DNA from: a virus
Lineage: Duplodnaviria; Caudoviricetes
IMG/VR virus record: IMGVR_UViG_3300033121_000376
Coordinates: 8,728-72,727 of that record
Length of the DNA stretch: 64,000 bases
Strand: one strand, 5' to 3'
Part shown: positions 1-64,000 of the stretch, one piece after another
How the letters are laid out: each line of letters begins with the position of its first letter
Position numbering within the stretch: the stretch's first letter is position 1
The notes under the pieces: model-generated
The model's database searches: none
The model's input: the letters and a program-made list of their open reading frames with translations, nothing else
Told to the model about the DNA's origin: nothing
Made by a program: the position numbers and the translations under genes

Positions 1-55
1 ACCACATACTGCACTTCAAAATCGAAACTTTGGTCATCAAGGCTATTTACTAAAT

Positions 56-343
56 TCATATGGCATCCTCTTTTCTTTTAAGGTATTTTAATCTCTGTGT
101 CTGGTATTCCTTCAAGATGGAAGCTGCCATTCTCTCGACACCATCCGATCCTCCGTCAAGAATGGATTGGTAAATCTTCTTTTCAAACCCTTTGCTCGTG
201 TTAATCAGGAACTTCAGCCTACTATTCCAATCACTGTTAGCGGCTTTAATAAGTCCTAAATCGACCATGTTACTGTTAACCCGACTTACCGTTTCACTAC
301 TTAATTTCGGTATAATTTCACTGAAATCTTTGTACCCAGGCAT
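56..343 (-). CDS. hypothetical protein
   Basis: 95-aa ORF co-oriented with the operon; no recognisable motif. Confidence 0.6.
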   Translation of the reverse strand: MPGYKDFSEIIPKLSSETVSRVNSNMVDLGLIKAANSDWNSRLKFLINTSKGFEKKIYQSILDGGSDGVERMAASILKEYQTQRLKYLKRKEDAI

Positions 344-357
344 AATTTACTCGTTAA

Positions 358-384
358 AAAACCCCGCTTTTACAAGCGAGGTTT
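358..384 (-). terminator. putative intrinsic terminator downstream of the HU gene
   Basis: hairpin aaacc-c-cgctt/aagcg-a-ggttt next to an A-run (U-tract on the minus strand). Confidence 0.45.
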
Positions 385-408
385 GATGGTTTCTAAAACA
401 GACAAAGT

Positions 409-693
409 TTAATCTTTAGCGCCAAACAGCTCATCTTTTAAAGACTTTGACACTGTAAACTTAACTTTTTCACCTGCCGGAATAGTGATTTTCTCACCGG
501 TTCTTGGGTTGTTACCCGATCGCTCTTTCGTAGCAACCAAGGAGAACGAACCGAACTGTTGTATTTCAACACGCTCTCCGTTTTTAAGAGCTGTAGCAAG
601 CGTGTCACGAAGTTTTCGCAGGAATAAATTAGTAGCGGCGTGTGTTTGACCGGTTCCAGCAGCGATTTCTCTAACTAATTGATCTTTTGTCAT
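409..693 (-). CDS. hup: HU family DNA-binding protein
   Basis: MTKDQLVREIA...GERVEIQQFGSFSL...RSGNNPRTGEKITIPA..VKFTVSKSLKD is the HU/IHF signature. Confidence 0.95.
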   Translation of the reverse strand: MTKDQLVREIAAGTGQTHAATNLFLRKLRDTLATALKNGERVEIQQFGSFSLVATKERSGNNPRTGEKITIPAGEKVKFTVSKSLKDELFGAKD

Positions 694-743
694 GTTAATT
701 TCCTCTCATTTTAAAAACGTTTATGGGTCAAAAGTACAAGTAT

Positions 744-772
744 ATTGTACGCCTGTAATTGGCTTCTGTCAA
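744..772 (-). promoter_or_regulatory. sigma70-type promoter for the HU gene
   Basis: minus strand TTGACA-gaagccaattacaggcg(17 nt)-TACAAT. Confidence 0.75.
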
Positions 773-1605
773 TAAAAAAACTCTGTAAGCTTGGGACAAT
801 CGACTGAAAAGCCAGCAGCGTTGCGATGTCCACCCCCACCGAAATGCTTGGCTATTTCGGAAACATCGTAGTCCCCAACGGATCTCAAAGAGAACTGCCA
901 AGATTTCGTCTTTCCGCTGAAAGTGAAGGTAGCACCGTAACTGCCGGATAGCTTACACAGAACCCCTCCCAACTCGCTGGCGTATTTAGCAGGCGCATTA
1001 CAGGCTAGACCTACAAAACCGTTAAGCGATATTTTCACAGGGTGTTTAGCAAAAACTTCTACCTCCTTATCAAAAATAACGTTGATTAATCCGCCTACGC
1101 GATTAAGTTCCTCTATCCCGGAATCTCCTTTGTCAACATATCTGGCAATCATGTCAACACCTTGATCGAGCATAGAGTACAGGGCTGCAGTAACATTCCT
1201 AGTCTCACGGAACTCAAACTTCCACAAGTCTCTATCTTGTATTATCGAGAGAAGCGTAGGCTTTTTAATCGAACCGTTGAAGTACTCCCACGCCATCACA
1301 GCGCCCGATTTCTGCATATCGAAATGTGCAAATGGGAGATCTTTTAAGTCGTCCTGCGCGGTTTTATGATGATCTAGAACAACTAGGAGTTTTGCCTGGG
1401 AGTGCATACGCAGCAATACCTCTCTCGGATATGAGAAGTCAACCACAAAGACTGTTTTACCAACCACATCCGGCGGATCTTCTTTGTAGTTGACAGGAAT
1501 TAGAACCGCTTCTAAACCCAGTCTTCTAGCATATTCAAGGGCTGAGTAGGCTGCTCCGAGGCCATCCAAACAGTTATCGTGGTATAAAACGTGAATTTTG
1601 TTCAT
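769..1605 (-). CDS. DHH/DHHA1 family phosphoesterase
   Basis: YHDNCLDG, FVVDFS, VLDHHKTA and C-terminal GGGGHRNAAGF motifs. Confidence 0.9.
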   Translation of the reverse strand: MNKIHVLYHDNCLDGLGAAYSALEYARRLGLEAVLIPVNYKEDPPDVVGKTVFVVDFSYPREVLLRMHSQAKLLVVLDHHKTAQDDLKDLPFAHFDMQKSGAVMAWEYFNGSIKKPTLLSIIQDRDLWKFEFRETRNVTAALYSMLDQGVDMIARYVDKGDSGIEELNRVGGLINVIFDKEVEVFAKHPVKISLNGFVGLACNAPAKYASELGGVLCKLSGSYGATFTFSGKTKSWQFSLRSVGDYDVSEIAKHFGGGGHRNAAGFSVDCPKLTEFFY

Positions 1606-1616
1606 GCGAGATCCTT

Positions 1617-3059
1617 TTAAATTAAACGTGCTAACCGCTCTTTTACAGCGTCCTCTACAGACACCTTGTTATCAATACAGTAGGCCAGAGACTCGTCGAT
1701 AGTGTCTTTGGCTATCAGCCGGTATATAAGAGTTGGGCGAGTGTACCCTGCCTGCGCCTGTCTAACATTTCCTATTCGGCCTATGGCCTGAGAAATGATT
1801 TCAGCGTTCCAATCTAAACTGTAGAAACAGATTATGTTCGTGGTATGTTGTAACCCATCAACCCCATGTCCCGCGCTTTGCGGGTGTATGAACAGCAAGG
1901 GTATCTTACCTTTAGCGAAATCCTTATAGGTGTTCGGTTTACCGTCGAAAAACCTACCTTTCGGGAAGTGCTTCTGTAGCACCTCCAAATCTGCTTTGAA
2001 CCAATAAGCGACGAGGATGGGTGTTCCGTTCGCGGCTTCGACCACACTCTCAAGAGCGATAATCTTTTCTTTGTGGATCTGTTCAAAATTTCTCTTATCG
2101 TCGAAATATACTGTTCCATTCGCTATCTGCCTGCACTTCATGAGTTTAGAAGAGTCGTGAAACACCTCTAAATCTCCGTTTTCGATCAGCTCCATGATAA
2201 ATTCACGTTCCATAGAGTCGTACTGCTCTTTTACGTGTTGTGGAAGCTCTACAGGTATGTCGATAACAGTTTCATCAGCCAAAGACATGTAGTCTTTCGC
2301 ACGTAGCGTAAACGTCACATCGGATATTTGACTGGTTATTTGCTCCTGAGCATACTCTTTAGGTACAGATTTATAGCTGTATCGGTTAACGTCAAACCAT
2401 CTGCCCTCAAAAGAACTGTACGAAGATCCTAATCTAACACCTCCATCTAGGAAGAAGAACTGTCCCCACAGATCGCCTAAGCTATTCTGGCAGGGTGTTC
2501 CTGTAAGCAGCCATACTTGCTTGACGTACCTGAATATAGGCTTAATTATCGCGCAAGCCCTAGACCCAGATGTGCGGTATAACGTTCTTTTCGAGACACC
2601 GTTAGCGTCCTTATTAACGCGGTAGTGACCCCTAAAACCCTTCAACCTCGTTGATTCATCGAAAACTACCGTTGTAAAAGGCCACTTGCCTAGTTTGTCA
2701 CATGTTTTTACAAGCCAGTCTAAGTTTTCGTAGTTGATAACTTTTATCTTACAGGGTGATTTTAAAGCACGAAGTCTTTGATCTTTGTCGCCGGTAACAC
2801 TTGCTATTCCAATATTTGCGAGGTGGGCCCACTTTTTCGCTTCATTGTTCCAAGTGGCCTTTGCCACGAACGCAGGAGCGACTATTAGAAAATCGCCCCC
2901 ATCATCGAGGTTGTTGTCTAGTAGGGTCTGTATCGCTGTTAAAACCATAACAGTCTTCCCAAGACCCATATCGACAAACAATGCGCACCGGCTATGCTTC
3001 AAAAGGAATTTGACGCCTTCGACCTGGAAAGGTCTAGGCGTGAACGTCTTTGGCGGCAT
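1617..3059 (-). CDS. SNF2-like superfamily 2 helicase
   Basis: Walker A DMGLGKT, DEST box, LLTGTP, SAGHGVDGLQ, QAIGRI. Confidence 0.9.
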   Translation of the reverse strand: MPPKTFTPRPFQVEGVKFLLKHSRCALFVDMGLGKTVMVLTAIQTLLDNNLDDGGDFLIVAPAFVAKATWNNEAKKWAHLANIGIASVTGDKDQRLRALKSPCKIKVINYENLDWLVKTCDKLGKWPFTTVVFDESTRLKGFRGHYRVNKDANGVSKRTLYRTSGSRACAIIKPIFRYVKQVWLLTGTPCQNSLGDLWGQFFFLDGGVRLGSSYSSFEGRWFDVNRYSYKSVPKEYAQEQITSQISDVTFTLRAKDYMSLADETVIDIPVELPQHVKEQYDSMEREFIMELIENGDLEVFHDSSKLMKCRQIANGTVYFDDKRNFEQIHKEKIIALESVVEAANGTPILVAYWFKADLEVLQKHFPKGRFFDGKPNTYKDFAKGKIPLLFIHPQSAGHGVDGLQHTTNIICFYSLDWNAEIISQAIGRIGNVRQAQAGYTRPTLIYRLIAKDTIDESLAYCIDNKVSVEDAVKERLARLI

Positions 3060-4003
3060 TAGATTACATCGTCCTCAATTTCAGAACTGAACAGTTGTTT
3101 GAGATCAGAAACAAGCTTTCCAATCCACACGATTTCTTCCGTGAGCCTAATCACATAGGGATCTGCATGATCATGAATTTCATCCGAAACTGGAGGAAAT
3201 CCTAGACTTTTCAGAGCCATACTGGGTCCAATCTTGACTGAGGTGCCGTCAACATCCAGCGCAATCTCAATGAAGTGCTGCCCTTTTGACATGGCATAGC
3301 CAATGGCTGTACCCATATCGCTCAATTCTAAATTTTTGATAGTAGTTGTGTTCCCTGAATCCTCACATTTTACGAAATGACCTGGGACAATATTTTCGAA
3401 CCGTCCTGTCGAATCTACGTCGAGATTCAGCACGTCACACCGGATAAAATCTCTGCAAACTTCATGGAATAGCTGATCCTCGGTGTACAAACCACGCATT
3501 CCGTGAAACGTTTGGGGTGCATTTTCTGACGCCATACTGAACAGCACACCGCATGCCGCCGCAATGTATCTGTTTGATGTGGAGTTAAGAACCAGCAAAC
3601 CTTTAGATGTGTCTACCACACACAAGATGTTCGTCTTTTTTATGAAAGCTTGGGGCAAGAGACTGTTGTAAACTTGTTCTTTCAATCTTGCACGTTCGGT
3701 TTTTTTAACTTTTCGATCCTCTTCAGTTTCTATTCGAGATACTTCTTTTGAAACTGCGTCGTTTAGAACGCTGTTGGGTAGCATACGTTCGTGAATAGCT
3801 ACTGTGAAGTAATACCCATTCGGAATTCTTCTGTAAAATATTCTCTCCCCATCAAGTTCTGACACGGGTAACAGCCCTTTAACACCTGCGCTGTTTGGAT
3901 ATTCTTCCAAGTTTTGAATGGCTAATTTTTTAGCCACGCTTTCGATCAACGTGGGTTGTGGAGGAGTAAGTTCGAAAACGGTTACGTTCTTTAAAATCTG
4001 CAT
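3059..4003 (-). CDS. rdgC: recombination-associated protein RdgC
   Basis: ERMLPNSVLNDAV...IETEEDRKVKKTERARLKEQVYNSLLPQAF matches the RdgC core. Confidence 0.85.
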   Translation of the reverse strand: MQILKNVTVFELTPPQPTLIESVAKKLAIQNLEEYPNSAGVKGLLPVSELDGERIFYRRIPNGYYFTVAIHERMLPNSVLNDAVSKEVSRIETEEDRKVKKTERARLKEQVYNSLLPQAFIKKTNILCVVDTSKGLLVLNSTSNRYIAAACGVLFSMASENAPQTFHGMRGLYTEDQLFHEVCRDFIRCDVLNLDVDSTGRFENIVPGHFVKCEDSGNTTTIKNLELSDMGTAIGYAMSKGQHFIEIALDVDGTSVKIGPSMALKSLGFPPVSDEIHDHADPYVIRLTEEIVWIGKLVSDLKQLFSSEIEDDVI

Positions 4004-4012
4004 AATTTTTCC

Positions 4013-4450
4013 TCAATAGTATGTAACTTCAACACCGGCCTCTTCAAACATAATGTTTGAGAGATCTCTTTCAGCGATCCATTGTTCGTTTATAGAATCG
4101 CCTTTCATTGTCGGGGCTATAACGCGCTTTATACCGGACTGAATAATAAGTTTTGCGCAGTTAGAACAAGGGTGTAACGCGGTGACAACGAGGGTTGACC
4201 CAAACAGTTTAGCCCCAACCCTGGCGGCTTGAGCAATAGCGTTTGCCTCTGCGTGGCTTATGAATTTCAACTTGGTAGACCTGTCAGTGAGTCTTGCATA
4301 ACTGTCCACAACCCCTCGCGGGAATCCGTTAAAACCAGTTGCTAAAACGGTGAAATCGTCGTCTATAACCACGGCACCGACTTTCGTAGACGGATCTTTG
4401 CTCATTTCCGATATAGCCTTCGCTATTTTTACGAATTTAATAATGTTCAT
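4013..4450 (-). CDS. dCMP deaminase
   Basis: SKDPSTKVGAV, GFNGFPRG, HAEANA, PCSNC zinc motifs. Confidence 0.92.
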   Translation of the reverse strand: MNIIKFVKIAKAISEMSKDPSTKVGAVVIDDDFTVLATGFNGFPRGVVDSYARLTDRSTKLKFISHAEANAIAQAARVGAKLFGSTLVVTALHPCSNCAKLIIQSGIKRVIAPTMKGDSINEQWIAERDLSNIMFEEAGVEVTYY

Positions 4451-4779
4451 ACAATCGACACCTCTGATATGAATAGATCAATCTTATTTTTTGTGTCCAG
4501 GCATTCAACGCGAAACCCTAATTTCTTCAATCGAGAAAATGCCCGTTCTTGCTCGGGTCGAAGTTTCTTTCCAGGACGTTTTGTCTCAACAAATATCGCC
4601 ACGCCACCTGATAGAAGGATTATTCGATCAGGTTCCGATCTTCTCGGCGTGTATTTGTGGATCTGCGAACCGGGAATCCGTCTTGAAATCTCGGTTCGCA
4701 GATATTTCTCGATTACAGATTCTCGTACCTTATACAAAGTCGTAAACCTTGGGTGTACAAAAGAATCCAGGAATTCCAC
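4447..4779 (-). CDS. VRR-NUC domain nuclease (true start probably near 4730)
   Basis: ESVIEKYL...PDRIIL...FVETKRPGKKLRPEQ PD-(D/E)xK motif typical of APSE-like modules. Confidence 0.85.
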   Translation of the reverse strand: MEFLDSFVHPRFTTLYKVRESVIEKYLRTEISRRIPGSQIHKYTPRRSEPDRIILLSGGVAIFVETKRPGKKLRPEQERAFSRLKKLGFRVECLDTKNKIDLFISEVSIV

Positions 4780-5236
4780 AACTTAAAAGCCTTTTTTTGT
4801 TGTAGTCTCCGATCGCTAAGAACACGCTTGGCGCACCCGCATTTCCTTTAGCACGATCCCCATTTGGTCTGTGAAACGTAAGCCTGCCTGCAGGGAAGAA
4901 CATAAGCCAGTCGTGTTTTATAACACGTTGGAACCAAGCGGTTTCAGTTCTTGCGAAAACTAGCGCGATTCCATCACCGTGTTCAGCAAGTTTGTGCAAC
5001 CACAACTCTGCTTCAGAACTGTAAGGAGGGTTGCACCACACCCTACCTTTCCACACAATGTTTAAACCGTTACCGTCAGATTCCGTAAAATGATTACGAG
5101 CTGTTGGCCAAGGTCTAGGATTAGGAGCTGCACACGGATCGAAATCAAAAGGTCCCAAAGTCTCAATAATGTTTTGAGGCGTCAGCCACACATTTGTTTC
5201 ACCCCTGTTCGGCCTCTCATGTTTTCCAATACTCAT
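4730..5236 (-). CDS. phage-type N6-adenine DNA methyltransferase
   Basis: WLTPQ, FDFDPCA, VWCNPPYS, ARTETAWF motifs of the phage Dam family. Confidence 0.88.
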   Translation of the reverse strand: MSIGKHERPNRGETNVWLTPQNIIETLGPFDFDPCAAPNPRPWPTARNHFTESDGNGLNIVWKGRVWCNPPYSSEAELWLHKLAEHGDGIALVFARTETAWFQRVIKHDWLMFFPAGRLTFHRPNGDRAKGNAGAPSVFLAIGDYNKKRLLSCGIPGFFCTPKVYDFV

Positions 5237-5803
5237 CTACGCTACTCTCAGTGAAGGGAGTTCTTGCATCGCTTTAACTCGAAGGTAAGTGTGAAAAGAC
5301 AACGGGATTTCCGTATCAGATTTAGAAACATACTCTGAAAATCGAGATTCCCATTTTTCTGTGTCTGAAAAACACTGGAATTCCTTGAAATACGCTGCAT
5401 CATCTCTACAGTACACAGGATCGTATATCTGCGTTACGAAAGCCACGTCGACCAAATCTCTATCGAGTGCCTCAGAATAGAGTCGAGATCCTCCACAAAC
5501 ATGAAGCCATTTTTTACCGAGAGAACGCGCTATTTCCACAGCCTCGTCGAGTGATCGCGCTATCCTGGTAGTATCGTCGCTAGCAATGTTAAGAGCACTC
5601 GTAAGCACGATGTTCAGTCTGCCTGGAAGCGGTCTGTAGTTTAACGATTTAAACGTGTTGAATCCGTAAACTACAGCTTCTCCGAATGTCAGGTGTTTAA
5701 ACCGTTTAAGATCGTAAGGTGCGTACCACGGGATTCCCCCGTTGCAACCAATCAACCCATTGACATCGTGCGCTACTACCAACGAAACATGCGGTCGTGT
5801 CAT
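5237..5803 (-). CDS. folA: dihydrofolate reductase
   Basis: IGCNGGIPW..P.DLKRFK, RPLPGRLNIVL, VCGGSRLY; adjacent to thyA. Confidence 0.93.
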   Translation of the reverse strand: MTRPHVSLVVAHDVNGLIGCNGGIPWYAPYDLKRFKHLTFGEAVVYGFNTFKSLNYRPLPGRLNIVLTSALNIASDDTTRIARSLDEAVEIARSLGKKWLHVCGGSRLYSEALDRDLVDVAFVTQIYDPVYCRDDAAYFKEFQCFSDTEKWESRFSEYVSKSDTEIPLSFHTYLRVKAMQELPSLRVA

Positions 5804-6654
5804 ATTGAAATCTCCCCTGTTAATGCCGGGTAAGGGTCGTACTCAGTGAGGTGGAAATCTTCGAATCTTAGCTTCTCAATGAAGTCCGATACGTCCCCTC
5901 TGAACACTGAACTTGGGTAAAACTGCAGTTTAGGGAGATCGCGAGGTGTTCTTGCCAGTTGATCGTGTATCTGGTTCAGGTGGTTCTCGTAGATGTGCGT
6001 ATCTCCAAAAATCATGTGAAGTTTGCCCGGTCTAGCCTCGCACAAGTACGACAGTATGTGCAACATTGCTGCGTATGAAGCAATGTTAAACGGCATGCCT
6101 AAAAATGAATCGACTGATCGCATCACAACCTGCATGCTTAATACCATTGCACCATCGGCATCCCTGCTAGCGTAACATTGAAACATGACGTGACATGGAG
6201 CTAACGCCATTTTTCCAAGTTGGACATTCCTTTGCGGGGAAAATCCCTCGTGCGGCAAGTCGCAGGGGTTCCAAGCAGACACGATATGCCGTCTACTACG
6301 AGGGTTTTTAAGAAGACCGTCTACTAGGTTTAATATCTGATCCTCGCCTCGAAAATTTCGCCACTGATGGCCGTAAATCGGTCCAAGATTGCCGTATGTG
6401 TCAGCCCACGCATCCCAAATGTGAACCCCTTTATCGACAAGACTTTGGATGTTTGTCTCTCCGCGTAGTATCCACAAGAGCTCTTCAATAACACCGCGAA
6501 AGAAGATTTTCTTAGTTGTCACCAACGGAAAGCCTTTGCTTAAATCGAACGTGAGATTTTTTCCGAACACAGAGATCGCATCTGTACCCGTTCTGTTCGG
6601 CATCATTTCACCATCTTGTACGATTTCGTATAGAAGTTGTAAGTAGTTCTTCAC
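5800..6654 (-). CDS. thyA: thymidylate synthase
   Basis: NRTGT, GFPLVTTKK, LGPIYGHQWR, LAPCH, RSVDSFLGMPFNIASY, HIYENH. Confidence 0.96.
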   Translation of the reverse strand: MKNYLQLLYEIVQDGEMMPNRTGTDAISVFGKNLTFDLSKGFPLVTTKKIFFRGVIEELLWILRGETNIQSLVDKGVHIWDAWADTYGNLGPIYGHQWRNFRGEDQILNLVDGLLKNPRSRRHIVSAWNPCDLPHEGFSPQRNVQLGKMALAPCHVMFQCYASRDADGAMVLSMQVVMRSVDSFLGMPFNIASYAAMLHILSYLCEARPGKLHMIFGDTHIYENHLNQIHDQLARTPRDLPKLQFYPSSVFRGDVSDFIEKLRFEDFHLTEYDPYPALTGEISI

Positions 6655-6657
6655 AGT

Positions 6658-7068
6658 TTAACCCTCGTTATCGGCGATTAGTTCACGCACTGTTTCACGA
6701 ATACCGTTTAACAATCTTTTAGATTTAGCATTGTTAACCCCAAGTTCCTGTGTCGTTTTGTATTCATTAATCAGATCAAGAAAAACACTTATGATTCGAA
6801 TATCTTCGATCTGTGCAGTGAAGGCGTCTCGAAAATGACGTGTGTCCTTTTCCACAACGCCGTGATGTAGCTGTTCTATAAGATCAACTTCGTGCAGTAT
6901 TTTCTGCAAGTCTTCTACCCTGTTGCCTTTGTTCCGCATGAGACGCTTCACGATGCACCCGTGCAAAAATGGCAGCCCTTCATGAACAATCACTTGAACA
7001 GGTTGTACCTTGTAACTCTTATAGTGTGATCCACCAACTTGAACGTCTAGCGCACTGGATTCTGTCAT
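6658..7068 (-). CDS. DUF3310-like phage protein
   Basis: QVGGSHYK...K...EDLQKILH pattern. Confidence 0.7.
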   Translation of the reverse strand: MTESSALDVQVGGSHYKSYKVQPVQVIVHEGLPFLHGCIVKRLMRNKGNRVEDLQKILHEVDLIEQLHHGVVEKDTRHFRDAFTAQIEDIRIISVFLDLINEYKTTQELGVNNAKSKRLLNGIRETVRELIADNEG

Positions 7069-7310
7069 GTTTTAACCTCGTAGTAGTTAACAGACGATAG
7101 TCTGCGTGTAGTTTCTAAAAAATCCCTAGTGTATTGCTCAAAATACACATCTGGAACGGATAATGGGATAGGAATTGCATCTTCTACCGGAAACTGGAAT
7201 CGTCTAAAAGTCCCATTTTCCTTCAATGAGATGTAGTATTTCACACCTTGTTTTCCATAATTTTTTGAGTACAACCTTGCAGCGCCGTACTGCTTTAATA
7301 TCTTCATCAA
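7065..7310 (-). CDS. hypothetical protein
   Basis: 81-aa ORF with ATGA-type overlaps on both sides. Confidence 0.6.
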   Translation of the reverse strand: MMKILKQYGAARLYSKNYGKQGVKYYISLKENGTFRRFQFPVEDAIPIPLSVPDVYFEQYTRDFLETTRRLSSVNYYEVKT

Positions 7311-7588
7311 TCGACACCATGTTTCAAAGTTAGTTTTCCAGCAGATGTTAGGGCTAATCGGTGCTCACCGTCATATCCAAAAGGCGTTAGTATTATCAGA
7401 CGAGCTTCGTGCAGTCTACGCAGTACTCTTTCAGCACTAAGCCTTCTTCCTTGCGGCATGCTCTGGCGTCTAAACTTCATGTCGGGGTACAACACCTTTC
7501 CAAAATCATCAAATCGAAACACTTCTGGCTCAAAGCTGACTGCAATTTGCAACGCTTTTAAATCAGTATCTGTCAGTTTCATGCTCAA
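7307..7588 (-). CDS. hypothetical protein (possible winged helix)
   Basis: 93-aa ORF translationally coupled to the polymerase gene. Confidence 0.6.
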   Translation of the reverse strand: MSMKLTDTDLKALQIAVSFEPEVFRFDDFGKVLYPDMKFRRQSMPQGRRLSAERVLRRLHEARLIILTPFGYDGEHRLALTSAGKLTLKHGVD

Positions 7589-9693
7589 TCCTCTTTATGG
7601 TATCGATATGTCTCAAAGCCTTTTGCAGCGAGGGGGAGTGACTTTGCCCAGGGCGGTTGAGTAGACATGCAAGCTTCTAATCCGCCAACAGTGTACTCCT
7701 CGGTATCTGGTACTTCACACACCAACTCGTCGTGAACAACCAGGATCGTTTTGTAACCTTCTCTATCTGCCAGTTTCTGCCCATATTTGAATATGTCTCG
7801 GCTTATAGCTTGAACTATATTTTCGGTTATTTTCGGACCCGTTGTTGGGATGTACTGCCATTTCTTAGTGAACTGATGTTCCCCCTGGAAAGATAACTTC
7901 CCGTGCTCATCCATCTGCATGCCTGGGTAGCAAAGCCTCCTTCCGCTTGGCATGTGAACGAATACCCAATTCTTGTATTTTTCCGCGCCAAAACCCTCAA
8001 CCCCGAATGGAAAAACCTCATGCGGCTTGCCGAATAACAGGGCTTGCCGAATAGCATCTTCAATATCAGACCACAGCTTGCAAGTAGCAGGATGTCCAGC
8101 TCTCCACAGTCTTTTCGTAGCATCAATAGCTGCAAAAGCAGTGCCTGATAACCCGTGCGTACTAAGGTTTTTGGAGACTGCCCAATCGTAAAAATTTTCC
8201 GCTTCCGCCATCACGTTTGAAGGGAGTACGCCAACCAGTTTGTCGGACAGAGCTTCCAAGTCGATTTTAAACGCTGTCGCGAAATTAACGAAAGCGCCAA
8301 CTCCACCACCGTACCCACAAGCCAGTTCCAACACTTTTCCTATCTGGCGCTGGTCTTTTGTGACCTTGTAAGGATCTACCTGAAACGATTTAGCATAGGA
8401 CATCATGTAGAGATCTGGAGATTTCGGATCGGCATCGCTCTCGCTATACGCCTGAACTTTCCAACCCTCTTCTGCAGCCCATGCCAACCCCCTCCCCTCG
8501 ATGGATGACAAATCGGCTATGACAAGCTTCATTCCTTCAGGCGCACAGATAGCGTATCGTAATGCGCTCGATGCTAAGTGCATTACATCGTAACCAATCT
8601 CAAACGCCATGTCGTGTTTGAGGGCTTTGATACCCATCATAACGTCTTTATATTTTAAAAGTCCTCTGCTCGGGAAGTTCTGAGGCTGTATCATCCGGCC
8701 AGCATCTCTAGCAGTGCGTTTAGCCCCGTTAAACTGTATGGCACCTCTAATACGATTGTCAGAACACGCGACAGCTCGCATTTTTTTAAACTTAGCGGTG
8801 CTGGATGTTGTCGAGGCACGTCTTAACACGAGCAACTCGCGTATTGCGGAATCCGTCTCTGGATCATCTATAATCTGCTCCACCGTTGCTTTACGCATAT
8901 TGTCTATATCAAGCCCGTGCGTCTTGATTAGGTAATCCATTAACGCATCTCGCTGTGTGGCAGCTTGTACTTCCCCATCGGTCAACTCAACAGTTGTTCT
9001 ATTAAGTTTAACTCTGGCGTCAGTTATGGCTCTTTGGGCAGCATCAACAAGCTCCATATCGATCGGCAACCCTCGGTCGTTCAAATCCTGATCGAGAAAC
9101 CAGTAATCTAGCTCTGGTCTATTAGGATAGTTAAACGCTGGCAACCTTGCATGTATCAAAGGCATGACTTCAGTATCTCTAAGGCAATACTCTTTGTACA
9201 GCTCCCATTCAGATCGGTGAGTCTTATATGTTCGCCATGTCAACTCACCAGTTTTAGCGTTTTTAGTCGGTTTGCAGAACATAAGCACCAACCTCTTACC
9301 ATCTTTAAGTTTTGCCCTATCCTCACCGATCTTTACTACTTGACCTAAAGCTTCCAGACTTCCAGGCAAACTGTGCGACATTGCCTGGATCATCATGCAG
9401 CGGAATCGCTGTACGGGAAGAACAACGCCTAGCGTATGAAGAAGAATTCTATCGAACTGCGCATTGTGAAACATAAAAATACAATCAGGGTTCTCAATGT
9501 GTTCTTTAAGATCTTTAGGCATTTGCTGCCCTTCTTCTGGAACCCACAACGCAGCTTTAGCGTCACCTTTCCGCATGTACGAGAACATCTGAACTCGTGT
9601 TGAGGGGTGTTCTGCATATTTGTATACACCAGCCGATTTCAAATCGCACTCAGATGCCGTTTCCAAATCTCCGTATACCAAATATTTCGACAC
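7585..9693 (-). CDS. polA: family A DNA polymerase (APSE-like phage type)
   Basis: exonuclease DLET and HNAQFD; polymerase motifs ADLSSIE, RQIGKVLELACGYG, VHDELV. Confidence 0.95.
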   Translation of the reverse strand: MSKYLVYGDLETASECDLKSAGVYKYAEHPSTRVQMFSYMRKGDAKAALWVPEEGQQMPKDLKEHIENPDCIFMFHNAQFDRILLHTLGVVLPVQRFRCMMIQAMSHSLPGSLEALGQVVKIGEDRAKLKDGKRLVLMFCKPTKNAKTGELTWRTYKTHRSEWELYKEYCLRDTEVMPLIHARLPAFNYPNRPELDYWFLDQDLNDRGLPIDMELVDAAQRAITDARVKLNRTTVELTDGEVQAATQRDALMDYLIKTHGLDIDNMRKATVEQIIDDPETDSAIRELLVLRRASTTSSTAKFKKMRAVACSDNRIRGAIQFNGAKRTARDAGRMIQPQNFPSRGLLKYKDVMMGIKALKHDMAFEIGYDVMHLASSALRYAICAPEGMKLVIADLSSIEGRGLAWAAEEGWKVQAYSESDADPKSPDLYMMSYAKSFQVDPYKVTKDQRQIGKVLELACGYGGGVGAFVNFATAFKIDLEALSDKLVGVLPSNVMAEAENFYDWAVSKNLSTHGLSGTAFAAIDATKRLWRAGHPATCKLWSDIEDAIRQALLFGKPHEVFPFGVEGFGAEKYKNWVFVHMPSGRRLCYPGMQMDEHGKLSFQGEHQFTKKWQYIPTTGPKITENIVQAISRDIFKYGQKLADREGYKTILVVHDELVCEVPDTEEYTVGGLEACMSTQPPWAKSLPLAAKGFETYRYHKED

Positions 9694-9696
9694 TGC

Positions 9697-9924
9697 TTAC
9701 TCCTGTTCGTTAAAAAATGCGCATAGTTCTTCCGCCTTAGCCTTAGCTTCTGCCTCCTGCTCAGGCGTAAGTCTTACCAGAGCAGGAGCTTCAGCGGGCC
9801 ACGTTAACCACCGTCCGAAGTGCCACATCGAACACCAATCATGTGCAGACTCGTCGAATACCGCAAACCACGCGACTACTTCACCGTCTACGATCACGGA
9901 CACTCCGTGTTGAATGGGGGTCAT
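9697..9924 (-). CDS. hypothetical protein
   Basis: 75-aa ORF in operon. Confidence 0.55.
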   Translation of the reverse strand: MTPIQHGVSVIVDGEVVAWFAVFDESAHDWCSMWHFGRWLTWPAEAPALVRLTPEQEAEAKAKAEELCAFFNEQE

Positions 9925-10583
9925 GCGTTAACAGCTATAATCACATTGAAACCATCAAGTTTCGGATCTGTAGGATGTACTGCGTCCATAATGACGGTTC
10001 TCTCTATGCCATCCAGACCCCAAAAGGTTTTTACAGCTCGGACTACTCTGCTCATTTCCGCACCTGAGTCGGGAATTTCAGCATCCATAGAAAATCTATG
10101 CCCAGTCGGGTATCTAGGCAATAAGAACGTGTCGTCGATTGCAACGAGGTCTTCCAGGTCTGTGACTCCTGCCACTAATTGCTCACCACTGATCAAGTTT
10201 CTCAAATGCAATTCGGACAGTTCTTCGGTGTCGGCGTCTCTTAATGTTTCGGTGATTATCAATGGGCTTAGATACTCTTTATCTCCCACTAGACTGTTTG
10301 TAGAAAGTACCAAACCACCTACGCCAAATACAGAATCGCGCACTACTTCTACACCGGAAGCATTCATAATCTGAAACGCATTTTCACAACGTCGGTTGTA
10401 AATAGAAACGCAAACCAGCTTCATTCCAGTACGCGAGGGAAACGTGGCCAATACGTGATACACACAGTCGTGGTGTTCTACTTCATAGCCTGGAAGTATC
10501 GGAAAGTGTGAGTAATCCTCACACATTTCCAGAGGTTGTCTTGGTAACATTGCGTCTAAAATTGCGCTTAATATTTTACTCAT
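9921..10583 (-). CDS. hypothetical protein
   Basis: 220-aa ORF overlapping its neighbours. Confidence 0.65.
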   Translation of the reverse strand: MSKILSAILDAMLPRQPLEMCEDYSHFPILPGYEVEHHDCVYHVLATFPSRTGMKLVCVSIYNRRCENAFQIMNASGVEVVRDSVFGVGGLVLSTNSLVGDKEYLSPLIITETLRDADTEELSELHLRNLISGEQLVAGVTDLEDLVAIDDTFLLPRYPTGHRFSMDAEIPDSGAEMSRVVRAVKTFWGLDGIERTVIMDAVHPTDPKLDGFNVIIAVNA

Positions 10584-10854
10584 CTTGAGATCTCCAAAAA
10601 ATTTCTAGTTTGTCCAATTGCGGTGTGAGTGTCGTTTCCAGCTTCAAGATCTGGTTCAACCGAGTGGCTCCCGAAATATCCCAAGTTATTCCACCCGAGC
10701 GATTCATAGCCTCGATGGAAATCGCTTTTAGCATGCCGAAACACCGGTCTGTAGGGATATTAAAACGACGCGATACAGCGCCAATCGAGTGCCCTTTAAA
10801 CAGGCTTCGCGCCACTTCGAGGTGACGTGCTCTGGATTTTTTCGGAATATTCAC
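10576..10854 (-). CDS. hypothetical protein (possible HTH)
   Basis: 92-aa ORF with GGAG RBS. Confidence 0.55.
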   Translation of the reverse strand: MNIPKKSRARHLEVARSLFKGHSIGAVSRRFNIPTDRCFGMLKAISIEAMNRSGGITWDISGATRLNQILKLETTLTPQLDKLEIFWRSQDE

Positions 10855-10913
10855 TGTGGTTCTCCTGACTGTTGTTAAAAGGCGGCATTTCTGCCGCCTG
10901 TACCGCTTACGAA

Positions 10914-11516
10914 TTAGAATGGGATGTCATCGTCAAAGGTTGTATGGTCGCCGCCAAACTCTTGGTTTTCCTCGTCGTCAAATCCAATGTCCTCGAAATC
11001 GTCAGAGGTTGCAGCAGCCGCTCCACCAAACGCTTCACCGTGTTTCACAAATTGAACGGCTACTAATCCAGCTCGGATACCTTTTCCAAACTTGTTATCC
11101 TGCGCCCAAACATCGATGGACATGTTCACGTATACACCAGAGTAAATAAGGCCCGAACTTTCCGTAATTATAGTTTTACCGTCTCGACCAACAATTTTAG
11201 GTGGACCATCTTTCAAGGCACGGGTTGCACTGACTATCATGTGTCCAGCCGCCCCATTGAAGTCCTTAAGATCTCCGTCAGCGTACATACACTGCTTTGG
11301 ATTAGCCATGATCTGCTTGTAAACTGTAGATGCTTTGTCGCCCCACTTCTCTTTAGCAACATCCTGCATTGTTTTGACAACCTTCTTGCAGTTGTCATCG
11401 CCTTTTTCTAGCAGAGCTAGCGTCCTGTAGTTAAACGGTCCAGTTCCTTGATACTGAACCGCTGTAAACAGGTCTGGAAATGAAAGGCGAACTTCTTTCA
11501 GTACTATTCTCGGCAT
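10914..11516 (-). CDS. DUF2815 family ssDNA-binding protein
   Basis: VRLSFPDLF...IYSGVYVN...GIRAGLVAVQFVKHGEAFGG and acidic DDIPF tail. Confidence 0.9.
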   Translation of the reverse strand: MPRIVLKEVRLSFPDLFTAVQYQGTGPFNYRTLALLEKGDDNCKKVVKTMQDVAKEKWGDKASTVYKQIMANPKQCMYADGDLKDFNGAAGHMIVSATRALKDGPPKIVGRDGKTIITESSGLIYSGVYVNMSIDVWAQDNKFGKGIRAGLVAVQFVKHGEAFGGAAAATSDDFEDIGFDDEENQEFGGDHTTFDDDIPF

Positions 11517-11537
11517 AAAGCCCTCACTTTTTGGTTT

Positions 11538-12923
11538 CTAAAAATCACTGTCGCTAAACTCCACGTCGTGCAACAGGTTTGGGTTGGTTGACATGTCGTT
11601 AAAATCAAGCGTATCTGATAGGGCGACTCTACTATCTTCCATGAGTGCTACAACAGGTTTGGGCGGATCTTGTTCGATGAATTGGCTTAAACGGTTCAGT
11701 AGTTCTGGATATTTCTTAAACCGTCTGTCGGCTTCTGCAGGCGAAATAGGAACAGTCTTGAACAGGGCTTCGTACTTAAAACCGGATGTATTCATAGCGT
11801 GTTTAAGCTCTCTTTCTCTATCCGTCACCATGTTGGAACACCATTTTCGATTTCCTTTTCGACCGTTAACCAGTTTGTACCGACCGTCTTGTTCACCACT
11901 AATCATTCTGGCATGAAAAGCGTTTTCAATAGCTTCTATGTACAGTTTATGGCGGCTCACGAACGAGTATGCGTCTCCTAGCACATCCATAGGGATGACC
12001 TGAAGTTTTTTAACAGCCTCCGCATACGTCTCTTGGAAATCCAAGTTTGTAAAATCGCCATCCAAGTGAGATCCGACAAGCGCGTTCGTATCGGCTACAA
12101 CTGAGTTCGCTAACCTCGTACAAAAAGGTTTAGCTTTGCACCATTGACAGCCTTTCTCGGATGGGTGGACATATTCTTCCAACCAATCCTCTTTAGGCAT
12201 GTTCAACAAGTTTTGTTCAGCTTCTAAGCATTTATCGTGCGCCGTCTTGACGACTTCGCAAAAACTTACAATCTCCTGCAAACCTGTTTCCCACGAGTCT
12301 ATTATTTTCAAACGTGGTTGAACGATGACCATTTTGAACGTGTAGACATCTGTCAATGCAACTATAGGCGATATGTGATCGAGAGCACCTATAGCATACA
12401 GCAGCATCTGTTTGTTTCTGAAAGCCGGTACTTTTAGAAAGCCGTACTTTAGATCGACAACAATAAGCGAACTGTAATCTCCGGACAAAATAATAGCGTC
12501 AGATGTTCCATAAGCGTCTCCGATATTGGTCATAGCTCCGAAACAGACTCTACGCTCAACGAATAGCATTCCAGACTCACTCTTTACGATGTTACGAACG
12601 TGGTCTATGTACACCTGAACAGCTTCGACCATCTCATCTGTAACTTCGAACTTCATGAGTATTTCGCTATGTTTTTTAACATCCTCCGCAAAGCACTCGT
12701 AGCCAACACCCTCTTTCGTAGAGCAAACCGCTATCCACCTATCAGCAAACTCCACCGCGTCTTTATCTCGGATCAAACACTCCGAACCCAAAAAATGAGC
12801 TGCAGAACCCTCCATACCATACACGGTGTTCTCGTCTGGCAAGCCGTACTCCATAGTCGGCTTGCCTGAACAAGTCATCCAACCCTCAGCACCACTCGCT
12901 GAATACTTGTGATGAGTCGACAT
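11538..12923 (-). CDS. DUF2800 family PD-(D/E)xK (Cas4-like) exonuclease
   Basis: HHKYSAS..W..C, GTSDAII, VVDLKYG, NKQMLLYA, CQWCKAKPFC. Confidence 0.88.
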   Translation of the reverse strand: MSTHHKYSASGAEGWMTCSGKPTMEYGLPDENTVYGMEGSAAHFLGSECLIRDKDAVEFADRWIAVCSTKEGVGYECFAEDVKKHSEILMKFEVTDEMVEAVQVYIDHVRNIVKSESGMLFVERRVCFGAMTNIGDAYGTSDAIILSGDYSSLIVVDLKYGFLKVPAFRNKQMLLYAIGALDHISPIVALTDVYTFKMVIVQPRLKIIDSWETGLQEIVSFCEVVKTAHDKCLEAEQNLLNMPKEDWLEEYVHPSEKGCQWCKAKPFCTRLANSVVADTNALVGSHLDGDFTNLDFQETYAEAVKKLQVIPMDVLGDAYSFVSRHKLYIEAIENAFHARMISGEQDGRYKLVNGRKGNRKWCSNMVTDRERELKHAMNTSGFKYEALFKTVPISPAEADRRFKKYPELLNRLSQFIEQDPPKPVVALMEDSRVALSDTLDFNDMSTNPNLLHDVEFSDSDF

Positions 12924-12930
12924 TTTTTAC

Positions 12931-13182
12931 CTATCGATCCGCTTCAATTTCTTTTGTCGGAAAAAAGTCTTGAGGAACCGTAATGTTAACATCGAGACGG
13001 TTTTCACCCTCTTCGTCAACTCTAACAGCGACTCTGAGAATAGCGACACCTAATAATTCAGGAGGCATTTCAAAGTAGTGTGCTGTGAGCTGCGCTAAAA
13101 ATCTTGCGAAGTTTAGCTCTGCTACTCTAGGTTCTTCGGCAACGTTTTCTTTTCCAACAGTATCTAAATCGATTGTTGTCAT
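12931..13182 (-). CDS. hypothetical protein
   Basis: 83-aa ORF coupled to its upstream gene. Confidence 0.55.
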   Translation of the reverse strand: MTTIDLDTVGKENVAEEPRVAELNFARFLAQLTAHYFEMPPELLGVAILRVAVRVDEEGENRLDVNITVPQDFFPTKEIEADR

Positions 13183-13721
13183 TAGAAATCATCCTCTTCA
13201 TCTTCTTCAGTGCTGGCATCTGCTTCCAATTCTGCCAACCATTTAGTCAGCGTCTTGTGGATTTTGCCCCAGTGTTTTGGATCAACGTTGGACAATCTAT
13301 CCGCGCCTAACTTCTTAGCCAGTTCCTTCATGTCGTCTCCGTGTGTTGTCAGAACATCTACGCATAGAGGACGGATGTGGGCGTTAAAGAAAGCCGCGTC
13401 TCTTTCACCTTCCGGTAAACCATCTTCTTCGACAGAAGGTTTTTCGGTTTTTGTCGTTTTAGCAGAAGGTTTTTCGGTTTTTGTCGTTTTAGCAGAAGGT
13501 TTTTCGGTTTTTGTCGTTTTAGCAGAAGGTTTTTCGACTTCTTCGAACTCGCCTTCTTCAATGTCGTTATCTTTCTTGTGAGTTTTTGTGGTAGACTTCG
13601 ATTCCGCTTCCGCAGTTGTAACGCTACCGGCAGGTTGGTTCTTCTCAAGAACCTTACTGATCGCTACGGTCAATGCCGAAATTACGATTGTCAGTTCTTC
13701 GATCTTGTTTTCTAAAGACAT
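13182..13721 (-). CDS. hypothetical protein with Lys/Thr-rich repeat linker
   Basis: 179 aa; (KPSAKTTKTE)x3; first gene of the leftward replication operon. Confidence 0.7.
   Translation of the reverse strand: MSLENKIEELTIVISALTVAISKVLEKNQPAGSVTTAEAESKSTTKTHKKDNDIEEGEFEEVEKPSAKTTKTEKPSAKTTKTEKPSAKTTKTEKPSVEEDGLPEGERDAAFFNAHIRPLCVDVLTTHGDDMKELAKKLGADRLSNVDPKHWGKIHKTLTKWLAELEADASTEEDEEDDF
13433..13536. repeat. 30-bp tandem repeat, about 3.5 copies
   Basis: cagaaggtttttcggtttttgtcgttttag at 13433, 13463, 13493 and a partial copy at 13523. Confidence 0.95.
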
Positions 13722-13777
13722 ACACGTTTCTCCAAATGATAGAAATAAGTACGAGTCTATCTCAACTCGTAGTGAAT

Positions 13778-13806
13778 ATTGTACGCCTAGTTTTAAGGCT
13801 TGTCAA
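13778..13806 (-). promoter_or_regulatory. sigma70-type promoter of the leftward replication operon
   Basis: minus strand TTGACA-agccttaaaactaggcg(17 nt)-TACAAT. Confidence 0.75.
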
Positions 13807-13874
13807 CAGCTTGTTTTAAAAATCGCATTGCGGTATACTATTAGCCTTGTCGTATTTTAACTTGAGGAAATAGT

Positions 13875-14159
13875 ATGTCAGAAAATGTCGGAAGCAAACT
13901 TAAACAGTGGTTAGAGGACGCCAGCGAGGAGGATTTGCTGATGTTGGAAGATAGATCGAAGACGATTCGAAATCTCTTTTACCAATGGGTGAATGAAATA
14001 AGACAGATGTCACCTGCAAAAGCGAGTGCGGTTTCAGAGGCCATGCACTTCGTTAAGAGTTTTAACAAAGACGCTCCGGAGCCGGTAGATCGCGGGGATT
14101 TGTGCGATCTCTGTAATAGCTGCCCTCACTTTAAGGCTAGCAAGAAAGACGCTATTTAA
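13875..14159 (+). CDS. Cro-like transcriptional regulator (putative)
   Basis: small divergent ORF preceding the primase; helical N-terminus; position typical of APSE-like modules. Confidence 0.5.
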   Translation: MSENVGSKLKQWLEDASEEDLLMLEDRSKTIRNLFYQWVNEIRQMSPAKASAVSEAMHFVKSFNKDAPEPVDRGDLCDLCNSCPHFKASKKDAI

Positions 14160-14179
14160 AACTCACCTTTAATCCCCTG

Positions 14180-16753
14180 GTGTCGAAAATGTCGAAATTC
14201 AACTTTCAAGATGCGTCTGATTTTCTGCGCATCCTAGACCCGATTGCCAATACTCGATCTGTTATAGACGGATTAAAAGATGGGTTTACGTTCCAAACGT
14301 TCAACGATAGAAACAAACAGGACCGGACACTGTGCAGAGTAGTACACGGTAAGTTCAGGGATTTGTACCGAGACTTGGCACAGCTTAACGCTAACGGTGC
14401 CGGAGTCTATGTAACGATTAACGAAACCAACGGCTTAGGTCGAAAAAAAACCGATATTATCCGTACTCGTGCAGTATGGATTGAGGATGATAACGGGGAC
14501 AACGTTCCCACCCCACTGCAACCACACATTATCACTGAGACAAGTCCTAATAAATTCCACAAGTTGTTCATCGTTAAGGGGTTGACCCAAGATACGCACC
14601 AACTTTTGCAGGACATTCTAGTTCGGGATTATGGAAGCGATCCAAACGCTAGGGATATAGCGAGGGTTTTACGGTTGCCTGGATACTACCACAATAAAAA
14701 TCCGTCAGAACCTTTCCTATCAAGATTACTAAGCGCCAACCGAATACCCCCATACACCCTCGATGAAGTGTTACGGGCTTTTAATGCGGTTGTTCCAGAA
14801 GCGCCCATATATGTTTTGAATAGAAGCGCACCGGTGCCCGAAGAAGCTGAGTACGTTCCTATCACAGAGGCAGATGCTTTTAATGACGTGCTTCCTGACA
14901 TCACCCTAGAGAACTGCGTCTTGTATTTGCCTACCGACACGGATCTTCCATATAACAAGTGGCGTGACGTGGGTATGGCGCTACACCACCAATTTTCTGG
15001 CAGTGACGAAGCTTTAGCGATATTTGATTCGTGGTCTGAAGGGTTACGTGGCTACAAGGGATCTGCCGATGTCGCACACTATTGGAACTCTTTTGGGGGT
15101 GGATCAGGAAACCCAATCACTTTCCGCTATTTAATCAAGCGGTACAACTCCCTATCTCCTGCGGATAAAGCGGTTAACGCGGAGGAATTCGGAAAAAAAC
15201 TACTGGCCGATTGCGTCGATTATAGGGATTTGCTGGATTCAGTCGCGCCTAAATTGAAAACCCTGTCTAAAGACAGTAGAGCGTTGCAAATGGACTTTGT
15301 AAAACTCTTAATAGCTAGATACGCTGCGCTGCGCCCAGGTGAAAAACTCACTAAGGGAGAAGCGGAACGCGCTATGAAGCAGCAAAGTCGTTCCCGAAGA
15401 GAAGCGCATGCCGCAGGAGACGAGATCCCTACCGACACACTAGCTAGGGTGCCGGAATGGGCTAACAATTGGTGTTGGGTATCTTGCGATGAGCGGTTTT
15501 ACCACCATGTTAAAAGTATCTCGTTTTCGGAAGCCGCTTTCAATGCTCACTACAGACGTGTAGCCTCGTTGGGTGATGATTCGGTCACTAACGTAGCGGC
15601 GTATCTCAGAGATAACAACATGATTCCAATCGTGGATCAGAAACAGTATGTTCCTTGGGCTGATACCTATTTCATCAACAATGAGAATGGTTCTTTGTGT
15701 GTTAACACTTACAACCCTGCCACTCGTATGCTAGTTCCGCCAGCCGTTGAAAATCCAAACGCGGCTCAGATATTCAAACACCATATATCTAACGTGTGTG
15801 GCGGGTGGAATCGTGAGGCTATCTTACTGTGCAATTTTCTTAGGGACTGCACGGCGGAAAAACCTACAAAAATTAGGTGGGCACCTCTTGTTGTTGGTCG
15901 TCCGGGTGACGGTAAGAGTTTCTTTTACATGTTTATGCGGAAAGCAATGGGTGAACCCAATGTGAAAACTCTGACAAACAGTGTGATAACCGCTTCTACC
16001 ACTTCAGGTCAAAGTGGATGGGCTGAAGGTGGATGCTTTGCATTCATCGAGGAACTTAAACTTCACGGTCACAACCGGTTTGACGTGGCCAACGCTTTGA
16101 AACCCTACATCACTAATGACGTGGTAACGTGTCGGAAACTGTACGCGGAGACTAGAAACATCGCAAACACGCAAAATTATTTTGCAGCATCGAATTACCC
16201 TGACTGCATTCCGATTGAGAAAGGAGAACGACGGTGGTTTGTACTGTTCAACAAAATAAATGTTTCTATCGTACCGGAGAACTATTTTCAAGCTCTTCAC
16301 GATGCTTTGGAGTACGCTGGAGACATAGTAGCGTGGCTTAGAACTGTACCTAACCATCCAGATTATCAACCTGATGGAACCGCACCAGAAACTTCTGAGA
16401 AGGGTTACATGCGTGAACTATCAAGCGACGATTGGAACGAATCAATCGGTGTGACCATTGCGAACAGTACAGATCCCCATGTGTCGACTACTGTAGTGAG
16501 TTTCCACATTCTGCAATCAATGGTTGTTTACGACCCTCGTGGAGTTGACGACAATAAGGGATCTCTGACTACGAAGTTGAGGCATGCTTTGCTGGCGCTT
16601 GGATATGTGAAACTAGGAAGATCGACCATAAATGGTGTGTCCCATACCTTGTGGACTGTATACGCTGGAACAAGTACGTTAACCATTTTACAAGCCGTAC
16701 AGGAGATATTGGAACGTTTTCAGGATGGACAAGACTATTTGGAACCAATCTGA
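14180..16753 (+). CDS. primase-helicase (RepB/AEP-type primase, PriCT-2-like domain, SF3-like helicase)
   Basis: VWIEDD, ETSPNKFH, RVLRLPG; WRDVGMALH...FDSWS; Walker A GRPGDGKS, FIEELK. Confidence 0.9.
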   Translation: MSKMSKFNFQDASDFLRILDPIANTRSVIDGLKDGFTFQTFNDRNKQDRTLCRVVHGKFRDLYRDLAQLNANGAGVYVTINETNGLGRKKTDIIRTRAVWIEDDNGDNVPTPLQPHIITETSPNKFHKLFIVKGLTQDTHQLLQDILVRDYGSDPNARDIARVLRLPGYYHNKNPSEPFLSRLLSANRIPPYTLDEVLRAFNAVVPEAPIYVLNRSAPVPEEAEYVPITEADAFNDVLPDITLENCVLYLPTDTDLPYNKWRDVGMALHHQFSGSDEALAIFDSWSEGLRGYKGSADVAHYWNSFGGGSGNPITFRYLIKRYNSLSPADKAVNAEEFGKKLLADCVDYRDLLDSVAPKLKTLSKDSRALQMDFVKLLIARYAALRPGEKLTKGEAERAMKQQSRSRREAHAAGDEIPTDTLARVPEWANNWCWVSCDERFYHHVKSISFSEAAFNAHYRRVASLGDDSVTNVAAYLRDNNMIPIVDQKQYVPWADTYFINNENGSLCVNTYNPATRMLVPPAVENPNAAQIFKHHISNVCGGWNREAILLCNFLRDCTAEKPTKIRWAPLVVGRPGDGKSFFYMFMRKAMGEPNVKTLTNSVITASTTSGQSGWAEGGCFAFIEELKLHGHNRFDVANALKPYITNDVVTCRKLYAETRNIANTQNYFAASNYPDCIPIEKGERRWFVLFNKINVSIVPENYFQALHDALEYAGDIVAWLRTVPNHPDYQPDGTAPETSEKGYMRELSSDDWNESIGVTIANSTDPHVSTTVVSFHILQSMVVYDPRGVDDNKGSLTTKLRHALLALGYVKLGRSTINGVSHTLWTVYAGTSTLTILQAVQEILERFQDGQDYLEPI

Positions 16754-16760
16754 CAGTTAT

Positions 16761-16789
16761 AAAAAAGCCCCGGTTTTTAGGCCGGGGCT
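16761..16789. terminator. intrinsic terminator between convergent genes
   Basis: AAAAA-AGCCCCGG...CCGGGGCT hairpin. Confidence 0.7.
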
Positions 16790-16805
16790 CAGTATCATTT
16801 ACAAG

Positions 16806-17114
16806 TCATCGACAGAAAGTGTCTTGCCCTATGGTTTGGCAAATCCTGAAACTGTAGTTCGGAACGGGATCGCTATCTTCTCCTTGAAACCTGATCCTGT
16901 TTCCAGGCGTGTAAACAGTGAATCCAGCCCGTTTTGACACCTTAGACCCATCGGTTCCGTAAAAGTTCCCATTAACTTGGTGGTACGAAGAACTTTCAGA
17001 ACTGTACGATCTACCCTCTACCCTACGGTATTCATCTGCGTCAGAGCTTGCTGCAAAACTTAAAAAGATAAACACCAACGCAACGTATCTATCTAACACT
17101 TCTCCTACATACAT
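16806..17114 (-). CDS. small exported or membrane-anchored protein
   Basis: hydrophobic N-terminus (YVALVFIFLSFAASS) followed by a Gly/Ser-rich domain. Confidence 0.55.
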   Translation of the reverse strand: MYVGEVLDRYVALVFIFLSFAASSDADEYRRVEGRSYSSESSSYHQVNGNFYGTDGSKVSKRAGFTVYTPGNRIRFQGEDSDPVPNYSFRICQTIGQDTFCR

Positions 17115-17133
17115 AAAAATCTCCAGAAATCTG

Positions 17134-17826
17134 TTAAAAAGTCCATTCCGCGTGAAGCATCATCTTTTCATCCATGTGCAGCCTTCGTATCACATCCGTT
17201 TTATCTTTAGCAGGTCCGAATTTTAACAGGTACACAATCGCTATAAAGGTCGTAGAAGGGCGATCTTCCATGTCCTTGAATAACGTAGACATCTCAAATC
17301 CTTCTTGCACCATATCGCGTCTTATCTTACTGAGAAACACCCTACTTACATAGTATGACCAATAGTCTGAATCGTCTGAATTCTCAGATGCTGACTGTAT
17401 AACAAGATCGCCATCGAGGAAGTGTTGGGCCGCATCTTTAACAGCGTTCCAAGTACTGCCATACTTTAGCGTGTTGGCTATAGCGATAAGTTCTACAGGC
17501 GACTCTGTACCTGCCTTTTGATGCAGGAGTTTAACCTGTTCGCGCAAACTCATGTCCTCCCACCCCACTATGTCCTCATGAGGCAACAAGCATGATTTTA
17601 AATGCGCCACAAAGGGTTTTGGGTAGTACGGGGCTATCATATCTTCCGGCACAGAAGTATCGTTTTTTCCACCTGTAGAATCCTTGAAGTTTCTTCTAAC
17701 ACTATCTCGAATACTGTTGATAATTGGGGCTAAGTTCTCGTCACTAGACATTAATTTGAAAAATATCTTTGCTACCACTTCATCTATCGCTGAATCCAAA
17801 GAATCGTCGTTTACTTTTGAAAACAT
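17134..17826 (-). CDS. hypothetical protein
   Basis: 230-aa ORF with GGAG RBS. Confidence 0.65.
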   Translation of the reverse strand: MFSKVNDDSLDSAIDEVVAKIFFKLMSSDENLAPIINSIRDSVRRNFKDSTGGKNDTSVPEDMIAPYYPKPFVAHLKSCLLPHEDIVGWEDMSLREQVKLLHQKAGTESPVELIAIANTLKYGSTWNAVKDAAQHFLDGDLVIQSASENSDDSDYWSYYVSRVFLSKIRRDMVQEGFEMSTLFKDMEDRPSTTFIAIVYLLKFGPAKDKTDVIRRLHMDEKMMLHAEWTF

Positions 17827-17926
17827 ATTTATATCTCCTGGTTATTGTTAAATTTTAAAGTTGACTTGCTCAGGAAAAAGAGTAAGTCGAGTGGTTTAAT
17901 CCAGCCGCCTTGGTTAAACACTGTCC

Positions 17927-19402
17927 TTAACGTCTACTGGTAACAGCCTTATCAACCCTCTCACGAACATCCGTGAAAGTTTGTTCGTTTCTAAGCTCGC
18001 CGTTTAGAAAAACAGTCTGCAAACAGCCGTGTCGCTCCTGATCTGCCGACACCTCCTGAACTAACTCGTAGGTGTTTCCTATTCTCGACACCATAAGATA
18101 ACCTTTAGCCGATTTCTTAACGGTCTTCGAGGTCACTGGATCTTTGTATATCGGTACTGATTTTCCGTTTATGACCGCATGTGTGCTCTTAACAGCTATC
18201 CCGTGAACATCTCTGGTTACATACTGATATGTGTAAGAGCCTATGCCAAACACTACGTTGTTAGTCGCAAACCCACTGTCGTGTAGTTTTCTGAGTATGG
18301 CTTCGGCTCTTTCATAAGTTATGGAATCTCCATAAACGACACCCAAATGTGGATCTAACTCCTTAAAACCGTATGCGTTTCTAACATACCCAAACTCAAT
18401 GGCTAAAGTCGCCACTAAACCTTTCTGTATGTGCCACGGGTCTTCATGTCGCCCTGTTCCCGCAATTATATCCACAGGATCTCCAGAATCAGGTCGAATC
18501 ACAAGCTTGCCGTTACGATTCATGATGACATCCCGTAGTTTTGGAAGAATTTTCGTAACTGTGTGCCAAAAATCCCATGTATCCGACACTATTGACACCG
18601 GTCCTTCAGGATACACATTTGTAAGCAGGTGCCTCAAAAAAGCTTCTTCATCCTCCCTGCCACCGCAAGACATCACTGAGTGTTCACTGGCTGGAATTGA
18701 CGTACCTATTTCGGTATCTTCGCAACGGGCTTTGTAATAGTCCTCTGCCAAATCTATCGCAGGGATGTTGTCCGTACCTCTACATCCTGCCGCCAACACC
18801 GCAAAACCGGATATGGCTGCGGCTTTTCTTCCAGCCATCCCACGGAATGAGAAGTCGTGACCTTGATAGGGTACGAACTGAATTCCGCAAGTTAAGGTTG
18901 CATACTTCAAAAACAATTCGCGAAATGCAAAGTACGTCGTTGCAGATGTTATAGGAAGCCACAGCTCGTTACTAAGCACACACTCTAACATGTTCGTAAC
19001 CCAATAGAACTCAGGAAGCGTGTTCTTTATAGTCATGAAGGGAACGCCATAAGGAACGAAAGCCCCTTCTGGAAGTGCCTTAATATTGACCGGTAGATAG
19101 CCTAAATCGTGAAGAGCTTCTATATGTGATATGTCTACACTTGTACCTAATATCGCGTCAACACGACGTTTGTACTTGCCACAAACCTCACTCTTTTTCT
19201 GATTAAAGAACGTCGTGTTCCAGTCTCGTATCAAGTAGTCAAGAATAACGTACTGCAATCCGACAAATATAACTCCTCCAATGTTAGGGTTTGCCAACGC
19301 TCCACTTCTGGCAGTCATGTTGGAGTATATTTCAGTGGTTCCTTCGGGATATTGAAATACATGCCCAACTTTATAAACGTCTTTTTGATGTAGTGCGCTC
19401 AA
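17927..19402 (-). CDS. nadV: nicotinamide phosphoribosyltransferase-like protein (Namat candidate)
   Basis: DVYKVGH, HDFSFRG, SEHSVM, SIVSDTWD, IRPDSGDP, YGDSIT. Confidence 0.93.
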   Translation of the reverse strand: MSALHQKDVYKVGHVFQYPEGTTEIYSNMTARSGALANPNIGGVIFVGLQYVILDYLIRDWNTTFFNQKKSEVCGKYKRRVDAILGTSVDISHIEALHDLGYLPVNIKALPEGAFVPYGVPFMTIKNTLPEFYWVTNMLECVLSNELWLPITSATTYFAFRELFLKYATLTCGIQFVPYQGHDFSFRGMAGRKAAAISGFAVLAAGCRGTDNIPAIDLAEDYYKARCEDTEIGTSIPASEHSVMSCGGREDEEAFLRHLLTNVYPEGPVSIVSDTWDFWHTVTKILPKLRDVIMNRNGKLVIRPDSGDPVDIIAGTGRHEDPWHIQKGLVATLAIEFGYVRNAYGFKELDPHLGVVYGDSITYERAEAILRKLHDSGFATNNVVFGIGSYTYQYVTRDVHGIAVKSTHAVINGKSVPIYKDPVTSKTVKKSAKGYLMVSRIGNTYELVQEVSADQERHGCLQTVFLNGELRNEQTFTDVRERVDKAVTSRR

Positions 19403-27924: not shown

Positions 27925-28839
27925 TTAAAAATGTTTTCGGTAAGTTTCGAGAATTAAATCCTTGTGTTCTTTCCACCATGAAAGGGCTTCTCGATTCATT
28001 CCTTCGATAGTCTCATCATTGAAGTTTTCCCACTCTTTCGGAAAATGCTGTTGGCAGCCTATAGCAATGACATTAGTAGTCATAACGACATTCCACTTTA
28101 ACCCTGGAAGATTGATAATCTCTTTGCCATTACCAATAGCATTGTTGATCTTCGCTCCGGAAAGGTCAGCTCCGGAAAGATTCGCTTTGGAAAGATCCGC
28201 TTCGGAAAGATCCGCTTCGGAAAGATCCGCTTCGGAAAGATTCGCTCCGTAAAGATCCGCTCCGGAAAGATCCGCTTCGGAAAGATTCGCTCCGGAAAGC
28301 TTCGCTCCGGAAAGCTTCGCTCCGGAAAGCTTCGCTTCGCGAAGATTCGCTCCGGAAAGCTTCGCTCCGCGAAGATTCGCTCTGGAAAGATTCGCTTCGC
28401 GAAGATTCGCTCCGCGAAGATTCGCTCCGGAAAGATTCGCTCTGGAAAGCTTCGCTCTGTAGAGAACTGCTTCGTAAAGCCTCGCTCCGGAAAGGTCAGC
28501 TCCGGAAAGATTCGCTCCGTAAAGATTCGCTCCGGAAAGATCCGCTTCGGAAAGATTCGCTCCGTAAAGATTCGCTCCGTAAAGATTCGCTCCGGAAAGA
28601 TTCGCTCTGGAAAGCTTCGCTCCGGAAATATCCGCTCCGGAAATATCCGCTCTGGAAAGATTCGCTCCGGAAAGATTCGCTCCGGAAATATCCGCTCCGG
28701 AAATATCCGCTCTGGAAATATCCGCTCTGGAAAGATTCGCTCTGCGAAGATTCGCTCCGAAAAGCTCCGCTCTTTCCCCTTCATCTTCGTTATTAAGCCA
28801 AGCAAGGTGCTTAGCAAGTATTTTACTAATATTTAACAT
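27925..28839 (-). CDS. pentapeptide repeat protein
   Basis: long A(N/D)LSG repeats; C-terminal IAIGCQQH domain. Confidence 0.92.
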   Translation of the reverse strand: MLNISKILAKHLAWLNNEDEGERAELFGANLRRANLSRADISRADISGADISGANLSGANLSRADISGADISGAKLSRANLSGANLYGANLYGANLSEADLSGANLYGANLSGADLSGARLYEAVLYRAKLSRANLSGANLRGANLREANLSRANLRGAKLSGANLREAKLSGAKLSGAKLSGANLSEADLSGADLYGANLSEADLSEADLSEADLSKANLSGADLSGAKINNAIGNGKEIINLPGLKWNVVMTTNVIAIGCQQHFPKEWENFNDETIEGMNREALSWWKEHKDLILETYRKHF

Positions 28840-28880
28840 GGTTCACCTTTGCCCTATGCTTGAGGCGGTTAAAGTGTTAC

Positions 28881-30035
28881 TTAAAAATGTTTTTGGTAAG
28901 TTTCGAGAATTAAATCCTTATTGTCCTTCCACCAAAGCAAAGCTTCATAGTGCATAGCGTTTATGCTTTCATCTGAGGTTTCTTTCCAGAATTTTGGAGA
29001 ATGCTGTTGGCAGCCGATTGCAATTGCATTAGTAGTCATAACGACATTCCACTTTAACCCTGGAAGATTGATAATCTCTTTGCCATTACCAATAACACCA
29101 TTGATTATTACTTCAGAAAGACCCGCTCCGGAAAGATTCGCTCCGAAAAGATTAGCTCCGGAAAGATCCGCTCCGGAAAGATTAGCTCCGGAAAGATTCG
29201 CTCCGAAAAGATTAGCTCCGGAAAGATCCGCTCCGGAAAGAGTCGCTCCGGAAAGAGTCGCTCCGGAAAGAGTCGCTCTGCGAAGATCCACTCTGCGAAG
29301 ACTCGCTCCGAAAAGATCCGCTTCGGAAAGATCCGCTTCGGAAAGATTCGCTTCGGAAAGACTCGCTCTGCGAAGACTCGCTCCGGAAAGAGTCGCTCCG
29401 GAAAGAGTCGCTCCGGAAAGATTCGCTCTGCGAAGACTCGCTCCGGAAAGATCCGCTCCGGAAAGATCCGCTTCGTAAAGCTTAGCTTCGTAAAGACTCG
29501 CTCTGCGAAGACTCGCTCCGAAAAGATTCGCTTCGTAAAGCCTCGCTCCGAAAAGATTCGCTCCGGAAAGATCCGCTCTGCGAAGACTCGCCCCGGAAAG
29601 ATCCGCTCCGGAAAGATCCGCTCCGGAAAGATCCGCTTCGGAAAGATTCGCTCTGCGAAGATTCGCTCCGGAAAGATTCGCTCCGGAAAGAGTCGCTTCG
29701 GAAAGATCCGCTCCGAAAAGATTAGCTTCGTAAAGATTCGCTCTACAAAGATCCGCTCTGCGAAGACTCGCTCCGGAAAGATTCGCTCTGCGAAGATTCG
29801 CTCCGGAAAGATTCGCTCTACAAAGATCCGCTCTGCGAAGACTCGCTCCGGAAAGATTCGCTCTGCGAAGATTCGCTCCGGAAAGATTCGCTCTGCGAAG
29901 ATCCGCTTCGGAAAGATTCGCTTCGGAAAGACTCGCTCCGAAAAGATACGCTCTGTGAAGATCCGCTCTTTCCCCTTCATCTTCGTTACTAAGCCAAACA
30001 AAGTGCTTAGCTAAAACTTCACTAATGTTTAACAT
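28881..30035 (-). CDS. pentapeptide repeat protein (paralog; likely start MLNISEV at 30035)
   Basis: same N- and C-terminal caps as the 27925-28839 gene; GAGGA RBS before 30035. Confidence 0.92.
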   Translation of the reverse strand: MLNISEVLAKHFVWLSNEDEGERADLHRAYLFGASLSEANLSEADLRRANLSGANLRRANLSGASLRRADLCRANLSGANLRRANLSGASLRRADLCRANLYEANLFGADLSEATLSGANLSGANLRRANLSEADLSGADLSGADLSGASLRRADLSGANLFGARLYEANLFGASLRRASLYEAKLYEADLSGADLSGASLRRANLSGATLSGATLSGASLRRASLSEANLSEADLSEADLFGASLRRVDLRRATLSGATLSGATLSGADLSGANLFGANLSGANLSGADLSGANLFGANLSGAGLSEVIINGVIGNGKEIINLPGLKWNVVMTTNAIAIGCQQHSPKFWKETSDESINAMHYEALLWWKDNKDLILETYQKHF

Positions 30036-30158
30036 AATTCCTCTATTTGCCCCCGTGTTAAGTGTTGTGTGATTTTCGATGTTCGGTTTTTTAGTAGTCA
30101 TGGTTGTGGTTCTCATAGTTGAGTTTATAAAGTAACAAGCCTTGTATCTGTCCAGGAT

Positions 30159-30293
30159 CTAAAACAATTCCATAAATAAGATGCTGTATAACACTTGAAT
30201 GAATGTATTTTTTCGATCAACCTTCTTAGGCTTTACGTTGTATCGGTTTAGGTGAGTACCGTTGTCAATTTGCAATTCTGGAATGTAAAACAT
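30159..30293 (-). CDS. small hypothetical protein (44 aa, not in the ORF track)
   Basis: GAGG RBS; MFYIPELQ...LFMELF* read by hand. Confidence 0.45.
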   Translation of the reverse strand: MFYIPELQIDNGTHLNRYNVKPKKVDRKNTFIQVLYSILFMELF

Positions 30294-30306
30294 AGATCAA
30301 CCTCGT

Positions 30307-30483
30307 TTACAAAAGCAGTGAATATTGTTTGTTTAACATCACAGCTTCTTTTGCGTGCAATGCTTCAATACCGTTAAGCAAACTTAACCGCGTTACACGT
30401 TTAGTATTCCCGTTTGGATATACGATTTTGATATGATTGAATCCAACTAGATAGTGGCTTTTATCTTTTGAATACGTCTTCAT
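30307..30483 (-). CDS. small hypothetical protein (58 aa, not in the ORF track)
   Basis: ATGA overlap with the upstream gene; MKTYSKDK...YSLLL*. Confidence 0.5.
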   Translation of the reverse strand: MKTYSKDKSHYLVGFNHIKIVYPNGNTKRVTRLSLLNGIEALHAKEAVMLNKQYSLLL

Positions 30484-30809
30484 TGTTGTGACTCCTGATT
30501 GTAGTTATTGAGTAATTCTTTAAACGTTTTTGCAGTGCAGCCGCCTAAACCGTTCAATGTTCGGCCAATGTCCCAATCGTGCAAACACATTGACAGCTTA
30601 TAAACTAAATTAAAATCATCTTTACTTAAATGCCATAAAACGCGCTTGGCTTTTCTATCTACTTTTTCTAAATATTTTCCAGATTTTTTAAAATCTTTTA
30701 ATGTCACCTTAGTTGTTAACATCACGGTTAAAAATTGCAATACGCCTATTGCTATCCCATCGTTGAAACCTTCAGATTTTAATGTTTTAAAAATCAATAC
30801 CGGGTCCAT
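30480..30809 (-). CDS. hypothetical protein
   Basis: 109-aa ORF. Confidence 0.55.
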   Translation of the reverse strand: MDPVLIFKTLKSEGFNDGIAIGVLQFLTVMLTTKVTLKDFKKSGKYLEKVDRKAKRVLWHLSKDDFNLVYKLSMCLHDWDIGRTLNGLGGCTAKTFKELLNNYNQESQQ

Positions 30810-30840
30810 TTTTCAGACTCCTAAAAAGTTTTAATTATTT

Positions 30841-30900
30841 CACTCGTAGAGTTTTAAATAACTCTACGAGTGAGTAGGTTTTAAATAACTCTACGAGTAG
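30841..30900. repeat. inverted repeat plus partial direct duplication (terminator-like)
   Basis: cactcgtagagtt-ttaaat-aactctacgagtg, followed by a second ttttaaataactctacgagt. Confidence 0.7.
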
Positions 30901-30911
30901 GTATGTTTTAC

Positions 30912-31772
30912 TTAGCCGTAATATTGGCCGAAAATATCGTCATCAAGCATCGTTACAACACTGTCGTTTTGATTGAATACCCTATCGAATCCAGGTTCAT
31001 CAAAGTAAACATCATCTGCGTATAAACAGTCGGAAGCGTTATCATGGCCTAGACCGTTGGCTATTATTTCAAGTAGATCCGCGTCATCAATGTCGCTAGG
31101 ATTGCGCACCGGATTCATGAGACCGTTATCGACTAAAACATCAATGATTTGCCATTTGAATTCCTGAATTGCATACCGGTTATTCAATATCGAATTAGGC
31201 GCGTAGCCTCTCCAATTGGGCCTGATAATGGCGTCGTCGTTCGAGTACCAGTTACCGTCTAATTCGATACCGCTTTCAGAATTAACAATGATGAATTTCT
31301 TATTTTCAGCAACAACAAATTTATTGTAAGCGCCGATATTAAAAGCGACATTGTCCCAGTCTATCACTTTACGCTTAACAAGTTCAGGACATAAAACTTT
31401 GTTAATGTAACCTTCAGTGTCGGTTATTTTCCCGTTATCACTGAGAATATTAGCTTTCGGAAGGATACCGTTGTGCATCAAACAACGTTTGCTATCTGGA
31501 AAAATAAAAGGGTGACAGTTGTTTAGACTTACTTTTCCATGCGTGGCATACCTAAAATGTATGGCGAATTCATTTACGCCCTCTGTAAGTTTTTTAATTT
31601 GGGCGATAGTATCCGCGATACTCTTTTTTGAATTGTCTATTTTTTCTACGTGGATTTTTCGACCTTTAAAAAACATAATTCCAACACCGTGACCATTAGC
31701 CCTAATAGCAGCTTGATATTGTTTATCTTGTATTTTTGCGCCTTCAGCACGTTTTAAAATTATTGTGCACAT
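30912..31772 (-). CDS. class II glutamine amidotransferase
   Basis: N-terminal Cys (MC), HFRYATHG, NCHPF, MHNG, TDT. Confidence 0.9.
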   Translation of the reverse strand: MCTIILKRAEGAKIQDKQYQAAIRANGHGVGIMFFKGRKIHVEKIDNSKKSIADTIAQIKKLTEGVNEFAIHFRYATHGKVSLNNCHPFIFPDSKRCLMHNGILPKANILSDNGKITDTEGYINKVLCPELVKRKVIDWDNVAFNIGAYNKFVVAENKKFIIVNSESGIELDGNWYSNDDAIIRPNWRGYAPNSILNNRYAIQEFKWQIIDVLVDNGLMNPVRNPSDIDDADLLEIIANGLGHDNASDCLYADDVYFDEPGFDRVFNQNDSVVTMLDDDIFGQYYG

Positions 31773-31795
31773 TGTTTTAATTCCTAAAAAATTAT

Positions 31796-31858
31796 GGTTT
31801 TGTATCAGTTTTTACAGGTTTTGTATCAGTTTTTACAGGTTTTGTATCAGTTTTTACA
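31796..31858. repeat. 21-bp tandem repeat x3
   Basis: ggttttgtatcagtttttaca at 31796, 31817, 31838. Confidence 0.95.
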
Positions 31859-31879
31859 GTGATTTATTGCGAATTTGGT

Positions 31880-32080
31880 TTAATCAAGCCAATATTCTGG
31901 ACAATTCCAAGCTGTCTCAAGATATTGTTGCCGGTTGAATTCTGCTAACAAATGATCTCTATCGTTCAGTAATTCCAGTCTGTAAAAATTTTCAGATTGG
32001 TCTAACGTTGCAGCATCGGTATCGAATTCAAACGTTAATGATTCATCTTCGCGGGTGTCAATGTGTGTAAAAGTAGCCAT
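31880..32080 (-). CDS. hypothetical protein
   Basis: 66-aa acidic ORF with GGAG RBS. Confidence 0.55.
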   Translation of the reverse strand: MATFTHIDTREDESLTFEFDTDAATLDQSENFYRLELLNDRDHLLAEFNRQQYLETAWNCPEYWLD

Positions 32081-32155
32081 TTGTAAAACTCCTACTTTAG
32101 ATTATTTGTTACCGCCACACTGTTTACAGCATAGCGGCTTGTTAACGTATTGCTT

Positions 32156-34390
32156 TTAAGCTTGTTTGGCAGTGGGTTTCTTATCAAGCAAACCTTTACT
32201 GACTGCCAATTCATGCAGGTTTTTGAAACGTTTAGAATTGCGGTTTAGAGCTTGCAAAAAACCGAGATCCGAAAACGATTTGGTCTTTAGATCTGTAACC
32301 GAAACGGTTTTGACAAATGCAAGTCCAAACTCGACAAACTCTACGCATGCCCTAACTCTATCGCTCCGTAGATTAGATCTGAAAATTCTAATCTCAAAAG
32401 TTTTAGAATGTTGATAGTTGACCGGCTGGTATTTTTCCATCTGCTTTACTCGCGGTTTAACGAAAACATTTCTATCCATGTTTCGATTCGTATAGCTATT
32501 TCTAAAATAATCTCGTCGCGCTAACAGTGATAAACTCTCATGGTGTGAGTTTATTAAACATTCAAACTTTGCAATGTCCAAATCCGACACGCTGTCACGC
32601 GATACGTGTACATGTATCCCACATTGTGTTACGTCCCCTTCTCCCCCCTTAGCGGTTACTCGTTCTAAATAACTCCACAACTCATCGAGTGCGTGGGGAT
32701 CTTGCAGCGCGTTAAAAGTGAAAGGCAATGTGTTTATCTCGCCAGTAACACCATTTGTGCCGTCCGACTTTAAAATCATTGTTTCTTGTCTTACGTAATA
32801 GCTATCGTATTCGTTAAACTTAGCAAATTCGATTTCGAGTCCGTATGTTCGTACACCCTTCTTTTTAAACGATAACTCAGGTTTAATAGTTTCCCGATCT
32901 TTGTCCACGTCTATATAAACGTAGCCGCAATGATCTAAGACGTTGTCATCGGAAGACAATAAAATATCTTCGCAACTCTCACCACCGCATGAGCACCCAT
33001 ATCCGACTTCAAAATAGTCTTCACAACTATGACAATATTCAAAGTTATCGTTAAAATATCCGTTTGTATACCAGTCACCGTTGTAATACGTGCATGAGCG
33101 CTCTTCGTGGTATTCATCATCGTTGACACATAGCACATATCCCTCGGTGTCCATTGTGTAGCCTTCGTCAACAATGTAAGTCGCTTCAGATTCTGTGATT
33201 GTCTCGCCTGTCACGAAATCAATCGTATAGTCGGTATTAAAAGCACTGTTAATGTTGTCTATAACGTCGGACCTATCAAGTGATAGTTCATCTGCTACGC
33301 GGTCGATGAATTTTGTGGAGTTCATATCGGGGAACATCTTAATGAATTGGCGCTCAAAGCGATATGTAACCATATCGTTCATAAATTCATACGCCCGTAG
33401 CAGAATGTCATCTGATACATTATCAAACGTTATCAATTTTGAATCCGTTACAGAAATTTTCCGATCTCTAAGACTTGGCAACTCGTCGATTAAGTCGGGA
33501 TGCTCGTCTTTGATAAACTCCTCAAACCCTTTTAAAAGTTTCTTGTAGGGGGACTCATTACGGATCTCACGCGCATAATATCTGCGCTCGCCGCCCTCTA
33601 TCTGGCAATATAGCACTTTGTGACTTGATATGATATTTTTGCCGGAACATACGGCGGATTTGTTAAGTACAATGTTATTGTACTGTCCGACAAGGTGGGG
33701 GGTTTTATGGATTCTGATTTCACAGTCGTTCACGATACCTAAGTACTGACTCGTCATATCGCCAGACACCTGGAACCGTTTTAAAGCAGTAGAAAAAGGC
33801 TTTTCACCTTTTTCAATTGTCGCCAGTAGCATAGGCGAATCGCTAGACGCTAGATGCGCGTCTATCCTAGATTTTTTCGAGGCTAGAAAAATAAAAATTT
33901 TTCCAGATTCGGCAAGCCTTTCAGCCTCTAAAAAGGCCTTTCGGATTGCCCATACATTACTACCGTATAGCGTAACATCAAAAGATATTACACCACCAAA
34001 ATAGACACCTTTATAACGGTGTAACTTTTTAAAATCCATAGGCTTTTTAAAACCTGAACACACCACAAGGCAATAGCCACTGTGGCGGTTTGAAAAGTTT
34101 CCGCTAAGAAAACTGTAAACGTGCCGATTCAATTCAGACACTGGATCTTTAGCACCATACCCTTCGACTGAGCATTTTTCCAAAATGCTAGGTATCAACG
34201 GCATCTCAACCATATTGGATTTTGTCTCGCTCTCGATCTCGTCAAGTTCCCACGCATACGCGCTAGGAACCATCGAAAATCCTTTAACCACGTTTAAGTT
34301 CAAGTTCAAGTTCATTTGTGCGTTGATGTTCGCGTTCATTTTGTTCACTCCAGATTTTTGTAATGTATTACCCCGATAGTAAAAAATCAT
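32156..34390 (-). CDS. multidomain protein with C-terminal amidoligase-like (COOH-NH2 ligase) domain
   Basis: YGLEIEF, SDGT, CGIHVHVSR, TFEIRIFRS; Cys-rich segment upstream; next to the class II GATase. Confidence 0.8.
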   Translation of the reverse strand: MIFYYRGNTLQKSGVNKMNANINAQMNLNLNLNVVKGFSMVPSAYAWELDEIESETKSNMVEMPLIPSILEKCSVEGYGAKDPVSELNRHVYSFLSGNFSNRHSGYCLVVCSGFKKPMDFKKLHRYKGVYFGGVISFDVTLYGSNVWAIRKAFLEAERLAESGKIFIFLASKKSRIDAHLASSDSPMLLATIEKGEKPFSTALKRFQVSGDMTSQYLGIVNDCEIRIHKTPHLVGQYNNIVLNKSAVCSGKNIISSHKVLYCQIEGGERRYYAREIRNESPYKKLLKGFEEFIKDEHPDLIDELPSLRDRKISVTDSKLITFDNVSDDILLRAYEFMNDMVTYRFERQFIKMFPDMNSTKFIDRVADELSLDRSDVIDNINSAFNTDYTIDFVTGETITESEATYIVDEGYTMDTEGYVLCVNDDEYHEERSCTYYNGDWYTNGYFNDNFEYCHSCEDYFEVGYGCSCGGESCEDILLSSDDNVLDHCGYVYIDVDKDRETIKPELSFKKKGVRTYGLEIEFAKFNEYDSYYVRQETMILKSDGTNGVTGEINTLPFTFNALQDPHALDELWSYLERVTAKGGEGDVTQCGIHVHVSRDSVSDLDIAKFECLINSHHESLSLLARRDYFRNSYTNRNMDRNVFVKPRVKQMEKYQPVNYQHSKTFEIRIFRSNLRSDRVRACVEFVEFGLAFVKTVSVTDLKTKSFSDLGFLQALNRNSKRFKNLHELAVSKGLLDKKPTAKQA

Positions 34391-35001
34391 CGAGGTGGAT
34401 TATATTTTTAAGACTTAGTTTTTTGTCTCTACGCGCTCATTATAGCACTGTCATGGGACAATGCAAACGTTTTTACACATTACTACATGTTTTTTTAACA
34501 CTACACTATGTTTATTATGTGACGCATATCACATAAAATCACACGTTTAAAAATTGCAAGATGATGAAAAAAGCGTAAAAAAAGAGTTTAAAACCGAGAT
34601 AAAAAAGCGCCTGACAAATTTTGTATTCTAAGTCCAAAAAGTCCCCCCGCCTAAAAAAAATTTTTAACGCAATTTGTCAGCCGCCTATTTTTAGGGGAAT
34701 GATAGAGACGTTAGGTAACTTGTAACATACAGATTAAGGGGATTTTTAAAGGTATGCTGTTTGCAATATGCGATATGCTGATAGCTATATGCGATATGCT
34801 TAAAAGCGTTCCCGGTCATCTATACTATATATTTACTCTTTCTATAAAAAGTAATTAAAGAAATAATCGCGTACCGTGTTCCCCTCGTTGGTGGCAGTGA
34901 TTAAACAACTTTGAATAAATAACGTCTAGGCTGAGTCGCAAAAGGTAGATTTTTCAGTTTTTTCACTTGAATGACGTAATTTTTTGATTTTTTCTAGTTT
35001 G

Positions 35002-35014
35002 TAAGTTATTGATT
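35002..35014 (-). promoter_or_regulatory. IHF consensus binding site
   Basis: minus strand AATCAA-TAAC-TTA matches WATCAANNNNTTR inside an AT-rich tract. Confidence 0.55.
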
Positions 35015-35615
35015 TATAAGTGAAAGTATAATAAACATAGAGGAGTGCTTATAAACACAGTGCTTTAAAATGGCTTCCAGAGCCATTTTAAGGCGTTTTG
35101 AGCCTTTTTAAAATCCAAACTTTTTGCGGTAGGCTGTCAATAGTGTCGTATTAATTGCCGCCTAAGTAAGATCCACACTAGTTCAAATCAGTGTTCAATA
35201 ATTTATAAAAAACGTGTTTTTTCCACTTCGCATAACGCATATTATGTTAAATTGTACAGTTTTTACGCAATGTAAGTCTCTTTTTTCGGTGTTAGAATGC
35301 CTTATAAACCGCGTCCACAGCGAATTAAAAGTCGCGGCACGTCCGTGTGAATTGCGTTTGGCGTCCTGCCAAACGCTATAATGTGTGCTGCGCACGGGTG
35401 TAATAAGGTTTTAAGGAGTGCTGCGCACGTTTTTAAGACTCAACCTTCGCAAGCTACGGTTTCAAGCAGAGGTGTGCTGCGCACTTATTAACATGTGGTT
35501 GGTGGCTATAGTACCCTACCACCCCTTTAGACCTGCACCTTTCAGGCAGACTACCCCCACGCCTGAAAAACATAGTTCTGAAAAAAATTTTGAAAAATTT
35601 TTCAGAAAGCGATCT

Positions 35616-35680
35616 GCAATCTGCAATCCGCAATCCGCAATCCGCAATCCGCAATCCGCAATCCGCAATCCGCAATCCGC
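35616..35680. repeat. 7-bp tandem repeat (GCAATCC) x9
   Basis: units start at 35616 (gcaatct), then 35623 through 35672. Confidence 0.95.
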
Positions 35681-35917
35681 TTACCGACATAGGATACCCG
35701 TTTAAAAACACATGTTAGGTGCTTAGACAACCCCCCACATCAATAAATGTGCGACAAGAAATCGGTATTTGCACGTTACATACGTAAACAAGAATTTTGT
35801 ATTCGACAGTTTAAAAATTTAACATCACCTCGTAGGGTGTTTTTAACCAGGAAATCACAAACATTAACATATACACTAAGGTGCGTAAAAACGTATTCTC
35901 ATAATTTATTGCAATAC

Positions 35918-36188
35918 AAACTCTTTTTCGTGTTGTTTATACAGTATTTTTTGTATAAGAAAATAAATTGTATAAAAAATACGCAGTTCTAGTACTACAA
36001 AGTGAAAAAATTTTGTAGAAACAACACGAAAAAGAGTTTACAAATTGTGAAAATTTTGTAGAAACAACACGAAAAAGAGTTTGTATTTAGGGTTTATACA
36101 GTTACACAAGCTTGAAAAACGTATAAATTTTATACGATTTATCCTCTGATGTTAAAAAATATTGTATAAGCAACACGAAAAAGAGTTT
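35918..36188. repeat. 18-bp iteron-like repeats CAACACGAAAAAGAGTTT (3 direct, 1 inverted)
   Basis: direct at 36022, 36065, 36171; inverted at 35918-35935. Confidence 0.9.
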
Positions 36189-36472
36189 ACATTTGATTTT
36201 ATTTTGTAGAAGATGAATGGGGAACAGTGATATTTTAGAGAGTGTAAGACATTACGTTTTGGGTTTCTGGATAGGCCCCATTAAATTTTTAGCATATCGG
36301 TTTCCATATAAAAATTGTATTGTTGTAAAAAACATGCAAAGTTGAAAAACAATAATTATTTTTTATTTTATACATAACGTGGTATAATATAACCTACTAT
36401 TTTTCGCTGCAGCTCTATAACAAGGCTGCCAAAAGTTAAGATAAGTTTTAGCAACTACACTGGAGATCATAA

Positions 36473-37624
36473 ATGGTGGACACAGACGACGACAACACCT
36501 CGTCGAGTATCAAGGTCGAATACAGGCTTGGAAGACTTGACGTGTTGAGATTGGGGGAGGCAGTGGCACTTGAGAAGATGCTCAGACTGGTTCCAGATAA
36601 TGTAATCGGTGGAAACCCTATCCAGGAACACCGAGAAATAGAGAGGCGTCTCAGAGAGGCTTATAGCGATGCAAGACGTGAATCTATGCAGAAGCGCCGA
36701 AGAAATATTGGAAAGATTTCTGAATTGAGGTTCGCTAGAATAGAAGCCGCTAAAACAGAGTGTAAGAGACAGACACTGGGCATGGGATATGGCGATCCCA
36801 GGCGGGAAGAATTAAGAAAACAAATGGATGCGGAGATAGAAGACGCTAACCTGGACTACGGGACTGCAGTTGTTATGGAGAACTCTCGGAACAGGGCTAG
36901 ACTGCGTGAAATAACGCTCTCTTACAAGAAGGGTTTAAGCGAGGCGAAAGAGGAGACAAAACGTGTGGTAGCGGAATTAGTCGAAGCGTTTTCAGTACAG
37001 CCTGACGAGTCGTCCAAGGAGAGAAACAAGCGTATTAAAAGGGAAGTGCCTTCAAGACTTCTCGATCCGAGAAAGGACGACGACATGTTAGCCAACGTAG
37101 CCTCATGGAAGTACACGAGTTTTGTAAAACGCAAGCAGAGGGCTAGAGACATCGCGGTGAGAAATCACAATAAGTACAACATTGACGAGGTCAGTGTAAA
37201 AGAATTCTGCGACGAGTCTTTCACAATGCTAGACGCAAAGACGTTTAGATGGTGGAATAAGCAGAGGTTGAAAGGAAACAGCCCCCTGTTCACTCGTCGC
37301 TATGCGCTATTGAACTGTATGGTATCTGTGGAAAGTTTAGGGTGCGCGGGTGATTTAGCGCCGTATCAATGGTTGTCTATTGATGCTAAACATAGGGAGT
37401 ATGGAGTCAAAGCCATGTTGGAGTTTTTTGGGTACGAGGAAGGGGAACCTTTGACAACACGGTGTGGAAACACTGAGCGGATTTATGTTCGGAGTGGCGT
37501 GGAGCTGACAGCCAAAGATCTAAATACCATTGAGAAGGTTGTGGACAGATTCGGCACTGACGGCGCAGCCTATTCAGCCGCCGGTGAATTAGACATTGAA
37601 AAACTTGGAGAGGACATTATATGA
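36473..37624 (+). CDS. hypothetical protein (coiled-coil rich)
   Basis: 383-aa ORF with GGAG RBS; first gene of the right arm. Confidence 0.75.
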   Translation: MVDTDDDNTSSSIKVEYRLGRLDVLRLGEAVALEKMLRLVPDNVIGGNPIQEHREIERRLREAYSDARRESMQKRRRNIGKISELRFARIEAAKTECKRQTLGMGYGDPRREELRKQMDAEIEDANLDYGTAVVMENSRNRARLREITLSYKKGLSEAKEETKRVVAELVEAFSVQPDESSKERNKRIKREVPSRLLDPRKDDDMLANVASWKYTSFVKRKQRARDIAVRNHNKYNIDEVSVKEFCDESFTMLDAKTFRWWNKQRLKGNSPLFTRRYALLNCMVSVESLGCAGDLAPYQWLSIDAKHREYGVKAMLEFFGYEEGEPLTTRCGNTERIYVRSGVELTAKDLNTIEKVVDRFGTDGAAYSAAGELDIEKLGEDII

Positions 37625-38292
37625 GCGAGAACCATCAAACGAACAATTCTACAACACGAGTGGCGACATCCGGTGACGAGACAGTATCCGATCTTAAGCA
37701 GGCATTGGACCAACTGGGCGCACCCCATACGTTCTCATTCACGAGCACGGCTCGGAATCCGTTTCAGAAGAGCGCGGCGCACTCTTCAATAGCCAATAAG
37801 CTGAGCGCAGTGTATCTCACCCTCGCAGACATTGAGCAGAAATGGTTTGCGATTCGTTTTAAGCGGGAGTTCAGACAATACCCGTTGTCCATCATTGCGT
37901 CTCCAGTTCTGTGCAGCGAATACATGGCGCTGCGAACCAAGACCTGTACAGGGTGCATCATGAAGGGGGATATGTGTTGGGCAATGGATTATGCGACCAT
38001 GTACAAGCGTGACCCTACTCAAATTAAAGTGGAGCTTATCGCACAGCGCGATGAGGATGGAGTGCCGATTTTAGTTACGAATCCCTCAGAGGAGTTGATA
38101 GCGGAAGTCTCTATGTTAATACAGAGTCAACTAAGCGTCGCACGAAGTGTCCTAACCTCGCCGGAAATATTGAGACATGCGGAGAACATGCCTGTTTGGT
38201 ATTCGGACTATGTGAAATTGAAACGTTCTCTTGAACGCATGGAAAGTATTTACAGGCAGCTTTGCAGAGCGGAGTTGGAAAATGAAATCTGA
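37621..38292 (+). CDS. hypothetical protein
   Basis: 223-aa ORF, ATGA overlap. Confidence 0.7.
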   Translation: MSENHQTNNSTTRVATSGDETVSDLKQALDQLGAPHTFSFTSTARNPFQKSAAHSSIANKLSAVYLTLADIEQKWFAIRFKREFRQYPLSIIASPVLCSEYMALRTKTCTGCIMKGDMCWAMDYATMYKRDPTQIKVELIAQRDEDGVPILVTNPSEELIAEVSMLIQSQLSVARSVLTSPEILRHAENMPVWYSDYVKLKRSLERMESIYRQLCRAELENEI

Positions 38293-39901
38293 TCTTAAAC
38301 TAACAGAGGACAATCTGTTCGATGAACATGACGCTCAAGTTCGACAGTTACGGATGGAATATCTTCGAGCCAGTGCGACAGTAAAGGTTGAGGATTTCGA
38401 CGACTTAGAGGATTTCGACGACACGGAGTTCAGCAACAACGCGAGTTTTTACCCGGTAGATCTGGACGAACCCAAGGTTCCAGATTTTGACAAGGTGTTC
38501 ACGTTGCTTGCGGAGAACCCTAACACAGCTCTGTGTCTTGCAGATTATGTGGGACTAGACCCGCTTGAAGGGGTTACGGATAAGAAGAAACTCAGGAAGA
38601 TAGCTGCCCGAGATCTGCTATCGCCCTATGCAGACGTGCGCAACAAGACGTTGTCGAGCGATAAGGTCATCGACACCGTGTTTGTTAGAGACTGTTTCAA
38701 GTTCAGCACACCACAGGAAAAAGCCCCACTCGTTGTAATGGTGGATACGAAGAATAGGCTGTGGGTTGAGCTGAACAGTTCGTTGAAAGCGTTTGGGGTA
38801 AACGTGTCGGACTATGTGGATCGCATGCCTGAGTTTTACCACAAGCACATGATAACTAAAGCGTTTGTGAAAGGAGACAAACTGAGTCGCAGGTTGGTGC
38901 CGTGGGAATCGGTGTTCATGACCGATATAGTGTTCAACCACTTCGCGTTGGAGTTTTTGGAGGAAGCGGATCTTCGATGGGTGATGTTCGATCTAACACC
39001 GAAGATGAGGGCCCACGCTTACGCAGCTATACTATATAAAGGTGCGCCGGTACAGGAACTTTTCGAGATGGCTGAGACGATGATGCAAAGGGAGTTGGAA
39101 TATAAGAATGTAATGATCGAAACGGCCAAGGAAACGATTGCACGGCAGAACACAAGGCTGCAACGTCTTCAGGATTATTACGCGCTGATGACGGATGAGT
39201 TTAAGAAGATGCGTGAAGAGTTGGAAGAACACTATGAGAAGAAAGCTAAACGTCGTGTGATTCGTTACGAGCCAACAGTAGTGTACGATAAAGACGGCAA
39301 TCCGGTACTGCACCCGAAACAATTCATCCCTGAGAACTTGTCGGAAGTTAAGGGAGAGGTTGGTGTTTACGAGGGTCCTGATCTCGGGCATATCATGACG
39401 GACGGCAAGTTCATAGATGCGGTTGCAAGTCACTTACAGGATTTTGAGTCCCCGTACTATGATGACCAAGTAGTGTTGATCGACTATTTACTGGAGGATT
39501 TAAGCGTAGTCCACATGGGGCTCACCCACACCTCGTTGAGCAACATGCTCAAGGTTTTAGGGTTTGTGAGACACTCCAGAACGTCGATAAGCACGGCTCA
39601 GTATGCGGATTCTTCCGAATCATACAAGCGTAAACTCAGAACGGTGTACTGCATTAAGGGTTTCAAGAAACCGGTTGACTACGTGCGGCAGCGAATAGCG
39701 TCGTTCGGTATCGTGCAGGAGTTCCCAAACGTTTTTCACAACCGATATATGGAAGGATCTATTCAGGAAGGGATGACGGATAAAGTGATAGAGGACAAGC
39801 TGAAAGGGGAAGCGTTTAAGAAATCGATTCGTAAAAGCCATACTGTAGGGCCGCAGCGACGCACTGAAGCTAAAGAATTAATGAACGACGACATGATATA
39901 G
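38282..39901 (+). CDS. hypothetical protein, possible Bro-N-like DNA-binding domain plus coiled coil (likely start MKSDL at 38282)
   Basis: VVMVDTKNRLWVELNSSLKAFG resembles Bro-N; long heptad region follows. Confidence 0.6.
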   Translation: MKSDLKLTEDNLFDEHDAQVRQLRMEYLRASATVKVEDFDDLEDFDDTEFSNNASFYPVDLDEPKVPDFDKVFTLLAENPNTALCLADYVGLDPLEGVTDKKKLRKIAARDLLSPYADVRNKTLSSDKVIDTVFVRDCFKFSTPQEKAPLVVMVDTKNRLWVELNSSLKAFGVNVSDYVDRMPEFYHKHMITKAFVKGDKLSRRLVPWESVFMTDIVFNHFALEFLEEADLRWVMFDLTPKMRAHAYAAILYKGAPVQELFEMAETMMQRELEYKNVMIETAKETIARQNTRLQRLQDYYALMTDEFKKMREELEEHYEKKAKRRVIRYEPTVVYDKDGNPVLHPKQFIPENLSEVKGEVGVYEGPDLGHIMTDGKFIDAVASHLQDFESPYYDDQVVLIDYLLEDLSVVHMGLTHTSLSNMLKVLGFVRHSRTSISTAQYADSSESYKRKLRTVYCIKGFKKPVDYVRQRIASFGIVQEFPNVFHNRYMEGSIQEGMTDKVIEDKLKGEAFKKSIRKSHTVGPQRRTEAKELMNDDMI

Positions 39902-39911
39902 GAGAATATAA

Positions 39912-40313
39912 ATGGCAACTAGAGCTAGATCAGACAGGCAAAGACAGTTTTTGGATCGTGCAAACCTCGGTAACGCGAGACGAGATTTTGAGGGTTGGTA
40001 TCGATTATCGGACCTTGGGGAATCCCCATCATCCTTTATGCGAACTGAGGTGGGTAAACAATTGTTGAAATTGGGTAAGGTCGAGAAGCGATTTGGATCG
40101 CTGTTCGCAGAGGAGATTGTAGCAATTGGCTTTGCGGTATTCCGCGATCCTGAGAACCTACGTTTTCTCACAATCGTGCGAACGCCGAATGGCAACACCT
40201 CGACGAAAGCTTTGGATAGCGATTCCGAGCAACAGGCTGAAAGTGAAGAAGAGGACGAGGAAAATCTGAACGGTGTATTGAAAAAAGCGGCATACACGAT
40301 TGATGATATTTAG
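39912..40313 (+). CDS. hypothetical protein
   Basis: 133-aa ORF with GGAG RBS. Confidence 0.65.
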   Translation: MATRARSDRQRQFLDRANLGNARRDFEGWYRLSDLGESPSSFMRTEVGKQLLKLGKVEKRFGSLFAEEIVAIGFAVFRDPENLRFLTIVRTPNGNTSTKALDSDSEQQAESEEEDEENLNGVLKKAAYTIDDI

Positions 40314-40391
40314 AAACATGTCGAGTCCGTTAAATAAAAACAGCAGTAGGATTGCATTTTATAAACACAAGGTGTAAAAATCAACAGGCAT

Positions 40392-40432
40392 AAAAAAGCC
40401 GGATACTCTACGAGGTAAAAGTATCCGGCTTT
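40392..40432. terminator. intrinsic terminator
   Basis: aaagccggatact...agtatccggcttt hairpin. Confidence 0.65.
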
Positions 40433-40585
40433 ACTTTTGAGGGAAACGAGGATTATCGTGAGAACCACCAAACGATTCGTTATTCTCAGTTTTTAGTATA
40501 ACATGAAATATATGAATGGCAACGGTATTTTAAAACCACTGTACAAGCCATTCCCGATATTATGTTAAATTTAGGGAGAATTTGA

Positions 40586-41227
40586 ATGATAAACCTGAGA
40601 TCGAGAACAACACGAGAAGACGTGCTGAACGGAACGGTAGAGGCTCAAAGAAGAGAGTTGCAGCTCAGAGAACCTTCACGAAGAAAAAAGGGTGTAGGAG
40701 AGGAGTATTCTGAACGACGTTTCCGGTTGCGAACGCGACCCGATTTTACAGCGGGTTTTAACGAATCGGGTAGTTACAGCAGTTTGGAGGATCTCCAACA
40801 GCGGCTTGGCGAGTACTTTGACGGAACGATAGCCGACAGAAGGACGCCGACAGCAAGCGGGTTGGCGTTGGTTCTAGGATTCCCGGATCAGAAGAGTTTC
40901 AGGAAAGAGGCAAACAAGGATTCCGAAATAGGCATGACGCTGACAGCAGCTATCACGTATTTAGAAACGCTACGCAATGAGGATCTGTTGAGCGGTGGAC
41001 CTGCAACGACAGGAATCATGTTCGACCTGAAGAACAACCACAACTGGAAAGACAAGACCGAAACGGAAGTTATCGAACGTACAGACTCGTTGACGCTTCT
41101 GGTACAGTCACTTCAGGGTAGAGTGCTTCGACCTAGAATATTGATAGAAGATGGGGAGTTTACGGCAGTTCGCGATGTCGTAGAGCCTATTGCAGTACCA
41201 AAGTATCGCGAAGAAGACATCATTTAA
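40586..41227 (+). CDS. terS: terminase small subunit
   Basis: PTASGLALVLG...GIMFDLKNNHNWKDKTE resembles phage DNA-packaging small subunits. Confidence 0.75.
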   Translation: MINLRSRTTREDVLNGTVEAQRRELQLREPSRRKKGVGEEYSERRFRLRTRPDFTAGFNESGSYSSLEDLQQRLGEYFDGTIADRRTPTASGLALVLGFPDQKSFRKEANKDSEIGMTLTAAITYLETLRNEDLLSGGPATTGIMFDLKNNHNWKDKTETEVIERTDSLTLLVQSLQGRVLRPRILIEDGEFTAVRDVVEPIAVPKYREEDII

Positions 41228-41243
41228 ACAGCGAGGATTAACC

Positions 41244-41915
41244 ATGAGCGATTATTGTGAAGTGTGTGACGAATGTGAATTGTGTGACGACTGTGAAGAT
41301 TCACAGTATTCAGACACCGAGGATGAATCTGGAGTAGAAATAGGGGATAAGTACCATCTTAAAATAAAACCAGTTAAGATGTCGCAAAGTATATACGGAG
41401 GAAGAACAGTGGGTTTTAAAAACATGACGCTTGCAGTATTCTGTTGTGATAGACCGGAAAATCCTGAAGATCCAGCAAGCGAAGATCCCATACTGCTAAT
41501 CGGTGAGGGAGAAATAAACTTTCACTCAGATGGTAAAGGCGGCATACAGACTCCTGAAGGAGAGCGGTATTATGGAAAAGTTACCGAGGCACAGACGGCT
41601 AAGTGGGCTAGACTTTTCGTGAAAGACGACGATGTGATGAAGGAAAACCACTTTCACCCACGTATTGACATGGACATAGTGGATTTTCCGCACTACTCAG
41701 GCTTATCGCTCGCGAACCGTCATTTAGAACTTAATTCCGAAATCGTTTTGAGCAATGTAAGTTTCCAAGTACCCTGTTTTATTAAGTGGCCGGTCGAAGA
41801 ACTGGAAGAAAAAACGACGGATTCTGTGGATTGGCCTACAGCGATTGGCATTGCGACGATAGCGGCGACGATAGCCTCTATACTGGTGTGGTTTCTTGTC
41901 GGACGAACTGTCTAG
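41244..41915 (+). CDS. hypothetical protein with C-terminal membrane anchor (likely start MSDYC)
   Basis: GAGG RBS before 41244; Cys-rich acidic N-terminus; hydrophobic C-terminus. Confidence 0.6.
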   Translation: MSDYCEVCDECELCDDCEDSQYSDTEDESGVEIGDKYHLKIKPVKMSQSIYGGRTVGFKNMTLAVFCCDRPENPEDPASEDPILLIGEGEINFHSDGKGGIQTPEGERYYGKVTEAQTAKWARLFVKDDDVMKENHFHPRIDMDIVDFPHYSGLSLANRHLELNSEIVLSNVSFQVPCFIKWPVEELEEKTTDSVDWPTAIGIATIAATIASILVWFLVGRTV

Positions 41916-41924
41916 GAGAAGGTA

Positions 41925-42433
41925 TGTTTCAAATTTACTATAGGTTGGAAGACTTGCTTCACACCCAACAAGGCGCAGCGATGTTGGTACTGTCTAAGGG
42001 CGACTTGAATCCTATCTGGACGGATGTAGACTACATCTGCAACAAGCATGGCTGTATCGCTGTTTACGGAACCAAGGAACACTGTGACCATTTACGGGCG
42101 GCGCATCCTGATATTTACCGGTATCACTTAGCGAAATCGGCCTGCAATTGGTTATCACACGGAAAATACGACAAATCATGCACGTTGCGACCCTACAATG
42201 AGGTGTCAAAACACATTTTTAACAAATATGAAGCAGATTATGAGAAACCCAACACCCAACACTCGTTGGAGAGTTATTTAATCGGGGTGTACACCAACCC
42301 AGGGTCAACGGTTTTCGACCCTTATGGAGACTTTGACATATTCAGAACGGTTATGGATATGGGTCGGAAGTATATTGGTGTGCAAGAAAACGCTAAACTT
42401 CTTAAAAAAATGGTCGGATACGTCGATATTTAG
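41925..42433 (+). CDS. degenerate N4/N6 DNA methyltransferase-like protein (likely start MFQIY)
   Basis: YLIGVYTNPGSTVFDPYGDF...GRKYIGVQ aligns with the LI..ST.PG..VLDPFxGSG...GR..IG.E region, but the glycines are lost. Confidence 0.6.
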
Positions 42434-42492
42434 CAGTTAAGTGCTTAAAAGTCGTATTTTTTGGTAAAAATTGTCAAAAATTGGAGGTTTTA

Positions 42493-42669
42493 ATGTCAGA
42501 TCATCAGAAAAGACTCATCATGGCAAGTTTAACAGGGGTCGTGATGGCGTTTTCGGTGTTAACACTTGCGTATCAAGTGTCAAACGTTGTAGCAGACTTG
42601 ATTGTTAACAGACTTTTTCAGGAGGTTAGCGAAGTCGATTTAGGCTCTTCGCACGATTGTAAGCAGTGA
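42493..42669 (+). CDS. small membrane protein
   Basis: single hydrophobic helix; GGAGG RBS. Confidence 0.5.
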   Translation: MSDHQKRLIMASLTGVVMAFSVLTLAYQVSNVVADLIVNRLFQEVSEVDLGSSHDCKQ

Positions 42670-42673
42670 TCAT

Positions 42674-42711
42674 AAAAAAACCCTCTTCTAACGGACGGTA
42701 GAAGAGGGTTT
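42674..42711. terminator. intrinsic terminator
   Basis: aaaccctcttcta...tagaagagggttt hairpin. Confidence 0.65.
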
Positions 42712-42846
42712 AAGGAATCAAACTAACAGGAGTGAAGGTGTCGAACCAGAACTGCAAGTTTAATTTTTTAGGAGAATAAAAATGTCAAAAGAGAGCACAC
42801 TTAAAGGATACTTTTTCAAACACTCACATTCAATCGAAATACTAAC

Positions 42847-43614
42847 ATGGGGGTAGTAAAGATGTCAACGGGTAAACACAAATGCGATGTGGGGTTTAGA
42901 GTCGCGGCGATAACAGGGGTGATCATAGGAATATTTCTCTCCTTAATAGAAGCGTTATGTGCTAAACAGGCTGGCGCTGCAGAACGGTTTGTTAAAGTAG
43001 ATAGAACGGGGATTGAGCTCACGCGAGAAGCCGGTGACTGGCAGTGCGTTTACGACACTAAGACAGGGCTGTTATGGGAGAAAGGAGGGTTTCTGTTCAC
43101 GATGGATTGGAAATTTGCAAACACCTTAAACAAAACGAGTTGTGGGCGAACAGACTGGCGTCTGCCAACAGTGGGAGAGTTGAAAACCCTCGTTGCATGT
43201 CGCGTTGAGAGCGGTGTGGTGGGTGTTGAGAACGGATACCCGTGTATTGAGTACGAAAACAGTGTGTCTAAAGTTATTGATCCGAGATTCTTTCCAACAG
43301 TCGGACTGAGGCGAACGGATAATGGGATTGAATCGCGTTTTTGGGCAAGCGAAACGCAGGATGTGTTGAACAACACGGCTTGGGTTTTGGATTTTTCCAA
43401 GGGATCAGCCATTGCCATTTCGAAAAAGGAGTCGGTTGATACACTGTACGTTGTTCGGTATGCGCCGAAAGTTCAAATGTGTGAATACCCTACTTGGGAT
43501 GCGGCTACGGATACCTTAACGATTCCGAAATTCGAGCCTAATCCGCTTATATCCTCCATAGTTCTGCAAATTGATTTGAAACAGGACACTTTTACGATAA
43601 AAAACTACCGGTAA
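42847..43614 (+). CDS. DUF1566 (Lcl C-terminal, CLec-fold) protein
   Basis: CVYDTKTGLLWEK, CGRTDWRLPTVGEL, IDPRFFP, FWAS, AWVLDF. Confidence 0.85.
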   Translation: MGVVKMSTGKHKCDVGFRVAAITGVIIGIFLSLIEALCAKQAGAAERFVKVDRTGIELTREAGDWQCVYDTKTGLLWEKGGFLFTMDWKFANTLNKTSCGRTDWRLPTVGELKTLVACRVESGVVGVENGYPCIEYENSVSKVIDPRFFPTVGLRRTDNGIESRFWASETQDVLNNTAWVLDFSKGSAIAISKKESVDTLYVVRYAPKVQMCEYPTWDAATDTLTIPKFEPNPLISSIVLQIDLKQDTFTIKNYR

Positions 43615-43626
43615 TCGAGGTTTAAA

Positions 43627-43923
43627 ATGCACACTCAACATGTTTACTCCAAAGCAGCCTTAGATCTGCAACCCACTTTAGGGAATGTAGACTGGCTTCG
43701 AGTGAATGAGACTGCGATAAAATCCGTGTTTCCTGAGACATGGACTCGCGTTAACCGTTCTGAAATAATGGAAATGGGGCGAGGATTGCGAAGGATTGGT
43801 ATTCGATGGGATGACGTTAACGAAATACCTAGAATCCTGGCGTTCTTGGAAAGAACGGGTTTTGTATTACGCAACGGCGGTATGGTAAAACGAAATAATT
43901 CGCCAATTTTTAAAATTCATTGA
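43627..43923 (+). CDS. hypothetical protein
   Basis: 98-aa ORF with GAGG RBS. Confidence 0.6.
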   Translation: MHTQHVYSKAALDLQPTLGNVDWLRVNETAIKSVFPETWTRVNRSEIMEMGRGLRRIGIRWDDVNEIPRILAFLERTGFVLRNGGMVKRNNSPIFKIH

Positions 43924-43931
43924 AAAACTTA

Positions 43932-43960
43932 TTGACGAAACCTAACAGCAGGCGTATAAT
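43932..43960 (+). promoter_or_regulatory. sigma70-type promoter for the ncRNA-Ro60 unit
   Basis: TTGACG-aaacctaacagcaggcg(17 nt)-TATAAT. Confidence 0.8.
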
Positions 43961-43996
43961 AATTACATGCTTTGGACAACTGTCAAACAAAGCATA

Positions 43997-44236
43997 AACG
44001 TGGCGAAGAAAGCAGGTTCTTCAAACTGTTATGCTACTTTTGGCAAACAGACTGCTAACGACAAATTCCCGTTGAATTTAGGTGGTGTAGGTTTCGGTTA
44101 CTTCTAGTCTATTGAAAAAATACCGCAGCCGCTCGATCCCCTATCAAAACAGGCAGCCACACGCTGCACAAAACAAATTGGTGGTGTATAAATCTGATAC
44201 TTCAGGAAAAAAAGACAGATTTAGACTGATCCCCAA
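43997..44236 (+). ncRNA. three tandem Y-RNA-like hairpin RNAs (43997-44073, 44079-44143, 44178-44236)
   Basis: each has paired 5'/3' ends (GTGGYG.../...TCCC), an inner stem and a (T)ACTTC/TTCTTC motif; the first carries GGCGAAG (GNCGAAN0-1G); immediately 5' of the Ro60 gene. Confidence 0.65.
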
Positions 44237-44303
44237 CTCTTCTCTGCAGCATACTCTATTCTTAAAGCCTCGCTACGAGGCGTAAACCACCTGGGAAAAA
44301 GTT

Positions 44304-45653
44304 ATGCGAACCAATGTAAAACCAACCTCTAAAACCAATTTTTACGGCGTGAAAACGGTTAATTCAAAGCCAATGGAATCTTTGCGCCGTTCTACGCTTT
44401 GTTGCTTATTGTGGGAAGATACTTTCTATGAAAGTGGAGCTACCATTGCGCAACGGATTAAAGAATTAGTACCGCTTTGCGATCCAGATCAAGTGGCCGA
44501 TCTCGCCATAGAATTGCGAAAAGTTCACAAATTAAGACACGTCCCACTTTTGATAGTCAGAGAATTGGCCAGAGACACAAGACGTTGTGCGCCCGGTCTT
44601 ATTAAAAACACGTTGTACAGCGTGATAGAGCGTCCTGATGAACTGACGGAGTTCCTGTCCCTGTATTGGGCAGATGATAAAGTTAACAACGCACGGAGTC
44701 GATCACCTCTGGCGAAACAAGTTAAGACTGGACTCGCAGCAGCTTTTGGTAAGTTTAACGAATACACGTTGGCGAAATACAATCGCGATGGGGCTATAAA
44801 GCTTCGTGACGTTCTGTTCATGGTTCACGCTAAACCAAAAGATGAATCTCAGAAAGATTTGTGGAACAGGCTTATTAAAAACGAGCTGGTCATACCGGAT
44901 ACCTGGGAAGTGGCGCTTTCGGCGGGTGATGACAAGAATCAGACTTTCACGCGACTGTTAAAAGCTAATAAACTGGGTGGACTAGCGATCATTCGAAACT
45001 TAAGAAATATGCACGATGCAAATGTCGATAAACACCTTGTTAAAAAGGCGTTGATTGACAAGGATAAGATGCGACACGTTCTTCCTTTCCGATATATCGC
45101 GGCGGCAAAAGCGGTTCCGTCTTGGGAGGATATTATCCAAGACGCAATGTTGAGTTCGCTGGCCGATGAAAAAGTTCTAACAGGAAAGACAATTCTATTA
45201 CTGGACAACTCCGGGTCTATGAATAGTCAATTGTCTGCTAAATCCGATCTTAAAAGGTCTGATGCCGCAGGCGCTTTAGCCATACTGCTCAGAGAAATCT
45301 GTGAAGAGTGTAGAATATTCTCTTTCTCTGACCTTGTAGCGGAAGTTCCACCAAGACACGGATTCCCACTTGCAGAGGCAATACTCAAGGCCGTTGGCAT
45401 CAGAGGAACAGACATGGGTCTTGCACTGAGGGAAATAGAAAACCTTGGGTATAAAGCTGACAGACTCATTGTTATTTCAGATGAGGAGTCAAGAACAAGG
45501 CTTCCACCAATGACCTGTGCTAAACGCAAGTATATGGTGAATATAGGATCTTCCGAGAACAGCATCGCGCACGGAGATTGGATAAAGCTGACTGGGTTTT
45601 CAGAAGGACTTGTGACGTACATCCAGGTGTTAGAAACAGAAAGTTCAATCTAG
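44304..45653 (+). CDS. rsr: TROVE-domain RNA-binding protein (Ro60/Rsr ortholog) with vWA domain
   Basis: LRRSTLCCLLWED.FYE, LRHVP, KYNRDG.IKLRDVL...H.KP, TWEVALS, LRNMH, LPFRY; MIDAS DNSGSM. Confidence 0.92.
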   Translation: MRTNVKPTSKTNFYGVKTVNSKPMESLRRSTLCCLLWEDTFYESGATIAQRIKELVPLCDPDQVADLAIELRKVHKLRHVPLLIVRELARDTRRCAPGLIKNTLYSVIERPDELTEFLSLYWADDKVNNARSRSPLAKQVKTGLAAAFGKFNEYTLAKYNRDGAIKLRDVLFMVHAKPKDESQKDLWNRLIKNELVIPDTWEVALSAGDDKNQTFTRLLKANKLGGLAIIRNLRNMHDANVDKHLVKKALIDKDKMRHVLPFRYIAAAKAVPSWEDIIQDAMLSSLADEKVLTGKTILLLDNSGSMNSQLSAKSDLKRSDAAGALAILLREICEECRIFSFSDLVAEVPPRHGFPLAEAILKAVGIRGTDMGLALREIENLGYKADRLIVISDEESRTRLPPMTCAKRKYMVNIGSSENSIAHGDWIKLTGFSEGLVTYIQVLETESSI

Positions 45654-45851
45654 CTCATAAAAAAATAGCCTACCTGCATACGCCGGTAGGCTACTCCCCA
45701 CAAACCACCAACCCCTTGATGTTGTCTAAATTATGGCTAAATCAAAGGTCAAAATCAAGTATTTATTTTAGAAAACAAAGATCAATAACACTTGCATAAA
45801 GCTTAAAAAGAACGGAAACTGATGTTTTCAGGACTTACTAGGTGATTAAGC

Positions 45852-46499
45852 ATGGTTATCTCTCCCGAAACGCTCTATAAAATAGCTCCAAAAGCCTCTC
45901 CAGGCTATAGAAAAGCTTTTGAAGTAGGAGCGAGGTATCTAAAAGAGTTCCACATCTCTGACAACGTAAATAGGCTTGCCTGTTTCCTCGGGCAAACTAT
46001 GAATGAAACGTGGGATTACACTCACGACATCGAAAATCTCAACTACTCTCCAACAGGTCTTCAAAGAACGTGGCCTTCAAGGTTCAAACCAAAAGGTAAA
46101 TTAGATCCCTTGGCATACACGTACAACCCTGTAAAACTGGCAAACGCTGTTTACGGAGGCAGGCTAGGAAACGTGGATACCAACGACGGCTGGAAGTACA
46201 GAGGACGCTCCTTTCTAAACACGACCGGCAAATGCAACTACGAACTTACAACAGAGCTTTGCAGGCAGTTCGACCCCAAATTCCCCAACCTCGTCGATAA
46301 ACCTGATCGGATATTGGATGCAGAATGGAGAATGTTCGCAGCGGTAGTATGGTGGGACGTTAGGAAATGTAATATTCCAGCCGATAAACTAGACCACGTT
46401 ACCCTGACCAGAATAATTCAAGGGGGAAGAGGTGGGCTTAAAGACAGGATCATACGCACTGAAAGAGCGTTAAAAGTGCTTAGAGACACACCAAAGTGA
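45852..46499 (+). CDS. glycoside hydrolase family 19 endolysin
   Basis: FLGQTMNET, ENLNYS, NAVYGGRLGN, DGWKYRGR. Confidence 0.88.
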   Translation: MVISPETLYKIAPKASPGYRKAFEVGARYLKEFHISDNVNRLACFLGQTMNETWDYTHDIENLNYSPTGLQRTWPSRFKPKGKLDPLAYTYNPVKLANAVYGGRLGNVDTNDGWKYRGRSFLNTTGKCNYELTTELCRQFDPKFPNLVDKPDRILDAEWRMFAAVVWWDVRKCNIPADKLDHVTLTRIIQGGRGGLKDRIIRTERALKVLRDTPK

Positions 46500-46563
46500 T
46501 TTGCAACAGTGTAGATAACCTAATATACTATTTGTCAATAGTTTTTTAACAGGTTGCGATGGC

Positions 46564-48171
46564 ATGATCACTATAAAAACCAAAGCGTTGCAGATTAATC
46601 ACACCACGTTTGTGGGCGACACCATCTTCATTCAGCTTGATTATCGAACTGCCGCGAAACCAAACGGTGCGCAAATAGACTTATCTGGAAGTTCTTTCAG
46701 ACTGTATGTTAAGGCCGACGTAGCTGACGTGAACTCGCTAGTTGTGAAAAACAATGTGGATTTCACGATAGGCGATACTGATTTCAATATAAAAGTTAAA
46801 CTTTTACCTATAGACACTTCTGTTTTAGGTGAGGGTACTTTCGTATACGATTTAGAGCTTACAGATGCGGCTGGAGATGTGTATACCGTCGCATACGGAA
46901 GCATAAAGCTTAGGATGGATGTTACCCACAACCCGGTAGTTCCAGGCGATCCAGGCACAGCAATCAACACAGTTCAAGGACCGGCAGGCGCTACAGGACC
47001 GGCAGGACCCACTGGACCACAAGGCGCTACAGGACCACAAGGCGCTACAGGACCGGCAGGCACTACAGGACCGGCAGGCGCTACAGGACCGGCAGGACCC
47101 ACTGGACCACAAGGCGCTACAGGTAACGGCTTTCCAATTAATCCAGGTAACTATACAGACCCGACCGTTATATCAACAACTATACTGGGCGGTGCCAATA
47201 GTGGAACGACAGTAGGCGGAGCCAACTACATCGGCGGAGATATTCCAGCTAACGTTGTCCCTATGGGGATCTCTGGAGTACCCAACAATCCAGCAGAAAC
47301 CGCTACACCGGGTCGTGCGAACTACTCACAAGTGGCAGGTTACGACAATGTTAACAATGGGTCGATGGGCATAGTGCTTGGGTCGCACAACCTGAACTAC
47401 TCTGCGACAATACACGCGACGATTATAGGTAGCGACTGTGTAATAAGGGGTCCGTCGGACGGTTCTACTGCTATGGGACTTGGTTGCTACATCAACATAT
47501 CCAGCTATTCAGTTATATCAGGTGGTGTTCAGAACGAGATAGACTCAACTGGAAACTACAACGTAATCGATGGTGGTCAGTTCAACAGAATTCTAGGATC
47601 ATCAGCATTCTGCACCATCCTCGGTGGAAGCAACATCGTTATATCAGGCTCATCTGATCACGTCTTTGCCTTTGGGGAATCTCTTTCTCTAAACCCTAAC
47701 CTGGTCCATTCGTATGGTTTCGGTAAAAATCTCAGTATTAAAAACAATCGATGTTTAACAATGGGTGGTGCTGGAGGTTCTCTAGGAGCATCCCAACACG
47801 AGATCGGCGACGAGATTTTAACAACAACAGATGGCGTTCAGACGTTTGCGTTTGGTGGTTTTGATACGATTGCTAACCAATACATTGCAGGCGAGATCAA
47901 AATTATCTGCAGAAATATAACAGATGGACATTTAAACTATTGGGTTATCCCAGTCGCTATTAAAGTGAACTCTGGAGGCAATGGTTTAACAGGATCTACG
48001 GCTTCTGGAGCAAACGTAGTGAGAACTTCTTCTACGCTTAAGGAAGATGCGGGTATGCCAGACCCGGTTTTAGACATGACGATAAGTCAGAAATTGTACG
48101 TTAAGGTCACAGGTCTGGCTGGAAAAACCTGTCACTGGCGCATTGAATACGATATTTCGTCCGTAATTTAG
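46564..48171 (+). CDS. tail fibre / receptor-binding protein with collagen-like segment
   Basis: BppU-like N-terminal domain (YDLELTD), (GPA/GAT)n collagen repeats, Gly/Asn-rich beta-helix-like body. Confidence 0.75.
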
Positions 48172-48180
48172 AGGTAAAAC

Positions 48181-48351
48181 ATGTTCGATATAGGGCAAAA
48201 AGTAAAACTTATAGTGCCGGTTGTTACCGGGGAAATCGTGGACACCGGGTTTGATAAAGAGTCTAAGCAGTTAAAGCACTTGCTGAGCTGGAAAGATGGC
48301 GAAGAGACTCATTCTCGTTGGTTCCTTGCAAGTGAATTGGAGGCCGTGTAA
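48181..48351 (+). CDS. small hypothetical protein (56 aa, not in the ORF track)
   Basis: GAGG RBS; MFDIGQKV...SELEAV*; TAATG overlap with the next gene. Confidence 0.65.
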   Translation: MFDIGQKVKLIVPVVTGEIVDTGFDKESKQLKHLLSWKDGEETHSRWFLASELEAV

Positions 48352-48914
48352 TGCAGATCGAGAACTTAAATTCAGTAGACAACGGGTCCTCCGCCATTGG
48401 CAGAGCTGTTGCGTCGGAAGAGGCTTCCGGTGTTTCAGGCGTCTATACTGTTACATGTATAGGCCCTGACGGGGAAGTTAAATGGGAAGATACGATCAAG
48501 AATGTCGTAACGACGGTTGGTAAAAACGACATGCTAGACAAATACTTGTCCGGTTCTGCGTATACGGCAGCTTGGTACTTAGGATTAATCTCAGCAACCG
48601 GGTACACAAGCGCCCCGGTCGCAGCGGATACGATGGCGTCTCACGCCACCTGGTCTGAGGATCAGAACTACTCCCAAGCGGCGCGTGTCACAGCGGCGTT
48701 TGTTGCGGCATCGGGCGGTAGCAAGGCTCTATCAGCAGCCCTGGCGTTCTCTATCAACGCAACGACGACGATTAAAGGCTGTTTCGTAACGAGCGTCAGC
48801 ACCAAGGGCGGTACGACAGGTATCTTATATTCCGCGGGGTTATTTACCGGCGGGGATAAAAGCGTACAGAACTTAGATACGCTGAACGTTAGTTACTCAA
48901 CCACGTTGACTTAA
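48351..48914 (+). CDS. virion structural protein (tail-associated)
   Basis: Ala/Ser/Thr-rich; NVVTTVG, IKGCFV..GGTTGILYS pattern of phage tail proteins. Confidence 0.7.
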   Translation: MQIENLNSVDNGSSAIGRAVASEEASGVSGVYTVTCIGPDGEVKWEDTIKNVVTTVGKNDMLDKYLSGSAYTAAWYLGLISATGYTSAPVAADTMASHATWSEDQNYSQAARVTAAFVAASGGSKALSAALAFSINATTTIKGCFVTSVSTKGGTTGILYSAGLFTGGDKSVQNLDTLNVSYSTTLT

Positions 48915-50077
48915 TGGCTATCCTGCATAAAACCCGCGTCAAAGAAACGGCCAGCAACAAACCGAATGCGTCAACTGCGTTTTCCCTCCCGGGAAGCGCA
49001 GCGACTGGGTACCGGACGTTTGCTTCGGCTTATGCGAATAACGATCAGTTACCCTACCATGCGACTAATGGGACTAGCTGGGAAAGCGGTATAGGTACGT
49101 TTACAACGGGACCAAGCACTTTAACGCGTACAACTATTTTGGAATCCAGCAATACTAATGCGGCAGTTGATTTTAGCGCAGGTGCTGACGTTGAGTTGTT
49201 TGTTGAGTGGCCTGCTGCACAGGGTACATTATCTCAAGTTGCGAACGAGTCTCTCATACCGGGAGGGCGTTTAACTCTTGAATCTGGCGTCCCTGTTTCG
49301 ACGACAGATCAGCTTGCCAAAACGACTGTATACTACACCCCCTATCTGCACAATGGCATCACACTATGGGACGGCGTACAGTGGCGGCCTGTTGAATTTA
49401 CTGAAACATCACTAGCATTAGGCACGTTAACAGCTCTGTTACCTTATGATGTGTATGCTTACTTAAACGCTGGCGTTTTAACGTTAGAATTATTAGCCTG
49501 GACAAACGCAACGACAAGAGCAACATCGGTTACATCGCAAGATGGTCGTTACTGTAAATCAAGTGATAAAACGCGCCTCCTACTCGGCACTATTGCACCC
49601 ATAACAACGACGACAATCGAAGACTCTATCATCAATAGACTTGTAGCTAACCTGTACAACGCAGTTCCAAGGGGGGTCAGATATTCCGCTGGCTCAAGTA
49701 GTCATACATGGACTCCAGCGGGTGCGGCGCTCAGGGAATATAACGGGTCATCGAACGTCCACGTTATGCGTTTTGTTAATGCTTTTACAATAGATTTGCC
49801 TCATGGATGTTTTGCTACATTAAACAGCAGCGTCACTTCATCCGTGTCGGTATTAGCTAATTTAGACTCAGACCCAACTGTTTACCCAACCGCACCAGGA
49901 CAACCCGCCGGGGTATTTACCTCATTCACAACAGCTAATAACTGGTCTAGTTTTGGATTGTATATTGGGGTTGTTCCTGGATTTCACAAAATCACCCTAT
50001 GTGAAAGAGTTGTGAGTTCAGGAGGATATACATTAACAGGCAACTTTGGATCTATGTGGGGTCAGGTTTTGCAATGA
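48914..50077 (+). CDS. tail fibre-like structural protein
   Basis: RVKET...WESGIGT...LTRTTILESSN N-terminal module; GGRLTL..GVPV...D. Confidence 0.7.
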   Translation: MAILHKTRVKETASNKPNASTAFSLPGSAATGYRTFASAYANNDQLPYHATNGTSWESGIGTFTTGPSTLTRTTILESSNTNAAVDFSAGADVELFVEWPAAQGTLSQVANESLIPGGRLTLESGVPVSTTDQLAKTTVYYTPYLHNGITLWDGVQWRPVEFTETSLALGTLTALLPYDVYAYLNAGVLTLELLAWTNATTRATSVTSQDGRYCKSSDKTRLLLGTIAPITTTTIEDSIINRLVANLYNAVPRGVRYSAGSSSHTWTPAGAALREYNGSSNVHVMRFVNAFTIDLPHGCFATLNSSVTSSVSVLANLDSDPTVYPTAPGQPAGVFTSFTTANNWSSFGLYIGVVPGFHKITLCERVVSSGGYTLTGNFGSMWGQVLQ

Positions 50078-50547
50078 TAAATTATATAAAAGTAGATGGT
50101 TTAGTCGGGGTGTCCGAAAATCAGGATGGGTCATACCGATTGGATTTGGATGACGGCACAACACGCCCAGCATCCCAGCTTGAAATCACGACCGCCAGAC
50201 GCTTAAAACGAGTCTATGAAATCAACGCAGAGCGAGACAGACGCGAGCAAGCCACGTTTCCGTATATGAGCAAACAGGTGCAGTGCGATCCGATCTCAGT
50301 CCAGCGCATTTCTGTAGCCGCAACAACAGCACAGATGGCTTTGGCCGCAAACGTGCCATACTCAGTTGACTGGTCGTGTGCTGACAACAGCATATTGACA
50401 CTCGACGCATTAGGTGTGCTAGGCATGATGCAGGCTTTAGGGTCGCATGGCGTAGCGATACATTACTACGCAAGAACACTTAAAGATCAGGTCGCGGTTT
50501 CGAGCGATCCAGAGTCAATCGACATTCTGACTGGATGGCCTAGCTAA
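50074..50547 (+). CDS. DUF4376-like tail fibre assembly protein
   Basis: INAERDRRE..F, QCDP.S, W.CADNS...LDA; ATGA overlap at 50074. Confidence 0.7.
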   Translation: MINYIKVDGLVGVSENQDGSYRLDLDDGTTRPASQLEITTARRLKRVYEINAERDRREQATFPYMSKQVQCDPISVQRISVAATTAQMALAANVPYSVDWSCADNSILTLDALGVLGMMQALGSHGVAIHYYARTLKDQVAVSSDPESIDILTGWPS

Positions 50548-51572
50548 TGACCTACGGCATCGGCGGCTATGGTAGTGCTTCCTACGGCTCAGCCCCTATC
50601 ACTGGAGGTACGTCACATAGCGTTTCCGCTACGGAGTCTACGACTAGCTCCGATGCTTTGGATGGCACAATACAATTCTTGGCCACTTCTCAAGACGCGA
50701 CTAGCTCTACAGAGACAAGTAGCAGCGCCGCAGAATTCCAAGCAGTCTATTCTGACTCACAGACGATCAGTGATACGTCAAGCACAGGAGGTATACCGAC
50801 CTCAGGGTCGATAGAAGAATCTGCGACGATTTCGGATCAAGGTAGTAGCAGCGCCGCAGAATTCCAAGCAGTCTATTCTGACTCACAGACGATCAGTGAT
50901 ACGTCAAGCACAGGAGGTATACCGACCTCAGGGTCGATAGAAGAATCTGCGACGATTTCGGATCAAGGTAGTAGCAGCGCCGCAGAATTCCAAGCAGTCT
51001 ATTCTGACTCACAGACGATCAGTGATACGTCAAGCACAGGAGGTATACCGACCTCAGGGTCGATAGAAGAATCTGCGACGATTTCAGATCAAGGTAGTAG
51101 CAGCGCCGCGTTTACGGCGACCGTATCCAACTCGATGAGTCCAGACGATGTAACATCCACTCTGATATCTGCTGTGGCGGGTATCGCGGAAAGCCTAGCA
51201 ATATCCGACACGACAAACTTCCTGGTAACACTCGTTGAAGCCTCTCTAACAGAGAGCTTTATGGCGACAGCAGACGCCACAAGTATTAAGCTTGCAGTTG
51301 CAGAACTTTCAGAAGTATTCACAGCCACTTCAGTTCACGGAGGTGGCTTGACCTACGACGCTATAGCGGCGGAACTCCTATCCCTGAGTACAACAGAGAA
51401 CGGTGTGATAGCGATCTTTAAGATTCCGGCAGAAGTTGGAGTACAGTTCTTTGTCGAAACACTCCGAACCGTGGTAAAAATATCACCTGAATTAACTGTT
51501 GAAGTAGGATCGCAAACGGTAAGCTCCGTGGTAGACTACAATTATGTAACCGTTGACGTAAAGAACCCTTAG
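50547..51572 (+). CDS. Ser/Thr-rich structural protein with 42-aa repeats
   Basis: 341 aa containing three 126-bp repeat copies. Confidence 0.7.
   Translation: MTYGIGGYGSASYGSAPITGGTSHSVSATESTTSSDALDGTIQFLATSQDATSSTETSSSAAEFQAVYSDSQTISDTSSTGGIPTSGSIEESATISDQGSSSAAEFQAVYSDSQTISDTSSTGGIPTSGSIEESATISDQGSSSAAEFQAVYSDSQTISDTSSTGGIPTSGSIEESATISDQGSSSAAFTATVSNSMSPDDVTSTLISAVAGIAESLAISDTTNFLVTLVEASLTESFMATADATSIKLAVAELSEVFTATSVHGGGLTYDAIAAELLSLSTTENGVIAIFKIPAEVGVQFFVETLRTVVKISPELTVEVGSQTVSSVVDYNYVTVDVKNP
50718..51109. repeat. 126-bp tandem repeat x3
   Basis: copies start at 50718, 50844 and 50970; near identical. Confidence 0.95.
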
Positions 51573-51785
51573 ATGACTAAATTTAAAAGAGCCGTAGTTG
51601 CGACCATACTTTTATACGGCACAGGCTGCGCAGAGATTATTCAAGGCGATCTGATCGCAATGGAAACTGTCAGTAAAATGGTCGATACATACTGCAGACT
51701 TCCAGAATCCGCTCGTGCTGTTAACAGGGCGCGATGGAACTGGGCTTTGCAGCCGAATAAGATTCAAATAACTTGTGGTAAATAG
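51573..51785 (+). CDS. small lipoprotein
   Basis: basic N-terminus, hydrophobic core, lipobox-like GTGC. Confidence 0.6.
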   Translation: MTKFKRAVVATILLYGTGCAEIIQGDLIAMETVSKMVDTYCRLPESARAVNRARWNWALQPNKIQITCGK

Positions 51786-52194
51786 GCTTATGGCGAAATT
51801 TATCGGGGATATTGAGGCGGCATTCACGCCTGGGGATAAGAGAGTCCGATTAGAGGACTCTTTTGCGTTTATATCAGACAGATACAGAACGTTTATCTGT
51901 GTGGATAAAGGTTTCGAAACAGATTTCGCGTCTGTTCCTAAGTTTCTTCACTGGTTCATAGGACCGACAGACACGAACATCCGAGAAGCTGCAGTTGTAC
52001 ACGACTTCATCTACTCACGACTGACGGATAGGTTTACCCGAAAGGAAGCCGACGACATCCTCGTTGAAGGCATGGAGGTTTTAGGCGCGTCTGCGTTTAA
52101 ACGAAAAGCTGTATATGCCGCTGTTAGGATGTTTGGGGCGGGACATTGGGGTAAAAGAGCGATAACGGATTCGCGCGATGATTCACAAAACTAA
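51775..52194 (+). CDS. DUF1353 family protein
   Basis: GFETDFASVP, AAVVHDFIY, ADDILVEGM, Y.AVRMFG. Confidence 0.85.
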   Translation: MVNRLMAKFIGDIEAAFTPGDKRVRLEDSFAFISDRYRTFICVDKGFETDFASVPKFLHWFIGPTDTNIREAAVVHDFIYSRLTDRFTRKEADDILVEGMEVLGASAFKRKAVYAAVRMFGAGHWGKRAITDSRDDSQN

Positions 52195-53791
52195 AAAACT
52201 TGCTTTTACACCAAAAAAGACTGACGAAGTCATATTCGACTTTACGACAGAGGAGTTAGAAGCTGGCCTTGGAGACGTTAGATGGAGGTTAAACAACCTC
52301 TACTGCATCATCAATAAGCGAAAAGAGGTCGTCGTATACAGAGAGAACGAGGCTCAGAAGTACCTATACGACGGCATGCACACCCGCAACGTCATTCTTA
52401 AATGCCGAAAACTCGGATTCTCAACCGCTATTCAGCTCTTGATGTTGGATACAGCACTGTTCTCTCCTAATGAAACTGGAAGGGTTATCGCTCAAGATTT
52501 AGGCATCGCAGAAGCCATCTTTAGAGATGTGTTCAAGTTCGCGTATGACAGACTTCCTGACCCATTTAAAACGTCGCTACCAACGGCAAGCGATCCTTCT
52601 AAAACCGTTATGGAATTTAGAAACGACAGCCGCGTGGAAGTCTCCTCTAACGCTCGGGGTACGACACCGACGTTTCTTCACATATCAGAGTTTGGTAAGA
52701 TCGCGGCGAAAGATCCTGGGAAAGCGAGAGAAATCATCACGGGGTCTATCACCTCGGTTGCCGAAGACGGCCTTATATTTGTTGAGAGTACGGCAGAAGG
52801 TCAGCAAGGTGAGTTCTACGAGATGGTGCAGAACGCCATTGCAACATCTGAGATGGGTGTGAGCTTGTGGAAACTCCAGTTCAAGTTCTTTTTCTTCGCG
52901 TGGTTTCAAAATCCGGATTATAAAGCGCCTGTTAGTGCGGTCACTCTGAGTTCAGAGGACGAAGAATATTTTGAAGAAATAGAGGCTGAAACCAAGTACA
53001 GGTTGTCTCCAGAACAGAAAGCTTGGTACACACTTTTCTTGAGAGAAACGTATTCAGGCGATCGCTCTAATATGTGGAGTGAGCAGCCTTCGACCCCATC
53101 TGAAGCGTTCAAAATAAGCACGGAGAGCGCCTATTTCAAAAATGAACTTAAAAATGCGCGATCGCAACGTAGGATAGGGTTGTGCCCACACGATCCGCAC
53201 TACCCGGTAAGCACTTTTTGGGACATTGGGGCCAACGACGAAACGGCTATTTGGTTTATTCAGGCTAAAAGAACACATTTTTCAGTCATTAATTTCATAG
53301 AGGCGACAGGAGAGCCGTTCGCATATTTCGTAGGGTTAATGGCAGAAATGCCATACACTTACGGCTATCACTATCTTCCACATGACGCTAATCATAGAAA
53401 ACAAGGCGCTTTGCGAAATTTGACTCCTGAAGAGATGTTAAGAGAACTCATGCCCTATTGGAAGTTCGATCTTGTTCCTAGAACACCGGATAAGCAAATG
53501 GCCATTCAGCAAACCCGCGAGGTGTTCCATCTTTGCGTATTCGATGAAAAGAATTGCGCTCTTGGGCTTAAACACCTTCAGAACTTTTTAAAAGACTGGG
53601 ACCCAAGAACAGGTACGTGGAGAAACATTCCAAAAAAGAACGCTTCTCGAAATGCTGCAGATGCGTTCCTACAATTCGGACAAGCTAGAGCGCAAGGGTT
53701 GTTCGGGGAAGTATCGTCAAGTGTACTACCAAACGAGGTTAATTTGTTCGGAAGGGCTGGCGGCATTGACATCGCGCCGCTAGGGTTCTGA
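52178..53791 (+). CDS. terL: terminase large subunit
   Basis: ILKCRKLGFST Walker A, LHISEFG Walker B, ESTAEG, FWDIG..D.TAIW nuclease domain. Confidence 0.92.
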   Translation: MIHKTKKLAFTPKKTDEVIFDFTTEELEAGLGDVRWRLNNLYCIINKRKEVVVYRENEAQKYLYDGMHTRNVILKCRKLGFSTAIQLLMLDTALFSPNETGRVIAQDLGIAEAIFRDVFKFAYDRLPDPFKTSLPTASDPSKTVMEFRNDSRVEVSSNARGTTPTFLHISEFGKIAAKDPGKAREIITGSITSVAEDGLIFVESTAEGQQGEFYEMVQNAIATSEMGVSLWKLQFKFFFFAWFQNPDYKAPVSAVTLSSEDEEYFEEIEAETKYRLSPEQKAWYTLFLRETYSGDRSNMWSEQPSTPSEAFKISTESAYFKNELKNARSQRRIGLCPHDPHYPVSTFWDIGANDETAIWFIQAKRTHFSVINFIEATGEPFAYFVGLMAEMPYTYGYHYLPHDANHRKQGALRNLTPEEMLRELMPYWKFDLVPRTPDKQMAIQQTREVFHLCVFDEKNCALGLKHLQNFLKDWDPRTGTWRNIPKKNASRNAADAFLQFGQARAQGLFGEVSSSVLPNEVNLFGRAGGIDIAPLGF

Positions 53792-53888
53792 GATCGCAAA
53801 AGTGTTTTGAAATAGCTATAGAAATTGCGGAAAGCGAGGTTTAAAATACGCTTGTTTGCACTATAATAACGCCCTCTAGGAGAGCAAG

Positions 53889-54437
53889 ATGAGTAAGACA
53901 AACGTCTACGTTGATTGGGATTTAAACCAAGTCACCGTAACTGAAGTACCGGCAACGCCGCCAAAACCCGTAAACGGCGTTATCGAGGTAAAAATTTCGG
54001 GCAAACATTTTGTAGAAGGTATTAGAATGAAAATCACAGCTTTATTCATGCAGGTCTTTGCACTAGCCATCATCGCAGCTCGCGATGCTTTCGGCAATCC
54101 TTTGGACGTTAACGCTTTAGGCAGCGTTGCATGGACAACTTCAGACCCATCAATCGCCAACATTGTTATTAACCAAGACGGAACAGTCTCGTTGGTTCCT
54201 ACCGGTAAAGCGGGCGTCGTACAAGTTACGGCGACAGGTGATACCGATCCGAATACGCCGGAAGGTTTCATTGGTATAGCGGAATTCAACTATCTTCCGG
54301 GTGAAGTGGTGGCTATTGAACTTGCAGCTACGCCAGGAATGGCACAACCCGTTGTAGAGGAACCGGTGGCCCCTGTAGAGGAACCGGTGGCCCCTGTAGA
54401 GGAACCTCCTGTAGACGCGGAACCCGCAGCAGCATAA
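53889..54437 (+). CDS. Ig-like domain virion protein
   Basis: VAWTTSDPSIA...G.V.VTAT (Big_2-like); C-terminal (VEEPVAP)n. Confidence 0.65.
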   Translation: MSKTNVYVDWDLNQVTVTEVPATPPKPVNGVIEVKISGKHFVEGIRMKITALFMQVFALAIIAARDAFGNPLDVNALGSVAWTTSDPSIANIVINQDGTVSLVPTGKAGVVQVTATGDTDPNTPEGFIGIAEFNYLPGEVVAIELAATPGMAQPVVEEPVAPVEEPVAPVEEPPVDAEPAAA

Positions 54438-54461
54438 TCGAACACGCGGTATGTCTACCAC

Positions 54462-54491
54462 AAAGCCCTGGCCTTAAAACCGGGGCTTTTT
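54462..54491 (+). terminator. intrinsic terminator
   Basis: aaagccctgg-ccttaaaa-ccggggcttttt. Confidence 0.7.
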
Positions 54492-54509
54492 CACAACCAG
54501 GATTCAAGA

Positions 54510-55199
54510 ATGGCTGAAAGATACCAGTTGAGAATTGATAACCTAACTAACGATTACAATCTTTTCAAATACGACCCGGAGTACCGGAACACGACTTTCA
54601 CACAAGATCGCACCTCACTTGACAACTTTAATTCCAGTTTAGTTGCCCACGCTGAAGCTAAAGCATTTGAAATGTATGGAAACAGAGATCGACATTTTAC
54701 ACGTCAAGCATATACCGAATACATCTGCGAAGTAGTGGATTTAGTAAAGCAAGTGTCAAACTCCTCAGTGGTGATAGCGGCTGCATGGTTAAGCGGCGCT
54801 ATAGATTTAGAGGTTGAAAATCTTGCAAACCTATATACGATTTATGGTCTGCAAGTGGCTGCTATCTTAGATACAGTAGGTGAAATGGAATCTAGCGGAA
54901 ATTCGTACAGAGATAGGATTGAAGAGATTCGCAAGTGGCGATATTGCGGCACTCAAGATGCTAAAACGATAAAACTGGCACACTTAGCTGTTGATTTAAG
55001 CACCATGCCGTTTTACGACAGAAAATATACTGAAACACTTATTTGCACCACAGTAGATCTTGTCGATGGACCACTAAGAGATGGCAATCGTTATCTAGTG
55101 GGAAGAGTACAGACAGCGGTTGACGTAGCCCTTAAAATCGTTAATCGTGAAAAGTATACAGAGGTATCTGGATTGACAGGGTTGCGAAAGAGAGGCTAA
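54510..55199 (+). CDS. degenerate HD-domain (SpoT/Mesh1-like) protein; C-terminus probably clipped by the IS
   Basis: A.EMYGNRDR...AY..Y..EV...AAAWLSG...YGLQVA...KTIKLAH follows the HD_4 pattern, but the H/D residues are replaced. Confidence 0.65.
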   Translation: MAERYQLRIDNLTNDYNLFKYDPEYRNTTFTQDRTSLDNFNSSLVAHAEAKAFEMYGNRDRHFTRQAYTEYICEVVDLVKQVSNSSVVIAAAWLSGAIDLEVENLANLYTIYGLQVAAILDTVGEMESSGNSYRDRIEEIRKWRYCGTQDAKTIKLAHLAVDLSTMPFYDRKYTETLICTTVDLVDGPLRDGNRYLVGRVQTAVDVALKIVNREKYTEVSGLTGLRKRG

Positions 55200-55264
55200 G
55201 TAACAGTTGACAAAATGCTTACAAATGCTAATATTTATTAACATTTACATAACGAGGAAGAGTC

Positions 55265-55975
55265 ATGTGGTTGCCTAGCAGAAAGGCATCTTCCTTGCTT
55301 GGATTACACCCAAATACACTAAGGAAATATGCAGACAATGGAACAATTCCAACGATCAGAAACGCAGCAGGGCAACGGCTTTATGACGTTAGCTCTTACT
55401 TGCGAGAGCAAGTTGTTGCCAGCACAGTCTGTTATTGCCGAGTTAGCAGTGCCAAGCAACGGGATGACCTCGACAGACAAGTCGAACGGATGCAAGCAAA
55501 ATTCCCTGAAGCGGAAATCATTAAAGACGTTGGATCAGGTCTCAATTTTAAAAGAAAAGGATTGCAAACCTTATTGGGACGACTTATGCGCGGAGATAAG
55601 CTCAAAGTGTGTGTTATTCACCGCGACCGACTGGCAAGGTTCGGAATCGACCTTATTCGATTCCTTATCGAATCCAACGGCGGGGAACTCCTGGTTCTCG
55701 ACCCGTATGTTGAAAGCTCAAAAGAAGCCGAGCTTACTGCCGATCTTCTCGCAATCCTTCACCACTTCTCTTGCAGAATGCACGGAAGCCGAAGTCATTC
55801 GGGCAAAACGGATACGTGTTTATCCGAATCAACAGCAGCGTATGTTGTTGAAAAAATGGCTAGGGACTTCGCGCTATGTCTACAACGAGACAGTAAGGCA
55901 TCTGAACCAACCAAAGGAGATGAGGCAGAGGCATTGGATGGGGGCGGCGAAGATAATTCTATCGACATTGCCTGA
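55265..55975 (+). CDS. tnpA: IS607 TnpA serine recombinase
   Basis: MerR-like HTH (LGLHPNTLRKY), YCRVSS, DVGSGLNFKRKGL, HRDRLARFG. Confidence 0.93.
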   Translation: MWLPSRKASSLLGLHPNTLRKYADNGTIPTIRNAAGQRLYDVSSYLREQVVASTVCYCRVSSAKQRDDLDRQVERMQAKFPEAEIIKDVGSGLNFKRKGLQTLLGRLMRGDKLKVCVIHRDRLARFGIDLIRFLIESNGGELLVLDPYVESSKEAELTADLLAILHHFSCRMHGSRSHSGKTDTCLSESTAAYVVEKMARDFALCLQRDSKASEPTKGDEAEALDGGGEDNSIDIA

Positions 55976-56924
55976 ATGGGCAAAAGAAATTCCCTACCAA
56001 GTGAAGAAGATTGCTGTTGAAGATGCGTATAAGGCGTTTTCTAACAGCTGTAAGAAATGGAGGAAAACAGGGGAGCCGTTTTCGCTTTCATTCAGATCAG
56101 CGAAAACCCCACGACAATCCTGCTTTATTCCGTCATCTGCAATAAAGCCAGGAGGTATTTATCTGACCATTTTAGGCAAGTTAAAGATGGCTGAAATGAT
56201 CCCCGATGATTTTAGGGATTCGCGTCTTGTCTTTGAACATGGCCGGTATTTCCTGATTGTCCCGTATCGAGTAAAAGTTATGCCGGTTGAGAACCAAGGC
56301 CGCGCAATTGCCCTCGACCCAGGTATCAGGACGTTTCTTACTGGGCATAATCAAGATGAGATGTTTAAAATCGGCGAAGGTGATTTTATGCGTATCGCTC
56401 GCATGGGTCGGAACATGGACAAACTCATCTCGAAAATGAGTAAAGCTAAGTCCCGTCAAAAATACCGTATGAAAAAAGCACTTAGCCGTATGAAATTCGA
56501 AGTATGGGACTTAATAGATGAGCTGCATTACAAGTCTATCCGGTTCCTACTTGACAACTATGATCTGATATTCTTGCCGACTTTCGAAACCAGCGAAATG
56601 GCTGCGAAGTCAACACGAAAGATCAGGTCTAAGACTGTCCGCGCTATGATGGGATTTTCTTTCCATAAGTTCAGTATGCGATTGGAATCCAAAGCGAAAG
56701 AATCTGGCAAAGTGGTTAAACGTGTGAGCGAAGCTTACACTTCCAAGACCGCAAGCTGGACTGGCGAAATCAAGAATCTAGGTGGTGCTAAAACCATCTC
56801 GTCAGGCGGTAAAACCGTAGACCGTGACGGGAACGGAGCGCGCGGAATTTTTATAAAGAGCGTTCGGGAATGTTTTCCTGAACTTTGTGAGATAACACCT
56901 TCTGCAGTGATTGCAGTTGCATAG
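55329..56924 (+). CDS. tnpB: TnpB RNA-guided nuclease (start uncertain: 55329, 55708 or later)
   Basis: KRIRVYPNQQQR HTH; RuvC-I ALDPG; RuvC-II LPTFE; RuvC-III DRDGNGARGI. Confidence 0.9.
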   Translation: MQTMEQFQRSETQQGNGFMTLALTCESKLLPAQSVIAELAVPSNGMTSTDKSNGCKQNSLKRKSLKTLDQVSILKEKDCKPYWDDLCAEISSKCVLFTATDWQGSESTLFDSLSNPTAGNSWFSTRMLKAQKKPSLLPIFSQSFTTSLAECTEAEVIRAKRIRVYPNQQQRMLLKKWLGTSRYVYNETVRHLNQPKEMRQRHWMGAAKIILSTLPEWAKEIPYQVKKIAVEDAYKAFSNSCKKWRKTGEPFSLSFRSAKTPRQSCFIPSSAIKPGGIYLTILGKLKMAEMIPDDFRDSRLVFEHGRYFLIVPYRVKVMPVENQGRAIALDPGIRTFLTGHNQDEMFKIGEGDFMRIARMGRNMDKLISKMSKAKSRQKYRMKKALSRMKFEVWDLIDELHYKSIRFLLDNYDLIFLPTFETSEMAAKSTRKIRSKTVRAMMGFSFHKFSMRLESKAKESGKVVKRVSEAYTSKTASWTGEIKNLGGAKTISSGGKTVDRDGNGARGIFIKSVRECFPELCEITPSAVIAVA

Positions 56925-57074
56925 GTTAGCAAATGGTAACAAATGTTAACTTAAATTTATCGGAAAATCTAACAAGATTGATGAAGAAAGAACGCGCGAT
57001 GACTATTAAAAACAGCACTTTTTTGAACAATAGTCTGTGGATAATATACAATCTCTCTTATACGGAGGCGGCAC

Positions 57075-57275
57075 ATGGCTACGAACGACTACAATGAATT
57101 CGACTACCTTGAACTGTACGATCATGCAACAGGTGGTGTAGAGGAAGCATATCCAGTCTATGAATTTGGTGGAGGAAGAAAGGTTTTCATGTCAAACTAT
57201 CAGGGAGAGGGCATCTACGGTAAACCGTTCCCGCATGCGCCTGATCCAGAATTAGCAACCAACACAAACCCCTAA
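57075..57275 (+). CDS. hypothetical protein
   Basis: 66-aa ORF with GGAGG RBS. Confidence 0.6.
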   Translation: MATNDYNEFDYLELYDHATGGVEEAYPVYEFGGGRKVFMSNYQGEGIYGKPFPHAPDPELATNTNP

Positions 57276-57279
57276 ACAC

Positions 57280-57714
57280 ATGGCTACACTTGAGAATATT
57301 AGAAACAGCACACTCATAACAGACACAGCGGAAGAGAAAGCTCTCGCTATACAGGCTTTAACAGTTCTTCGTAAACACTACCCTGGTTACAAATGGGGTG
57401 TAGAGTTTACACGCGCAACAGACTATTCTATTGGCAGCATGTTAATAAACATCGTAGACATCCCAACAGAGGTTAAGTATCTTATAAATCCAAAAGATCT
57501 TGACAGAGTAGAGATGAAATCCGTGATGCGCGGTGGTGGTCTGCTTTTAGAAGCGTTAGGATTATCCCCTCGTGGAGCCAGAGACACTGACGACGTAAGG
57601 TCTTTGATAAACACGCCTAATGGACTGATCCTGCCGGATGTGGATGCGGTGCCCGATAACAACCCTGGATATGAGAGAATAAAAGCTCAACGCAATCAAT
57701 TTAACGGGATGTAA
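57280..57714 (+). CDS. hypothetical protein
   Basis: 144-aa ORF directly before the portal gene. Confidence 0.7.
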   Translation: MATLENIRNSTLITDTAEEKALAIQALTVLRKHYPGYKWGVEFTRATDYSIGSMLINIVDIPTEVKYLINPKDLDRVEMKSVMRGGGLLLEALGLSPRGARDTDDVRSLINTPNGLILPDVDAVPDNNPGYERIKAQRNQFNGM

Positions 57715-57715
57715 A

Positions 57716-59983
57716 ATGCCTATTACTACAGATCCGCAAGCGCCGTTAGAAGGCGCAGACTATAGACCGGCGAGGGGTTATCAGACCCCTGTCAAAAATT
57801 CAGTTGATGGAATGGGGGCTATCAACGTCAATTCAGTTGTGACACCGGCGCAGAGCAGAGATCAACAGTACTGGGTGACAATTGCTAGAAACGCCTATGA
57901 TTCAAGCGAGACATGGCTGCAAGCCTATCAAAGACATATCTGGAATCGGAATTTAGCACATTTCAGATCCGATCACGCTCCAGGCTCACCGATCACACTC
58001 GAAGGCAACAAGCACCGATCAAACTACTTTTTCCCTAAAACAAGAACGCTTGTAAGGGACATCCAGGCCGCCGCCGCCGCCGCATATTTCTCTAACATGG
58101 ACGTGGTGTCCATAGAAGCTGTTGATCAAGATAGTGTCATGCAGGTTAACGCTGCAAGCTTTATGAAAGAGCTTTTAAACTATCGGCTATCCAATACAAT
58201 ACGATGGTATCAGACCATTTTAGGAGGGGTTTCTGAAGCCTCTGTAATGGGTGTCGTCGTATCAAGGCAATCGTGGGAATACGACTATGAAGATGAAGTC
58301 ATCGAGCGTGTTGACGGTATGGAGTACTACAAGACACGAGTCATAAAAGACGAACCTAAAGTAAGACTCATACCCACAGAGAATATTAGAATATCACCTG
58401 CAGCCGATTGGATAGATCCTGCCAACTCATCTCCCTACATCGTCGAACTCATCCCAATGTTTCTAGGAGATGTTCTGGATCGAATGGAGAAAGGGGGTGA
58501 TGCGAAAAGTGGAGAACCTGCTTGGAAACGCATCCCGGCGAACGGACTGTTATCTGCAGGGAATAGAGATAACATAGACCCAACAAGACGTGCTAGATCG
58601 GGCAAAGTAGACCCTAAAGCGAACATTACCGAAGTCGACAACCGATTCCGAATTGTCTGGATACATAGAAACATAGCGCGTGTTGGGGGTAAGGATTGGC
58701 TTTTCTACACGGTCGGCACTCAGATTTTACTGTCAGATCCCGTATTACTGAGTTCAGCTATCCCTTGGGCCGACGGTAACAGAGACTATGTTATCGGGTG
58801 CATTGAAGTAGAGCCTGACAGAGCAGTTCCAGAAAGCCCTGTTGGACTTGTGTCCAACATGCAACGGGCATTGAACGAGCTTAAGAACCAACGATATGAC
58901 AACGTAAGACAAGTCTTGAACAGGAGAATGTTGTATAGATCTGGAGGCCACGTTGATGTAAGGGCGCTTTCAAGAAACACCCCTGGGGGATTGATCGGTG
59001 TTTCTGCAGCGGGTGCACTAGACTCACACGTATCTCCATTGCCGGTCCAAGATGTTACAGCCTCTTCGTTCCAGGAAGAGGATCGAATGAATCTGTCTAT
59101 TGACGATTTATCAGGGTCAACAACAGGCTCTACGGTAAATTCAAATCGCAGAATGCACGAAACAGCCACCGGCATGAACTTGATGGCTGAATCGGGCAAC
59201 AAGATTCGAGAAATGGAGCTTAGGACAATTACAGAAACCTGGATAGAACCCGTACTAAGACAACTCGTGCAACTTATCACTGAGTATGAAACAGACGCTA
59301 CCGCGATGAAAGTTTCTGCTAAAAAAGCGGGGTTGCAAAGAGTTTATAAAGAGTTCTTCTCACAACGTTTCTGCGTATCTGTCAACGTAGGTATGGGGTC
59401 TACAAGCCCAACGCAACGCCTACAGAAGATTCAAACAGCGGTTGCCACAGTAACACAGTTAATACCCGATGCAGCACAGGCACTGAACGGCAAAGAGCTA
59501 GCCAAGGAGATATTCTCACAGGCTGGATACGACAACGGAGACAGATTCTTCAACTTTTCGAAAGTTCAACAGCAGCAAGATCCTGTTATGCAACTCAAGA
59601 TGCAAGAACTTGAGATTAAAAGCCAGATAGAACAGGGTAAACTTGAAGTTGCTATGATGAAACTGCAACTTGAGAAAGACAGACAATCCCTGGAACTGGA
59701 AGAAATAAGACAGAACATAAAACTGCTTATCGCTAAAACAACTTCGCAAAACGTTACAGGGGTATACGAAGCTGCAAATACAGCAGCGGTGATTGCGCAG
59801 AACCCTGGACTCGCGCCTTCAACAGACGAGATTCTAAAGTCATCTGGATTTGTGGATCACAATGGGGCACCAACGGTTATACAACCTCCGGTAGCACCTA
59901 CAGAACCACTTCCGCAAAACTCTCATCCTAATTTCCCACCTAATCCAGATGTGGGAATAGCTGCAGGAATTAATCAACTATGA
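57716..59983 (+). CDS. portal protein
   Basis: 755 aa; follows TerL, precedes scaffold and MCP; QRALNELKNQRYDNV, ETATG, C-terminal Q-rich coiled coil. Confidence 0.85.
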   Translation: MPITTDPQAPLEGADYRPARGYQTPVKNSVDGMGAINVNSVVTPAQSRDQQYWVTIARNAYDSSETWLQAYQRHIWNRNLAHFRSDHAPGSPITLEGNKHRSNYFFPKTRTLVRDIQAAAAAAYFSNMDVVSIEAVDQDSVMQVNAASFMKELLNYRLSNTIRWYQTILGGVSEASVMGVVVSRQSWEYDYEDEVIERVDGMEYYKTRVIKDEPKVRLIPTENIRISPAADWIDPANSSPYIVELIPMFLGDVLDRMEKGGDAKSGEPAWKRIPANGLLSAGNRDNIDPTRRARSGKVDPKANITEVDNRFRIVWIHRNIARVGGKDWLFYTVGTQILLSDPVLLSSAIPWADGNRDYVIGCIEVEPDRAVPESPVGLVSNMQRALNELKNQRYDNVRQVLNRRMLYRSGGHVDVRALSRNTPGGLIGVSAAGALDSHVSPLPVQDVTASSFQEEDRMNLSIDDLSGSTTGSTVNSNRRMHETATGMNLMAESGNKIREMELRTITETWIEPVLRQLVQLITEYETDATAMKVSAKKAGLQRVYKEFFSQRFCVSVNVGMGSTSPTQRLQKIQTAVATVTQLIPDAAQALNGKELAKEIFSQAGYDNGDRFFNFSKVQQQQDPVMQLKMQELEIKSQIEQGKLEVAMMKLQLEKDRQSLELEEIRQNIKLLIAKTTSQNVTGVYEAANTAAVIAQNPGLAPSTDEILKSSGFVDHNGAPTVIQPPVAPTEPLPQNSHPNFPPNPDVGIAAGINQL

Positions 59984-60330
59984 CAGATACAGCAGGCGTG
60001 TACGCCTCAGACCCAATGATGCAACAAGTGCAGCTTGGAGTTAATGTAGAACACTTCATAACGCAAGACCCGGTAGGACGATACCTCGTCGAGAGGGCTA
60101 AACAGAGTAGAGAAGCTGCGTTGGAAAGACTGGCAAGCGTAGATCCGACAAACGCACGATCAATCTCCGCGCTACAATATGAAGCTAAGATACCCGAGCT
60201 GTTTTTACACTGGCTCGACGAGGCTTTGGCAAACGCAGAAGCCGCAGAGGAGCAGATCCGAGCCGAAGACTTGGCTGCACAACATTATGGGGATGGGAAT
60301 TTTCCGTTCGATTATTTAACCGTTTCTTGA
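59980..60330 (+). CDS. hypothetical protein (head module)
   Basis: 116-aa helical ORF overlapping the portal stop. Confidence 0.7.
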   Translation: MTDTAGVYASDPMMQQVQLGVNVEHFITQDPVGRYLVERAKQSREAALERLASVDPTNARSISALQYEAKIPELFLHWLDEALANAEAAEEQIRAEDLAAQHYGDGNFPFDYLTVS

Positions 60331-60412
60331 CATGCTATACTTAATTTAGTATCAATGTGGTAGACGATACTAACGTGTCGAGAGATGCAAGTACCTAAAG
60401 GGGATAACTGAC

Positions 60413-61684
60413 ATGGCTGAAAATACTGCCGATGGTCAAGAAGAAAAAGATAAGACGGTTGAAGAACCGACCCGTGACTTTTCTAAAGATCAAAACGCTC
60501 AAAAACGTTTAAAAGCGGGAAGACGAAGCTCGCAAAGAAACGCAGGTAAACAAATAGATTCAGAGGATAGCCCTGGCAAAGCTGAATCGTCTGAGATGCC
60601 TAAAGAGAACCCTGTAGCTGCAGCACAGGATAAAGCGGATATTCAAGCGGATATTCAAGGGTTCGAAGAGGGCGGTGAAGTGTCTAAAGAGGAAGAGCAA
60701 ACTCCTACTCCACCACCACCAGCTAATCCAAATCAAGGATCTGGAGATCCTGATATTGATGCGATAACCGCACAGATCAAAGGCTCTAATTACAATTCTG
60801 AGGCTATTAAAAAAGCATCTGGTAAGTTGGGCAGCATTCTTGGATTTGAAGAGGGCGGAGAGGTTCCAGACGAAGGAATCATGGCTGAACCGCCTGCAGA
60901 ACTTACCGGCGAGAACGAGGGTGGCGGGATCGTAGAAGCTGCGGCTCACGAAAAAGAAGAAATTCTGGAAACGCCTACTGACGAGCAAAACGAATCTCCT
61001 ACCGAGCAAGAGCAGGAAATGGCCAAAGGTCAAGAAATGCACATGCCAAACGGTCAGGACATTGCTGAATACACTGCGCCAGAAGGCGACGCGCATGAGG
61101 ATTTGATCGACGCCTATCACGACGCGATCATGTATGGAAACATGGAAGAGGCCAAAAAACTCTACAGACAGCTTCAAAACCACCGGTATGCGGAAAATGC
61201 GCACCGCACAAAACTGGATGGTAGAGCCGTGCAGGAAGAGAACGATTACCTCGTCGCAGCCGAAGAATTGGCAGCAGCACATCCAGAGCTAGGGGAAGAC
61301 GGTTTGCCTGCACAAAAAGTTTTAGCGATTGCGGATATTTACAGAAATAACGGCATGAGTCCGGCGCAAGCCTTAAGACAAGCCGTTGCAGATCTATATC
61401 CCGATAACGCTAAAGCTCCGATGGCAGAACCTGCACCTGTGCAAAAACCTGCCGAGGAAATTGTGGAACCTGCTCCTGAAGCCGCAGCTCCTGAAGCCGC
61501 AGCTCCTGAAGAAGTTCCAACGGAGGTGGAAGTTCCAGATATGGAGGATCGAAACGTAAAAAAACGTGAAATCCCATCTACACCCGCGTCTGCGTCGGCT
61601 AAAGAAATGCCACCAGAGCCTCCAAAAACGCCTAACAGAAGTGATGCCATCACTGAAATGAAGCGTAAAAGAGGGCAAGCTTAG
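60413..61684 (+). CDS. scaffolding protein (putative)
   Basis: very acidic, Pro-rich, with a basic C-terminal tail; immediately upstream of the MCP. Confidence 0.7.
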   Translation: MAENTADGQEEKDKTVEEPTRDFSKDQNAQKRLKAGRRSSQRNAGKQIDSEDSPGKAESSEMPKENPVAAAQDKADIQADIQGFEEGGEVSKEEEQTPTPPPPANPNQGSGDPDIDAITAQIKGSNYNSEAIKKASGKLGSILGFEEGGEVPDEGIMAEPPAELTGENEGGGIVEAAAHEKEEILETPTDEQNESPTEQEQEMAKGQEMHMPNGQDIAEYTAPEGDAHEDLIDAYHDAIMYGNMEEAKKLYRQLQNHRYAENAHRTKLDGRAVQEENDYLVAAEELAAAHPELGEDGLPAQKVLAIADIYRNNGMSPAQALRQAVADLYPDNAKAPMAEPAPVQKPAEEIVEPAPEAAAPEAAAPEEVPTEVEVPDMEDRNVKKREIPSTPASASAKEMPPEPPKTPNRSDAITEMKRKRGQA

Positions 61685-61746
61685 TATTTAACTTGTCGAG
61701 AGACATTTGATTTGTCGAGAGACATTAATTTAGAAGGTATAAAATT

Positions 61747-62754
61747 ATGAGTGGTCAAGTTTGGGCTGTTGCTGATGAAGGCGGGTATATGTGGGCTCCG
61801 AATCTTTCGGAATATTTACGCCTGCAAAATCTTCCAATTGTTAAATTTCGTCAGCTTTGTGATGTAAAAGAAAATGATGCCGACGGCAAACCGTTGGTTG
61901 GTAAAGGTCGTGGCGAGAAGTGGTACTGGAACGTCTATTCAAAACTGTCTAACAAAGGCCGTGCGATTGACGAGACAGAACGCATGCCTGAGTCTGGCTT
62001 TAAGGTCACTCAAATGTTCGGAACAATTACCGAGTTTGGACAAGCGGTTCCATACACCGGTAAGTTGGATGACCTGTCAGAACAACCTGTTAAAGAAATC
62101 ATCAACAAACTGTTAAAAATCGACGTTGCAGAAGCGTTCGACGTTGCAGCTTTTGCTGAATTTAACAAAACACCGTTAAGAGTCTCTCCTACGTCCGGTA
62201 CGTCAACAACGTCTGTAGATTGGACAGTTAACGGCGTAGCGAATACTACTAACAACGTAGCTTTCGGTAAAGGGCATGTAGAACCAATTGTGACCCAAAT
62301 GAAAGAACGCGGTATTCCAGCCTATGAAAATGGCGATTACCTTGCGATTTCACGTCCGTTTGCACTAATCCAATTGAAATCAGATTTGGAAAGTATCCAG
62401 CAGTACTCTGAAACCGGGTTGGTCATGTTGAAAAATGGTGAAGTTGGTCGATACAGAGGTGTTCGATTCATTGAGCAGACACACATCCCTCAAGGTGGTG
62501 CCAACGACTCAACTACGTTCAACGCGCAAACAGGTACTGCCGATGTTTGGAACAACGCAAAATCCGACTGGATCTTCTTCATGGGTAATGACACCGTGGC
62601 AGAGGGCATCGCTATTCCTGAAGAAATTCGCGGTAAAATTCCAGACGATTACGGTCGAGGTCGCGGCATCGCTTGGTACGCCCTCGAAGGGTTTGGCTTG
62701 AGTCACCCTAACGAAAAAGATGCGCGTATCGTTAAGTGGGACTCCGCTCAGTAA
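61747..62754 (+). CDS. major capsid protein
   Basis: 335 aa after the scaffold; GEVGRYRGVRFIEQT, GIAWYALEGFG (N4-gp56-like family). Confidence 0.88.
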   Translation: MSGQVWAVADEGGYMWAPNLSEYLRLQNLPIVKFRQLCDVKENDADGKPLVGKGRGEKWYWNVYSKLSNKGRAIDETERMPESGFKVTQMFGTITEFGQAVPYTGKLDDLSEQPVKEIINKLLKIDVAEAFDVAAFAEFNKTPLRVSPTSGTSTTSVDWTVNGVANTTNNVAFGKGHVEPIVTQMKERGIPAYENGDYLAISRPFALIQLKSDLESIQQYSETGLVMLKNGEVGRYRGVRFIEQTHIPQGGANDSTTFNAQTGTADVWNNAKSDWIFFMGNDTVAEGIAIPEEIRGKIPDDYGRGRGIAWYALEGFGLSHPNEKDARIVKWDSAQ

Positions 62755-62824
62755 TCGATAGGTTATGAGCATAGTGGCGGCTATCTCCGCCACTTTTTAA
62801 AAAGTTTTTATAAGAGGAACAGAA

Positions 62825-63259
62825 ATGTCTTATAGCAATCCAAAATCCGTAACCTATTCTCGTACTGTCGGTACAACCAATGCTACGTGGGCGGTTACAC
62901 CACCTCCAGGCTGCACACAGTGCCGTGTACAAAGTATTAACGCGTCTGTTACCACCTCGTACAATGCGGTTACGACTTCTGCTAAAGTGCAAGTTGGTGT
63001 AGCTAATAACTTGGCAGTCGGTGGTCAACTCGACCTTGGTACAACCGCAGCGGGTTCCGCCGCCGGTTTTACAGTGAACAAAGGTGTTAACCCACTCATT
63101 CCGTTAATCGATGTATCGGGTGCTGCAGCAGCTTCTACGGTGAATTCCGCGCAAGCAGCTATCGTATCCAACGGACCTGTTTTGATTACGTTCGTAGCCA
63201 ACACAGGTGGCACACCTGCAGGTGCAGGGGTCGTTGATGTGACACTGGATTGGTTCTAA
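62825..63259 (+). CDS. head decoration/cement protein (putative)
   Basis: Ala/Thr/Gly-rich beta-strand protein following the MCP. Confidence 0.6.
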   Translation: MSYSNPKSVTYSRTVGTTNATWAVTPPPGCTQCRVQSINASVTTSYNAVTTSAKVQVGVANNLAVGGQLDLGTTAAGSAAGFTVNKGVNPLIPLIDVSGAAAASTVNSAQAAIVSNGPVLITFVANTGGTPAGAGVVDVTLDWF

Positions 63260-63317
63260 GCGTATAATAGATACGCTACTACCTTTCAAAAAAGCAGCAA
63301 CCAATTAGGAGACTACA

Positions 63318-63539
63318 ATGGCTGACTTCAATCCTGATAAATATCAGAAATTCCAAGGCCACAAAGGCGGAGATTCCGGCACGTCTGCCGGTGTTCAAAG
63401 CGGATTGTCCAGTGTGGAGAAGATTTCGAGAGGATCTTCTGAACCTGAACAACAAGGCCACGGAGTGACGTTCCGTCAAAATCCATCTGAGGAATCAGCG
63501 GGTTCTGACATGGGCAAAAACTTTAAGATCAAGTATTAA
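63318..63539 (+). CDS. hypothetical protein
   Basis: 73-aa ORF with GGAG RBS. Confidence 0.6.
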   Translation: MADFNPDKYQKFQGHKGGDSGTSAGVQSGLSSVEKISRGSSEPEQQGHGVTFRQNPSEESAGSDMGKNFKIKY

Positions 63540-63545
63540 AAAGTT

Positions 63546-63773
63546 ATGAACCTGTCCATAGTAATGACTATTGACGAACAGCCCGATAATAATCGGGCTG
63601 ACTCACATAATCCTTTAACAGAAGGGTATATAGCAGAAGGGTGTGCTTCAGATCCGACCGGATCAGCCTGCTACGACGTGTCTGTAGAGACAAGTTACGG
63701 TGGCGGAAGACGGTTCGAATGGGAAGAAACAAACACCATGACTAAAATACCTTCGAGGCATAGAAATGGCTAA
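63546..63773 (+). CDS. hypothetical protein
   Basis: 75-aa ORF. Confidence 0.5.
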   Translation: MNLSIVMTIDEQPDNNRADSHNPLTEGYIAEGCASDPTGSACYDVSVETSYGGGRRFEWEETNTMTKIPSRHRNG

Positions 63774-64000
63774 AACTATAGATTTTAACAAGCCTTACGC
63801 TACAGTTCACGGAGTTCAGAATAGCGCCGTGTACTCTCAAGAAGGTTCGTATTTCAACGCTTCAGGCAAAGCGATCGACATGGAAACAGGTGATGAAGCT
63901 GAAGAGCTAGAAGTTGAACCTGTTGAACCTGTTGAACCTGTTGAACCTGTTGAACCTGTTGAACCTGTTGAACCTGTTGAACCTGTTGAACCTGTTGAAC
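63766..64000 (+). CDS. hypothetical protein, truncated by the window end, with (VEP)n tract
   Basis: MAKTIDFNKPYATVHG...ELE(VEP)n is open to position 64000. Confidence 0.65.
   Translation, partial: MAKTIDFNKPYATVHGVQNSAVYSQEGSYFNASGKAIDMETGDEAEELEVEPVEPVEPVEPVEPVEPVEPVEPVEPVE
63913..64000. repeat. 9-bp tandem repeat (GTTGAACCT), at least 9.8 copies
   Basis: perfect copies running to the window end. Confidence 0.95.

What the first reader, a model, noticed from the sequence alone, without database searches (positions are those of the whole stretch)
43932..45653. Phage Ro60 preceded by its own promoter and three tandem Y-RNA-like hairpins
Seen in sequence: a near-perfect promoter (43932-43960) and a leader hairpin (ATGCTTTG.../...CAAAGCAT, 43967-43995) come first. 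Three related fold-back units follow. Unit 1 (43997-44073) pairs AACG(T)GG(C)GA with TTCCCGTT, has a bulged C and an AGCAG/CTGCT inner stem. Unit 2 (44079-44143) pairs TAGG.GGT with ATC.CCTA and GGTTTCGGT with ACCGCAGCC. Unit 3 (44178-44236) pairs TTGG.GGT with ATC.CCAA and AAATCTG with CAGATTT. Each inner stem is followed by TTCTTC/TACTTC. Established knowledge: Ro60/Rsr binds Y RNAs through a bulged terminal helix, bacterial Y RNA genes lie next to rsr, and GNCGAAN0-1G (here GGCGAAG at 44002) is a described Y-RNA motif. Inference: a compact phage Ro60 RNP with three short Y RNAs lacking the tRNA-like domain and without an rtcB partner in this window. Its role could be RNA decay or anti-defence.
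Basis: partly seen in the sequence, partly recalled or inferred. Interest (0 to 1): 0.8.

Follow-up and report, generated by a model that had tools for sequence, protein, structure and literature searches.

The report
Phage Ro60 gene with short Y RNAs
An uncultured phage carries a Ro60 (TROVE) RNA-binding protein gene. Its leader encodes two clear and one degenerate short Y RNAs, so this is a good but ordinary example of a Ro60/Y-RNA module already described in bacteria and phages.

Summary
A TTGACG-17-TATAAT promoter (43932-43960), a 5' hairpin and three related fold-back units lie in front of a 449-aa Ro60/TROVE gene (44304-45653).

The units belong to a conserved RNA family. I built a covariance model only from units found next to 59 other phage TROVE genes. 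In the whole 64-kb window, both strands, it hits exactly these three places:
- Unit 2: 61.6 bits, E 1e-16.
- Unit 3: 50.3 bits, E 4e-13.
- Unit 1: 15.4 bits, E 0.03, which is marginal.

The same family gives 110 hits in the phage loci and 317 in 80 bacterial TROVE loci. Every listed hit is on the TROVE strand, usually in tandem arrays just upstream. All 17 modelled base pairs covary.

Longer units in relatives, including Caulobacter phage CcrColossus, carry the classical YrlA tRNA-like core inside the same scaffold. The window's units lack that core.

The protein folds as a Ro60 ring. Its closest solved relative is Thermus phage phiLo Ro60, whose short upstream Y-like RNAs bind it and host PNPase in vitro.

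This is a new member of a known kind, of moderate interest.

The parts
43932..43960 (+). sigma-70-type promoter, TTGACG-17 nt-TATAAT; the predicted start is about 43967
   Evidence: 11/12 match. It is one of 5 such sites in the window, against 1.25 expected. It lies just after the stop of the upstream ORF (43923).
43967..43995 (+). hairpin at the 5' end of the predicted transcript; inferred to stabilise the 5' end
   Evidence: -9.4 kcal/mol, z -4.05, 0/200 shuffles as good. The function is inferred.
43996..44075 (+). Unit 1, a divergent Y-RNA-like unit. Outer helix AACG/U bulge/GG with CC/CGUU; GGCGAAG at 44002-44008; inner stem AGCAG/CUGCU; loop begins UUCUUC and carries an extra hairpin.
   Evidence: R2 gives 15.4 bits, E 0.027 over the window. 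R1 gives 5 bits. It shares GUUCUUC.ACUGUUA with the YrlA-type unit of CcrColossus. Membership is marginal.
44076..44147 (+). Unit 2, a short Y RNA on the YrlA scaffold without the tRNA-like core. UAGG/U bulge/GG with CCCC-UA; GGUGUAG; 9-bp inner helix; loop UUACUUC followed by an A-rich stretch.
   Evidence: R2 (no window sequences in the model) gives 61.6 bits, E 1.4e-16.
44153..44167 (+). small GC hairpin in the 34-nt spacer between units 2 and 3
   Evidence: -7.8 kcal/mol, z -3.55. Its role is unknown.
44175..44240 (+). Unit 3, a short Y RNA of the same family. UUGG/U bulge/GG with CCCC-AA; GGUGUAU; inner helix AAAUCUG/CAGAUUU; loop AUACUUC followed by an A-rich stretch.
   Evidence: R2 gives 50.3 bits, E 4.1e-13.
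44267..44281 (+). hairpin 22 nt before the start codon; no U tract, so it is not an intrinsic terminator
   Evidence: No + strand terminator-like site lies between the promoter and the gene.
44304..45653 (+). Ro60/Rsr homologue, 449 aa: TROVE HEAT-repeat ring plus vWA domain with a MIDAS motif (DNSGS)
45666..45693 (+). strong hairpin 13 nt after the stop codon; probably the 3' end or a stabiliser of the transcript
   Evidence: -17.9 kcal/mol, z -4.61. There is no U tract on the + strand, so its role as a terminator is uncertain.

Best explanation
This is a self-contained phage Ro60 ribonucleoprotein module. One sigma-70-type promoter drives a transcript of about 1.7 kb. The transcript starts with a protective 5' hairpin, carries a tandem set of short Y RNAs (units 2 and 3, and probably a decayed unit 1) in its leader, and then encodes the Ro60 protein.

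Each unit has the same layout. Its 5' and 3' ends pair into a helix with a bulged U (N4-6GG-U-GG with CCCC-N4-6). Next comes an asymmetric internal loop with the conserved strands GGYGNAG and CGNUUGUU, which is the equivalent of the GNCGAAN0-1G Ro60-binding motif. Then comes an 8-9-bp covarying helix, and finally a loop that begins with the nearly invariant UACUUC and continues A-rich.

Inferred steps: the units are cut out of the precursor and bound by the phage Ro60 through the bulged helix. Their single-stranded loops tether Ro60 to a host partner, most likely the exoribonuclease PNPase, so that the phage reshapes host RNA decay during infection.

Shown here: the anatomy, the family membership, the covariation, the linkage to TROVE genes, and the Ro60 fold. 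Inferred: processing, binding, the partner, and the biological role.
For: - The independent model R2 hits only these three sites in the window and in the whole record.
- R1 gives 110 hits at E<=0.01 in 59 phage TROVE loci, all on the TROVE strand. Most lie 11-600 nt upstream, in arrays of 1-6 units with typical spacers of 5-8 nt. With R2 and no filters, 58 of 59 loci have units.
- R2 gives 317 hits in 80 bacterial TROVE loci, and every listed hit is on the + strand.
- Covariation on the MAFFT alignment A2: 12 of 17 pairs change on both sides, and 0 of 500 shuffles reach the score. RNAalifold finds the same helices.
- Covariation on A3: 17 of 17 pairs change on both sides; 90.6% of cells are paired, against 38-49% when partners are slid.
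- Long units in relatives hold the V, T, AS and D arms of YrlA inside the same scaffold. They coincide with significant sub-threshold Rfam YrlA hits.
- No protein gene is conserved next to the TROVE gene, so the RNAs are its only constant partner.
- No terminator separates the units from the gene.
- The protein has a Ro60 fold and is closest to phiLo Ro60.
- Literature: the phiLo Ro60 binds two short Y-like RNAs that the authors place in the noncoding region upstream of its gene, and forms ternary complexes with host PNPase (PMC12135203). M. smegmatis YrlA and YrlB lie upstream of rsr and come from one precursor, and bacteria usually have two or more Y RNAs, one of them a simple hairpin (PMC4201824).
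Against: - There are no expression, processing or binding data for this phage, and its host is unknown.
- Units 2 and 3 lack the CGAA core, whose four nucleotides each contributed 3-4-fold to binding in phiLo (PMC12135203). The family tolerates Y at the C position and any base at the first A.
- Unit 1 is only marginal (E 0.03).
- The folding energies of the units are not better than shuffles.
- The PNPase partner is taken from other systems. In phiLo the complex slowed PNPase, whereas in Deinococcus it enhanced decay of structured RNA, so the direction of the effect is open.
Confidence: 0.8

Rival explanations
1. The units are purely cis-acting. They form an mRNA leader operator on which Ro60 binds its own message to autoregulate translation or stability, as ribosomal-protein leaders do, and no free small RNAs are produced.
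For: In the window the units sit in the 5' untranslated region, with no terminator before the gene. The last unit ends 63 nt before the ATG, and in many loci 11-100 nt before it.
Against: In several loci the units lie downstream of the gene (L017, L033, L052, crAss001, phiLo) or more than 1 kb away (L002, L040, L047). Long units of the same family are YrlA-type RNAs, which are known stable trans-acting RNAs (PMC4201824). M. smegmatis Y RNAs are processed from such a precursor. Autoregulation could still exist alongside the main explanation.
Confidence: 0.1
2. Only units 2 and 3 are functional Y RNAs. Unit 1 is a decayed remnant of a YrlA-type unit that lost its tRNA-like core, or part of the leader structure.
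For: R2 gives unit 1 only 15.4 bits against 50-62 for the others. Its outer helix is 2 bp shorter, its loop reads UUCUUC instead of UACUUC, and its 3' strand reads AAUUCCC instead of GUUCCCC. It keeps a V-arm-like ACUGUUA, as in the YrlA unit of CcrColossus.
Against: It keeps the complete GGCGAAG motif, the bulged U, and compensating outer and inner helices. These would be expected to erode in a dead copy.
Confidence: 0.45
3. The RNAs act without Ro60, for example as decoys or sponges for a host nuclease or a defence protein, and the linkage to the TROVE gene is incidental.
For: The most invariant element, UACUUC, lies away from the presumed Ro60 site. PNPase bound the phiLo Y-like RNAs without Ro60 (PMC12135203).
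Against: The linkage is near-absolute. All 427 hits (110 in the phage loci and 317 in the bacterial loci) came from stretches picked because they encode a TROVE gene, and every listed hit is on the TROVE strand. In the window and in the whole 72.7-kb virus record the model finds no copy away from the TROVE gene. No other conserved neighbour exists.
Confidence: 0.05
4. The units are chance hairpins or generic repeats with no function.
For: The folding energies of the single units are not significant.
Against: E-values of 1e-16 and 4e-13 come from a model that holds no window sequence. Covariation is seen in all 17 pairs. The strand and position bias is strict.
Confidence: 0.01

Closest known systems
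Thermus phage phiLo Ro60 with Yrl1 and Yrl2 (NAR 2025, PMC12135203; PDB 9KOP, 9L5Y)
   Same: Both are phage-encoded Ro60 proteins. phiLo Ro60 is the best PDB match by sequence (E 6e-19) and by fold. In both, short hairpin-type Y-like RNAs without a tRNA-like domain lie next to the gene on the same strand. Neither genome encodes PNPase or RtcB.
   Different: Protein identity is about 24-28%. The phiLo RNAs were picked by their CGAA motif, whereas the window's two strong units have UGUA at that place. My model's best match in phiLo lies just downstream of the gene, not upstream. Binding and the PNPase complex were shown for phiLo and not for this phage.
YrlA (Rfam RF02553; Chen et al. 2014, PMC4201824), including the YrlA-like RNAs of Caulobacter phage CcrColossus and of mycobacteriophages
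   Same: It is encoded within 4 kb of the Ro60 gene on the same strand. Its 5' and 3' ends pair, it has a G-rich motif of GNCGAAN0-1G type, and a conserved YUAY follows the stem. Long units in homologous loci are YrlA-type and share the scaffold of the window's units.
   Different: The tRNA-like core (T, D, AS and V arms) that defines YrlA is absent from all three window units. Rfam YrlA gives no hit at E<=10.
Simple-hairpin Y RNAs: S. Typhimurium and M. smegmatis YrlB, and D. radiodurans Yrn2 (PMC4201824)
   Same: [quoted passage not shown] In M. smegmatis they lie upstream of rsr and are processed from one precursor.
   Different: In those species the short RNA accompanies a tRNA-like Y RNA, and here none is present in the record.
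Metazoan Y RNAs (Rfam RF00019)
   Same: They have a terminal helix with a single bulged pyrimidine and a conserved G-rich 5' strand that Ro60 contacts.
   Different: There is no detectable sequence or model similarity. The loops and the biogenesis (Pol III, La) differ.

Membership tests
Ro60/Rsr protein family | TROVE domain above the curated threshold | tested here: met
   PF05731 scores 43.6 bits against a cut-off of 23, E 3e-11.
Ro60/Rsr protein family | C-terminal vWA domain with a MIDAS motif | tested here: met
   D301-x-S303-x-S305 and D393 are invariant in 35 homologues. The Pfam VWA_2 and vWA_Ro60 hits are below their cut-offs, but the model shows the vWA fold.
Ro60/Rsr protein family | Overall ring fold like solved Ro60 structures | tested here: met
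   The model has pLDDT 85.3. The top 13 Foldseek PDB hits are all Ro60 (phiLo, Xenopus, human, Deinococcus), with TM 0.61-0.73 and E down to 1.5e-19.
Ro60/Rsr protein family | Binds Y RNA and misfolded RNA | not testable with these tools
   This needs EMSA or RIP.
YrlA (Rfam RF02553) | Encoded near the Ro60 gene (within 4 kb) on the same strand | tested here: met
   The units lie 63-308 nt upstream on the + strand.
YrlA (Rfam RF02553) | GNCGAAN0-1G motif near the 5' end | tested here: inconclusive
   Unit 1 has GGCGAAG. Units 2 and 3 have GGUGUAG and GGUGUAU. The family consensus in 249 units (99 distinct phage rows in A3, 150 bacterial rows in A6) is GGYGNAG.
YrlA (Rfam RF02553) | tRNA-like domain with T and D arms | tested here: not met
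   ARAGORN finds no tRNA. There is no T-loop motif in the window. The loops are 20-30 nt, or a single extra hairpin.
YrlA (Rfam RF02553) | Match to the Rfam covariance model | tested here: not met
   There is no YrlA hit at E<=10 in 43800-44400. The same model does hit long units in relatives at E 1e-5 to 1e-8.
YrlA (Rfam RF02553) | Conserved YUAY after the stem (the UA kink) | tested here: met
   Unit 2 has UUAC and unit 3 has AUAC, though unit 1 has UUCU. UACUUC is 85-100% conserved in the family.
TROVE-linked short Y-RNA scaffold family (models R1 and R2, defined here) | Significant match to a model built without the window | tested here: met
   Unit 2 scores 61.6 bits, unit 3 scores 50.3 bits, and unit 1 scores 15.4 bits, which is marginal.
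TROVE-linked short Y-RNA scaffold family (models R1 and R2, defined here) | Both helices supported by compensatory changes | tested here: met
   The three window units also compensate among themselves.
Hairpin Y RNAs (YrlB, Yrn2, phiLo Yrl1 and Yrl2) | Bound and stabilised by Ro60; no tRNA-like core | not testable with these tools
   The absence of the core is shown. Binding is not testable. No sequences of these RNAs were available to compare.

The most novel reading that the evidence does not exclude
Units without the tRNA-like core may be more than leftovers. They could be a distinct minimal class of Y RNA in which the invariant UACUUC plus A-rich loop is itself the docking site for the effector. 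Phages would then carry arrays of them, often with no tRNA-like member (roughly 40% of phage loci against about 10% of bacterial loci, crude count). The purpose would be to capture host PNPase or another nuclease as a takeover or anti-defence device, for instance by blocking nuclease-dependent immunity.
Probability: 0.2. Interest if true: 0.6.

Novelty: new member of a known kind. Interest (0 to 1): 0.35.

Why it matters
Ro60 and its Y RNAs form an RNA quality-control machine shared by animals, bacteria and phages, and what phages do with it is still unknown. This locus is a compact, cleanly delimited example with its own promoter, two or three minimal Y RNAs, Ro60, and no other partner gene.

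The comparison made here also gives a usable covariance model and a consensus (GGUGGYGNAG ... UACUUC ... UUGUUCCCC). The Rfam searches run here found nothing at gathering score, neither in the window nor in the 20 phage loci scanned that way, and only sub-threshold YrlA matches in the seven loci scanned by E-value. The model finds hundreds of tandem Y RNA genes next to phage and bacterial TROVE genes, including in cultured phages (Xanthomonas phage Usaquen, CcrColossus, crAss001) where the idea can be tested.

For the window itself the result is confirmation, not discovery.

Tried and rejected
- Rfam at gathering score on the window, and at E<=10 on 43800-44400, gave no Y RNA or YrlA hit, only chance hits.
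- ARAGORN found no tRNA or tmRNA.
- blastn of the locus against 50,697 phage records found no match.
- Folding energies of the single units are not better than shuffles, so stability alone is no evidence. The minimum-free-energy fold of the whole leader mixes the units and is not informative.
- I searched for a conserved protein partner by clustering all ORFs of 60 loci. Only the TROVE gene and its shadow ORFs recur.
- RtcB is absent from the record. The record is estimated 79% complete, so absence is not proven.
- The small ORFs in the leader (43967-44107 and 44112-44285) were considered as coding and rejected, because conservation follows base pairing and not a reading frame.
- The phiLo upstream gap gave no hit with my model. 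I could not check the published Yrl coordinates.
- Two reviews (PMC10870794, PMC6542706) and the supplements of Chen 2014 are not held, so I could not check whether arrays of more than two Y RNAs have been described.
- The host was not determined.
Full report
**1. What is in the sequence**

- A TTGACG-17-TATAAT promoter sits at 43932-43960 and matches 11 of 12 positions. Only five sites that good exist on both strands of the 64-kb window, against 1.25 expected in shuffles.
- Transcription would start at about 43967, directly into a hairpin at 43967-43995 (-9.4 kcal/mol, z -4.05).
- A 449-aa ORF then runs from 44304 to 45653.
- No terminator-like site lies between the promoter and the ORF on the + strand.
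- A strong hairpin at 45666-45693 (z -4.6) follows the stop codon.

The window is part of a 72.7-kb IMG/VR virus record that is estimated 79% complete.

**2. The protein**

- Pfam TROVE scores 43.6 bits, above its cut-off of 23. The vWA models score below their cut-offs.
- Among 35 homologues the MIDAS residues D301, S303, S305 and D393 are invariant.
- An AlphaFold model built on that alignment has pLDDT 85.3 and pTM 0.76.
- Its 13 best PDB matches are all Ro60 proteins: phiLo, Xenopus, human and Deinococcus, with TM 0.61-0.73.
- By sequence the only PDB hits are the Ro60 of Thermus phage phiLo, 9KOP and 9L5Y, at E 6e-19.

It is a compact Ro60/Rsr homologue.

**3. Are the units more than chance?**

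Energy alone says no. The three units fold no better than shuffles, with z -1.2, -0.5 and -0.6. Homology says yes.

I fetched 59 viral contigs that encode a TROVE homologue at 34-52% identity. A simple motif scan found the same layout upstream of most of them. The layout is:
- an outer helix N4-6GG, a bulged U, then GG, pairing with CCCC-N4-6;
- an internal loop with GGYGNAG on the 5' side and CGNUUGUU on the 3' side;
- an inner helix of 8-9 bp;
- a loop that starts with UACUUC.

On a MAFFT alignment of 18 short units (A2), 12 of 17 pairs show changes on both sides, and 0 of 500 shuffles reach the observed covariation. RNAalifold predicts the same two helices on its own.

Model R1, built from A2, found 110 matches at E<=0.01 in the 59 loci. 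Every one is on the TROVE strand. They lie mostly 11-600 nt before the start codon, in arrays of 1-6 units with spacers typically 5-8 nt long. On that alignment (A3) all 17 pairs covary, and 90.6% of cells pair, against 38-49% when the partners are slid. A3 is fitted to the model, so this count leans towards the structure.

Model R2 was built from A3 only and contains no window sequence. In the whole window, both strands, up to E 10, it finds three sites and nothing else. The whole virus record gives the same three sites.

| Site | Unit | Bits | E-value |
|---|---|---|---|
| 44076-44147 | 2 | 61.6 | 1.4e-16 |
| 44175-44240 | 3 | 50.3 | 4.1e-13 |
| 43996-44075 | 1 | 15.4 | 0.027 |

Units 2 and 3 are therefore solid members. 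Unit 1 is marginal.

**4. What the family is**

Twelve longer units from relatives were aligned (A5). Most of them carry a V stem, a T arm (GGUUCGAAUCC), an acceptor-like stem-loop and a D arm (GUAGCUCAGUUGGUAGAGC) inside the same scaffold. That is the circularly permuted tRNA-like core that defines YrlA (PMC4201824; bioRxiv 10.1101/312249).

Rfam's YrlA model (RF02553) hits several of these long units at E 1e-5 to 1e-8, below its gathering score. They include units in Caulobacter phage CcrColossus, Xanthomonas phage Usaquen and Bradyrhizobium. CcrColossus is named in the later phiLo paper (PMC12135203), which cites the 2014 study, as a phage with a Y RNA-like RNA.

R1 finds six units upstream of the CcrColossus gene and five upstream of the Usaquen gene. 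R2 finds 317 units in 80 bacterial TROVE loci (Acidobacteriota, Bradyrhizobium and others). All 300 listed hits are on the + strand.

So the window's units are the Ro60-binding stem part of the YrlA scaffold, with the tRNA-like core replaced by a short loop. The window has no tRNA, no T-loop motif, and no Rfam YrlA or Y_RNA hit at E<=10.

The nucleotides that stay nearly invariant even in short units are GUGG-Y-G-N-A-G, UACUUC and G-UUCCCC. The UA of UACUUC corresponds to the conserved kink nucleotides of YrlA (10.1101/312249).

Unit 1 keeps GGCGAAG. It has a shorter outer helix, UUCUUC in place of UACUUC, and a V-arm-like ACUGUUA shared with the CcrColossus YrlA unit. It may be a YrlA-type unit that lost its core.

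**5. Context**

Clustering all ORFs of 70 aa or more from 60 loci shows no protein gene that recurs next to the TROVE gene. RtcB is absent from the record. The Y-like RNAs are the only constant companions, so TROVE plus RNAs is a self-contained module placed in many different phage backgrounds.

A crude regex count suggests that loci without any T-loop-bearing unit are commoner in phages than in bacteria. In phages 18 of 46 loci lack one, and in bacteria 8 of 78.

**6. How it most likely works**

Shown here: one promoter, no internal terminator, units of a covarying TROVE-linked family, and a Ro60 fold.

Inferred from named precedents:
- The leader is processed into free RNAs of 55-80 nt. M. 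smegmatis YrlA and YrlB lie upstream of rsr and come from one precursor (PMC4201824).
- Ro60 binds the bulged helix with the GGYGNAG strand. In Xenopus Ro60 contacts GGUCCGA, and mutating any nucleotide of the CGAA motif of phiLo Yrl2 weakens binding 3-4-fold (PMC4201824, PMC12135203).
- The loop contacts an effector. In D. radiodurans and S. Typhimurium this is PNPase. In vitro, phiLo Ro60, its Y-like RNAs and host PNPase form ternary complexes that slow PNPase (PMC12135203).

Rivals:
- A purely cis-acting autoregulatory leader is unlikely as the only role, because units lie downstream of or far from the gene in several loci.
- Chance is excluded.
- Whether unit 1 is alive remains open.

**7. 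Comparison and novelty**

Phage Ro60 genes with YrlA-like RNAs were reported in 22 phages in 2014 (PMC4201824). Short upstream Y-like RNAs of a phage Ro60 were characterised biochemically and by cryo-EM in 2025 (PMC12135203). Three highly transcribed regions upstream of an Rsr-like gene were proposed as Y RNAs in Listeria phage CKA15 (PMC12282133).

The window is therefore a new member of a known kind. As to membership:
- It is a Ro60.
- Its RNAs are not YrlA in the strict sense, because the tRNA-like core was tested and is absent.
- They work like, and share ancestry with, the Ro60-binding module of YrlA.
- They resemble the hairpin-type second Y RNAs (YrlB, Yrn2, phiLo Yrl1 and Yrl2).

What goes a little beyond the literature I could read is the family-wide picture: a sharp consensus, arrays of up to about seven units, UACUUC kept without the tRNA core, and frequent loss of the core in phages. 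I could not read the 2019 and 2020 reviews to check this.

**8. Verdict**

Interest is moderate to low (0.35).

Noticed in passing
L063 (Bacteroides phage crAss001, NC_049977, reverse complement) 4495-4579, 4589-4667, 5068-5214: R2 without filters finds Y-like units just downstream of the crAss001 TROVE gene (gp96), in a 900-nt stretch with no annotation (33.7, 18.8 and 17.2 bits). A well-studied cultured phage may carry unannotated Y RNAs.
   Followed up: partly
L064 (Thermus phage phiLo, MH673673, reverse complement) 4022-4088 and 4226-4281: The best match of the family model in phiLo lies 13 nt after the Ro60 stop and overlaps the annotated CDS phiLo_25. Nothing matches in the upstream gap, where the 2025 paper places Yrl1 and Yrl2. 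The published coordinates could not be checked.
   Followed up: partly
L065-L144 (bacterial genome contigs: Acidobacteriota, Bradyrhizobium, others): TROVE homologues about 50% identical to the phage protein are preceded by arrays of up to about seven Y-RNA units. There are 317 hits in 80 loci, and most loci have at least one tRNA-like unit.
   Followed up: partly
L062 (Xanthomonas phage Usaquen, MW822536) 2346-2960: A 700-nt unannotated gap upstream of a 'hypothetical protein' (a TROVE homologue, 48% identical) holds five units, two of them YrlA-like.
   Followed up: partly
window 45666-45693: A strong hairpin lies right after the Ro60 stop, with an A tract before it and no U tract after it. 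On the - strand it would read as an intrinsic terminator, yet the neighbouring ORFs are on the + strand.
   Followed up: no
window 43959-43986, - strand: A promoter-like site on the opposite strand (TTGACA-16-AATTAT, 10/12, with TG) overlaps the leader hairpin and the -10 box of the + strand promoter. It may be a chance consequence of the AT-rich promoter region.
   Followed up: no
L009 2124-2196; L003 1749-1822; L004 several; L060 2155-2227: tRNA genes, and one tRNA-sized match that Rfam assigns to its tmRNA model (L009 2124-2196), often lie beside the Y-RNA arrays in related phage loci. The window itself has no tRNA.
   Followed up: no
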